This document shows, piece after piece, positions 1 to 64,000 of a stretch of DNA of 64,000 bases. The notes beneath the pieces are model-generated. The model searched no databases and was not told where the DNA came from. It saw only the letters and a list, made by a program, of their open reading frames with translations. The stretch covers positions 35,997 through 99,996 of the forward strand of contig DF237291.1 in assembly GCA_000708835.1 (NCBI GenBank), in the 5' to 3' direction. Position 1 is the stretch's first letter. The number at the start of each line of letters is the position of its first letter. This DNA comes from Klebsormidium nitens. Its lineage: Eukaryota > Plantae > Klebsormidiophyceae. A program made the position numbers and the translations under genes.

Positions 1-678
1 CCCGATCAACGTCGCCGACAGTTGTTCGTTGCAATTGGTCGGTTGAGTGCACACGAGAATTTCTCACTATTAATTAAAGATAAGCTATTACTTAGAACCA
101 CTTGATGACTTTGTCATAAGTTTATACCGTCCCGTTTAGGAAGTGCATCATGCAGCTTTGCAAGATCATCCAAATAATACTTTCCCAAGTATACTATGTC
201 AAGATGGCCAGATGCTGTTTAACATTGGCAAATGCCTAGGAAAAAATTGTAATGCCAATGGAGAGAAGTACCTAGTTCGTGCTGCAGGTTTGAATGCGCC
301 TGCTTGCATGAGCTACCGGGCAGGTTGCAGGGGAACAAGGCACATCCATAGCTGCTTTAGTGTCTGTAGCGCCAGCTATGACATCAGACCGGCATCATTC
401 AGCTCCACGTTGAAGCGTATTCGGACAGGGGGCCCTCCAGCTCCACAACCTTGAAAGCAGGTGATTGCGGACGAGCCGCGTAAAGATAGAAACGACAGTC
501 CAATAGTGAAGGTCAGCTAGCAAAGAGTACCTGAATTTTCACCAGCTCAATTTTATTCAGAATGTGCTACTTGGTTTACACTGCTCGCGTCTGAACCGGG
601 CACCAAGAAGCGGTCGGCAGTTCGGTATTCGAGATAACAGAGCTAGTCCTTCGAGTACGCAAATCGCAGTTCAACGAG

Positions 679-3600
679 ATGAGCGCTCCTGGGGACAAGG
701 CGGATGCAGCAGAAACCAGAACTACGAGACAGCATTGTCTTGAGATCCTGACAAGCGGCTACCCGCAGGCATTCAAAGGTAGGCAGGACAACAAAAATCT
801 TTTCGAAGTCCTTTTACCAGTAAGACGATGCGACGTCAATGATGGGACCTATCTATTTTCGAACAGCTCGTTTGCCTTGATCCACCACATGATATGGTAA
901 TCACAAGTACCTCTGATGGTTGAGACATACTGGTTTCCTTGTGCCATGGGTAGACTTGAGACTGATTGCTATCTTGCAGAGTTCTTTGAGCTGACGCACA
1001 TCCCAACCACTGAGGCAAGCGAGGGCAGGGGAACATATGGAGAGGCGCAACTGCTGGTAAGCTGGCATGCAGTTGGCCTTTCCCCCTGGATTTCATGTTC
1101 AAGCAGAAGCTTGAAGCTGGCCGGTCGGAAAACTTCCACCACTCTTAGCGAACTTATTGTAAAGCACAATCTCCTTGTATCAAGATTGCCAACTTTCAAT
1201 TCATTATTTTGTTGTTCTGTGAACCTGCATCTGTTAGTCTGAGAACAGTCAATGCGCGTGCAGCCCAGCATCAGCCTGGTGCTCCTGCGGGGGTACTTGG
1301 TGGCAGCCGAAGCAGCAGCGCGCAAAGGTCAGCCAGCGAACCCGCATACTGCCGGTTAACGTATCTGTCCCTTCGCAATCAGCCCCTGCCGGTTCCGAAC
1401 TTAAGTCAGGCAAGAGAGATTCCACTGCATGTAAAGTTTGTCATGGCACAAAAGCTTCTTCCAAAGCGACTACTACAGGCTCTTCTAGTAGGGCGAAAGC
1501 CAGGCCTTTAATCTTTCATTTGCAATGATGCAGGAGAAATGGGCTCTGTGTATCTAGCTTATCGTGAGCTGGCAGAACACTTCGAGGCGTCAGAACAGGA
1601 ACCACCAGCAATTGAGTACTACCGCAAGTGCCTAGAGATAGCCCGGGATGCGAATCACAGGGGCCTGCAAATGGAGGTAGGCAAACCAGCATTGAAAACC
1701 CCAAGTAGTGGCACTACTTCGCCTACAGCCGTATTCCTTGAGCTCAATCGAATACGATACTCATCCAGCTTATGTGAAGAGGGACTTGAGCAGTGCGTAA
1801 CCTGTCCCCATGTTTTCAGAGGCCTCAGTGCATGCAGATGTTGTCAAAAGTCCCTCCGTTTGGACTCTGTTGATGGACCAGCTCTTGTTTAGGTGAGGGG
1901 TGGCTCAAACACCCTTATGAATCACCTCGGGAGGAATGAATCTGGGGTGATTGTATACGTCTCGTTTGAGAGGTTCTTGTCACACAGTCATTCTGAAGGC
2001 CTGTGACTTGGCTCAGTCCGACCTAGTATGATGATCGAAAACGATGCAGATGGTCCAATATCTTCTCATGGACAGGTGCACTTGCGACGTGGGGCGCAAC
2101 TGTGGTTGTTCTTTGCCTGCCCACCCTGGGCAGATGAAGAGCCAAGACCTGCCTTACATCATGTTCGCAGGCGTACGAGCGGCTGGGCTGCGCACACGAG
2201 CGACACGTGGACCTGCTGCAATCGATTGCCTTTTTCGAGAAGCAAGCCGCGCTGGCGCAGAGCGGGCCCGACATACAGAGGGCCACCACGCACCTGCGCG
2301 AGGTACACTGGCGGGGCAAAGGGCCGCACATACTGCTGGATCTTATGCCATTAATTTCTTTGACGGGGCCTCGAGTGTCTCCATGTGGTCAATGATGATG
2401 TCAAGGAGCCTTGAAACCAACCTCAGAACGCATAAATACATGGTTGTGATCATCTTGCCTCACTTGCGGTGCAGGTGTACTGGAAACGAGCGGAGCAACT
2501 AGAGCGGGAGAAGGACTACCCAGGGGCGATTGCCGACTACCAAGAAGTGAGCCGGGAATTCGTTATTTTTTATCTACTCGGGGGTGTGAGCTGGCTGCCA
2601 ACTTTTTCACTGATTCGCCAATATTTCCTTTGAGATTGTCTTCGGCTGGCCCCCGCTAAGTTACTCCGAGGCGCCGGAAGAAAGTCCCACAAGATTCCAT
2701 GAAAATGTTGCTCATTCTAGGTGCGCCGCGCAGGTGGTGGCGGCTGCGCAGACGCTGGGCGACGTGCGGTGGGAGGGGCAGGCGTGCTACCGGCTGGGTC
2801 TGGTGTTCACGCGCACCGGCGACCCCACCACCGCGCTGCCGCACCTGCACAAGTACCGGGACATCTGCCAGCATGATGGCGACCGGGTGAGCCGCAGCGG
2901 AACTGCGTGAAGTGGTGCTTGAAGAGGTCTTTACAGGGGCGACTTGATTGGTATTTTTGCATGCGCTCTGGGATAGCAAGGCGGAGCGTCAGAACAGACG
3001 AGCCCGCTCCTCTATGCTCCGCGAAGAAACGTCCGGTTCGGTCCGGCCAGACGAGGTCTACCAGATGTGAAAAGCAACAATGCTGCTGTGCTTGTAAGGC
3101 GAAACCTTGTACGATGCTCGCTGCTTCCCGGTCTGATGGGCGGCCGGCTTGGTTGCAGGTGGGCGAGGGCCAGGCGTGCTGCGCGCTCGCCGAGGCGTAC
3201 CAGGCGGTGGGCGACACCGGGGAGGCGCTCGCGCACCTGGAGGCCTTCCTCGCGGTCGCCAACACCGCGGAGCCCGCGCTCCAGGTCAGCTCTCACGATG
3301 CTGCCAGTCACAACGTAGATCCGCCTGAGCGTTCTGTTGCGATCTGGAGAGCGTTTGCTTTTGAAACCTCTGGGAAGCATGCCTCCCTAATTCTCCAATC
3401 CTGCTGGTAAGGCCTGCTCCTTTTCTCCGGCGCCTCTTCAATGTTGTTCCGTGGTGTTGGCACCCGAAAAACAGTCCCAAGCGGTGGAGGTCGCTGCCGG
3501 GTTTTCTTGCTAGCGTGCTGAGCCACGTTGTTTGCAGGCGCGCGCGTGCTGCAGCCTGGGCGTCATCTACGGGCAGCAGGGCGACCTGGAGCGCGCCCTG

Positions 3601-3810
3601 GCCTACTTCGAACAGTTCTTCGCTCTGGCCACCACCACGGCCGACCGCGCCATGATTGATGCGGCCCGCACGCACCTGGGGCGCGCGCGAGCGCGCATGA
3701 ACATGGGCACCTTTATGAGTACCGTCGAGAGCGCAGACGGTAACGCACAGAGCCTCTTGGGGTGGAAGCTCGACCGGCTGCCGCTGCAAATGGCGGCGCA
3801 GTCAGGCTGA
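679..3810 (+). CDS. TTC29: Tetratricopeptide repeat protein 29-like (axonemal TPR protein), 9 exons
   Basis: Exons 679-778, 980-1056, 1264-1327, 1534-1676, 2171-2302, 2475-2546, 2734-2886, 3159-3284, 3538-3810 all have GT-AG ends and compatible phases. N-terminus HCLEILTSGYPQAFKEFFEL resembles TTC29. TPR-like units EGQACYRLG, EGQACCALAEAY, ARACCSLGVIY; C-terminal AARTHLGRAR. Confidence 0.8.
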
Positions 3811-4812
3811 TCAACCGGGGGGGAAGTCCTTCTTGGAGCCGCACTAGTGCTACTTTGTTCTGATTATCCACTTCACTGCAGCGTTGGCGTTCTGCAGGAA
3901 AACTCTGAGAATCGTCTTTTTCGGAGACGAACTCGTGATGCAGCTCGTGAAAGCATCTGCCATTCACTCGCAGTGAATGTTGTCGTCGCTCGACGACATC
4001 AGACTCAGACACAAATTAAAGAGCTTAAAAAGCATGGCATGGTTGGGACGACCAAACACAGATTGGCAAACATGATGAATGCGTCATTGGTTGCTCTCAA
4101 GTACGTGAGTCCTTCTGAGTAGAGGATTCGCACGAGGCTGTGGCTTGCGAAATGGTGTGCGTAAAACGAAGAAAGTGAGCTTAGGGCTCAAATGCCAAGA
4201 TTTAGAAGTGCTCTTTGCGCTCGACGTCAATCATAAGACGTTGACATTGATACTGTGTTCTGGAGTCCAGCGTGCCGAAAGCTGATCCAGGCAACGTTGA
4301 GACCTTTTCGACTCATGTATCGCTTGCTTATGCTTCCTTAACATGAACGAAAGGAGTTCTACGTGTCAGCTTGAAAGCGTTTTTCCAAGTTTGCTCGAAC
4401 ATTGAACATGCGCCAAGTGCGGCAAGGGTTCATTGGATAAGCTGATTCTGATTCAATCACGTCGAAGCAATTATTGTTATAATGCTCACATGCAATCTTT
4501 TTACCCTTCAAACGCTCGTACGTCCAGCTTTGTGACCCATGGGCCAGCTATCGAGCTCCAGGCTTCAGTCGGACCGTATGCCAGTACTGGCCATGGTGCA
4601 TAGTTATCCTTATGTATGACGTGTTCGAGCTTCAAAGCCTGCCTCACTGGCTAACTTACTTTTTTGTTGGCAAGGCGTGATTTAGTGAGATAGTACTGTT
4701 AAAAGCTACCGTCTCAGTGTAGTTACACTAGGCCGGTTGCCAGCTGGCAACCCCAGCTGATGTCATGACGTGGTTATGACGTTGGAGCAACTACAGTTCG
4801 GGAGCCGTCAAG

Positions 4813-5170
4813 CAGGGGGACCAAACACCCCAGGTACTATAAGAAAGTTAGCAACATGAACCATGTGCCAGCAGCTGAACGGCTAATTGCCCGGAACTGA
4901 AAATTGTTGGGATTGAACCTCCACAGGGTCACCTTTCAAAACCCAGAGTTTGGGGTCCGGGCAACGCGCCGTTTAGGAGGAATCGGGGGCAGGTTTAGAT
5001 AGGTTAACCAGCCAAGAAACTATTAACCTACCTCTAACACTCGTCTCAACCCTTTCCTCAGACCAAAGGGACATCCAATTTATGCAATCTCGACCGTCCA
5101 GATTGGGGAAAAAATCATCTGACGGTGCGGATCATGGTTCGCCCAGTGTCAGTGGTGTTTGGTCCCCCTG
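4813..5170. mobile_element. hAT-like MITE (358 bp)
   Basis: Perfect 17-bp terminal inverted repeats CAGGGGGACCAAACACC (4813-4829) / GGTGTTTGGTCCCCCTG (5154-5170). Flanking 8-mers CCGTCAAG and CCTCCAAG match 6/8, consistent with a decayed 8-bp TSD. No transposase inside. Confidence 0.7.
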
Positions 5171-5792
5171 CCTCCAAGCCTCCTCTTCGCGTGCGTAGGG
5201 ATTACTGATTTCCCGATCACATATTTTTGATAACCGACGAGTATCTTCGAAGAGCTCGTCGGACTTCCATCGACGGTTTCAGAAGCATTGGCAAAAACAA
5301 GTACAGTCGATCGACGGCTCAGATTGAGCTTCAACACAAAGTCTGCCAACGCAAATTCTAATGGTCTGAACTGCACTACGGCATCCCTCTGATCAATTGC
5401 AACCTTGTACCTATAATTATATGTAAACTCCACAACTATGTACTGCGTTCCAATTTTGGCTTTGTGTGCAGAACTGCAACCGCATGCACCATGCGAAGAA
5501 TAGCTGGAGAATGCCAAGAGCCTGCACGTCACTATCTAAAAAGCAGGCGGACCATGCTGTAGCCGAGAGGCTTTTCGGATGATTTCATGGCTATGTGCCT
5601 CGTCAACATATTAGCATTTCTCCAAATTGAGGAATCCTTGGGAGACTGGAATTGTCGGCATTGTGCAACATCCGAAAGCTAAGAGCAGTCAACCTGCAAT
5701 GTCGCTTCTGTGAGGTTGAAGGTCTGCCTTCAGATACGAGCGAAGCATGTAATGCTGAGGACAGGCGTCAGGGAAGTAGAGGGTCAAGGAAG

Positions 5793-8634
5793 ATGGATCC
5801 TTCCGCGCCGAACAACAGCTCCAGGAATGCAACTTCAAGCAGGTACTGAACCACAGCTTATATTTAAGAGGTAACGTGCTGGGCCATAGCATTGGTGTTT
5901 TGCATGGAAGCGATGCATTAATATGTCATTCTCAGGCTCTTACGAGTGGCGCAATGCTGCTAATGTTTGGGTGCTTGCAGATTGCAATGCGTGCGCGAAG
6001 ACCAGGTTCGACTGCCCAGTCTATCTTCATCCCAGGCAATGTTTGAACAACAGCTGTCTGAACGCTTGTCATTCTTTTGATGATGCAGCGCTTCTTCTTC
6101 TTATTCTTCACCCCTGCGGCCCACCATGGGTGAATCGAACAAGGGCAACAGCTGCATGGATGAGGCCACCCCACAGATGCAAGGCTGTCCCACTTTCCGG
6201 CCTCTGCCAAGCTCCCTTGTCCGAGACATAGCAGAGTGGCGTCCAGAGGGGCTGAAGCAAGTGAAGGCACCCCTTGTTGAAACAGGGGATGTTGAGGATG
6301 ATCGATCCTCGGGGGTCCTTTCCTGGGCACACTCTGCCAGGGTACGGCTGTCAGACTCGTCGCAGACCGTGGCTGCAGGCGTTGCCAGCACCTCAGGACG
6401 CCCCTTTGAGCAGACCAGCTTCGCCTCCGCATCCCTGACACCTGTCCCAGACGAACCCAGTGCCTCTGAATCACAATACAGTGCCAGCTGGGCGGACATT
6501 GACAGCTGGCGCCCCTCGGGTCTCTCCCCACTGAAGGCCCTTCGCCCCGCAGTTCCCCCCCCAGCTGTTGAGATCCTTTGCAGGCAGCCTGTGTCTGCCC
6601 CCCGCGAGTTGCCCCTGGACCTGGTAGAGGCCATTGCCTCCTTCCGGCCTTTTGGCCTGGCCCCCATCCGTGTGCAGGCACGTGATGATGACAGTGAAGC
6701 GGACTCCAGCAGCAGTGCCGGCGGGACCCCTCAGGCGCCCCATGCCAATGACAGAGCCCCCACCACAGCATTTGAGGTTGAGAGGCAAGCTGCAGACTGG
6801 CGGCCAGCTGGCTTGAAGCCCATTCGCATCAGGCGGGCAGCCATAGATGAAAGCCAGAACACCCCCACTGCACCCAAAGCTGCGGGCGCCAGCCTCCGCT
6901 GCGTCTTTGGGTCTCCAGAAATGGACAGCCCGCGTGCCCCCCCCACACCGAACGAAGCAGACAACAGCCTATCGCCCACGGTCATCCCGGACCTGACTGC
7001 CTGGCGGCCGGGCCTCTCCCCCCTGCGCATGTCCAGCCCGCCCCAGCCAGGCAGCGGCGAGCCCTCCCCCCGCTCGCAGGCCAGCCCGCTGCCGTCCCCG
7101 CACTCAGGCTCTCCTCGCCCGCGCTCGCGCGACACCGTTCGCCTGGAGCGCGACCTGGGGCCCCTCCCCGCACTGCTGGCGGAGGGCAAGCCCAGCGGCG
7201 CGGCGAGCGGGCGCAGCAGCCCAGGCACGCCGCGGTTCAAGAGCCAGGCGCAGCGCAAGGGCCTCACCATCCAGAGCCGGCTGCGCCGCGACGACGCAGA
7301 CAGCAACGCGGACAGCGAGAACACGCCCCCGGGCAGCATCACTCCCAGCGTCACACCGGGGGCGTCCACGCCAAAGGCTTCCACCCCGAAGTCGCCCGGG
7401 CCGTCCCCACTGGTACCCTCCAACAGGCAAAGGGCAGCGCAGGCAGGGCGGTGGGGGGAGAAGGAGGCCAAGAAGAGCGGGGCAGAGAGCACGGCAAAGG
7501 ACGAGCTTGCTAGCGCTGTGCAGGTGAGCCTCGGCTCTAGCTCTTAAAACGGCCGCACGACGACCCCTCTTTGTCATATGCCGCATGCTCTGACCAGTCT
7601 CAGAACAGTCGTTTTGGAAAGGTTTCAGCTGCCAAATACCAGACCATCGCATCTCAGGACCAGCTGACCATATCTTTCCAAATCAAGAGTCTCGACAGTG
7701 CGGAACAATTCCAAGCTTAAATCATCATCAATCAGCTTCGAAAGGACACTCCCTGAAAGAAAACCAGCCGAGCTTCTCACATCGGCTTCGCTTTGCGTCT
7801 TCAGCTGCTGGTTGCCCTTCCCTCGTTGGCGATGCTGGACCGTTCAAGCCTTCAGGACGTGGCGGGAGCGGCGAAGCTGCAGCGGTATGGACCGTCCGAG
7901 ACCGTGGTCCACCAAGTAAGCCGTTCCTGAACCTACTAGGTAGCTTCCCAGCCTCCATCTGTGCTCGCATGTATTTAGCAAAACACAGCGTGCAGCTTTG
8001 CTGGTTGTGGAAATTCATCCAGAGTGCGACTATTCAACAAGCTGTTCCGAAGGACGTAGGACCGAGCTTATGCGCGCTGCGTCCTTTCCCTGAGACGGGC
8101 GACGTCACTTGTGCAGGGCGCTCCGGTGGACACTCTGCTCCTGGTGGTGCGCGGTACGCTGGCGGCCTGGCAGGACGGTACGGCCACGCCGCTCTTCCAC
8201 CTCTCCGAGGGCGCCGCCTGCCCGCATCGCATCTCAGCGGGTGAGGCACAAGGCACACGCAACCGCTGTCTTAGTCGAAGAAACCCTCATGCTCGCGGAC
8301 TGATGATCCGTTGGGATCGCTCGACACAAGCAACACTATCCTCTGGTACAGAGATGATCTCTGCAAGCGTAGACATTTTTCCAACTGAACATTGGGACCG
8401 ATTCAAAGCGCTGTGTTCCTGTGTTCTGTCCCTTACGAGTGATCCGACACTCGGTGGCCCTCTGAGTTTGCTTCGGTGTGTGCAGCATCCCTCCCCGGGT
8501 GGGCTGCCAGCATGGTGGCCGGCGAGCAGGGCGCCAGCTGCCTGCTGGTACCGCTGCACGCCATCCACAAGAGGGCCACGCCGCCCAGCGCGGGGCCGCC
8601 CGACCAGGGCCTGGCATCGGAGAGCGTGTACTGA
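5793..8634 (+). CDS. Unknown Ser/Pro-rich protein with internal peptide repeats and a C-terminal cyclic-nucleotide-binding-like domain
   Basis: Proposed exons 5793-5842, 6089-7523, 7805-7915, 8117-8240, 8487-8634 (GT-AG, phases compatible). C-terminal LPSLAMLDRSSLQDVAGAAKLQRYGPSETVVHQGAPVDTLLLVVRGTL follows the CNB pattern. The start codon and last junctions are less certain. Confidence 0.65.
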
Positions 8635-10136
8635 AGGAACAAGCGGCTCTCAGCTGTGGATATTAACCTTCAAGTTGATGCCAAAATCTATGTTGTTGCT
8701 GACTCGTGTTTTGGAAAATTCACAATCCGGGTCCTTCATCGAAGACGTGTGTTGGATGCAAAGAGTTTCGTCCGACCTGGTTCTAAGAAAGACAGCTTTT
8801 AAGTTGCAATTATCCGCGGTGGTGAATGAGCGTTGGGAGGACGAGTAGCTGCAGAGATTGAAGACGGGTAGACAATTTCTGACGTCGAACAAAGGCCTTG
8901 GTCGACTGGTGCACGCGGCTGTATAATAGACTATTAGATTGAAGTTAACGTATATGTGAGACTCCGTTTAAATACACTAGCAGGTCCAATGCAAGAGCGT
9001 CTTTGACGGGCGGTGCGCATGGTCACTAATGAGGATCGATCTTCGAAAGGCAAAGATGCATGATAAGAATACCAAGCAGTTAAGAAGTCAAGTTGTCCTG
9101 ATTCTCAGTGAGTCAACGGGCAATAGGTTCGTAACTTGCTTCAAGGCGTGCCCCATGGGCCCCGGCCATAATGCAGCCTGGCCCTAGATCCGCTTAAATT
9201 TATAACCCGAGCATGCTCTAAATCGAGGGCACATGCATGTGCAATGGATTGATGTGCACATTGCAATGCCAGACCGAATCACGTACGGCCGCTCACGTGG
9301 AGTATATATGTGAACTTGGCAACTTCAATTGACTGGCGGCCGCCCAGAATTTACAATCTTCCGGGGCATGCATGGTTTTAAGGGGACGTACCGGACTCGA
9401 ACCTGATTCCTTGTGCGATATCGAATATAGTAAGTTGCAGCTGGAAGGGTTCCCATCAGGTCGATCCGACACGTACAGTCGCGCCGCCATTTTCAAGTCA
9501 GGTGCTAACACTCATAGAGTGGTGGCAGCTGGCATGATCCACCGCGTGATCGTAGATCGGACTGCAAACAATCTCCAATGCATGGCGGTCACCATATAAT
9601 GAGGATCCAGCGACAACGTACCTCTTCGTCCGCATATGTTGGATTACTTAAAAATAGCTGTAATCACTTCGCCAGAACTGATACAGTCAACAACTGGCGG
9701 AATGTTTTGTACATCGTTTTTGATGCCGACAGGCCGGCAGAAAGCTCGCTAGCTGGAAGCCGATTTTCGGCGCCCATGGCTTATTGGGCTGATCTAGGCT
9801 AAGCAGGGTTTACGTTTGACGCTTCGGACGCGCCCCACCGTCACTTCGGACTCATTGTACATAGAGTGGTCCTAGATCGACTGCGAGTCCAGGTCCCAGC
9901 TTCAGTGCTTCAGTACGTTTGAACTACGGTAAGAATTGCCTGTAGGATTTGACGACAAAAACCTGATACCTTACATTTGTAAAGGAGGCTCCTACAGCGC
10001 TGCACATCTCCTGTACATGCCTTAAATTTGGGCAGTGGAAAAGCGGCGAGCAACTAGGCGAGCAAGCAGAAACCGTTCCCCCGCGAGGACTGGCAAAAGC
10101 CCTTTCCGAAGTACGCTTCTCTTCGGTGGGGCTGGC

Positions 10137-13100
10137 TCAGCGGATGGCCAGCTGCGTGAGGTGCGTCCATGTGGGCCGGCGGTAGCGGCGCAGCAGCAGG
10201 CTGGAGCAGACGACCGAGACGGACGAGAAGGCCATGGCGGCGCCGGCCACCCACGGCGGCAGCCGCACGCGCGCGGCCGGGTACAGCGCGCCTGCCGCGA
10301 TGGGGATGCCCAGCAGGTTGTACCCGACGGCCCAGCCGTAGTTGAGCAGGATGCGCCGGAAGGTGGCGCGCGCCAGGTGGATGGCGGTGACGACGTCCTC
10401 CAGGTTGCTGCGGATGAGCACGCAGTCCGCGGCCTCGATGGCGATGTCCGTGCCCGCCCCGATGGCCAGGCCCACGTCCGCGGCCGCCAGCGCGGGGCTG
10501 TCGTTCACGCCGTCCCCGACCATGGCCACGCACGTGCCGCGCGCCTGCAGCTCGCGCACCAGGGCGGCCTTGCCCGCGGGGAGCACCTCCGCGTACACCT
10601 CGCCGATGCCCACCTGGCACGCGGGAGGAAGCGCAGAGTGAGCAAACACAGGTGCGAACATTGGCTCCTCGGAGTGGTTTTGAGGAACGGGGACGCGAAT
10701 TCGAGGACCTAGCCGCCCTTGTAACAGCTTTCAAATCAGATCGTGTCTCCTCCTCTTGGCGACTCAATGAAACAGTGAAAAGGTAGGTGGCCGTACGAAT
10801 TGAACAAAGACGCCTTCTTAGATCTACCAAAATCAGTCCTGATTCCAACGTCAAGCGCTAGTCGCGCACCTCGTGTGCGATGCCCCGAGCGGTGCTCCAG
10901 TTGTCGCCCGTCATCATGACGCTGCGGATGCCCATGCTGCGCAGCGCCGCCACCACTGCGGCCGCCTCCGGCTTCACCGGGTCCGACACGGCCAGCCCCG
11001 CCGCGAGCTGCCCGTCCACCGCCACCAGCAGCCCCGTGCGCGCCGCGAGCTCGCCCGCCGCCAAAAACTCCTCCGCGCCCAGGCCGATCCGCACGCCACG
11101 CGCGTCCATGAGCCGGCGGTTGCCCACCAGCACCTCGCGCCCCTTGACGCGCCCGCGCACGCCCTGCCCCACGATCGCCTCGAACTCGTCCGCGCGCTGC
11201 ATCCAGCTCGTGTCCGTCACGCCCGACGACGACAAAGCGGGCGGCAGCGCCGGGCCGCTCGCCGTGTAGCGCGCGTGCGAGAGAATGGCTGTTGCGAGGG
11301 GGTGCTCGCTGTGCGCTTCCACCGCGGCCGCCAGCGGCAGCACGTCCGACAGGCGGTGCAGGCCGAACTCGCGGGAGGCGGTCACGGTGGGACGGCCCAC
11401 GGTCAAAGTGCCCGTCTTGTCGAACACCACGCAGCGCACCTGCAAAAAGGGAAAGGACGGCGTTATAGATGTTTCGAGGGCCGGGGGAGGACGGCAGAGA
11501 TTGACAAGCGCCGTATTAAGGAGGGCAAACTGAGGAAGTCCGCGGAGCTGTGCCCAAAGCCACAAGCAAGTCGATCACGGAACCTCCTGACACCTCCATC
11601 TTTGAGCCTTGGCTCGCAGAAGCAGGAAAACATCTCGATGTCGCAGCATGGCGCCAGACAACATGCAAGGCATTACTATATGAACTTTCTTGAGTGCATG
11701 TGTCCTCAAAAGTAGCCAGGTGCCCCGTTTTCGTACGCAAGTGTCGGGCCAGCTGGGGCTTACGTTGTGCGCCTTCTCGAGCGCCTCCCCGCCCTTGATC
11801 AGTATGCCATTGGTTGCGCCGATCCCCGTGGCGACCATGACGGCGGTGGGCGTGGCCAGCCCCAGCGCGCACGGGCACGCGATGACCAGCACCGAGATGC
11901 CGAAGAGGAACGCGAGCAGAAAGTGGTCCGTGGAGGCCGGCAGCCACGCCGCGGGGTAGCCGCCCGTCACGCCCGCCACGTACCAGCCCAGCCACGTCAG
12001 CACGGCCGCCAGCACGACGAGGGGCACGAAGATGGCGGACACGCGGTCCGCAAACTTCTGGATGGGCGCCTTGCTCAGCTGCGCAGCGGTGACCAGGCGC
12101 ACAATCTGGGGAGGGGGGGGAGACGGCAGTGTCTTTCACTTGTGCCGACCGCTTCACATCAACACAGGCTTGGCTGCTTAGGCAATCACGTATGTCAGCT
12201 TTTTCCTGGACGAGGAAAAGTGTTTTGACGCGACAATTTCTTGTGTTCATCCTGCTATTATGCACGTGCCAGCAAGCTCGATGCACAGGTGACCTAGGCG
12301 TCCGTGTGTGTCAGCCCGGCCGCTTCCCCGCCCTCCCTTGCTGCCGTGGCCTAGTGCCTCACCTGCGCCAGCGCCGTGTCCCCCCCCACATGCACCGCGC
12401 GCACGTGCAGCGCGCCATGCGTGTTGAGGGTACCCGTGATGACGTTGTCGCCCACGTGCTTGGACACCGGCCGCGCCTCGCCCGTAACCATGCTTTCGTT
12501 CACGTGACTACTCCCCCACTTGACCACGCCGTCAGCAGGAATCTGCAGAATAGAAACTTTAGCTCGAAGGTTGGGCTTGGCACTTGGGGTACTTTATATG
12601 TTCGATGAGAAGCGGGCTCAACAGCGCCTCATCAAGAGGTGTCCATCGTGTGAGCTTTTGCGTTTCTAGCGGGGCAGCATATCAGTATAATCAGGCATAG
12701 CGACAGGACCACTTTGGAAGCCGAAATGATTGATCTTACCTCCCTTATGACACGTCGTGAAAGTGCCCTGCGAAGAATTGCCTCAAATTGAACGGCAAGA
12801 AGGTTCCCTCAAGATAATCACTCAGTCATGAACCCGATGTCCGCACGTTATGTTTCTGACTACTTGCTAAAGGAGAAAACAAAAGTCGAACCACCCGTCC
12901 AGCCTGGTTCATCGTGTGGGATTTGGATCTCAACCTCTCGTGCGCACCCGTGCGTGCTCACCTTGGCCCCTGGCGGCACCTTGAGCGTGTCCCCCCGTTG
13001 GATGAGGAAGGCCTCGATCTCCTGCTCGCTCACCCCGCGGCCGTTCGCGTCCAGCGTCAGCAGCGTGGCCGTCGACGGGGCCAGCCGCAGCAGCGCGCTG

Positions 13101-16100
13101 ATGGCGGACCCCGTCCGGCCTGGACACACAAGCAGACGGCGGCAGACATCATCGCAGGAAGAAGCGAAGTCCGCAACAGTCCGCAAAAGTCCGCAGACAA
13201 CTGTTTGACGGTGGCACAGGAGCGTGAAAGCCTTCTGGACGTCCGAAACAAAAAACTGCCTTTTTAAACTTCGGGCTCTTGCCGGGCCGCTGGTAATCTA
13301 AACCCTGCCCATGAAGACTGCCCGTATGTCAGCATAGGTAGTCCGCATGTTAAGTCCGCATGTTAAAAAAAGGCACAGCTGCAGATGGGTTTCCGCTAAT
13401 GATGTCGGAACTTTCCAACATCACATACACCCTCGATCTGATGTTGGATATTTCCATCATCATTTAGAGCCAAAGCGTTGAGGTTGTGAGTTTCCTACTT
13501 CGCACTATATTGTTGATTGTAATGTTGGAACTTTCCAACATCACATACAACCAGATTTCTCATGTTGGAACTTTCCAACATCACATACACTCTCAATCTG
13601 ATGTTGGATGTTTTAACATAAAATTAATGGTTCACAGTCATGTCAAGGAAATATCCAACTTCAAAAAGCATCCATCCACATTTGATGTTGGAATTTTCCA
13701 ACATCAAGTACAGCCGAAGAATCCACTTATGTTGGAACTTTCCAACTGAGTTTTTGAGGCAACCCGGTGAATTTAGAATTTCCCAATTCTACAAAGTATC
13801 TAGCTAGACGTAATGTTGGAAGTCCCAACCTCATTTAAAGCCAAAGCAAACTCCATCTTCATCAAATGTCCAGCCGAATCTGATGTTGAAACTATCCAAC
13901 ATCACGTACACCCTCAATTGCTCACCAAAAGCTTGTGTTCACGGTGAGGTTGAGATTTTCAACTTCAAAAAATATCCAGCCGCAACTGATTTTGGGGCTT
14001 TCCAACATCACATACAGCCAGATAATCTGAAGTTGGAACTTTCCAACTTCACTTAGATCCAAATTGGTGAATCTCAAAGTTTCCAACTCCACAAAGTATC
14101 TAGCTAGATGTACTGTTGGACAATTGCAACCTCATTTAAGCCAACGCAGTTTCCATCTTCCCGGTGATTATAGCACCGAACAGCAAGTCAATACTAGCTA
14201 AAATCAGCGATCAGAGGCTCCAGAGTCGTGCAAAACACTACGATCTTTTGCCAGAGTCGCTTCTTAAGACACCCTATGACAATCTCCATGCAATCAAGCA
14301 CCGAGCACCACCAACTGGTTAAGAGAATGGCCAACGCTCAGGATCCTGGTCTTTTCAGGAACCGCTGCCGCTGGCTCGGCTGGTTGTGTGGTGCGCGCTC
14401 ACCCTTGGCGAGCACCTCGAGGTACTTGCCGAGCAGGATGAAGGTGATGAGCATGGCGGCCGTCTCAAAGAAGTCGGACGCGTGGAACGACGGCCGCACC
14501 GCCGCGTACACCAGGCTCCCCACGCTGTACCAGTAGGCCGCGTTGGTGCCCAGCACGATCAGCACGTCCATGTTGGCGCGCCCGTGCCGCAGGCTGCGCC
14601 ACGCGCCGCGGTGGAAGCGCCACCCGATGCCGTACTCGACGGGGGTCGTGAAAGCCCAGCGCAGCCAGTCCCCCACCGTGAAGGCCCACACGCGCGTGCG
14701 CAGGGCGGCGTCCACCGCCGGGATGCGCGGCAGCACCATGGCCAGCAAGAACACCGGCACCGTGAGCGCGAGGCTCGCCAGGAACAGCCGCCGGTGCTTC
14801 ATGATCTCCGCGGCGCGGTCCACGCCCTGCCCCTGCGCGGGGTTGTGCAGTGCCACGCGGAACTGGCCTGGCCCCTGCTCGCCAGCGCCCTTCACTGCCT
14901 CAAAGATGGTGCGCAGCCCCGTGCGGTCGGGGTCAAACACGACCGCCACCCGGTCGCCGGCCTCGGGGTGCACGCACGCCTCGCGGATGCCGGGGCTGGC
15001 CAGCAGGGTGCGCACCACGGCGGCACGGTCGGCGTCCGAGTCCATGCCAGCAACGGAGAGGGTGACCTTGTCCTTCTGACCCGTGTCCAGTACAGCCGCC
15101 TCGTACCCGGCGTCTTCCACCGCCTGGATCAGCGCCCGCTCACTCACCACCCTGCGGCAGAAGGAGGCAGTGAGGACCAGGGCATAAGACCCCTGAGACG
15201 GGTACACGGTGTGATGGTGCACTTCATGGACAGTGTTGTGGCTCTCAGAAAGGGGGCCCGAGGACAGGCGCATAAGTAGTCAACAGGTTTTATCGAAGAT
15301 AAGGCAGCGCTTGGGGAGTTGGCTTCAGAACCGTGGCAATGCTGTGGCCCAAGCATTGTGTGGCCAGCCGCACAGGCAGGGCGAGCAGCCCACCTGGAGT
15401 CATACTCGACCTCTGCCTCCGCTGTGGCCAGCGCCACCACCGCTTTGCGCACTCCGCGCACCCCCGCCAGCGCGTGCTCCACCGCTCCCACGCACGTGGA
15501 GCAGGTCATGCCCTGCACCCGCAAGCGGGCCAGCACCACGCGGAAGCTGCGCCCTGCGTCCAGCTCTTGGACGTGCGCCTCGTAGCCCATGTCGTCCAGG
15601 GTCTCCACCAGATCCTCCTCCTGCAATGTGGAGCTCACCGTTTTGTTGCGACTGGAACGTGTTGGGTGCGAGGATACTGACGTGATACGAGTGAGCACGA
15701 GAGTTGTCCCAATGGGAGAAAGGGTAGCCACACTTATTTCACAATACAAGGTACTGACACAGTCACTTGATGTCTTTCTAGTACTAGCGCCTTGGGAAAG
15801 AAGCTTCTTTCAATGAGTAATATGAGGGACGCGAGGTGCTTTTGCTGTGATTGGAAGGAGTGATTTAGACCTGATTTGCCTAAAGCATCTTAGCTGATTC
15901 AAACAGTGGGGTGCAAAAACGGTGATCAAGATGCACCACACACTACGTGCCTTTCCAACTCGACCTCTTTTGCAACAGCTCAAGATGCAGTTGACGGCTG
16001 CGTGCCCCGTACCATGACGATGTTTGCATCAAAGACCACCTCCGCCAGGTTCTGCATCAGCGACACCGACGCCGCCTCCACCCCCTCCACCTGCCGCAGC

Positions 16101-16342
16101 ACTTTTTCCACGCTGGACGAGCACGCGGCGCACGTCATGCCGGACACGCTCAGGTACCGCGTCACCAGATCTTTGCTGGCGCTGCCGCTAGGGCCCTCAT
16201 AAGGGCGCGTGCCCGCACTCGGCGATCGACCACTACCCAAATGCTGCTCGTTGGGACGTTGCGTGATTACAGACTGTATTTCGATGTTGGGGAGCAAGTG
16301 GTGGCCAGACGGAATGCGGTGCAACTCCAGCAATTGCTCCAT
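10137..16342 (-). CDS. HMA5: P1B-1 copper-transporting ATPase (HMA5/RAN1-like), 8 exons
   Basis: Exons 16342-16013, 15620-15394, 15151-14403, 13119-12962, 12542-12363, 12105-11764, 11439-10870, 10613-10137. Motifs: [47 protein letters not shown] in TM7, [13 protein letters not shown]5 versus RAN1 orthology is not resolved. Confidence 0.95.
13401..14133. repeat. Degenerate array of ~17 palindromic 22-bp units at ~40-bp period in Cu-ATPase intron 3
   Basis: Consensus GATGTTGGAA-CT-TTCCAACATC (10-bp inverted arms). Units start near 13401, 13440, 13480, 13521, 13561, 13600, 13640, 13684, 13728, 13769, 13812, 13882, 13946, 13988, 14029, 14069, 14112. Confidence 0.85.
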
Positions 16343-18092
16343 ACTTGTCAGGCGTCAAATCGGACCACACGGTGTGTTCCGTGTTGTTTAGAAGTCCGGC
16401 CTCCTTGAGGCCAGTCCGATGCAATATGCGGCTCATGTATGAGAGACTTCTCCGTGTCCACCAAGCACGCCCAGGTGTTGCAGGAATTCTGCTACCGTAT
16501 CTACCGTTCCTAAGACTTGAGTAGCAGAAGTCTGCAAAAATAGCTGAACCAGGCCGCCGAGCTGCCCGCTGCGGACGCCGTCTGCATGCTGCACCTGCAG
16601 GCCTGCATTCTGAGGGGGTCCCCCTTGAATAGGTATATTGCTCGAGCATTGCACTGGGCGCGGACTCTGGTCACCGGTGGACTCCGGGGCGGACGAACTC
16701 GCATGCAATAGACTTAAACTAGCGGGGCATATGCCACGACATGGCGGCACGCAGCGTGCGCGTGACATGTGGCACCAAACGCCAAGCCTACAGCAGGTCG
16801 AACGGTCTACATTGCATCCAAGATTTTAATCGACGGCGAAATGGCTTCTGGACGTTTCACAGAAGTCCAAGCGATTCAAACATGGTGAGAAGTTGAGAAC
16901 CTTCCGACAAGTTACGATACTACGGTACAACGGTACTACGGTACAGTCTACGATCTGGGTATGGTGTACCTACTACGGTAGTACTGTCCAAGGCGGCAAG
17001 CCTCAAGGCCTGATGGACTCCCCCGAAAATTGGGGACCGGCCCAGCGGGGCGCTAGTCTCGCCAGGCGCTTCAATCGGTAACGTCCATGTAGTCCATCGG
17101 ACGGACCTGCAATGTTCCGAAGACTCCGCCACAAATCAGCTTGCGCCATCTTGTTTTGCGCGCCGCGGAAATACAGCGCACCGCCCTAGCTGGCCCCCCC
17201 TGCATGGCCCCTGGGCCTATCCCCGGACCGGGCCCCAAATTCCAGAACAGAGTCGGTCGCAATTCTGAATCTACCCAGGTCCTACCTTGATTTGACAAAT
17301 CCCGGCCAGTTTCGTTGTGGATAGTGCAGTCGTTGGTGGTCGCCCTGTTCGCATCGTCTAGTCTTGAAAAGACCGAATTGCCACCTACCGTACCCAGCTA
17401 CGGTACATTCAAAGGCTGGAACAGCAGCTTGTCTTCTCGCCAGTGCTTGTTGCCTACTTTTCAAGTTTTGCCTTACATAATACAAGTTGCTTTTCCGAGG
17501 TTCTTCTCCAAAACCAATCCGTTGGAAAAAGAGACAAGTAGGGGGTGCGAAGTTGCTTCGTGCCTGGGTATTGTCCTCTGTACTAGTCGTTGTTGTGCGT
17601 TGGCCCAGTAAATTGTGGAGCGGTGTCTGTAGCTGACAGATCTTAGCATCTTGAATCTCTCGGGTTTGTTAGAGTTAAAGCGAAGAGCGCTCCTTATCGA
17701 TCAGGGAATTAGATCTGGAGCATTTGTGGACGACATTGGGAGAAGGGTCTTTAGACCCCGCTTGACATCTGTGCCATCCTCTTGGAAGTGTTTGTCAGAG
17801 ATCTCAGGTACTTGCCGTTTGTCTCCTGTCACATCTTATGGATGAGATCCGTAGTGCTTAATATATTGCCTGTGTTCTGGTTTTGCACAGCGGCCTTAAA
17901 AACATGCCTTATATGAGTTATCCCAATTGTAGATCTGATTTGAACATAGTGAACAGAGTGCTAGTTGGTTTACTGTCAGTGCAAGTGGGGACGCTCTCAT
18001 TGGTTTGGTGGTTTGTGCAGGTAACTTGAAGCCTCTTGCCACCCTTGTCCACCCTTTGATCAGTCAGGGGAGATCAGGGCTCCCCGTGGACA

Positions 18093-20899
18093 ATGTTTGC
18101 CCTGCTGAGCCAACCTGCGGAGCAGCTGTTTGACACCCTGGGCTTGACCAAGGTGGGCCAGCAGGTGGCTGCCTTTCTGGGGGGGGCGCGCACCCCTGCC
18201 AAGCTGCCGCACAGCCCGCCCCCGCCTAGATCTGTCCAGCGAGCAGGCCCGGAGATGAAGCCAGCAGAGCCTACCGACGTGCGGCTACTGGGGATTAACC
18301 TGACGCGCCAGCCGCGCTGGATCCAGCTGGTCGTGTGCACGGGGGGCTTCTTCTTTGGCTACATCACTAATGGCCTGGCGGAGGAGTATGTCTATAACAG
18401 GGCCGGCTTCAGGTGAGGCACTTCATGCGCCGCAGCCCCCCAGAGCATGCATGCGACAGGCTAGGCGCTGCCAGCGGGGTGGCCATCAAAGACACCTCCC
18501 ACCTTTACTAGTGTCCCAGGAATGCTGTGGCCAATTGTGCAATTGGGGTTCTGCGAATTGGCCGAATTAGGATCGCAAGTGGATTAACTGCATGCACAGT
18601 GGTACCTCTGCGGAGATAGGTGCCATCAGAACTTAAGACTTGCAGAGGTCAAAAAGGGGGCTTGGAGGCCGCATGGTGCAGAGCATGCTGACTGGACCAT
18701 GCACAATCAAGTTAGCTCGATGCAGCTGGTCAGACGAATTGCACAGCTGCCAGTGCCCTGAGAAGTCAATTGGATGTGTCTTGCCGGCCTGCTATCCACT
18801 CCACTCTGGGCTGCCCGCTGCGGTGAGGTCCCCTGCTGGCTGGGCAGGTCTGTCCCCCGCTTCTCGGGATTCCTTGGCTGACGTTCGGTGTCGGTGTGTG
18901 CAGCTACGGGTGGTACTTCACATTTGTGCAAGGCTTTGTGTACATTGGCCTCATCATGGCGCAGGGCTTTCGCCCGAAGCACTGTGTGAACCCGTGGGGC
19001 CTATACGTCAAGATCAGTGCGGTGCTCATGTTCTCCACCGGCCTCACCAAGGGCTCTCTCGCCTACCTCAACTACCCGGCGCAGATCATGTTCAAGTCCA
19101 CCAAGGTCAGTGCGCCGCCCGCATTACCGCAGGCACCCCCACCATCTTTTTACCCACAGCATTGTCTTGTTTGCAAGCCACCTGGACGCAGCTGCCCCTT
19201 CGCTTGGTTCGCCTGTCCCTGCTCGGTAATTCTTATGGGGACTACCTTCGGGGAGGACCTCAGCCACAGGAAGAGCCTCGCATGTTATGCCCCTTGCCTG
19301 CCACCGCCACTATGAAGCGCGCTCTGCCCCTTCTTCTCAACATATTTGCTGTGTGTCGTTGCGCCAGCTGTCCGCATCCTGACGGTGCAGAGCTGCGCTG
19401 GTGCAGGTGCTCCCGGTGATGCTGCTCGGCGCGATGGTCCCGGGGCTGCGGCGGCTGTACAACCTGCAGGAATACGTGTCGGCGCTGCTGCTGGTGCTGG
19501 GGCTGATCCTGTTCACGCTGGCGGACGCGGCGTCGTCGCCCAACTTCCAGATGGTGGGCGTGATCATGGTGTGCACCGCGCTGCTGCTGGACGCCATCCT
19601 GGGGAACATGCAGGAGGCCATCTTTGCGGTCAACCCCGCCACATCGCAGGTCAGCGCACGCATGCTTGCACGGGCCAGCTTCTTGAAGCAAAGCTGGGGC
19701 TCATTCTGAGGGCGGCCCGCTTGAAGCAGTGGGAAGGAGAGTGCGTGGGCAGGGAGAACTTTCCTTCTTGTTGGGCTGGGTGGTAAGAGAGAGGAGGCTT
19801 TGTGAAGACATGTGGAAGCTCAAATCAAAGGGACACACCCCTTTGGTTTTCAGTTTACCACATCAGTCGATGCCCTGGTGACTGTATGTACAGTGGGCTC
19901 CTCTGATTGCCGTTTGAGTTTCGAATTTTATCAGACTGTGCCAATCCTTGTGTACTCTCAGGGCCGTGCCCCTTTTGAAAGGTTTCCTCCGAGAATCGGT
20001 TTCTAGAGAGCTACCTGGATGGCTGCCTTGCTTGTCTGGCCCCCAAAGTAAGCGTGTGGCGTGGGCGTGCGGTGCAGACGGAGCTGCTGTTCTGCACGAC
20101 CATTGTGGGCATGCCCTTCCTGCTGGGCCCCATGGTGGCCACGGGGGAGCTGTTTGAGGCGTGGAGCGCGGGGATGGCGCACCCGTACATCTACGGGGTC
20201 ATCATCTTGGAGGCTTTTGCCACCTACATCGGCCAGCTGTCCGTGCTGTCGCTAATTGCCCTCTTTGGCGCGGCCACCACCGCCATGGTGAGGACCACAC
20301 TTGCCAAAACCAGTGGATGATCATTAGCATAGTCGTTGAAGTCAGCTGTGCGCGATATGTTGGTGAAACGGCTGAACAGCATGATTGCACGATTCTAGTC
20401 TTCTGTTGACCACTAGTTCGAAACGTTTGGCACTGCCTTCCAGGTGCCGCTTCCCACAATCGGGGTTGGTTGTGGTGCCACCATGTGTATTGGTCAGAAG
20501 TGGCTCTAAAGAATAGTAGACACGAATCGCTGGAAAGCAGTCGGCAGGCAGTTTCCGCAGGATACCACCTTCTTTCGGCGGGAATCTACAGCCTCCGGCT
20601 GGTGTGCTGATGTGGGCTGGGCCGGTGTGCTACCTGCGCAGGTGACGACGTTGCGCAAGGTGTTTACGCTGCTGCTGTCGTACCTGATCTTCACCAAGCC
20701 GCTGCTGGGGCAGCACTGCGTGGGGCTGCTGCTCATCTCGTCCGGCATCGGCCTCAAGATGACGCCCGACTTCATGCCCACCCCGAGCTTCATGAAGCCT
20801 GCGCGGGCATCCCCGTCCAAGCCGGAGGTCCGGTATTCGCCCGTAGAGGACGAGAGGATGGAGGAGGGGCGCGAGAAGGAGGGGGACAACACCAGGTGA
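18093..20899 (+). CDS. UTR2: Nucleotide-sugar/PAPS transporter, UTr2/UTr4 (SLC35B3)-like, 5 exons
   Basis: Exons 18093-18412, 18904-19105, 19407-19649, 20078-20287, 20642-20899. Family motifs [66 protein letters not shown]. Confidence 0.9.
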
Positions 20900-22061
20900 T
20901 GGAGCCCGGCCAAGCAAACGTCAGTGTCCCCAGTCTCCTTGCCTAGAAAGGCGGGGCGCTCAGTCGGCCTCTGAGTCGGTATAGAGGTGTCTAAAAAGTC
21001 GGAGTTGTCGTCTTTAGAGTCTGTGCCGCTGCGTAGTTAGACTGTAGTGGGGCGTACTTAGAGTCGGCTTACAGCCACTGCTTGGGGACGGTCATTACAC
21101 TGGTGAACAGGAATAGAAAAGGGTGGGTGCTAACAGTCAATACCCTGGCTCGCAATCAGAGCCAGTAACACAACGAGGCCGAACATAGGACGCGGTAGAT
21201 CCATAACATATTGCCTTCGGCATCCTTGGGTCCTAATCAACGCGAATTGACTTAGAAGCGCTCGCCAGTAGTGCACATAGGAACACTTGGAGGAACAGAA
21301 ATCGTCAGCGGATCATCTGATCTGCTGCACGATTACGCAACAAATCAGCCCAACAGCCGCATGAGTCATGCAGCTTCGCAACATGCATGGCCTGCAGTTG
21401 TAGAGTGCTTCGACTGAGCCTGGCGTGGCCTGCAACAGGCTTGTATGTATCTGCAATGGGAGAGTAGAATTTGCGAAATGGGGATTGCAGCCTAATTGGA
21501 ACATACGCGTGGGGGCCCTAGAGCAGGCTGTACTTAACTGCATAAATTCCGTACGTTTCTCCAGACTCGCGTTAGCCTAGAACCTAGTCACATATGCGGC
21601 GGGGCGGCCATGCGGCACTACTGAATCTCATGCCATATGCAACCCATGAGCACAGTCCAATCTCATCTTATACTTCAATCGAGTCCGGGTGCATATACAC
21701 AGAATGCGGATGTTGTGCATCGCGGCTATATGTCCACGATTATTCTTCAAGCCATGAATCGCATTTTTGAACGTCCATTTTCAATTCCGCGGTCAAGGAA
21801 GGCTTGAAGACATGCAGCTACAACCACCTTGGAAATTGAGGTGAGAACTGCCAGAGAACTTAGACCGCAACCTCAGGAAAAACCTCAGTGCTCGTTTGCC
21901 TCACTCAAAGAGTCGCTTCGTACAGCGTGCTTGACATGACAACGGTCTCAGCTTGCGTCAGTAAGTTAACGGCGGAGAACTGCGTATGGTGCCAGCTTTG
22001 GCTGCTGACTGACATCACAATCGCGAACAACCGCCACTTGAATTTCGATGCTTAAAGGGCA

Positions 22062-29999
<7,938 letters not shown>

Positions 30000-31062
30000 T
30001 TTGGGCGCCTTACCAACACTGATGTAACTTATGCCTGATCAAGCTACCGTGCTGGCGTAGCAGCCACACTTGGCACAACGAGCACACAGCAGCCCGTCAA
30101 CCATGCGGTGAACTGCTGCACAGTGTCGGTGACAAGCTTCTCGTTCAATGCTGGGGAAATGATGCTTCAGCACTGCAGCTCGCACAATGTGTGCACTTCT
30201 GCATGACACCTGTGCATGTCAAGGTGGTGTGCCATATTAAGTAAAGGTGTCTACTTGCTTTCTGCCCATATCCGCTGATGGTTGTGTGGACGGAGCAAAA
30301 CTTCCCAGCGGTGGACTGCATAAGATCATCATAGGCGGGGAGTCAAGTTTTCAAACGTTGCTAAGATCCCCTAGCATCCCCTTTCAGAGTTGACATTGCT
30401 CCTTTTTCCATCTTGTGCCACCTAAAGCAATGGCAATTGGCATCATCTTCCCGTAGAAACTCGAAGGTCCGGTCCAGCAAAAAAGGCTCTCTGAAAAGCG
30501 ATGGAGGGGAGTCGAAGATCATGGGCCATGGCCCATGGCAATGCTGATTCTCGAGTATTAAATTTAAGAGCAAAAGTGGCCGGAATCATCCAGAAAGCCA
30601 CGTGGCTTCTCAAGTACACAATCTATTCAATGATTGGCGCCTTCCCGTTACCGCGACCATTGAAGGCTGAGGCCCGCGCACCGCACTGACTGCCAGCCAG
30701 GCCGTGTGACTCTGAGAGAGATAGTCGGTTACCGGACGTTGGGTATTCTTATGTCGCTCTAGTTGCTGAATAAAGGAGACTCGGGGAGTCGTCGAGCTAG
30801 CTGCTACAGTGCTAGCTGCACTCGAGACTTGAGTCTGACTTCGAGATGAGGATGGCAAATTGGTTGCATAACCTGAACCGTGGTGGCGCACAGGGGGTGT
30901 GGATCGTGGTCGAGCAGCTTGAGGTCATAGAGGTACGAGCTTGAGACACATGCGATCCTGATAGCAGTACCAGCATCAGTGGTGGTGATAAGGTGCGGCT
31001 TTCTTTTCAGAAACTTACATCATACCACTTGGTCCACACAGTTCGGAGCGGAGCTGCTGACA

Positions 31063-34000
31063 ATGTCTTCGGCCACTTGGGTCTCCGCACCCTCCAGTGT
31101 GTCGATCTGGCGCAGCCATGACACATTTGCCACCACATGTGCACAAGGGCCACAGTTGTGCGGGCCGAGATTCGAGTCGCAGGCCAGTGCCTCTGCCGCC
31201 CACCGGAAGGGGCGGCTGCTGCCCAGATCTGACATGTGGGTAAAAATGCAGCTAGGCAGCACCATGCCTTCAGTAAAAGGGTTTTCAAGGGGGAAGAGGC
31301 GGTGCATTCGAATGGAGGCGCAACGAGCAGGTGAGTGGTCCAGGAATGCGCTGCTGATACGATCTCCAGGAACATGCAGAGCTGGGCGGCAGACGCCGGC
31401 CAAGAATGGAAAGGAGCTGCACAATGCAGAACCCTAGTGGGCAAAGCACCTTGGGGGAAGCAACAAAAGGTCTGCAGGAACTCTCATACACCCGTCTCTA
31501 AGAGCCAGCAGCCTCAATACTTGACAGAAATGCTGCCCCGTGGTTCTGTTTCAAGCAGGAGGACCGCTACTTATAGTTGAAGATTTTACCCAGTTTTGCA
31601 ATGCAGCTGCTATTCAGCCTGTCAGCAAGACAGACTTATGGTATCCTGGATCGCAAAATGTGCCCCCAAGGGCAGGTGTGTTCACTCAAGAAGCCCGTCT
31701 TATGCAGACACCGTCAGCGCAAAAGCAGCAGAGGACGAGGTGGTGGACCGGCAGATTGGTGACTATTGCAGCATCAACAAGGAGGAAAAGAAGTCGCTGG
31801 GCGAGATGGAGGCGGACTTCTTGGCGGCGCTGCAGTCCTTCTACTATGACGAGCAGCCGATGATGAGCAACGAGGAGTTTGACAACCTCAAGGAGGAGCT
31901 GCAGTGGCAGGGCAGCAGGGTGGTCATCATGAGTGAGGCTCACCAGCCAGCGCGCAGCGGGCAGCCTGGCCCACACTGGTGGGCGGTGTCTTCGGCATAG
32001 TTGCGAATGTGCACGCCCTTGCGATCTGTTCCCTTGTAGAAACTTCTGTTCTGCGGCCAGTGTCCTCTAAGCCACCAGAACTGTGAAATTAGGAAGATTG
32101 AATCCAAAGGAAGGAAGTACCCAGTGCAGTGGCCCAAGTGAAAACCCTAACCAGGAAACGGTAGCCCGCTGCACCGGTTCCCCGCCTGATTCTCAGGCCA
32201 ATCCAAGCTGGCCCCCGGGCATGGACTGATTGGTGCGCTTCCGAATTGGCATTGCCATCCGTCGGTAGTGTGGCGCTGCTCTTGCTCTGCCTGACTTGGG
32301 CGCTGGCTGCGGGGTGCAGGTCCCGATGAGCAGAAGTTCATGGAGGCATGCCAAGCATACTTTGCAGGGAAACCTATCCTCTCCGATGACGAGTTTGACG
32401 CACTTAAGAGCCAACTCAAGGTGAGCACACCGCCCGTGTGTCGCTCACAGGGAAGAGTGCATATTGAGCCAGGTCCATGCCAGGACAGATTGTGATAAGC
32501 GCGCACCTCTTGTTCCTTGTTTTTGTATACGGAACCTTGTTCTATCGGTGGAAGTGCCTAGACCAGCCCAAGTGATCTGTCCGCCCTGCGGAGCAGTCCG
32601 CGGTCGAGCAACGCGCTTGCGCTATGTTGCGCATCCCCGCTGCCCCCCCTCACCCGCTTGCTGTCCCTGCAGAAAAGCAACAGCCGCGTCACAGTGGAAG
32701 GCCCTCGCTGCAGTCTCCGCAGCCGCAAAGTGTACAGCGACTCGCAGCTGGACTACCTCAAGATGACGCTGCTCAACCTGCCGGCCGCCGTCATCTCCCT
32801 GGCCTTGTGAGCCTCCTCTTGTATGCTGCGGGACCCTTATGACAGTGGGCGCATCCTATTGAGCAGGCTGCGCTGCTGGATCATGCATTCGCTGCCCTTC
32901 AGCTTGTACCACAAGCTCGAGATGTGGGCCCCAGGATTCCTAAAATGACTCCACTCCTTCTCCTCGTGCACTGTGTCGGCACTTGCCCAGTCCTTTTGGG
33001 CCTTTCCCCATGCTCTGGTTTGGCTGGCCCACACAGGCTGATAGGCCAGCCGTCCTCCCTTGCAGCGTCTTCCTTTTCGATGACCTCACTGGGTTCGAGA
33101 TCACGTACCTCCTCGAGGTGAGGGCTACTGCTTCGTCTGCCCGCGATGCACTCTATCCTCACGTGCTTGCCGCTGCTAAGCTTGGCCCCCAGCTTTACAT
33201 GTGTCCAGCACGCCATGCCGCGGTGCTTTAACGAGGCTGGGCCGAAAACTGACTGTAAACAGGTTGGACATCCTGCTCAAGAGTGGGGCCTGCATTCTTT
33301 CGAATGTGCTTCAGTTCCAACTTCGCTCACGTCTCTTCCGACTTCGCTCACGTCGAAAAGTGCTTGTATAGGCTGCACTCTTCATTTTGTGTTTGTGCTT
33401 TCAATAAATTGTCTCATACGAACTCCGCAGCGGCAAAACTTCCTGCCAGCTCCTTGAGGCAGCATCGCTTTACACGTTTCTCTCCCAGCGGGCATGCCTT
33501 CCTTTCTGACTGCCTAGCCGAGAATTCGTTACGAATGTTGGCAACGACCTTTCAGACGAGCAAGATTTCAAGCCCTCCGCTATTTCTATGATAGTAGGTC
33601 CGACAGAAGTTGAAGTTGCTTGATACGAGATCTTGTTGGTATCTTCCATCTTCTGGCTGCTCTAAGGCCACAACAGTATTGGCCGCCTTGCGCTCTTCCG
33701 CAATGAGCTCACACTTCTTTCAAGGAGGCCAACGCGGCTTGTAAGACTGCAAACAGCAAGCATCCCATAAAGAGGACTGCCCAAGATCTCACCCCCTACG
33801 TCTCTGGATTGCGGTGCCGTGGCTGACGCGCCTGCCCCGTTTTGTGCGTGCGTGTGCAGCTGCCGGAGCCGTGGAGCGCGCTGTTTGCGTACGGGGTCGT
33901 GTTCCCGTTCACCCTGTTCCTCACCTCCAAGCTCACCCGCGTCGTCATCAAGGACCCCCTCATCCTCAAGGTGCGCCTCGTCGCCGCCTTTGCCGTCCTG

Positions 34001-35571
34001 CGCATCTCGCTTCCTCCTCAGGGAGCATCCCGTCTGTATCGTGGCACGAGCCGCACTGCCGCTCGCGCCCTGCCCACCGCTTCCTGTTGGTGCCATGCAT
34101 ATGCTGAGCCGTGCGTGGGGGTGTGGTGCAGGGCCCGTGTCCGAATTGCGGCGCGGAGAACACGACCTTCTTTGGCACCATCCTGACGGTGCCCAGCCCC
34201 TCCGACACCAACCCTGTCAAGTGCGAAAGGTACGTACGCTATGCTGGCGAATGGCCGTCAAGCGACTGCTCATTAGAAGGTGCAGCACGGGGGGTAAACC
34301 CATGCGGAGGAGGAGTTCGTCTTGAGCGCGAGCATATGATCTGCCCCCCTAAACCCCTTTCGGAACCCCGCTTGCCCTCGCGCTCGAACCGACCCGTTTT
34401 CGGCCCACCCCGTTAACCTCCGATTGAGAACCGTGGCATACAACTTGCCTAAGACAGGCCCCACTGTCACCGTTCTATGATTTCCGTAGTCTGCCGGGTC
34501 TCCCTTCTTGAATTTTGCCACCAGCGCCCCCTCATTCCAGCTCTTTGGAAATACCCCCTCCTCAAAGACCCGGTCAGCACTTTGAGAAGAGGCACCTCCC
34601 CGGCCTTCAACAACTCGGCCGTAAAGCCCCCCAGGTCCGGACTCTTCCCGTTCTTCAAAGACCTCAACGCCGTTTGCACTTCCCGCCTGTTACCGCTGTG
34701 TCCAACTCTCCGTTCCCGTCACCGCTCGCCGCTCCACCCCTAGCTGACCCACCCCTGGCTGACCGACCTCTGCCGCACCCGGAATCTTCCCTGGCTGTTT
34801 GTAAAGACTTTTGCAGTGCTTCAGCAAACCAGCTTCGTGCTCTTTTTCTAAACCTTTTCCTCTTTTTTGGAACCGCCTCCAAAAGACTGCAGGACTAATC
34901 TGTATCTGATCCGCCAGCTTAGCTACCCTATTCTTATTGAACGCCCTCTTTTTGCGCCTGACCATCTTCCTATATCCTTTCTTGAGCTGAGAGCTCAAGT
35001 GAGAGGGGCCATCTGTCTTTAGCAGCGTCAAAAAGCCCTTGCGTGCACTCCTGCACTCTCCATCATACCAAGAAGGGCTACGGCTGGCAAATTGCTTTCT
35101 TGACAAAGGCGAAGGAAACGCACACCGAGCGGCATCCCTAATGGTTGCTTCCAAAGCGAAAGCTGCTTCTCCAGGTTGCCAGCCCTGAAGAGATGAGCGA
35201 ATTGAATGTGGTCACATGCTCCATGCATGCTTGCTAGCGCGCTGGTTTCCAACAGTCGGAGTAGGTCGCTTTGAAATCATTCTCGGATTGCCTAATCTCA
35301 CACTAGACTAGCCAGTCTTGATGGACTCGGTGTCATCTTTTAACGGTTGACAGCAAAAGCGGATAGCAAACGGTCTTGATTGCAAGCACCCGTGTCCCTT
35401 GCCTAACCTGGTCTCGACGTGGGTGCGTGCAGCTGCGGCACAAATCTCAAGTTCGAAAGGGATTCGCGCTTGATCCTTATCGACGAGGATGCCCCCGCCA
35501 GCAAAGGACCGAAATCGCCACCGGGACCCAAGCGACCTCCTGCAAAGAAGCCAACCCCTGCGGAAGCGTAG
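31063..35571 (+). CDS. PGRL1: PGR5-like protein 1 (thylakoid cyclic electron flow), 8 exons
   Basis: Exons 31063-31330 (transit-peptide-like), 31708-31932, 32320-32420, 32673-32806, 33066-33117, 33860-33970, 34132-34229, 35433-35571. Motifs YCSIN..EMEADFLAALQSFYYD..MSNEEFDNLKEEL, RCSLRSRKVYSD, DDLTGFEITYLLELPEP, CPNC..CESC. Confidence 0.93.
34270..35160 (-). mobile_element. Frameshifted non-LTR retrotransposon (LINE) ORF2 fragment in the last PGRL1 intron
   Basis: Pieces in different frames: SWYDGECRSARK..SPAVFWRRF, GKSPDLGGFTAELLK, KKGDPADYGNHRTVTV..GKLYATVLNRRL..QAGFRKG..DHMLAL. These cover the linker plus the start of the RT domain. Confidence 0.85.
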
Positions 35572-36686
35572 AAAAGGGGTCCGGATGCGCTCTCCTCAAC
35601 GGAATCAAGTTGACTGTGTACGTTGGTGTTGGACTCTATATTCGGGTTGATACATTCATTAAACATAGAGCAACATTGCATGCACATGCATATTCAGGGA
35701 CGTTTTGAGATGAGAGTTGGCACTTCTGCATGAGATTTGATTGTGAGAAGCTGATTGCTGTCTAGCATGACCACCGTACTGTTGCGGCACTCCATGAGTT
35801 ATGCGCCTGCGACTCGGCGGTCCCAGTGCACCTCATAGAACGTCTTCTTGCACAAGCACATTGGCATGTTCGCTATGTCGGAAAGAGACAAGCTGCTGCC
35901 ATATGTGCAGGTATACGCGCTCAATCGACGGCAGTGCTAACAAAGCGCGGCGCTTGATGTGTCCCAACCCAGTCATGCTTTGGCTAGCCCTCCCTATATC
36001 CGAGCGCATGGACTGGCGGTCGTGGTGAACTTATAGGGACAAAGGAAGCGTTATATAACATGTGTTCGGATCCGATCGACCGGCCTGACATATAAGTACC
36101 TAGCGTGACAACAATTGCTAGCTGTTGCATGCATGCATGTGCATGTTATCGTTATGCGTGGCCGGCACTACTGGCTATCATGCAGCCGACGCACGCATTT
36201 GCCACGATTCGACGACCAAATTACACACTCGTAATTATATATATACAACCAGGTACGCATACAAATGTTCACCTCAGTGGTTAAGTTCACTTATACATGT
36301 GGAGATATGATGATGTATACAGGCTGCAAGGCATTTGCACACTAGTTATTCTGCGTCGAACGGCGAATTATGTTGATGGAATCGTAGTACTACCACATGC
36401 TGTTTTGAAACCTCCGACCGTTAGTGCACTAGGCAGGTCGAGCGCATTAAGCCCACGCAGTCGATCTTAGATTCTATATATTGGTTAGCCGCAAATTAAA
36501 GCAGTCAATTAGCTACAAATGATAAGTCCGTACCTGTTGCTATCCACAATCTGATATGTCCCAATTGTAAACTTGAGCTAGATGTCATCCTGTACAGTCT
36601 AGGCAGTTCAAAGCGAACACGTGTTTCAAGGAAGCAATTTCACTGCACGGGCCCCACTGTGTGCCTCCCCTCCGTTCGCCCCCTCC

Positions 36687-39600
36687 TTACGATGCCCCTG
36701 ATGGCCGCGGCCCCAAGGGTGATTGTGAGTATCCAGGGGGCGCCGCGGGCTTGGGGAATGCCCCCGGGCTGCCTCCGTCCGGGTAGGCCCTGCTCCCAAA
36801 GCTGGACCCATAAGCGGACGGGAAGGCTTGCCCCTGCGCAAAGCGGGGCGCCCCTCCCTGAGGGGACGGCGGTGGCGTGGGGCTGCCAAACGGCGGCATG
36901 TGGAACGGCCCTTGAGGGCTGGGGGGTGGGGTGCCCGCTTGGCCCCCAGGGAAGCTCCCCGGCTTTGCATTGAACCCGGCAAATGCGGCAGACGGCCCTG
37001 GCCGCTCCGCCCCTTCCCCGGTAGATTCCTGCCGAAGACTGCTGGCCCGCTGATATTTGGACTTGGCCCCCTGCCACAGGAAAGGGCACGTCAGAAGCGG
37101 AGAGACGTACGCGCAACGCAGACTACTTCAGAAGCCGAGGTCTGCTTGAAGGCTGGAGTTGAAAAGGTTCCACTGCCGAAGAGACGGCCCACTGCCAGCA
37201 GCTCCTCAGAGCCAGGGACAGGCAGGACGTGAAGCAGACCTCATTTGCGAGTGTGCGCAGGAGGGGGGGGCCCACCAGCCTTTTGCTTGCCGGGGAGTGC
37301 TGGCTGCGGGGCGGGCTTGCGTACCTGGAAGATGACGCCCAGCTTCTTGAGCGCCTTGGCACGCTGCGCTGCCACGTCCTTGGCGATGCCTGGCTCGTAC
37401 AGCACGGCGGCCACCACCGCGCTCACGGTCGCCTCGATGTCCACCACGTTCTGCCGCCACAGCGCCTCCGTCAGCACCGGCGTCTTCTGCGCCAGGAACG
37501 CCGCCACCGCCTCCTCGCTCACGTCCCCGCTGCGCAGCTGCCGCTTCAAGTCCTCCTGCATCGACACCAGGCTCACCGCGCCTGCACGGGCTCGCCGCTG
37601 CGTCAGGCACGACACCACAACCAGAAGGGCAGAAGACGCCAGTGCAAAAGCCACCGTATTGCGCAAAGACATCGGTCTCACATCAAAACTTCCGGGTGCT
37701 GGTGGAGGTACTTGCTGCCCAGCAGGTTCGAGGGCAAGGCATGAACTGGTCTTCTCGGCGTTGAGTGCTGCAGGCTGGCCCTGACCTGCCAAGACCGGGG
37801 CCCTTTGGCGCGTGGGTGCACTCACCTGCTGCGGCGGAGACTTGTGTCCTGAAGCCATGGCCCTTGGCGCGCACCCACTCTGCGGCAAACGGCAGGCCCC
37901 ACCGCTTCCCAAGGAAGGCTGCCGCCCGCCGCTCGTAGATGTAGCCAATCGTATGCAAGAATGCCTCCCCAAATGCTGCAAGTTGGATCCAGAAGAGCGT
38001 AGAATCTGTGAGGAAGATTGGCCCAGGACTGCCTTCACTAGGGGGTATGTGCATCTACTCAGGATTATGTGGATCGCAACACATTGACTGCTTCACGAAC
38101 ACCAGCAGCCGAGACTTTGAATTCTCTTGAACGCAACGGGCGGCTGGCAGACGGATGAGCTGGCTGTTGGGCCTCACTGGCATCCGCGAGCCTGGCTGCC
38201 TCTGCGGTGGCCCACGCGGTGAAGCCGTCGCGGTCGCCCTGCACGTACAGCGCCAGCTTGCCCACCAGGAGGCTGGCCAGCGCGTGCTCGCGCTCCACCT
38301 GCACCGCCTGCACCGCACAAACATGCCAGGGGGGGCTCTCAGCATTCCGCACAGCTCGAGAGACTTCGTCCCACACGAGAGTAAGACCCTCGCCCCCGAC
38401 CGAGCTGCAGTAAATTTAGGCTGCACAGGGGCCCTGTGATTCATCTTCTCGGGCTCCAAACCGCCAGGAAGCGCGCCGATACTGCCAACTGGAGCGAATG
38501 GGGGAAGCTTGTCAGCATGCTTTTGTTGCTCCCGCACACCAATCGCTCTTGACAGCTTGGCCCAACATTGCCCCTCCCCTCAAGTAGCGGCAGCCCCTTG
38601 TCGCGTGAGGTGCCTGCCGTGCTTACCTGCAGTTTCTTGCGCAGCGCGGCCTGGTCCACCTGCTGGTGGGTGCTGGCGCCCTCTGCGTAGAGGGCGGCCA
38701 CGCTGGCCATGGCGAGCTGGCCCGTGTACTCCGCAAACAGGTCGCTCCCAAACAGCATCCCAAACAGGACGCCCGGATCCATGAGCCCCTCCCTGCACCG
38801 CACCGCACCCACCAGTCAACGACTCGCTCTGTCAGGGAATACTGACGGCAGCGCGCCGCCGCAGACTGCCCCAACAGCAGAGTGTGCCCGGCCAGAACAA
38901 GCGCTCAGAGGAAGCTCGCAAGGAGCAGAGCGGGACCAGCAATTTTTACAGCATGTGCCGGCCGCGGTTGGCGAACCCTGCTTGGGGGGGGCGGCTTACT
39001 CTTGTACGCTGGTCTTGCCATACTTGTCATATGCGGTACGCTGCTGCGGGTCCGACAACACCTGGTACGCCTCCCCGAGAGCCTGCACCATACCAGCCGC
39101 ACACATGTAGCTATCAAGAAGCAGAGGGGCAAAGGCGTATCGAAGGCACCGGGTAGCCAATTTCCTGTTGTGGCCCGATGGCCATGCCGAAAACCAGGGA
39201 GGCCCGCCAGTAAGAGGGCAGCACCGCAATGAGCAGATAGTGCCCAGAAGCGCTCAGCGCTGAGGCAGCGATGCGGCAATCAGATACAAGTGAGCATGGG
39301 CAGCAATGCCGCGAGAGCAGGCATGGCAGGGCACGCACCTGGAACTGCCGGGCGGCATCGGGGCTGGGGTTCTTGTCCGGGTGCACCTTGCGCGCCTGCC
39401 AGGACAAAATGGGGCAATTAGACCTAAAGGTCCAGAAAACAGAAGCGTAGCCCCAACGGGCACTCCTTACCCCCTTATTAGACAACCACAATTTGCAGTA
39501 ACACACAACTGTCTCTCTCTCAATTACAGCATTGTCGATTCACTGTGCAGGTAAAGAGCAAAGAGCTGCCTGGCAATGCCGGGTGCTGAGGTCGGGGCAC

Positions 39601-39814
39601 CGCCCGTGGCCAGGCCCAGCACTAGCAATGCAGGCTGATGCAACCAAGGTGAGAGCACTGGTCCAGATGCTGCCGCGTCCAGCCCGCAAATCACCAGTGC
39701 ATTGCCCTGCGTGTCTGCGTGGCTGACCTGCAAGTAGTACGCCTTCTTGATGTCCCCTGCACTGGCATCGGGGGGCACTCCCAGCCGCTCGTAGAACTCC
39801 GTCTCCTTCACCAT
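36687..39814 (-). CDS. DnaJ protein with DnaJ-X domain (plant J10-like) and Pro/Gly-rich tail, 8 exons
   Basis: [31 protein letters not shown] (HPD motif)..[63 protein letters not shown] junctions are phase-compatible; stop at 36687. Confidence 0.9.
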
Positions 39815-40293
39815 GGCAGACGCTCAGTGGAGCAGAGGAGGCGGACCGCGGCACAGGGACGAAAGCCCCACGCAGAATGCTAAGAGCTGCTCTTCCCCTG
39901 CAACAAGGTGTTGAGCCACTAAAATGGACATGCGGGGACCTTCACGCAAAGCTTCCTGCAGCTAGGCCATCCAATGGCCACGTGTCGGGAATGCCTCTAT
40001 GTCCATGCTGAGCTGAAATAGGTTGAAAACAAGGGACGGTAGGCTTGGGCGCAAGTCTGCTGGTGCTATGTCAGCCTATGATGCCGCCATTGCACAATCC
40101 AATGCAAGCCTGGCGTTTCCAGGAGACAGGAGAGAGATCTTGCCGCCACCTGTTTGTGCATCTGTGGCATGGGTTATTTAAAACATGTATAGTTAACCCC
40201 TCTGCCGTTATTGTCGCCGCCAACCGCTCGGCACCATCGAACGGTAAAGCGTGTTGCAACTTGCAACTTGCGTATGTCCCGTTGTCACTCAAA

Positions 40294-40470
40294 CTGGCGA
40301 CAACTGTGTTCACTTAAGAACAGGTCCCGGGGACGGGTAGGGTTGGTATGGGGGTTAGGGTGGGTAAGGGTGCGGAGCGCGTAATCTTGTTAGTTTAGGT
40401 TTTTAGTTTGTTTTTGCCCCGGGCGGATACTTAAGTGAACACACGCTTAAGTGAACACAAATGTCGCCAG
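40294..40470. mobile_element. Small MITE-like element between the divergent DnaJ and PEAMT genes
   Basis: Inverted repeats ACTGGCGACAACTGTGTTCACTTAAG (40293-40318) and CTTAAGTGAACACAAATGTCGCCAGT (40446-40471) match 24/26. The inner end of the right TIR is duplicated. TSD is ambiguous (AA/TA). Confidence 0.65.
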
Positions 40471-40804
40471 TATATTCACTCATGAGTGATTACTTCCCGA
40501 GACCAATCTAGGCCGTACCTACTATAGCAATCCAAGCGCGGTCCCTTCGGTAGTGACGGCGGCCGCACCTCCAACAGTGGCAATGGCAGGGGGTTTGCGG
40601 TAACCGAAATACCAGCCTACTCAGCCTCTGCCATGCCATTCTTCATTGGGCCAGTGCCTCTTCTGAGACTGAAGTGTGATTCTGAACACAGACAGTGAAT
40701 CAGAACAGAGCACAATTGCAGATTTGGCGAAGCTCACTTCACCTCGACTTCTTGAGCTCGTTGTCCTGTCGCCGCTGGCCGTGGGAGAAGCGTTGGAAGC
40801 CGCC

Positions 40805-43800
40805 ATGGCGTTTACAAGTGAGGAGCATCGTTTCAGTAATTGGGATTTTGTGCTTCTGCGCCGGTGTTCAACCATCTTCGTTTGGCAATTTATTGCATGC
40901 AACGGGTAGTGCACTTGATGCCTTAAGGGCACTGTTGCATGCTTGTTGCAAGTTGCCAGTTTGGAACGGCGTTCTCGCTTCTTGCCCTGTCTTTTCTGAG
41001 TTGCTGCTTGGTGGTTTTCTGTGCAGCGGAGCGTGCGGTGCAGGAGGCGTACTGGAAGGAGCACAGCCAGGGCACCGTGGAGGCCATGATGCTGGACAGC
41101 CAGGCGCGTGTCCTCGACAAGATGGAGAGGCCCGAGGTGGGTGCGCCACCTGTACCACCGACACCCTGCAAACGTTCGCTTTATTGGCTGCCACCATGCA
41201 TCCTTGCCACCATGTGCACGGGCACAGTCCCATCGCCATTGCTCTTGACCTCATGCCTGCTTGTTTCTGGAGCGTCTCTTTCTGTGTAAGCCGTGCTAAA
41301 GGGCTTTGTTGCTCTGGGCTGTTTGCTGCAGATTTTGGGGATGCTTCCTGTGCTGAGCGGCAAGGATATTGTGGAGCTTGGCGCGGGGATTGGCCGCTTC
41401 ACCGGCTCCTTTGCCGCGCTGGCCAAGAGCATTCTTGCAGTGGACTTCATGGAGAGCGCCATTCAGAAGGTGTGTTCCACAGAGTCCACATTAGTGTGCC
41501 TTCCATGACCACCTTTGTGGCAACCAGAAGGCTAGTGATTCCTGCCACATGCGCGGCCACCCCCACCACTTAGCTTCGTCTGCACATCGAGTGCATGGGT
41601 GGCCTGCCTGAGCTGCTTTAACTGCATTCCAAGGTTGGGCATGCTGTGGGTGTAATATCAATCTTGGTGGTGCGCTGCAGAACCAGGAGGTGCATGGTCA
41701 CTTCCCCAATGCTTCCTTCCGAACTGCGGACGTCACCCAGCTCGAGCTTCCTGAGTGCCAGACAGACCTTGTCTTCTCCAACTGGCTCCTCATGTACCTC
41801 GACGATGACGAGGTGAGGGGAGCAACGGACAAGGGGGCCGCCGATCGCTGCCTCGATGCCTCTGGCCTTGATTGCCCAGCATAACATTTGCACTGAGGGG
41901 CAGATCTTTGCAAGGGCTGCCCTTGCGCAGTGCACGCATGCCAAGAATTGCGATTGAGCGCTGCCCCTCCCTGGACAGTTTACCGAGCGCTGGTCTGTCG
42001 CAGGTACGCAGCCTGTCGGAGCGGTGCCTGCGCTGGCTGCGCCCCGGGGGCCACCTGTTCTTCCGCGAGTCGTGCTTCCACCAGAGCGGCGACCAGAAGC
42101 GCAAGTCCAACCCCACCCACTACCGGGACCCCAGCTTCTACAACCAGGTGCGCCACCCCGAGGCCCCTCCTGTGCTGATTCCTGAGCCCTGTGTCATTCC
42201 GCCCTCTTGCGGGTTGGCTGTTCTGTGCAGCAGTCTGCGAGCGGGCGCTCCCCCGCCCTCTAACGGGTCTTACCGGCCGCCTGCACTGCGCAGGGGGTTC
42301 CTCCAGCGCGTGCAAGTGGCCTGTCTTGACCGTTTGCTTGCTCTGTTGGCAGATCTTTGCGGAGCTGCGCGTGGCGGAGGCGGACGGCAGCTTCTCGGAG
42401 CTGCAGCTGGTGGACTGCAAGTGCGTGGACACGTACGTCACCTACAAGAAGAACCAGAACCAGGTCAGCGCCCCTCCACGTTGACCTTGGGTGGCTGCTC
42501 TTCTTTGAAGAGGCTGGGCGCCGCGCCCCTCTTTCCTCCCTGACTGCTGTCAAGGTCCAGGCTGGGCTGCTGGTCTGCTCTGTCCACCAGCGAAAATGTA
42601 CCCAAAGTACAGGCCCAATCGGATGCCACTGCGGAAACTTGGACTGTGTTGCGCGTTGCACACTGAGGAGTCGCCTTCGTGTACAGAGAGACTCCTCTCT
42701 TATCTCTTTGTAGCAGCTTCGTGCTGTCACTTGTGCCCTTACCTGGATGCCTATGTTGCCCCTTCTAGGGCGTAATGAGGGCTGGCCTCTTTCAAACTTG
42801 CAAGACCCGACCTGGCACCGCTCGGACCTGGTTTGGGCTTGCATAATTTATCTTTGTGCAACACTGACACGGTGCCGGGTGGTGTGTCGCAGGTATGCTG
42901 GCTGTGGCAGAAGGTGCAGGCGGACGGCCCTGGGGGGGTCAGTGCGCAGCGCTTCCTCGACAGCCAGCAATACACCAACCGCGGCATCCTGCGCTATGAG
43001 AGGGTCTTCGGCCCCGGCTTTGTCAGCACGGGGGGCCTCGGTGAGTGCGCCGCCCACGAGCACCAGGCCTGATTCGGCATGCAGCTATGCGGCGCAAGGG
43101 CCGTGGTGCAGTATCAAGTAGGCGTGGAGCTGAGGGGGGCTCACCTGTATTTGCTCTAACATGCTGCGAGCAGGGGAAAGGAGCCTGGCATGGGCTGCTC
43201 CTGTGTGGTCGCTGCCTGCGCCTGCCCCTGCCCCTGACGGTGGTGCGCCTGTTTGCCTGGTGCAGACACGACCCGCGAGTTTGTTGCTACTCTCGGCCTG
43301 CAACCGGGCCAGAAGGTGCTGGACGTCGGCTGCGGCATCGGCGGGGGCGACTTCTACATGGCGGACGAGTTCGACGTGGACGTCTACGGGATCGACCTCT
43401 CCGTCAACATGGTCAGCCGCGCCCTTGGCCCCTCCTCGGCCCGAATGTGCCCCTTCAGGCTGCCCTTGGCGCTGAGTCGGCCCCTCGCGGCTCTGCCGTT
43501 CGTCCCTCGTTTTCAATGTGTGCGCTGCGGCAGTTGCGCTGATCATCGGCTGTGCCGTCTTTGCGCTGATTGGGTGCCGTGTGGGCGTGGCAGGTGACGC
43601 TGGCGCTCCAGAGCGCGATTGGGCGCAAGTGCTCCGTCAGCTTCGAGGTGGCGGACTGCACGCAGAAGGCGTACCCCGAGGCGACCTTCGACGTCATCTA
43701 CAGCCGCGACACGCTGCTCCACATCCACGATAAGGCCGCGCTCTTCCGCCGCTTCCACCACTGGCTCAAGCCGGGCGGCCGCCTGCTCATCAGCGACTAC

Positions 43801-44808
43801 TGCAAGGGGCCCCACGCCGCATCCCCCGACTTTTGCGCCTACGTGCAGCAGCGCGGCTACGACCTGCACACTGTGACCGCCTACGGCCAGGTCAGTCGCC
43901 GCGGGGAAAAGCCCCCCGCACCAGCTGGCGGGGTGGGACCTTGAGCGAGGAGCAGGGTGCAGGCGGCTGCCGCAACATGCCGAGGTTGGCGCCAGACGTA
44001 TGCAGCGCACAACGGGCTTCAGTAGCTTGGTGCACCTCGGGATAGGTACTAACTGGTGCGTTTTGGTGCAGATGCTTGAGACGGCTGGCTTCACCCGTGT
44101 TGCTGCCGAGGACCGCACCCAGCAGGTCAGCAACTGCCACTGCAGCAGGCCGTGCCCCAAACTAGCCTTGACAATCTGCTAAGGCTGACTCAGAACACTT
44201 TTACGGAACTGCTGGGGTAGGTCCAGGGCAGGTACGATGCGGAGAGAGTCGAATCGCAGGCTGAGTGAACCCTGCTATAGTCCAATCTCATATTGATTAT
44301 TTCAGTTGCGGAACTGTCCCCTAACGGTCTCTTCCCCCCAATTGCCGGCCTGTTGACCGCGGGCGCAGCTTGGCAGTGTCCTTGGTGGCGCTCTCGTTTC
44401 TATCTGCACGGGTACTCCTCAGCGCTGCTCCGTGCTGACTGCCCTGCTGAGTGCAGTTCATGGCTGTGCTCGAGACGGAGCTGGCGCGCTTTGCCCAGGC
44501 CAAGGACGACTTCGTGGCCGACTTCTCCCAGGTGAGCACTCTGTGCGCGCAGCAACAGGGGATACACTGGCGCCACCGGCCCTAGTTGCCATCCGGCAGT
44601 CGTTCTTTCGCTCCGATGCGTGGGTCGCAAGGTCGCCTGTTGTCTCGGCCCTGGGCTCCATTGCGTGGCGTTGGTGCGCGTGTGATGGGGTGGCGCGTGG
44701 CTGCAGGAGGACTACGACTACATCGTGGCGGGCTGGGAGGCCAAGCTGGCGCGGTGCGCGCAGGGGGAGCAGAAGTGGGGGCTCTTCACCGCTCAGAAGG
44801 CAGCCTGA
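40805..44808 (+). CDS. PEAMT: Phosphoethanolamine N-methyltransferase (two-domain plant type), 12 exons
   Basis: 13-nt first exon 40805-40817, then [105 protein letters not shown]. Stop at 44806-44808. Confidence 0.95.
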
Positions 44809-46533
44809 TGCGGTCCTTAGGGGGGACAGCAACGGCCGGGGTCAGGGCCCTGCTCCTGGGGGGAGTAGACGAGGCTCGGGGGACACAGACAAACCCTGTA
44901 CGGATAGCAGAAAGAGTAAGTAAGTCACGCCTTGCGAGAAAAGACCAGACGCTCGCGCACAGGAGTAGGCGTCCACTCACCGCACTCGCTCGGGGTGGCT
45001 TGTAGCAGGAGTATTTGCCAGGCAACGTAGAGAAATCGTCGTACAGTAGCTCGATCACCAGCCTGTGTACCAGTAGGTTAAGTAGAGCATCCTTACCCTC
45101 TATTGTTGGTAGGATAGGAGTAGTACCAGCTAGGGTCAGCGTCCTGTCAGCTTCCCGTCAGCTTCGTTGACTCGTCTACAAGACTAGTTAGGACAGGTCT
45201 GCTTGCATCAAGCTTAGAAACAAGTGTTTGTTGGAAAGAAGAAGTAAGTAGTATCTCTCGTTTCCAACGTAGTTTACAAAGTCAGGTCTAGATTCCTTAT
45301 AGGCTTTTGCAACCTTTTTAGAGCTCGGAGCCCTAGAAGAGCCTCGAGGATACATCAACAAGCATCGAGCATCCTCATTATGCTTTGTCGCTGTTTTTGT
45401 ATGTGCTTCTAAATCCGAATGCTCATGAGTTACTATCTTCGTGAGTCCCCTATGGACGATATATTTGGCAATTCCGGATTCGTTGATTAGGGTGCATCAA
45501 GGTTCCTGTCAAGAGCGACCCGGCATCAATACGCGCTGTTGATCAGATTGGTCACAGGCTTCTCAGATAGCACTGAATCCTATGGAGTTGCTTGAGAATG
45601 TAAGGATGACTCATATCAATCTGTCTTTTCTAGTAGTACGTGGCAAGCGCATGTGCACTAAATGCAAACCCTCATGAGCGATTCGGCACATGCCACAATC
45701 AGACCATGTGTGGTAGGTGTTCTCCGCGCCATAGCATATGTTTAATTACAACGTGGTGAACTGTTTGATTGCACGGTGACCGGACATGGCGGCAACGTGA
45801 AGTCAAGTCAAGTTTGTTGATTATAGTTGGATCCTGTTATGCGAATATCGCCGGATTGATGCATTTGTGGCGCACGCACTGGTCAAACAATTAGACGACC
45901 ATATAAAGGTATTGACGTTTTGACTCGCGATTGGTAAAAGAAGGTGTATAGTTGCATGCCGCCGCGCCCTAAGGAGCACTCATATGAAAGACCATCCATG
46001 CAAGCTTGGATACTATGTACAACGAAAATTGCACAACCCTTTGTTGTATTTGAGACTAAACATTCTAGCCGAGGGCATAAAGGCACTAAAACGCTAAGTT
46101 GCTCATGAAAGGGTCGCTTCTTAGCTCAACTCCCTTGCGCGGGCAATACCATACGTCACGTTTCATCGTCACAATCACCTATGCTTGTCTTGACTAAATG
46201 AAGAAAAGCATGAAACCAATTGGAGGTGGTATCCAATGTTCCAACGACTCTTCAAGACAAGTTGGGGACCAAAAAGCATTCCATTCGTCTTTAAAAAGAG
46301 GAGCGGGATTCATACCGCTTAGAACTCTCAACAGGTCCCTCTACTTGCTACCTCCCGGGTCTGAGCTACAGCATATTCTAGACCTAGACTAAGGCGTTGA
46401 AGCACACAGTTGGAAGATACACTTCCGGAGAGTGCGCGTTACACATCCCTTCAAGTAAAATCAGAAGCATGCTTCTGCTACAACAACGTTGGACTCGAAA
46501 CGACTTGCTAAAACAAGAGCTCTATTACCAGAC

Positions 46534-49369
46534 CTACCTTACAGGTTGCTGATTGTAGTGAGACTTATCCTTACTTTTCGCCTTCGCCAATTTCGCTTTT
46601 CTCTTGGCAGCTTCCTCTATTGCTGCCTTCGCACGAGCAGCAACGCTGTCGCTCTTCTTTGTCGATTTTTGCGACTTGAGCCTTTTCAGCGCCTCTTTGG
46701 GGTCCAACAACGGCCCCTCGTCCGCAGCCTCGACGTCGTCGGATGGCTCGTCCCCCTTGGATTCGCCGTTCGCCGCTGCAAGCAGGGAGCACATGGGGTT
46801 CAGGCGGGGGCTACTCGTCCTCAGCAGGCAATTCCTGCCAACTGTCTCGCTGAAACCATGACAACATTCGCAGAATGTCTGTCTGAGAAACGCCTTCCTA
46901 ATCTGCCAAGGCGGCGAGGCAGCACCTCCAATCGACACTCGCAATCACCAAGGTAAGAAGGCATAGCCTTCACATCCCACATGATCCTGTATGACACTCC
47001 AATTTTATAGCGGACAGGGTAACAGAGCATCTGGTACCTCTCAAATTTGAGACAGATCAATGTGAAGGGGCTTGTGATTAGACTACTTCGCTTTGCTATG
47101 TGACAGTTCGCATTGGCTTCTGCTTGAAAGTCGAGTACGGATCTAGCTTACCCAAATCCCAAAGCTTTTGAATGTTCAATAGCAAGAAACAAGCGGCAAG
47201 GGCAGAATACAATACCCGAACTTGAGACTCGAACTTCCCATGTTAAGTAAGTCAGAGCATAATCAAGATTATGCCCAGCAGGACTCCTTGGCTCAACCTC
47301 ACAAATCAATTTGAATGGAAAGCGATTGGACCAAGCTTCGCTAACAACACCCTAAATCAAGTCATGTACTGCACGTGTGAATCTTGATGCACCTCGCTGA
47401 GTTAAGTGAGACTTTGTGACCAGAACCTCAAAAATACTTGCAGCATGCAGTCCCAGGAACAAGCAACGACTTATCTACTATACACGATACAAGCACTTGC
47501 ACTGCTTGCACGCTTTACCTGTAGCCTCAGCCCCTTCCTCCGCAACCTCGCTCCGATCCTTCTTCTTTTTGCTCTTTTTGCTCTTGGTCCGCGGCAGGCC
47601 CGCCTCCCCCCTGGCCCCGTCGTCCTCTTCCTCCTCGCGCGCTGCGTCCTCCTTGTCCTCCGCCACCGGCCTCAACTCGGGTGCAACACCTGCGCAGGGG
47701 CACCCACCCCCTCAGCAGCAGGCAGGGCACCCGCCAGGGGCGAGGCAAATGCTGGCTGGTGGATACGCAAGGCGATGACCAGACGACACGCAGTAGCAGC
47801 GACATGCTCAGCCAGGTGGATACTGGCCCGCCCCCCGCGTGCCTGCTTGTATTAGTGGCGCGGTGGCTGTGCTCACCGTTGGCCTTGGCCTGGATGCCCA
47901 GCTCCGCCAGCACCTTCTCCAGGTCCTCCATCTCCTTCTTCTTCAGCTCCTTCTTGGACAGCTGCCGCTCCGGCTCCCGCGGCACCGCCACCACGGCGGT
48001 GGCAGCCTCCCGCGGCGCCCCCGCCTCCCCCGCTCCCTCCCCTTGCTCGTCTGCGTCATCGTCTGCGTCAGCGGCCGTTCCCTCGTCGCCGTCGCGCTCA
48101 TCGTCGTGGTCATCTTCCCCGTGCTGCAGCGCCTCAATCTCTTCGTCGCTCTCCTCCTCCGCGGCCTGCCACAAGGCCCACCTCCACACTGAGCAGGCAT
48201 CCACCACAATACCAGCGGGGCTAATAGGTCGCCGCGGGGCAGGGAGACAGGCTTCTAAGACAGACAGTGACACAGGCCAGACAGGCCAACCGGTGAGTCC
48301 TGCTGCTGCAAAACCAGAGCAGAGCACTGGTGCCAAAGTGCACCTTGCTTCCCTGCAATGCACGCTGTTCGCAGTCTGAAGGCCCTGACATGCACACTGA
48401 CTTGTGGGTTGAAACACGTCTAAGACCTTCACGAGCTTCCAACGGTCAAAGGATCAAAAGCTGCTTGTGGCATCCGGTGAGCGTTTGAAACCATTAAGCA
48501 ACAGAGCTGCCTTGGGCCGAGTCACACCTAGTCACTGAGCACAGGGCTGTTCGGAAGCACAACAAGCATAAACCCTTTCAGAACAAGTTGGTTTGCAAGA
48601 GGCACACTCTAAAGCCAGAAATGTTGCTTGCAACCTGGCGGTGCCCCAGTGGCAGCAGCTTAAATAAGGGCACACTGATTCGGCGAGCTTTTTTGAAAGG
48701 AAAGTGAACCAACTACGAATGTTTGGTATCACATGATAACTGACAACTCCGCGTCAATCGGTTCCCCAGCCCGCTTGGAAAGAATTGCTTGTCACCACAA
48801 TGGGTTGCTAGGAACACCTCCAGAGGCAGCAGGGCATTGGGCATCAGCCAGCTGCCCAGACCATCCCGACAATCTGCGCCCACAAGGAGCCGGGAAGATT
48901 CTGGAAACAACCATTGCCAACCTCCCCACAGGCAAAGCCGCCAACACGGAGCCCAGGTTGTTAATGGGTCTATAAAGTTATAACATGACCACCACACTCG
49001 CTGCAACCACATTTGACCTTCTGTAGCCACTGCTTTCCCAGGCACGGGTTTTTTATGAGCCACCGTGACTGCCGTGCGCACCTGTTTGTCCTCCTGTGCT
49101 ACTGTGGCTGTATCGTTACCCCATTGTGGCACCGGCCCTAACCCGCCAAAGTCGTCGTCGTCCTCGCAGTCGGCCCAGGATGCCACCTGGATGGGGGCGG
49201 CCTGCCACACGTCCACGCTGGGGGCGGCGTCTCCCTTGGCCTTCTTGCCATCCTTCTTGGTGGCGCCGTCCTTGGGCTTCTTGCTCTTCTTCTTCTTCTC
49301 AAGCGCAGCAAAAATGTTGCTGCTCGTGATGGTCGCAACAGGGACCTCTTCCCGCTTGCCTCCCACCAT
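46534..49369 (-). CDS. Conserved plant protein of unknown function (Lys/acidic-rich), 4 exons
   Basis: Exons 49369-49082, 48165-47877, 47689-47519, 46775-46534 are phase-compatible. Motifs MVGG..NIFAAL..KKKK, SWADCEDDDDF, PERQLSKKELKKKEMEDLEKVLAELG, C-terminal HYNQQPVR; I recall these from an uncharacterised land-plant family. Confidence 0.8.
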
Positions 49370-50040
49370 GCTAGATTACAGCCACTTAGAAGGGGACCAA
49401 AGGACTTAACGTTGCCTGCTTGTGAAGCTGGACTGCACCAACTAGAGAAACAGAGGGCACAAGTGAAGGCTGTGAAGAGCCAACGTCACCAGGCAAAATT
49501 GATTCTACTCACTTGATACGAACACTAAAGCACGAACAGGCGGCTAGCTCAGCAAGAAGCACCCATTGGCATAAGCGGGTGACTAGGTACCTGGTAGGTA
49601 GCTCCTTCGTGGTGGAGCATAGGTATTCTTCTGTTGTCAAGTTGCGCCGCATGTGAGGCTGCAGCCTGCAGGTCACCTGCAAGATTGCAAATCCACCCGG
49701 TATTTACTACCACGTGTCCAGATCGTAGGTACCGGTACATAGATTTTCGCCGTGCATGTATGGTACCTCGTGCGCCCGGTGTCAGTTTTGACAGTCGCGG
49801 TCAAGTCACCGAGTCGAAACTTCGGCCCCGGGCCGAGCATGTGCCATTGCGCCATGCCATTGCAGTGCAGCACAGTGTACAGATTATGAGCAGGGTAGGT
49901 GTACTGCCAGTGCTAACCAGCCCCACAATCTTCTTCGTGTCTTTCTTTGCAAGTGTTGGAGGGGGACTTCGGAGAGCAGCTTGCACCACGAGGTGTTGGG
50001 TTTGGTTATTTCCTTTGTCCTCTGTCTTTCTCCATTCGTC

Positions 50041-51471
50041 ATGTCCACCCCATCACGCAAACGGTTGATGCGGGATTTCAAGAGGCTCCAAAATGACCCG
50101 CCTGCTGGTATAAGCGGAGCTCCCCAGGACAACAACATCATGCTATGGAATGCGGTCATCTTTGGGTGAGTGATTTTGTGTAATTTTGTGTGAGTGAGTT
50201 AGGTAAGCTAAGGGTATGATGTCATGTATCAGGATTATCGATGTGCCGTCTTTGGAGGTCCCCTGAGCCGTTTTCTGTTCTTCCGTGCAGGCCAGATGAT
50301 ACACCCTGGGATGGAGGTAAGCCTGCCCAGCTGAGAAAGAGTATTAATTTTCAGCGTGCATATGTGGGCCTTGCAAATTAGGATTTGATAAGTTTGTTGA
50401 AAGTCTGGGTGGCACGTTTCTGGCCCGTTGGTATTTGCTGGGTGCGCTTTCGCTTGTGCTGGAACTGACACCTTTACCAATCGCACGCAGGCACATTCAA
50501 GTTGACATTGCAATTCACGGAAGACTACCCCAACAAAGCGCCCACTGTACGCTTTGTATCAAAGATGTTCCATCCAAACAGTAAGTCACACGGGCCAGCC
50601 AAGGCATGGAAGCCAAAGCCTGTACTTTCAAACGCTGAAATTGTCCAGATATCTATTGCTTCTCTTCTCAGCAACGAATCTATCTTCCAGGGTAAGTGTC
50701 CGGCTAGTCGACCGGTTTAGGGTTTTCGACCCCCGTACTTGCCTAAAGTGGTGGCTGGTGTGCGCAGCCGCTGGCGTTCAGCTGTTTGCATCGGAAATTG
50801 TTGTTTGCAAAGCTCTGGAGCTGCAATGACTGACTGGGATGCTCTGAAGTGGGTGTGGCGGTTCTGACTGGTGGAGCTGGAATCAGATCTGTGAGAGGCA
50901 TGTGGTGCACAGGGGCAGCTTCTGGAGCTTTTGATATCCTTGGGCTTGCTGCCTGCCTTTTGTGCTGTTGCTGCAGTTGGGATCCTGATAATCTTCCTCT
51001 GCCTCGCAGTATATGCAGACGGCGGGATCTGCTTAGACATTCTTCAAAATCAATGGAGCCCAATCTACGATGTGTCCGCAATCCTGACTTCAATCCAGGC
51101 AAGCAGACGATCTGGACGAGGGTCCACCTCTTTTATTGGCAGACACTGATGTGTTTCAGTGCAGAGAGCTTGCTTGACCCCAGGAATATAGGGTGCTTTG
51201 CTGTGCTTTCAGTCATCCAATTTTCACAGCTTTAAAAAGTTCATTTGTGTTTTGGGAGGAGTTGTCCAAAGAGCATGGATTGTTGGTTCTCTTCTGCTGT
51301 TCTTTCTTGCTCTTCTTATGTTGACTTACTCCTTTCCTGCAGTCCTTGCTGTGCGATCCAAACCCCAACTCCCCTGCAAATTCTGAGGCTGCTCGATTAT
51401 ACAGCGAGAATCGCCGGGAATACAATCGTCGAGTACGTGAAATCGTAGAGCAAAGTTGGACAGCAGATTAA
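50041..51471 (+). CDS. UBC2: Ubiquitin-conjugating enzyme E2, RAD6/UBC1-2, 5 exons
   Basis: Exons 50041-50165, 50291-50316, 50491-50580, 51010-51098, 51343-51471 give [68 protein letters not shown]. Intron 4 has a GC donor. Confidence 0.97.
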
Positions 51472-53828
51472 ATAAAGGTGGAGGTGAGGCCAGGACATCT
51501 TGCTTGTACAGATTATTGAATGTTGGGATTTCCAACTGGGTGGAGTCCTGCATTGTGTTCTTGTTCGTGTTTCAGCCCTCCTTAAGAGATGATACATGTC
51601 CTTGAGTAATCTATCCTGTCAACAGTTTCTTGAAGATGTAAGTTGGCAATGCCAGTGACATGATAAAGCTGTGATGTGGGCGTCGTTTCAGGGTCTGCAA
51701 TTCGATACTTGTATTGATAGCAAACATTTGCATATGGTAGTCCTTTGCAAGGAGGACTTCCATGTGGGGATGGGAAGGGCAGCGTATGCATATCGTTTTA
51801 TCCCTGCTTGAATCGTACTTATGCTTGGGTAAGTACCTAAGGGACTGAGGCATGATGATTCTTTGCTTCCGATTCTCGAGAGTTCTTTGTGCGTGTGCTT
51901 GTGCTTGTATGCTGATACAGGTTTTTGGACGTGGTAGCTTATGCTTTTCAATCTTGAATGGATTTTGAAAGCCACCTTATGGACTTATGCACGGTAGTTC
52001 TAGAGTTACATCGTCCGCAAGTGACATGCATGGGCTGCGCAGTTTGCATTGGCATGGCGACTTTTTTATACTTGAGCTTTGGCACCATGCATACGACTCT
52101 GCAATCACAAGTTCTGATTAATACGTTTAGTCTTCGATCATATGATTGCATGCACAGTTCTTCATCTCACATGAAATCCATGCGAAATCTATAATTTGCA
52201 AACTATAGATAGTGCTAGCATGCTGCTGTGTAACTTGTTTGATTGTTTGCACTTGTTGGACATGAGTTACTATTGTTATAGTGACGTGCAGCGATTGCGG
52301 CATGCATATCAAAGAACAAGTTTCGTTTCTGAAGCCATACTCTGTATGCCGGGCACATGCAGACTGAGAGTCTAAGCGCAATGATAAAGTAGGAGTTATA
52401 CTATATCCGGGGCCCCATGGCAGCTACAACTTGGGCGCCGTGATGACTCAGATCGATCGTTGTATCTGTCACGGAACACAGCGTCGGCGTCCGATTGACG
52501 TCGATTACGTGCCGTGAGGAGACATGTGGATTGGCTAAGCATTAAAAAGTACATGGTACGGGCAATTCGTAACATGCTAGGTTATAAATGAGTTGCATGT
52601 ATGGAATTCATAGTCATTCATTTTCAGTGGCCGGGGTAGGGCCCCTTCCCTTGGTTAAGGATTGATTGAAAGGACACGATGGATTCTAGGCTGTCGCTCG
52701 GAAAAGTATGGCTGGTATATGGCACATTCTAAACAAGCTGCATTGGAGGTGGCTTGTGCTAACATTCAAGGCAATCTCCACAGCATCCACTTTGTCCGTC
52801 CGAGAGGTGCACTACCCAGTTTGGCGGTGGCTCGTACTTCAGGACTTTTGGATGTCCAAAAGGGTTTCAAGCATGGGCACAAGACAAGTACAGGCAAATG
52901 ACACTACTGATTGGATGATGGCATCGCCGGAGGCGTGGGACATGGTGATGTAAAACAAGAAGGTAACGCTGAAGGCTATAGGGCCGATTAAGTTACTGTC
53001 GTGTTGGTATTGCTGTCGTTGGTTGTCGTTCTCCTACGCCGGTGGCGTTGTCGTACTGGTACAGTGCTTGTTGATGTTGTCTCCTGTTTTCGCCGGTACT
53101 GCTAGCGCTGGGGGTGAGTACTCAAGGTACTCGGGTGCTGGGGTGAACGCTCAAGGCGCTCGGATGCTGGGTGGACACAAGTGTCCGGTGGCGATTTGGT
53201 TAACTTGAATGAAAGTCAAGTTGGAAATGGATGAGCCATTTGCTTAAGTACCCGTGGACTCGTCCAAGCAACTTTGGATGTCCATAAGCATCCTGCAGTT
53301 GGCTGCGCCGCATGCTACAGGGTACGCGACGGTTGGTTACATAACCTGGTGACTGACGGTGACACAACCAGCTCCGAGCTGGGTTACGTCCGATGAGAAC
53401 GTTCGAAAACGTACCCGGTTTCAATTGTTGGAACCTTCCGTGCAATAATTGGATTGTGGATAACATTTTGGACCAATGGATGTCCAGCACGATGTGACCA
53501 TGGTCTAGAGCCAATGCGCGTCGAGTCTACGAGGTTACGATTAGGTGCGCTAACTACGTCGGTTTAAGCTAACTTCCTTTACTAAGTACGACACGACATG
53601 CCACGTGTCTCATGCTGATTCGTTAGGCGACGCGCTACGTTGTGACATATCCTCATTTGAGCCGCCCATGCCGTGGTTACCGTCAATGTTCAATGACATG
53701 TGCAAAGATCATTGGCGTTTGCAAGATAATTCTAATGATGAACGCATGCGCATGAAATCGTCGAGCCTATTCAAATCAATGCGACCCTTGAGTATCCATT
53801 TGCAGACATGGCTACAAACTGCTATCAT

Positions 53829-53882
53829 TATATTGCCCTCATTATATATATTGCCCTCATTATATATATTGCCCTCATTATA
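53829..53882. repeat. 18-bp tandem repeat x3
   Basis: TATATTGCCCTCATTATA repeated three times. Confidence 0.9.
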
Positions 53883-54318
53883 TCATTTGTCATTGCTTGC
53901 AGCAGTCGAAAGTATCGGGCCATGGAATGTGTATGTAAAACCCGAGGCTGCATCTGGAAGGAAACCCACTTGTAGTGGCTGGGGGTCGACAACCTGCCTA
54001 GTTACATCCATCGACTGGGGATACCTTTTATCACTCATCCCGGTGGACAGTACGACGCTTTCCTATACCTATCTATCCATAAGCAGTACTCAACACCGTA
54101 CATAACATGACACGAAAGCATACCCTCTCACTAAGGGGCGTTTGCTGAGCTGCCCTTGCCACACTGGCAGATTGCATCCGCAGGCACTGCGCGAGGATGG
54201 CATCTGACACTGGCGATGTTGCCCGCACAGTGTCGTCTAAGCTTTTCTAGGAGACGGACTCACAGCAACGCTTCCCGCCTCTGCGTGGCAACCCCGCCAA
54301 CAACACACCTGCCGCGCT

Positions 54319-57300
54319 CTAGCCGAGCACGTCCGGCGCCTGCACGCCCAGCTTGAGCAGCGCGGGCAGAGGCCAGCCGTCTAGCGGGTTGCTCATCAGC
54401 AGCTCCAGGCACTTGAGCACGCGCGGGAAGGTCGCGCTGAACTTCTGCGGCACGTCGCGCACGACGGGCACCAGCGCGTCGGCGCGGCACCAGCTCACGA
54501 ACGTGTCCCCGTGGTGGTAGCTCGTCCCCGCGTGCGCGGTGGGCGCGGCCGCGGGGGAGGCCAGCAGCGGGTGGATGAGCGCCATGGTCAGGCTGCCGTC
54601 CTTCTGCTCCTCCTTGTAGATCACGGGCGTGTCGTACCCGGCAGGGCTGCTCAGCAGGACGGTGTCGGGCGTCTCGCCGAGGCAGTCGCGCGCCAGCTTG
54701 CGCGCCAGCGGCAGCGTGTCGGGCCGCTCCTCGCGCAGCAGGTCCAGGCCCGCGTCCAGGCCGCACATGGGCAGCTGCAGGCGGAAGCCCTTGCCCTTGC
54801 GCCGTGTGAGGCACAGCCGCCACGTGCCGTCCCACTGCCGCGCCAGCGCCGCAATGACCAGCACCCGGAACTTGCGCTCCCCAAACTGACGTGCCCTGCA
54901 CCGAGAGAGCAACAACATCAGAGGCGGGCCAGCGCTGCAGGCCTCGCCCAGGCTGGGGGCCCACCGAGCATCTCCCAGCACAGCCCCACTGCCGGAGGTG
55001 GGGCCTCCGCCCAAGGCCGCGGCAGGGGCCCCGGGGGCTGCATGGAGGGGGCGAACAAAAGCAAGGCGAGGGGGCAGCATGAGGGCGAAAAATGGCAGCG
55101 CCGCCACCGCAGTCCCTGTCACCCGCTTAGGTAACGGCACAATGGCAAGTTCTTGTGCGCACGGCATCCACACTCTTGGTCAGCAGACGAGGGTAGAAAG
55201 GCCCGAAGGGTTTGCCGGTGCAGCTTCAGACAGCCGTCTTCCCGCAAGGATCCCAATCCCGATCGAGACTCGCCCCCAGATGAGTATAACCAAAAACGTT
55301 TGGCAGAAAGATCAGGGCGTAACACCCCAATCACACGGACACAGCGGCATACGCCTCACTGGCACAACTCCTTCCCGCTGCTTGCACCGTACACCCTTGG
55401 CACCCTGGCAACCAAATCAGGGAGGGAAAAGTGGTAGGTGCGAACTTGCAATGAGGGCCACTCGCTGCCCTGCAGTGAGTTGAACCCAGCAGACGCTTGG
55501 CACCCTGCACGCTCCAAATAGAAACACTCAGCACTCTCTCAAGCATACAAGGACGTTATTAGGCTTGGAGAGGGTGCAAGCTGCCCCGGGGTGACTCACA
55601 GGGTGGGCACCAGGTTCTGCAGCACCGCCAGCTCTGCGCGCATCACAAGCTCCGCGTCCTTGATGCTGCGCTCCGCCGCCAGCGCCGCCTCGCCGCCCCC
55701 GTCCGCACTGCGGCCGGCTCCCGGGGGCAGGCCCTCACGGTGCATCTCCGTCAAGAAGTCCCGCGCCTGCGCCAGGACCGCGGCGCCCCGCTCCGCCTCC
55801 TTCCCGTCCGCCCCCTCCTCGCCGCCCGTGCGTGCCATCCCAGGGCTGCTGCGGCTCACTTTGGCAGCGAAACCCAGCAGCCCACCCGCCTCCGAGTCAG
55901 GCCCTTCACTGGGCCGGCCCCGCTTCAGGGCCGTACTACCACCGCCGGAGCTGAGCATCAGAAAAGTGTCGGCTGCGGCCCGCTCCCCGTTGGCACCCCC
56001 GGCAGGGTCTGCGCGCAGCGCAGCCAGCAGGCCCCCCTTGCGCTCCGCTGCGTCGTCCCCTTTGATCAGCCCCTCGTCGGCCCCGGCGGGCAGGCTGGGC
56101 GCCTTCTTGAAGCGCAGCTGGTCCGCGCGGCGGCGCTCCTCCGCCCTGTGCCGGTCCGCAGCGCGCAGCGAGTCCAAGAGCTTGGCCATCTTCAACTGGC
56201 TGCGCAGGCTGCTCTCCAGATTCTCCCCATACAGGGGCCCCGCCCCCCCCGCAGTGCCGGCCCCCTTACTGGGCTGTGTGAAGGGCAGCGCCGTTGGCTC
56301 GGGGGCTGCACACAGGCCTCGGGCGGTGGCCAGCTCCTCTTTGAGCGCCTCCAGCTGCGCCTCCCCCCGCGCGCTCAGCTGCTGCACCTTGTCGGCGGCC
56401 CGCTGCGCTGCGGCGATGCTGGCGCGGGCCACGCCCTCCTGGGCGGCCGCCTCGTCGAGGGCGCGACGGGCCGCCCCCTCCGCCGCGGAGGCGTCCTCGC
56501 GGGCAGCATGCGCGCGCCGCAGGTCGGCCTCTGCCTGCGCCTTCAGCCGCAGCGCCTCTGCCTGCGCATCCTCCACTGCCGCCTGCACACACAGCGGGCA
56601 TGTCACGCATCAGCCACCAGAACGAGGGCGACAGAGCCCGGGCCAGCGAGGAGGAGCACGCAGCAGCAAGAGGGCTGCCCATGACCGGCAGGGCTCATCC
56701 GGGAGGCTCCACGCACAGCGCAGAAGGGCGCGGGCGGAGACCCCCTCCACTGAGTCCTCCACCGCACCATGACCAGAGGGGGAACAGGTGGCCACCTGCA
56801 GCGTGCGCGTCAGGTGCGCAAGCCGCTCCGCCGCCACCAGCTGCGCGTCGCTGCCCTGCGGATGCTCCCCGGCGGCGGGGCCGTCGCTGGCGGTTCGCGC
56901 GTGGCCCCAGGTGGGTGCTGCCTCAGGCCGCCCCAGCGTGAGGGCCGCCTGGCCCCCCAGCAGCGGAGCCTCGGCAGGCCGTGCGCGATCCAGCCCAGCG
57001 CTGGCGGTGCGCAGACACACCAGAAAATTGCGTTCCACCTTGCCTCCACTCCCAGAAGGGGGCACGGTTGCGGAGCCAAAATCAGTGCGCGGCCAAGGGG
57101 GGGAGGCTGCCGAGACAGCCGCAGACCCAGCGGCGTCGGTGGGGAGGCCTAGCAACCGGAAGGAAGCATTCAGTGAGCGGACAGCAGAAGAACCAGAAGA
57201 CCGAGGCCCCCGGGGCAGCAAAGGCAGAGCACAAGGGGCACACTGCTGACGGAGAGTGTTCTCAGGAGTGTTCTCAGAGGACTGTACCTGGCTCCTATCT

Positions 57301-58196
57301 GAGCCAGGTAAAGGAGCGCCCTGCTGCTGTCATGGTCACCGTGTGGGCAGCACAGGTTAGTGGCTGCACGGTAAGCCAGGACATGCTCCCGGGTGGAACT
57401 GCTGGCGGACAGGGCCCAGCGGCCAACCCTGGCCGGCAACTTCGCGCATCAAACCCCGCACTAAGTTCGCAGCTAACCAAAGAAAGAGGGCAACGTCGAG
57501 GTATATCGACCATTCATATCCACAAACTGTCCGAATGATTACCTACAATTTCCCAGATGCGGTGCCTTTTCAGGCTAACACCTTGACCACCTTTGCAAGC
57601 TTGCCGCTGCCCCTGACCATCGCGGCCCTTGCCAGGCTGCTCCCCTGCACTGCCCACTCACCTGGGGCGACTCTGTCAGCTTCCGCTGCCAGCTGGCGCA
57701 GCAGCTTGGCGATGATGTCAGCGTCCTGACCGGCCACCAGCTGTGCGACGGCGTACTCGACCTGCGCCTGCACCGGCTCCACCTCTGCGCGCCGCGTCTT
57801 GTGCAGCAGGCGCGCGGCCAGGCCCAGGTGCTGCCCCAGCGCGAGGCCCTCCCCGGTGGCCGCCGCGGCCAGCCGCTCCTTCCAGTACGGCAGCAGGTCG
57901 CTCTTGGTCCCGCACAGGCGGCACAGGTACTGCCCGTCCAGCGCCGGCGCCTCCAGCACCCCCGCGTACCCCTGCTCCACCGCGCACAGCGCGTGCGCAT
58001 AGCGGCTGCACGCGGGCCGCCCACACTGGATGGCCAGCCGCAACTCAGCGGGGCTCACCGCCTGCTGGCAGTGCACACACGTGATGGGGCCGCTCTGGTC
58101 TCCGGTGACCGCAGCCTCCTGAGGCCCAGGAAGCGCAGCAGGCAGTGGGGCCGGCCCCAGCTGCAGCGACAGGCTGGCATCCAGGCCGCTCCCCAT
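54319..58196 (-). CDS. VIN3/OBERON-type PHD finger protein with coiled-coil and a C-terminal Nudix-like domain
   Basis: Exons 58196(?)-57662, 57148-56796, 56582-55600, 54895-54319 (phases 1, 0, 2 compatible). C4HC3: CVHC..CGRPAC..HALC..LDGQYLCRLCG..SDLLPYW. Ala/Glu-rich helical segment follows. 5' end uncertain. Confidence 0.75.
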
Positions 58197-59439
58197 GGGC
58201 AGCACAGGGGGTCCCCTGCAGGAGCTCACAGGGGGGGGGTCCCCAGGCAGGCGGGACGCATTGCAAAGGGCAGCTACGGGAAGAGGGAAAGGCCACGAGG
58301 GAACTCACGCACCCGCCAAGAAAACCAGACTGTGCGGGAAGGGGCAACTGGCAAGGCTAGCGCCAGTTGCAACACGAAAGAAGGATTTGCAACAGCAAAG
58401 TTTCGCTGCCAGAAGTCTGGGCACCTTGAAACCAGTGAAAGCGCCCTGGGCTTAAGAAACACAGAGAGACACAGCGGTGCATTCAGCTAGGTATGCTGCG
58501 GTGAGTCGTGACTGCATGATCGGATTACAGGAACTGGACCCCCGTCTGCGCTAGCTAGGACTAAACCGTAAACGTTTGTTCAGAATCACAGGATTCTCCT
58601 CTCCTCCACGCAACCGTGGCGGCAACGAGGGCGCAGCGCAGCTATTTAAGCTATTAGCTGTGCATGACTCCAAGCACGTCTGCGCACCGTGTTCGCCACC
58701 GGCCGGTATCCTGATTCCTGGACCTAATATAGTACTGAATCCTGATTCCTAGGGCCAATGGGCCATCGCCCATGATGGGGCTACCAGCCTACCCCCGGCT
58801 ACGGTACCGAGTACGGTACGTACATTCGCCAATTTAGGTAAATGCAGCGCGCTAGCTCAGCCTGGGTCACAGTTTCCCTGTCCACCCCCCCTTTCTTGCG
58901 TATACAGTATACAGCATGCTTATAAGCAAACCGCGCTGCATTTTCTGCTGAAATGAACAGATTTTGAAAGCTCTCCGACCCGCCTTCAGAGGGGGGATAC
59001 CCGGGTACCATTCGGCCTTCTCCGCGAACAAGAGGCCGAGGGGGCCCAACATGCAGGCCCCCGAGGGACAGCTAGGCCCAGGGGGCCCGGATTTCATTTC
59101 GAATATTTTCAGCATATGCATGCAAGCTACCTACGCTAATTTGAGGGATATATCAAACGAACAATCTGATTGTACGCATAGGATAATCGTGTCGATGCCC
59201 TATTGGGGGGGGCGCACTTCGACCGGCCGACAAACAGCGCGCGCTAGCGTGTTTGTGTTTTGAGAGAGTACGTACCGGAACGGTATGATTCCAAATAAGA
59301 ACGGTAGGTAATCGTTGTAACGCATAGGACTGGGGACGGTTGCGTCATGGAAACGGGCGCATGTACCGTAGGTACCGAAAGTATCTAGGTAGGTTGGTTG
59401 TAGGTTAACAGTAACCGTACCTCCTACGTATAGGCTATA

Positions 59440-60134
59440 CCGTACCAACTTTGAAGATCAATTAATTGTTTTAACTCGATGCAAGTCGACAAGTTCTGGG
59501 GGGCGATTTATAAATTATCAATCGCGAAAAATGGCAATGCGCAGCTCCCTCGCTTGTTTGAGATTCGCCCCAATCTAGATGCGAGCCGTACGACGACGCC
59601 CGGTACAAAACGAAGTCGCTGTGGCCCAATATTCTTTCTTCTGCCGGGCACAGCTGGGGCTAGGTAGGTACAATCAAGCCCGGTAGGGTGCCTGGTGCAA
59701 CCGTACAGGCCATCGTAGAACTTTTGAAACTTGTTGCAGCTTTCCGGCTCTTTATTCGTTCAAACTTACTGAATTACAACTTTGAGAACTTCATTCAGAC
59801 TGTCGTTGAAATTGTAATGTTGACCGGCAATGGATTCTGGAGGCGGAAACGGGAGAGGACGTACAGGGGTAATACCTACAAGGCAATGCCACGCCTGACG
59901 GCGTTTGCTGGCATTGCCAAAAACGAACTCGTTTGGAGGGACTTGCAAGTATGACACAAAACATTTTGAGCAATTTTACACCCATTTTTCCCTCAGGAGT
60001 CAGGATTGCCTTAGAAAGGCCAAATATTGAAATTTGCAAATTGATCCGGAAACTTCTTGGCGGCCTGCTGATAAGATGGATCGATTTGAAAATATATTTG
60101 CATCGAAACTGCTTGATCTTTAAAGTTGGTACGG
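59440..60134. mobile_element. Non-autonomous Tc1/mariner-like element (695 bp)
   Basis: TIRs CCGTACCAACTTTGAAGATCAA (59440-59461) and TTGATCTTTAAAGTTGGTACGG (60113-60134) match 21/22. TA on both flanks (59438-59439, 60135-60136). Confidence 0.8.
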
Positions 60135-60748
60135 TAATAGGTATCATACTTTCACATCATGAATCATGATCCATGTGTGAAAACAAACTTTGTTCTACGG
60201 GGCATACCGTACTCTCACTGCTCAGGGCTTCGAAGGACGTTGACCGAACGTCGACGATCCGAACTTCCAGGTACGTACCGGATTTGTAATAATTGGGCCG
60301 GGCCGGGCTTCCGTTTCGAAGTTTCGGACGTCCGCGGAAATACTGGGACGCCGGCGGCGGGAGTGGACCATGTTGATCATTAGGAGTCGGACAGTAGACT
60401 GCATGATGCAATGTAGTTTAACGTCCTGCCTCCGGGCCGCGGCTTGTGCAGTTCGTGTCAACGTGTGGTGCTGAAAACTGGGCCGGGCCGGAGAGTCCGA
60501 CCGACTCCGACTCCCGACTCCCGAGGCCCGAGTCGGCCCGACTCGGTCCGAATGTACGCATGTCGGCCCTGCCCGGGTTCGCAAGAAAGGGTACGTCCAG
60601 TAAGAATGGTACGTACCATACAGGTTAGAGTACCTAGGAAGGTCCGGGTACTAGGTACTACCGGCGTAGTACCGCCGTATGTTGGGGCGTGCAGGCTGCT
60701 GCCGCCGTGTGCATGCTGGCAGCGGTTAACGATCTAACAATAGCCTCC

Positions 60749-61019
60749 AAACTTCAAATTTAAGGCGAACGTCGAAGTTAATTGCCGGTTTCCGGTCCAC
60801 CCCAGTGTTCGACACGAGCCGTCACACCGGCGCCCCAGGCAAACGTCAGCCGACGGAATTGTCCCCCAGCCGACTGACCGGAGAACAGTCGGCCTGGGAG
60901 CCGACGAACTCAAAACTCCGTGTCGAACGCTGGTCCACCCCCCTTTTGGGTCGGTCGGGGACCGGAAACGTATATACCCGGATTTATTACTTCGACCCGC
61001 CATATGAATATTTGAGTTT
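60749..61019. repeat. Degenerate fold-back (inverted-repeat) element
   Basis: Colinear inverted blocks AAACT-CAAAT, GTCGAAGT, GTTTCCGGTCC and GTTCGACACG on both arms. Confidence 0.5.
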
Positions 61020-61596
61020 CCCGTTTCGAAAAGTGGCAGTTGACTGGCAGCCCGGCCGGGTCGGAACTTCGGATACCGTACGTGCGTTTTTGGAGAAACC
61101 GGCGGCACCGTCCGGCTTCTTCAGAAATGCGCGAAAGGGCCCGGCCCAAGCCATCAAGTTCTGCAAGTAGCCAGGTGGTAGCCAGGTAGCCAGGTCACTA
61201 GCCAGAATGGGTTCACATTGCAATTTGGTCCGTCGAAATCTTTATCGTAAATCAAAACTCTCGACCGGAGCCATGTGACAGACCACGTGAACCAGATTGA
61301 GTACACTGAGTACACAATACCGTCAGCAAAGGCGGAGGCAAGACGATATCAAACCTGTATTTATCGTGATTGGGCTATCCAAACGCGGTCGTCGACCGCG
61401 TTTCGATAGCCTTCCCGGATTTGAGAAGGTTTTCGACTTCGATAAGTTCTGAAGTTCGAAGAATTGACCGTTAGCCCGCCGACTCTGCCGGGGTGACGCC
61501 GAGTGACGCAAGTCTAGCCAGAGTGAGCTATCGCGATTCACGATAGAACTTGAAAGTTTTGGGAAAGTCCAATGTGAACCCGACCCAGTGGTAAAC

Positions 61597-61720
61597 GGGC
61601 ACCCGATGGCCGCCCAAGACCCCCGAAGGGCGTCCTAAGGGTGCCCAACGGGCACCCAACCAAGGGCGTCAAGGTGCCCGGCGTACCGGCGGGCACCCAA
61701 AGGTCGGCCTCAAGGTGCCC
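61597..61720. repeat. GGGCACCC/GG(G)TGCCC motif cluster (6 copies, both orientations)
   Basis: Copies near 61597, 61639, 61650, 61673, 61691, 61714. Confidence 0.7.
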
Positions 61721-62081
61721 TAGGGCTTACCTTTAATCTTCATGTCAATACCATCTTCGAAGTCTCAGGAAGTTCAGAAGATTCCAAACAACACTTCAAG
61801 CTAAGTTTTCACATCAGTCATATATGTTCTCTTGTTTTCGCCATAGGTACCGTATTCTCTTTGATTCTCCTAAACTAGTAGTGGCTGACTTCTGACTCCA
61901 GAGTTCAATTGATCAGACTCGAGAGGGACCAATCAGCTATCCAGCTACTCTTCAATAGTAGAGCAGAGGGGGCCGGTAGTCTTAACAAGCTGTATAACTA
62001 CCGGCTTCTTGAAAATTGACACTGCTACAGAAATGATGCCAGAAGCTGCGCTTTCGTCCGCAGGCTGAGGTATCGTGTGAC

Positions 62082-62541
62082 NNNNNNNNNNNNNNNNNNN
62101 NNNNNNNNNNNNNNNNNNNNNNNNNNNNNNNNNNNNNNNNNNNNNNNNNNNNNNNNNNNNNNNNNNNNNNNNNNNNNNNNNNNNNNNNNNNNNNNNNNNN
62201 NNNNNNNNNNNNNNNNNNNNNNNNNNNNNNNNNNNNNNNNNNNNNNNNNNNNNNNNNNNNNNNNNNNNNNNNNNNNNNNNNNNNNNNNNNNNNNNNNNNN
62301 NNNNNNNNNNNNNNNNNNNNNNNNNNNNNNNNNNNNNNNNNNNNNNNNNNNNNNNNNNNNNNNNNNNNNNNNNNNNNNNNNNNNNNNNNNNNNNNNNNNN
62401 NNNNNNNNNNNNNNNNNNNNNNNNNNNNNNNNNNNNNNNNNNNNNNNNNNNNNNNNNNNNNNNNNNNNNNNNNNNNNNNNNNNNNNNNNNNNNNNNNNNN
62501 NNNNNNNNNNNNNNNNNNNNNNNNNNNNNNNNNNNNNNNNN
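62082..62541. other. Assembly gap (460 N)
   Basis: Run of N. ORFs crossing it are artefacts. Confidence 1.
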
Positions 62542-62633
62542 AATCGGAAAAGTTAATCTTAACACCGGTCATGATAGTACATGAGGTGCATGCCGGTGCT
62601 GCATAACCATCAACGCTGTGTTCACATGTGTCC

Positions 62634-62990
62634 ACCAAAACCACCAAAACCGGCGATAACTGAGCAAAAACCAGCAGCGTGAAAACCCCCCCCTTCCCAA
62701 AACCGACCAAGCTGGTTTTGGAGGCTTCAAAACACGACCATTTGAAGCCTTCTCGTTCACATATTGCTCGGTTCCGCGGTCGGGTAGACACGACTTCGAA
62801 TTTCTACCGGTCATCGCCGGACCGTTCCACGGGCAAATATTGCCTGGTAGGAAAGGCAGCACTATCGAAACCGGCGAAAACCACCAAAACCCGGCTTAAA
62901 AAATTGGGTCGAGTTTTCAGCTGGTTTTTGCCAGGTTTTGCCGACCAGCAAAAACCACCGAAATCCGAACTCGGTTTTGGCCGGTTTTCC
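62634..62990. repeat. AAAACC/GGTTTT motif-rich tract next to the gap
   Basis: Many AAAACC(ACC/GG) copies on both strands, e.g. CCACCAAAACCACCAAAACCGGCG and GAAAACCACCAAAACCCGG. Confidence 0.6.
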
Positions 62991-63449
62991 AAAGGTGCGT
63001 TCACATGCTTCCACGCTGCCACAAAAAAAAATTTACTGGCAAAAAGCAGCAAACCTAACTACATGTAAACAGGGCATAGGCATAAGATAGGCACCCGGGT
63101 GACTCTCAGAACGGCCGGCGGTTGGTTTGGTGGATTGGTGAGTTTGGTGGTTGCCAGGAGTTAAAAGGGTCACAATAATAAAGATGCGGAGCGCGTAATC
63201 TTTCAGGTTTTAGGTTTATGTTTTGAGTTTGTGTGCCCGCGGCTTCCATATCTTGGTATTTCCGAATTGCCATACCGAAATATATTTCCCGATATATCGT
63301 GATCGCTTTGCAGGACTAGACCTCGTCTTCAATGAGCGGCTCTCAAGAGTCTCAAGCATGGTGGCTCCTACTTATGCTCCTCCCTCCACCTCCTCGTTCA
63401 AAGCATCTGGTCTTCTGAAGCAACTCCACAGGCTTGGAGCAGAGCTTTG

Positions 63450-63960
63450 ATCCACCTTATTCCCAAAGGCCATGATGCTGACATGCTTTTACCTTCTTCT
63501 TACCGGCCCATTTCCCTTAGTTCCTCTGTTTATAAGATTTTCGAAATTTAAGTGCTTCTTAGTCGTCTCGACTGTTATGCTTCTGAGTCTGATCTTTTAC
63601 AAGCCGAGCAAGCCGGCTTTAGAAAAGGCTTCCCCCCCTCGAACCGTACTTACATCTTGCGCGAGATTCTGGATCATCGCAAATAGCTCCCAAAACCTAC
63701 AACGTTCCTTTGATTTGTTGATCTACCGTCGGCTTTTCCTTCATGCTGGCGGGAAGGTGGCGTCGTTTGCACGACCGTTGACATTTGTAGCAAAATGCTT
63801 AGGCTCATCCTGGAATCGCTTTACAAAGACCGTTCGTCTGCTCTTCTTACAGATTTGGGCCTCTCCGACTGGTTCCCAGTGTCGACAGGCACACGCCACG
63901 GCACAGTATTGTCTCCTTTCCTTTTCTCGCTTCTGATCTCCCCTTTGGTCAACGAGTTCA
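63450..63960 (+). pseudogene. Degenerate LINE reverse transcriptase relic
   Basis: Reading frame not in the ORF track: IPKGHDADMLLPSSYRPISLSSSVYKIFEI*VLLSRL..QAEQAGFRKG..YILREIL..FVDLPSAF..SDWFPVSTGTRHGTVLSPFLFSLLI, with in-frame stops. Confidence 0.85.
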
Positions 63961-64000
63961 TACACTAGACATGATTGTGGGCTTTTTCGCCCTTCGAATT

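Follow-up and report, generated by a model that had tools for sequence, protein, structure and literature searches.

In Arabidopsis, OBERON proteins function in meristem establishment and vascular development. To our knowledge, their mode of action beyond histone binding is little understood, and little is known to follow the coiled coil in the OBE proteins of land plants. Dead Nudix domains of animal nuclear regulators link metabolism, RNA and chromatin: NAD+ binding has been proposed for DBC1/CCAR2 (PF14443), TIRR/NUDT16L1 binds the 53BP1 Tudor domain and RNA, and CFIm25/NUDT21 (PF13869) binds UGUA RNA.

The PHD superdomain consists of a zinc finger, a PHD finger and a bundle of four helices; Arabidopsis OBE1 binds H3K4me2, and its residue W252 has been named as the pocket-divider (PMC9640981). 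Nudix homology domains without enzymatic function form a recognised class (PMC5389931), of which TIRR is one example (PMC5974088, PMC6043480), and degenerate Nudix folds serve as nuclear or chromatin binding modules (PMC5389931; 10.1101/2023.10.27.564493; PMC5974088; PMC9638026).

Here we analyse a gene from a window of 64,000 nucleotides of the Klebsormidium nitens genome. With high confidence, we read it as encoding an OBERON-type protein to which a non-catalytic domain of predicted Nudix fold is fused. A sequence-only reading of the window had proposed a plant PHD protein fused to a pseudo-Nudix domain: the fusion stands, but its host is a streptophyte alga and not a land plant. The combination of PHD finger and Nudix fold is present in a few related algae and is not described in the literature searched, which contained no description of OBERON joined to Nudix, nor of an OBERON PHD in Klebsormidium.

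Gene structure and splicing

The gene is carried by the minus strand, from about 58660 to below 54100, and has four exons and 815 codons (hand count). All four exons, the PHD exon included, are joined in one spliced mRNA contig of 3.4 kb. The 5' UTR (58197..58600; this and all following features are on the minus strand) extends about 59-64 nt further in the spliced contigs and, as read from the sequence, contains a 12-codon uORF (ATG 58261 to TGA 58226). The coding part of exon 1 (57662..58196, start codon at 58196) encodes the PHD finger (C40-C95, 57912-58079, with a C4HC3 pattern) and the start of the four-helix bundle, as judged from the Pfam PHD_Oberon and VIN3 7qce matches. Intron 1 (57149..57661, 513 nt, GT..AG) is spliced out in three runs (joint 57147/57661) and is followed by exon 2 (56796..57148, 353 nt), which was placed by the spliced joints and a hand-checked frame; it encodes a low-complexity linker rich in Ala, Pro and Gly, for which Pfam gave no family match. 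Intron 2 (56583..56795, 213 nt, GT..AG; joint 56581/56795 in contigs) precedes exon 3 (55600..56582), which was defined from relatives and contigs. This exon encodes a helical region that is rich in Ala, Glu and Arg and resembles a coiled coil, then a linker, and it closes with AELAVLQNLVPT, the block with which conservation of the C-terminal domain begins. Intron 3 (54896..55599, 704 nt, GT..AG) leads to the coding part of exon 4 (54322..54895), to which translation, family alignment and models assign the 191 residues of the putative pseudo-Nudix domain. The reading frame ends at a stop codon (54319-54321), and the 3' UTR (54100..54318) continues in contigs for about 250 nt beyond 54100. Long ORFs also run antisense to the exons (for example 55591-56772, plus strand); we discounted them as a side effect of a GC content of 70-78%.

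The peptide that the sequence-only reading had quoted from the last exon was recovered in all its pieces at 54319-54895, minus strand: the translation of 54319-54894 yields 191 residues and a stop, and includes RVLVIAALARQWDGTWRLCLTRRKGKGFRLQLPMCGLDAG, DTLPLARKLARDCLG, MALIHPLL, DTFVSWCRADAL and FSATFPRVL. The 55600/54895 junction, also proposed there, was confirmed by transcript contigs. On the minus strand its intron ends are GT..AG and the reading frame is preserved (CT + G gives Leu, followed by ARQFGERKF), and the exact 54894-to-55599 joint, a skip of 704, was present in spliced contigs of all four runs, from four studies. Contig depth at intron 3 was 81-100 for the spliced form versus 4-5 for the intron-covering form, a difference of about 20-fold.

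The OBERON-type finger and its algal relatives

Family searches were run exon by exon. Exon 1 matched PHD_Oberon (PF07227), scoring 39.1 bits (E 8.4e-10) where the gathering cutoff is 28.8. The best PDB sequence match of the PHD region was VIN3 (7qce, E 2e-4), the second half of the finger and the helical bundle aligning to its residues 68-146; the OBERON/VIN3-type PHD assignment made beforehand is borne out by both matches. A Tyr two positions before the PHD His lies at what we take to be the place of the OBE1 Trp (W252). Downstream, we infer the coiled coil of exon 3 from its composition and from weak matches alone: Pfam Oberon_cc was not matched, and only a weak ATG14 coiled-coil match (E 0.29) was returned.

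Like OBE1-4, the protein has a PHD_Oberon finger above threshold, a helical bundle and then a region that may form a coiled coil. Unlike them, it adds a C-terminal domain and has no N-terminal zinc-finger module. This module is also absent from the closest relative, L001, which has the N-terminal start MGS..LDA.LSLQLG in common with the window protein; a Cys cluster is found at its position in two other relatives, P0007 and P0005. With the VEL proteins (VIN3/VRN5/VEL1) the window protein has the PHD superdomain family in common, but in none of exons 2, 3 and 4 did Pfam detect an FNIII or a VEL polymerisation domain, and the C-terminus is instead predicted to be of Nudix fold.

An HMMER search of 1.84 billion representative proteins found five relatives of the C-terminal domain, 53-80% identical over the whole domain, with 58 invariant columns; the named ones come from the streptophyte algae Mesotaenium and Spirogloea. 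By sequence comparison, the domain is a separate small family of six sequences. Against L001, its dN/dS is 0.27, and it is under strong purifying selection. This identity, these invariant columns and this dN/dS show that the exon-4 ORF did not arise by chance in GC-rich DNA. Among the 1.84 billion representatives, none of the proteins matching the domain was from a land plant. Word-index searches with the domain alone and with region 650-844 of P0007 added no members to the HMMER set, and a search with P0007 region 60-330 returned the Spirogloea protein alone and no land-plant OBERON; since the word index returned no land-plant OBERON for this region, the absence of the domain from land plants is read from the HMMER search alone.

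The order of parts is conserved in several relatives. P0007 (844 aa) contains PHD_Oberon, coiled coil and domain, all encoded by a single unbroken ORF of an ENA scaffold; by tblastn it is collinear with three window blocks, its residues 185-317 aligning to window exon 1. The Spirogloea protein P0005 (937 aa) has the same order, its coiled coil and domain following a region that is a PHD or is Cys-rich and PHD-like. In P0002/L001, coiled coil and domain form one uninterrupted ORF of 525 aa, with a PHD_Oberon ORF upstream; intron 3 is absent there and the ORF is continuous. The family block aligned across relatives straddles intron 3, and exon 3 is 61% identical to P0002 1-335 and 48% identical to P0007 442-491. 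The fusion was thus found in P0007 and P0005. P0003 and P0004 have no detectable PHD, so that a tie to chromatin reading may not hold for the whole family; for P0003 and P0005, no encoding contig is on record.

A predicted Nudix fold with a degenerate box

The C-terminal domain, of about 170 residues, is predicted to have a Nudix fold, which is an alpha/beta/alpha sandwich of about 130 residues. AlphaFold modelled the window domain with a pLDDT of 64.5 and a pTM of 0.66, and an orthologue domain with a pLDDT of 73.8 and a pTM of 0.74, one of the five orthologue models having collapsed (40.5); both models were built on one shared six-sequence alignment and are not fully independent. For both, the best 50 Foldseek matches in the PDB were all of Nudix fold (best E 1.4e-4 for the window, 8.4e-6 for the orthologue), CFIm25 (3mdi_B) being among the top matches of the orthologue model at E 1.8e-5. 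Exhaustive VIA-align comparison likewise gave Nudix folds throughout the best 50 matches of each model, with a top Z of 11.3 for the window (143 aligned, rmsd 3.5) and 11.8 for the orthologue (139 aligned, rmsd 3.6), and with 78 and 90 chains, respectively, at Z>=8. Six of the eight ESM Atlas rows were Nudix-fold families and two were unnamed (TM by query 0.53-0.61), and protein-language-model features placed a Nudix cluster first for both sequences (0.96). In the matches listed, the non-Nudix fold that would speak against the earlier proposal was not seen.

Sequence comparison gave no such match. Pfam (E<=10, all six family members) and NCBIfam had none for the domain, phmmer and hmmsearch against the PDB, with single sequences and profiles, returned no Nudix protein and only chance matches (ISG15, prefoldin, SecD), and hhalign found no significant similarity to any of seven E. 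coli Nudix proteins (E 0.15, probability 0.4%). The hhalign result was used for register alone: the sole register that it proposed is that of the canonical Nudix box, in agreement with the layout read earlier (an LLxRR strand, then LP..G, a helix that ends in LG and, further on, W..L). Assignment to a Nudix subfamily was tried and abandoned, the Z scores forming a flat plateau of 11-12 over ADP-ribose pyrophosphatases, MutT1, Ap4A hydrolases, decapping enzymes and the MutY C-terminal domain.

Modelled in this way, the domain resembles Nudix hydrolases (PF00293; MutT, RppH, NudF/NUDT5) in its two long strands, LP..G strand, loop-helix-loop ending in L-G, further strands, W..L and C-terminal helix, with best structural Z of 11-12. 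It differs from them in having no detectable sequence homology, a loop before the helix that is 8 residues longer, and an extra C-terminal helix and tail; they are small enzymes, whereas this domain belongs to a nuclear scaffold protein of 815 codons. DBC1, TIRR and CFIm25 combine a Nudix fold with degenerate catalytic residues, as the window domain would with its predicted fold and putative binding. What sets the window domain apart from all three is that Pfam matched it to no member of the clan, DBC1 and NUDIX_2 included, and that its partners (PHD and coiled coil) and its range, streptophyte algae only, are different.

In the hhalign register and the column table, a degenerate Nudix box spans residues P42-E74 of the exon-4 translation (54673..54771). 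MutT G38/E44/R52/E53/E56/E57/G59 correspond to C/L/K/L/D/C/G in the window, where the box residues are C44, L50, K66, L67, A68, D70, C71, G73 and E74; of the GX5EX7REUXEEXGU box, only G59 (MutT numbering) and the hydrophobic positions are kept. Across the six members, the residues are L/L/-/C/L/R at E44, L/L/L/N/L/L at E53, D/D/D/Y/G/Q at E56 and C/S/S/C/T/S at E57. The four metal-binding Glu are therefore replaced in every member, as had been suspected for the catalytic Glu, with an Asp at the E56 position in three. In this register the domain reads as a pseudo-enzyme, which keeps the loop-helix-loop of the box and has lost the catalytic residues.

Conservation lies elsewhere. The box helix (predicted at 61-72) has no invariant column and is the least conserved part of the domain. 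In the family alignment, a basic Gly-rich loop, RRKGKGFRLQ (residues 31-40, 54775..54804), has 8 of its 10 columns invariant, and the most conserved block (residues 131-160, 54415..54504) 21 of 30. This block (WCRADAL..VVRDVPQKFSATFPR) opens with the last strand, which holds W135, and goes on with helices and a loop, with lower pLDDT in both models; residues 146-157, within it, have the lowest confidence of the window model. The motifs conserved family-wide are RRKGKGxRLQLP, WCRADAL..VVRDVPQKFSA.FPR and a C-terminal DVLG, and nine Arg/Lys are invariant versus five acidic residues.

A candidate binding module

The explanation that we favour, at a probability of roughly 0.6, is an OBERON-type nuclear protein with a C-terminal pseudo-enzyme module of Nudix fold that serves in binding. 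In the proposed order, a PHD finger with helical bundle would be followed by a low-complexity linker, a coiled-coil-like region and the Nudix-fold domain. Selection appears to preserve the basic Gly-rich loop, the C-terminal block and DVLG rather than the Nudix box, from which we infer a binding module rather than a hydrolase. Such a module would give the PHD protein a second input, and the coiled coil may pair two Nudix-fold domains.

A purely protein-protein interaction or dimerisation module, with neither a small-molecule nor a nucleic-acid ligand, seems to us rather unlikely. It might recruit a partner to OBERON-bound chromatin or regulate its own PHD finger, as TIRR masks the 53BP1 Tudor domain. 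Conserved but poorly ordered stretches are typical of docking motifs, and many Nudix proteins are dimeric; here, the models show poor order both for VVRDVPQKFSATFPR, the stretch with the highest conservation, and for the invariant DVLG, and the box helix lining the usual ligand site is not conserved. TIRR itself binds protein through loops (PMC5974088, PMC6043480). An anionic ligand is nevertheless suggested by the nine invariant Arg/Lys versus five acidic residues and by the invariant RRKGKGxR loop, which borders the usual substrate cleft. It is quite improbable that the domain has kept an enzymatic activity, hydrolytic or other, by using non-canonical residues such as the invariant D59, E95, D139 and D147. 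The Nudix clan does include divergent-box enzymes, such as IDI and MutY (PMC5389931), and both the strong purifying selection (dN/dS 0.27) and the five invariant acidic residues would suit a catalyst, but the loss of the four canonical metal ligands in all six members, a box helix devoid of invariant columns and the non-enzymatic nature of the scaffold protein argue against it.

Equally small is the chance that the domain has a lineage-specific fold and that its likeness to Nudix is an artefact of structure prediction on a shallow alignment and of language-model features. The lack of significant sequence or profile similarity, the pLDDT values of 64.5 and 73.8 and the collapsed orthologue model (40.5) would fit an artefact; on the other hand, two models of different targets have the same order of strands and helices and match only Nudix structures, at Z 11-12 over 120-146 residues of an alpha/beta fold, an independent feature search reached Nudix clusters twice, and the only hhalign register is that of the canonical box. 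Finally, the 704-nt gap between the ORFs, and nothing else, speaks for exon 4 being a separate downstream gene whose fusion is a product of read-through or assembly. The in-frame GT..AG junction seen in four runs from four studies, its roughly 20-fold excess over intron-covering depth, the splicing of the last exon to the coiled-coil and PHD exons, the continuous ORFs in relatives and the conserved block across the junction make this extremely improbable.

Within the favoured reading, a binding module on an OBERON-type protein, the nature of the ligand is a more tentative matter. It is possible, at somewhat less than even odds and judging from conserved residues, that the domain binds a nucleotide-type ligand or nucleic acid; given the nine invariant Arg/Lys, the likeliest ligand would be anionic, either of the NAD+/ADP-ribose class, a dinucleoside polyphosphate, an RNA 5' end or nucleic acid. 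On a bolder view, streptophyte-algal OBERON proteins could be two-input chromatin factors, in which the PHD finger would read methylated H3K4. The dead Nudix domain would sense either a nucleotide metabolite, be it of the NAD+/ADP-ribose class or a dinucleoside polyphosphate, or the end of an RNA that is capped or NAD-capped, so that chromatin binding or partner recruitment would be gated by metabolic state. The module would then pre-date land plants and have been lost from embryophyte OBERONs. This scenario is speculative, and we consider it doubtful.

With this domain, the non-catalytic branch of the Nudix clan gains a new family, and a very small one. If it is merely a lineage-specific docking module, the gain would be a modest one of annotation. 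A plant-lineage counterpart of the animal dead Nudix domains, in direct fusion with a finger of the histone-reader type, would offer a compact way to test how metabolism, RNA and chromatin are coupled. An extra domain under strong selection in the algal lineages closest to land plants offers a handle on ancestral OBERON function, including what the domain bound and why it could be dispensed with on land.

Transcript structure of the gene

The exons in the window have a GC content of 67-78%, and the composition profile is lower over the rest of the window (an apparent 9-14% GC results from an assembly gap, a run of 460 N at 62082-62541). Because of these GC-rich exons, long open reading frames (ORFs) are frequent on both strands, so outside support was required for any ORF. 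Contigs from four public runs (four studies and two organism labels; the run type, "RNA?", is a guessed label) were aligned to 54100-58600. A single 3.4-kb contig with a depth of 81-100 omits three segments bounded by GT..AG when read on the minus strand, giving splice junctions 57662/57148, 56796/56582 and 55600/54895. The last of these uses exactly the ends proposed in the sequence-only reading. Exon 4 as a separate gene was refuted. Other contigs from the same runs cover intron sequence (54951-55490, 56580-56764 and 57195-57573) at a depth of 4-5 versus 81-100 for the spliced contig, and represent pre-mRNA, intron retention or trace DNA. Exact excision at GT..AG ends, in about 20-fold excess over the intron-covering contigs, is consistent with mRNA as the source of the spliced contigs.

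Reading frames across the exons were verified by hand. Translation starts at an ATG at 58196 (minus strand); the frame stands at phase 1 after exon 1 and is back at phase 0 after exon 2 (353 nt), and the terminal CT of exon 3 forms a Leu codon with the first G of exon 4, for a hand-counted total of 815 codons. Exon 4 (54894-54319, minus strand) translates into 191 residues and a stop, and contains all the peptides originally quoted for it. Located 30 nt ahead of the main start, a 12-codon upstream ORF (ATG..TGA, 58226-58261, minus strand) in the 5' UTR may serve in translational control. Short GC-rich stretches (18-22 nt) of exons 4 and 3 (54541-54562 and 56444-56461) recur in two unrelated, highly expressed contigs, probably by chance in low-complexity coding sequence.

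The PHD part and the algal relatives

Exon 1 scored 39.1 bits against Pfam PHD_Oberon (gathering score 28.8) and matched the sequence of the VIN3 PHD superdomain structure 7qce over the latter half of the PHD and on into the helical bundle (E = 2e-4), which bears out the suspected OBERON/VIN3-type PHD. The PHD superdomain is restricted to the VEL and OBERON families, and OBE1 of Arabidopsis recognizes H3K4me2 (PMC9640981). Pfam found no FNIII or VEL domain in the exons of the window protein, and exon 3 starts with a conserved, Ala/Glu/Arg-rich helical region; together with the PHD_Oberon match, these features indicate an OBERON-like overall type.

Searches of Pfam, NCBIfam and PDB sequences with the exon-4 domain were blank. 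An exhaustive single-sequence HMMER search of 1.84 billion representative proteins returned five proteins (E < 1e-44 for each, identities of 54-80%) and no weaker match; within the sensitivity of this search, no land-plant protein matched. The relatives came from a JGI metagenome contig (P0002), an ENA metagenome scaffold (P0001/P0007), a transcriptome ORF (P0004), Spirogloea muscicola (P0005) and, by its identifier, a Mesotaenium endlicherianum annotation (P0003), both named species being Zygnematophyceae. All six proteins, including the window protein, are without annotation. Over the domain, dN/dS between the window and L001, the locus of the closest relative, is 0.27.

The same fusion was found in relatives: P0007 and P0005 carry a PHD or Cys-rich PHD-like part, a putative coiled coil and the domain in one protein. 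P0007 is an uninterrupted 844-aa ORF (PHD_Oberon, coiled coil, domain) that aligns with the window in three collinear blocks, and P0005 has the same order of parts. At L001, an intronless 525-aa ORF encoding coiled coil and domain lies 3' of a PHD_Oberon ORF. The window protein (57662-58196, minus strand) and this 80% identical relative (L001:4261-4848) share the N-terminus MGS..LDA.LSLQLG; in both, the OBERON/VEL PHD superdomain comes without its N-terminal zinc-finger module, which P0007 and P0005 appear to retain. The family block (A/V)E.AV....(F/V)P occupies the 3' end of window exon 3, thus intron 3 interrupts a conserved unit. No PHD was detected in P0003 (Mesotaenium, 1008 aa) or P0004 (396 aa), where the domain follows Gln/Gly-rich or unrelated N-termini; either they have a second architecture or their gene models are incomplete. 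In P0003 the domain is also interrupted by ~54 Gly/Ser-rich residues.

Predicted fold and degenerate Nudix box

Two AlphaFold2 models were computed from the shallow six-sequence alignment, for the window domain (pLDDT 64.5, pTM 0.66) and for P0007 655-844 (pLDDT 73.8, pTM 0.74). Their secondary structure runs in an identical order: two long strands are followed by a short one at LP..G and a helix, then come five further strands and, last, helices. The Nudix fold first suspected from sequence was recovered with these predicted models, since for each of them all 50 best matches were Nudix-fold, both in Foldseek against the PDB (best E 1.4e-4 for the window domain; 8.4e-6 for P0007, with 224 matches at E <= 1e-3) and in VIA-align against 48,161 chains (window domain: best Z 11.3, 143 aligned, rmsd 3.5, 78 chains with Z >= 8; P0007: best Z 11.8, 139 aligned, rmsd 3.6, 90 chains with Z >= 8). 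These Z values are higher than the stated VIA-align background of 7-8 for an alpha/beta fold. By language-model features, the top match of either domain was a Nudix cluster (0.96), and PF00293 appeared in 13 of the 30 matches of the window domain. Of the eight rows that an ESM Atlas shape search returned for the window model (TM by query 0.53-0.61), six are families with the Nudix fold and two are clusters without a name. Structural matches span hydrolases, the MutY C-terminal domain, NrtR/NadQ/AraR regulators, CFIm25 and mitoribosomal Nudix-like proteins, and no Nudix subfamily was preferred when Foldseek's 1000 best chains were re-examined (flat plateau, Z 11-12).

The algal family was compared by hhalign with an alignment of seven Nudix genes from E. 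coli K-12 (mutT, rppH, nudF, nudB, nudE, nudJ, nudG), in which G38, E44, R52, E53, E56, E57 and W104 are invariant. The match was not significant (E = 0.15); its single alignment has the canonical register (TRR strand, LP..G, helix, L-G), consistent with the predicted helix 61-72. Aligned in this way, the six members of the algal family show C C A S T G at MutT G38, L L - C L R at E44, K K R R Q R at R52, L L L N L L at E53, D D D Y G Q at E56 and C S S C T S at E57, and G59 is kept in 6/6. All four metal-binding glutamates are therefore lost in all six sequences, as the sequence-only reading had proposed for the catalytic Glu residues. The box helix is the most conserved part of genuine Nudix hydrolases (PMC5389931); the algal one has no invariant column. 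Invariance is found at residues 31-40 (RRKGKGFRLQ, 8/10), at residues 131-160 (21/30) and in the terminal D.LG. Nine invariant residues are Arg/Lys versus five acidic.

A putative binding module

The exon-4 domain is best read, on its predicted structure, as a non-catalytic Nudix homology domain, a reviewed class (PMC5389931). Nuclear examples are DBC1, with proposed NAD+ binding (10.1101/2023.10.27.564493), TIRR, whose binding partners are RNA and a Tudor domain (PMC5974088, PMC6043480, PMC9638026), and the RNA-binding CFIm25 (PDB 3mdi, among the Foldseek matches of the P0007 model); sequence membership in these three families was not found. The domain would act as a binding module. Given its basic invariant residues, an anionic nucleotide-type molecule or a nucleic acid seems the most likely ligand. 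A pure protein-docking module is a serious rival, favored by the poor order of the best-conserved stretch and of the tail in the models. Two further readings count as minor rivals: that the domain keeps or has gained some enzymatic activity, and that its fold was mispredicted.

A full-text search found no literature linking OBERON with Nudix or with Klebsormidium. Nuclear regulators with a dead Nudix domain are already known as a kind; new are this six-member domain family and its attachment to an OBERON-type PHD protein, both so far restricted to streptophyte algae.
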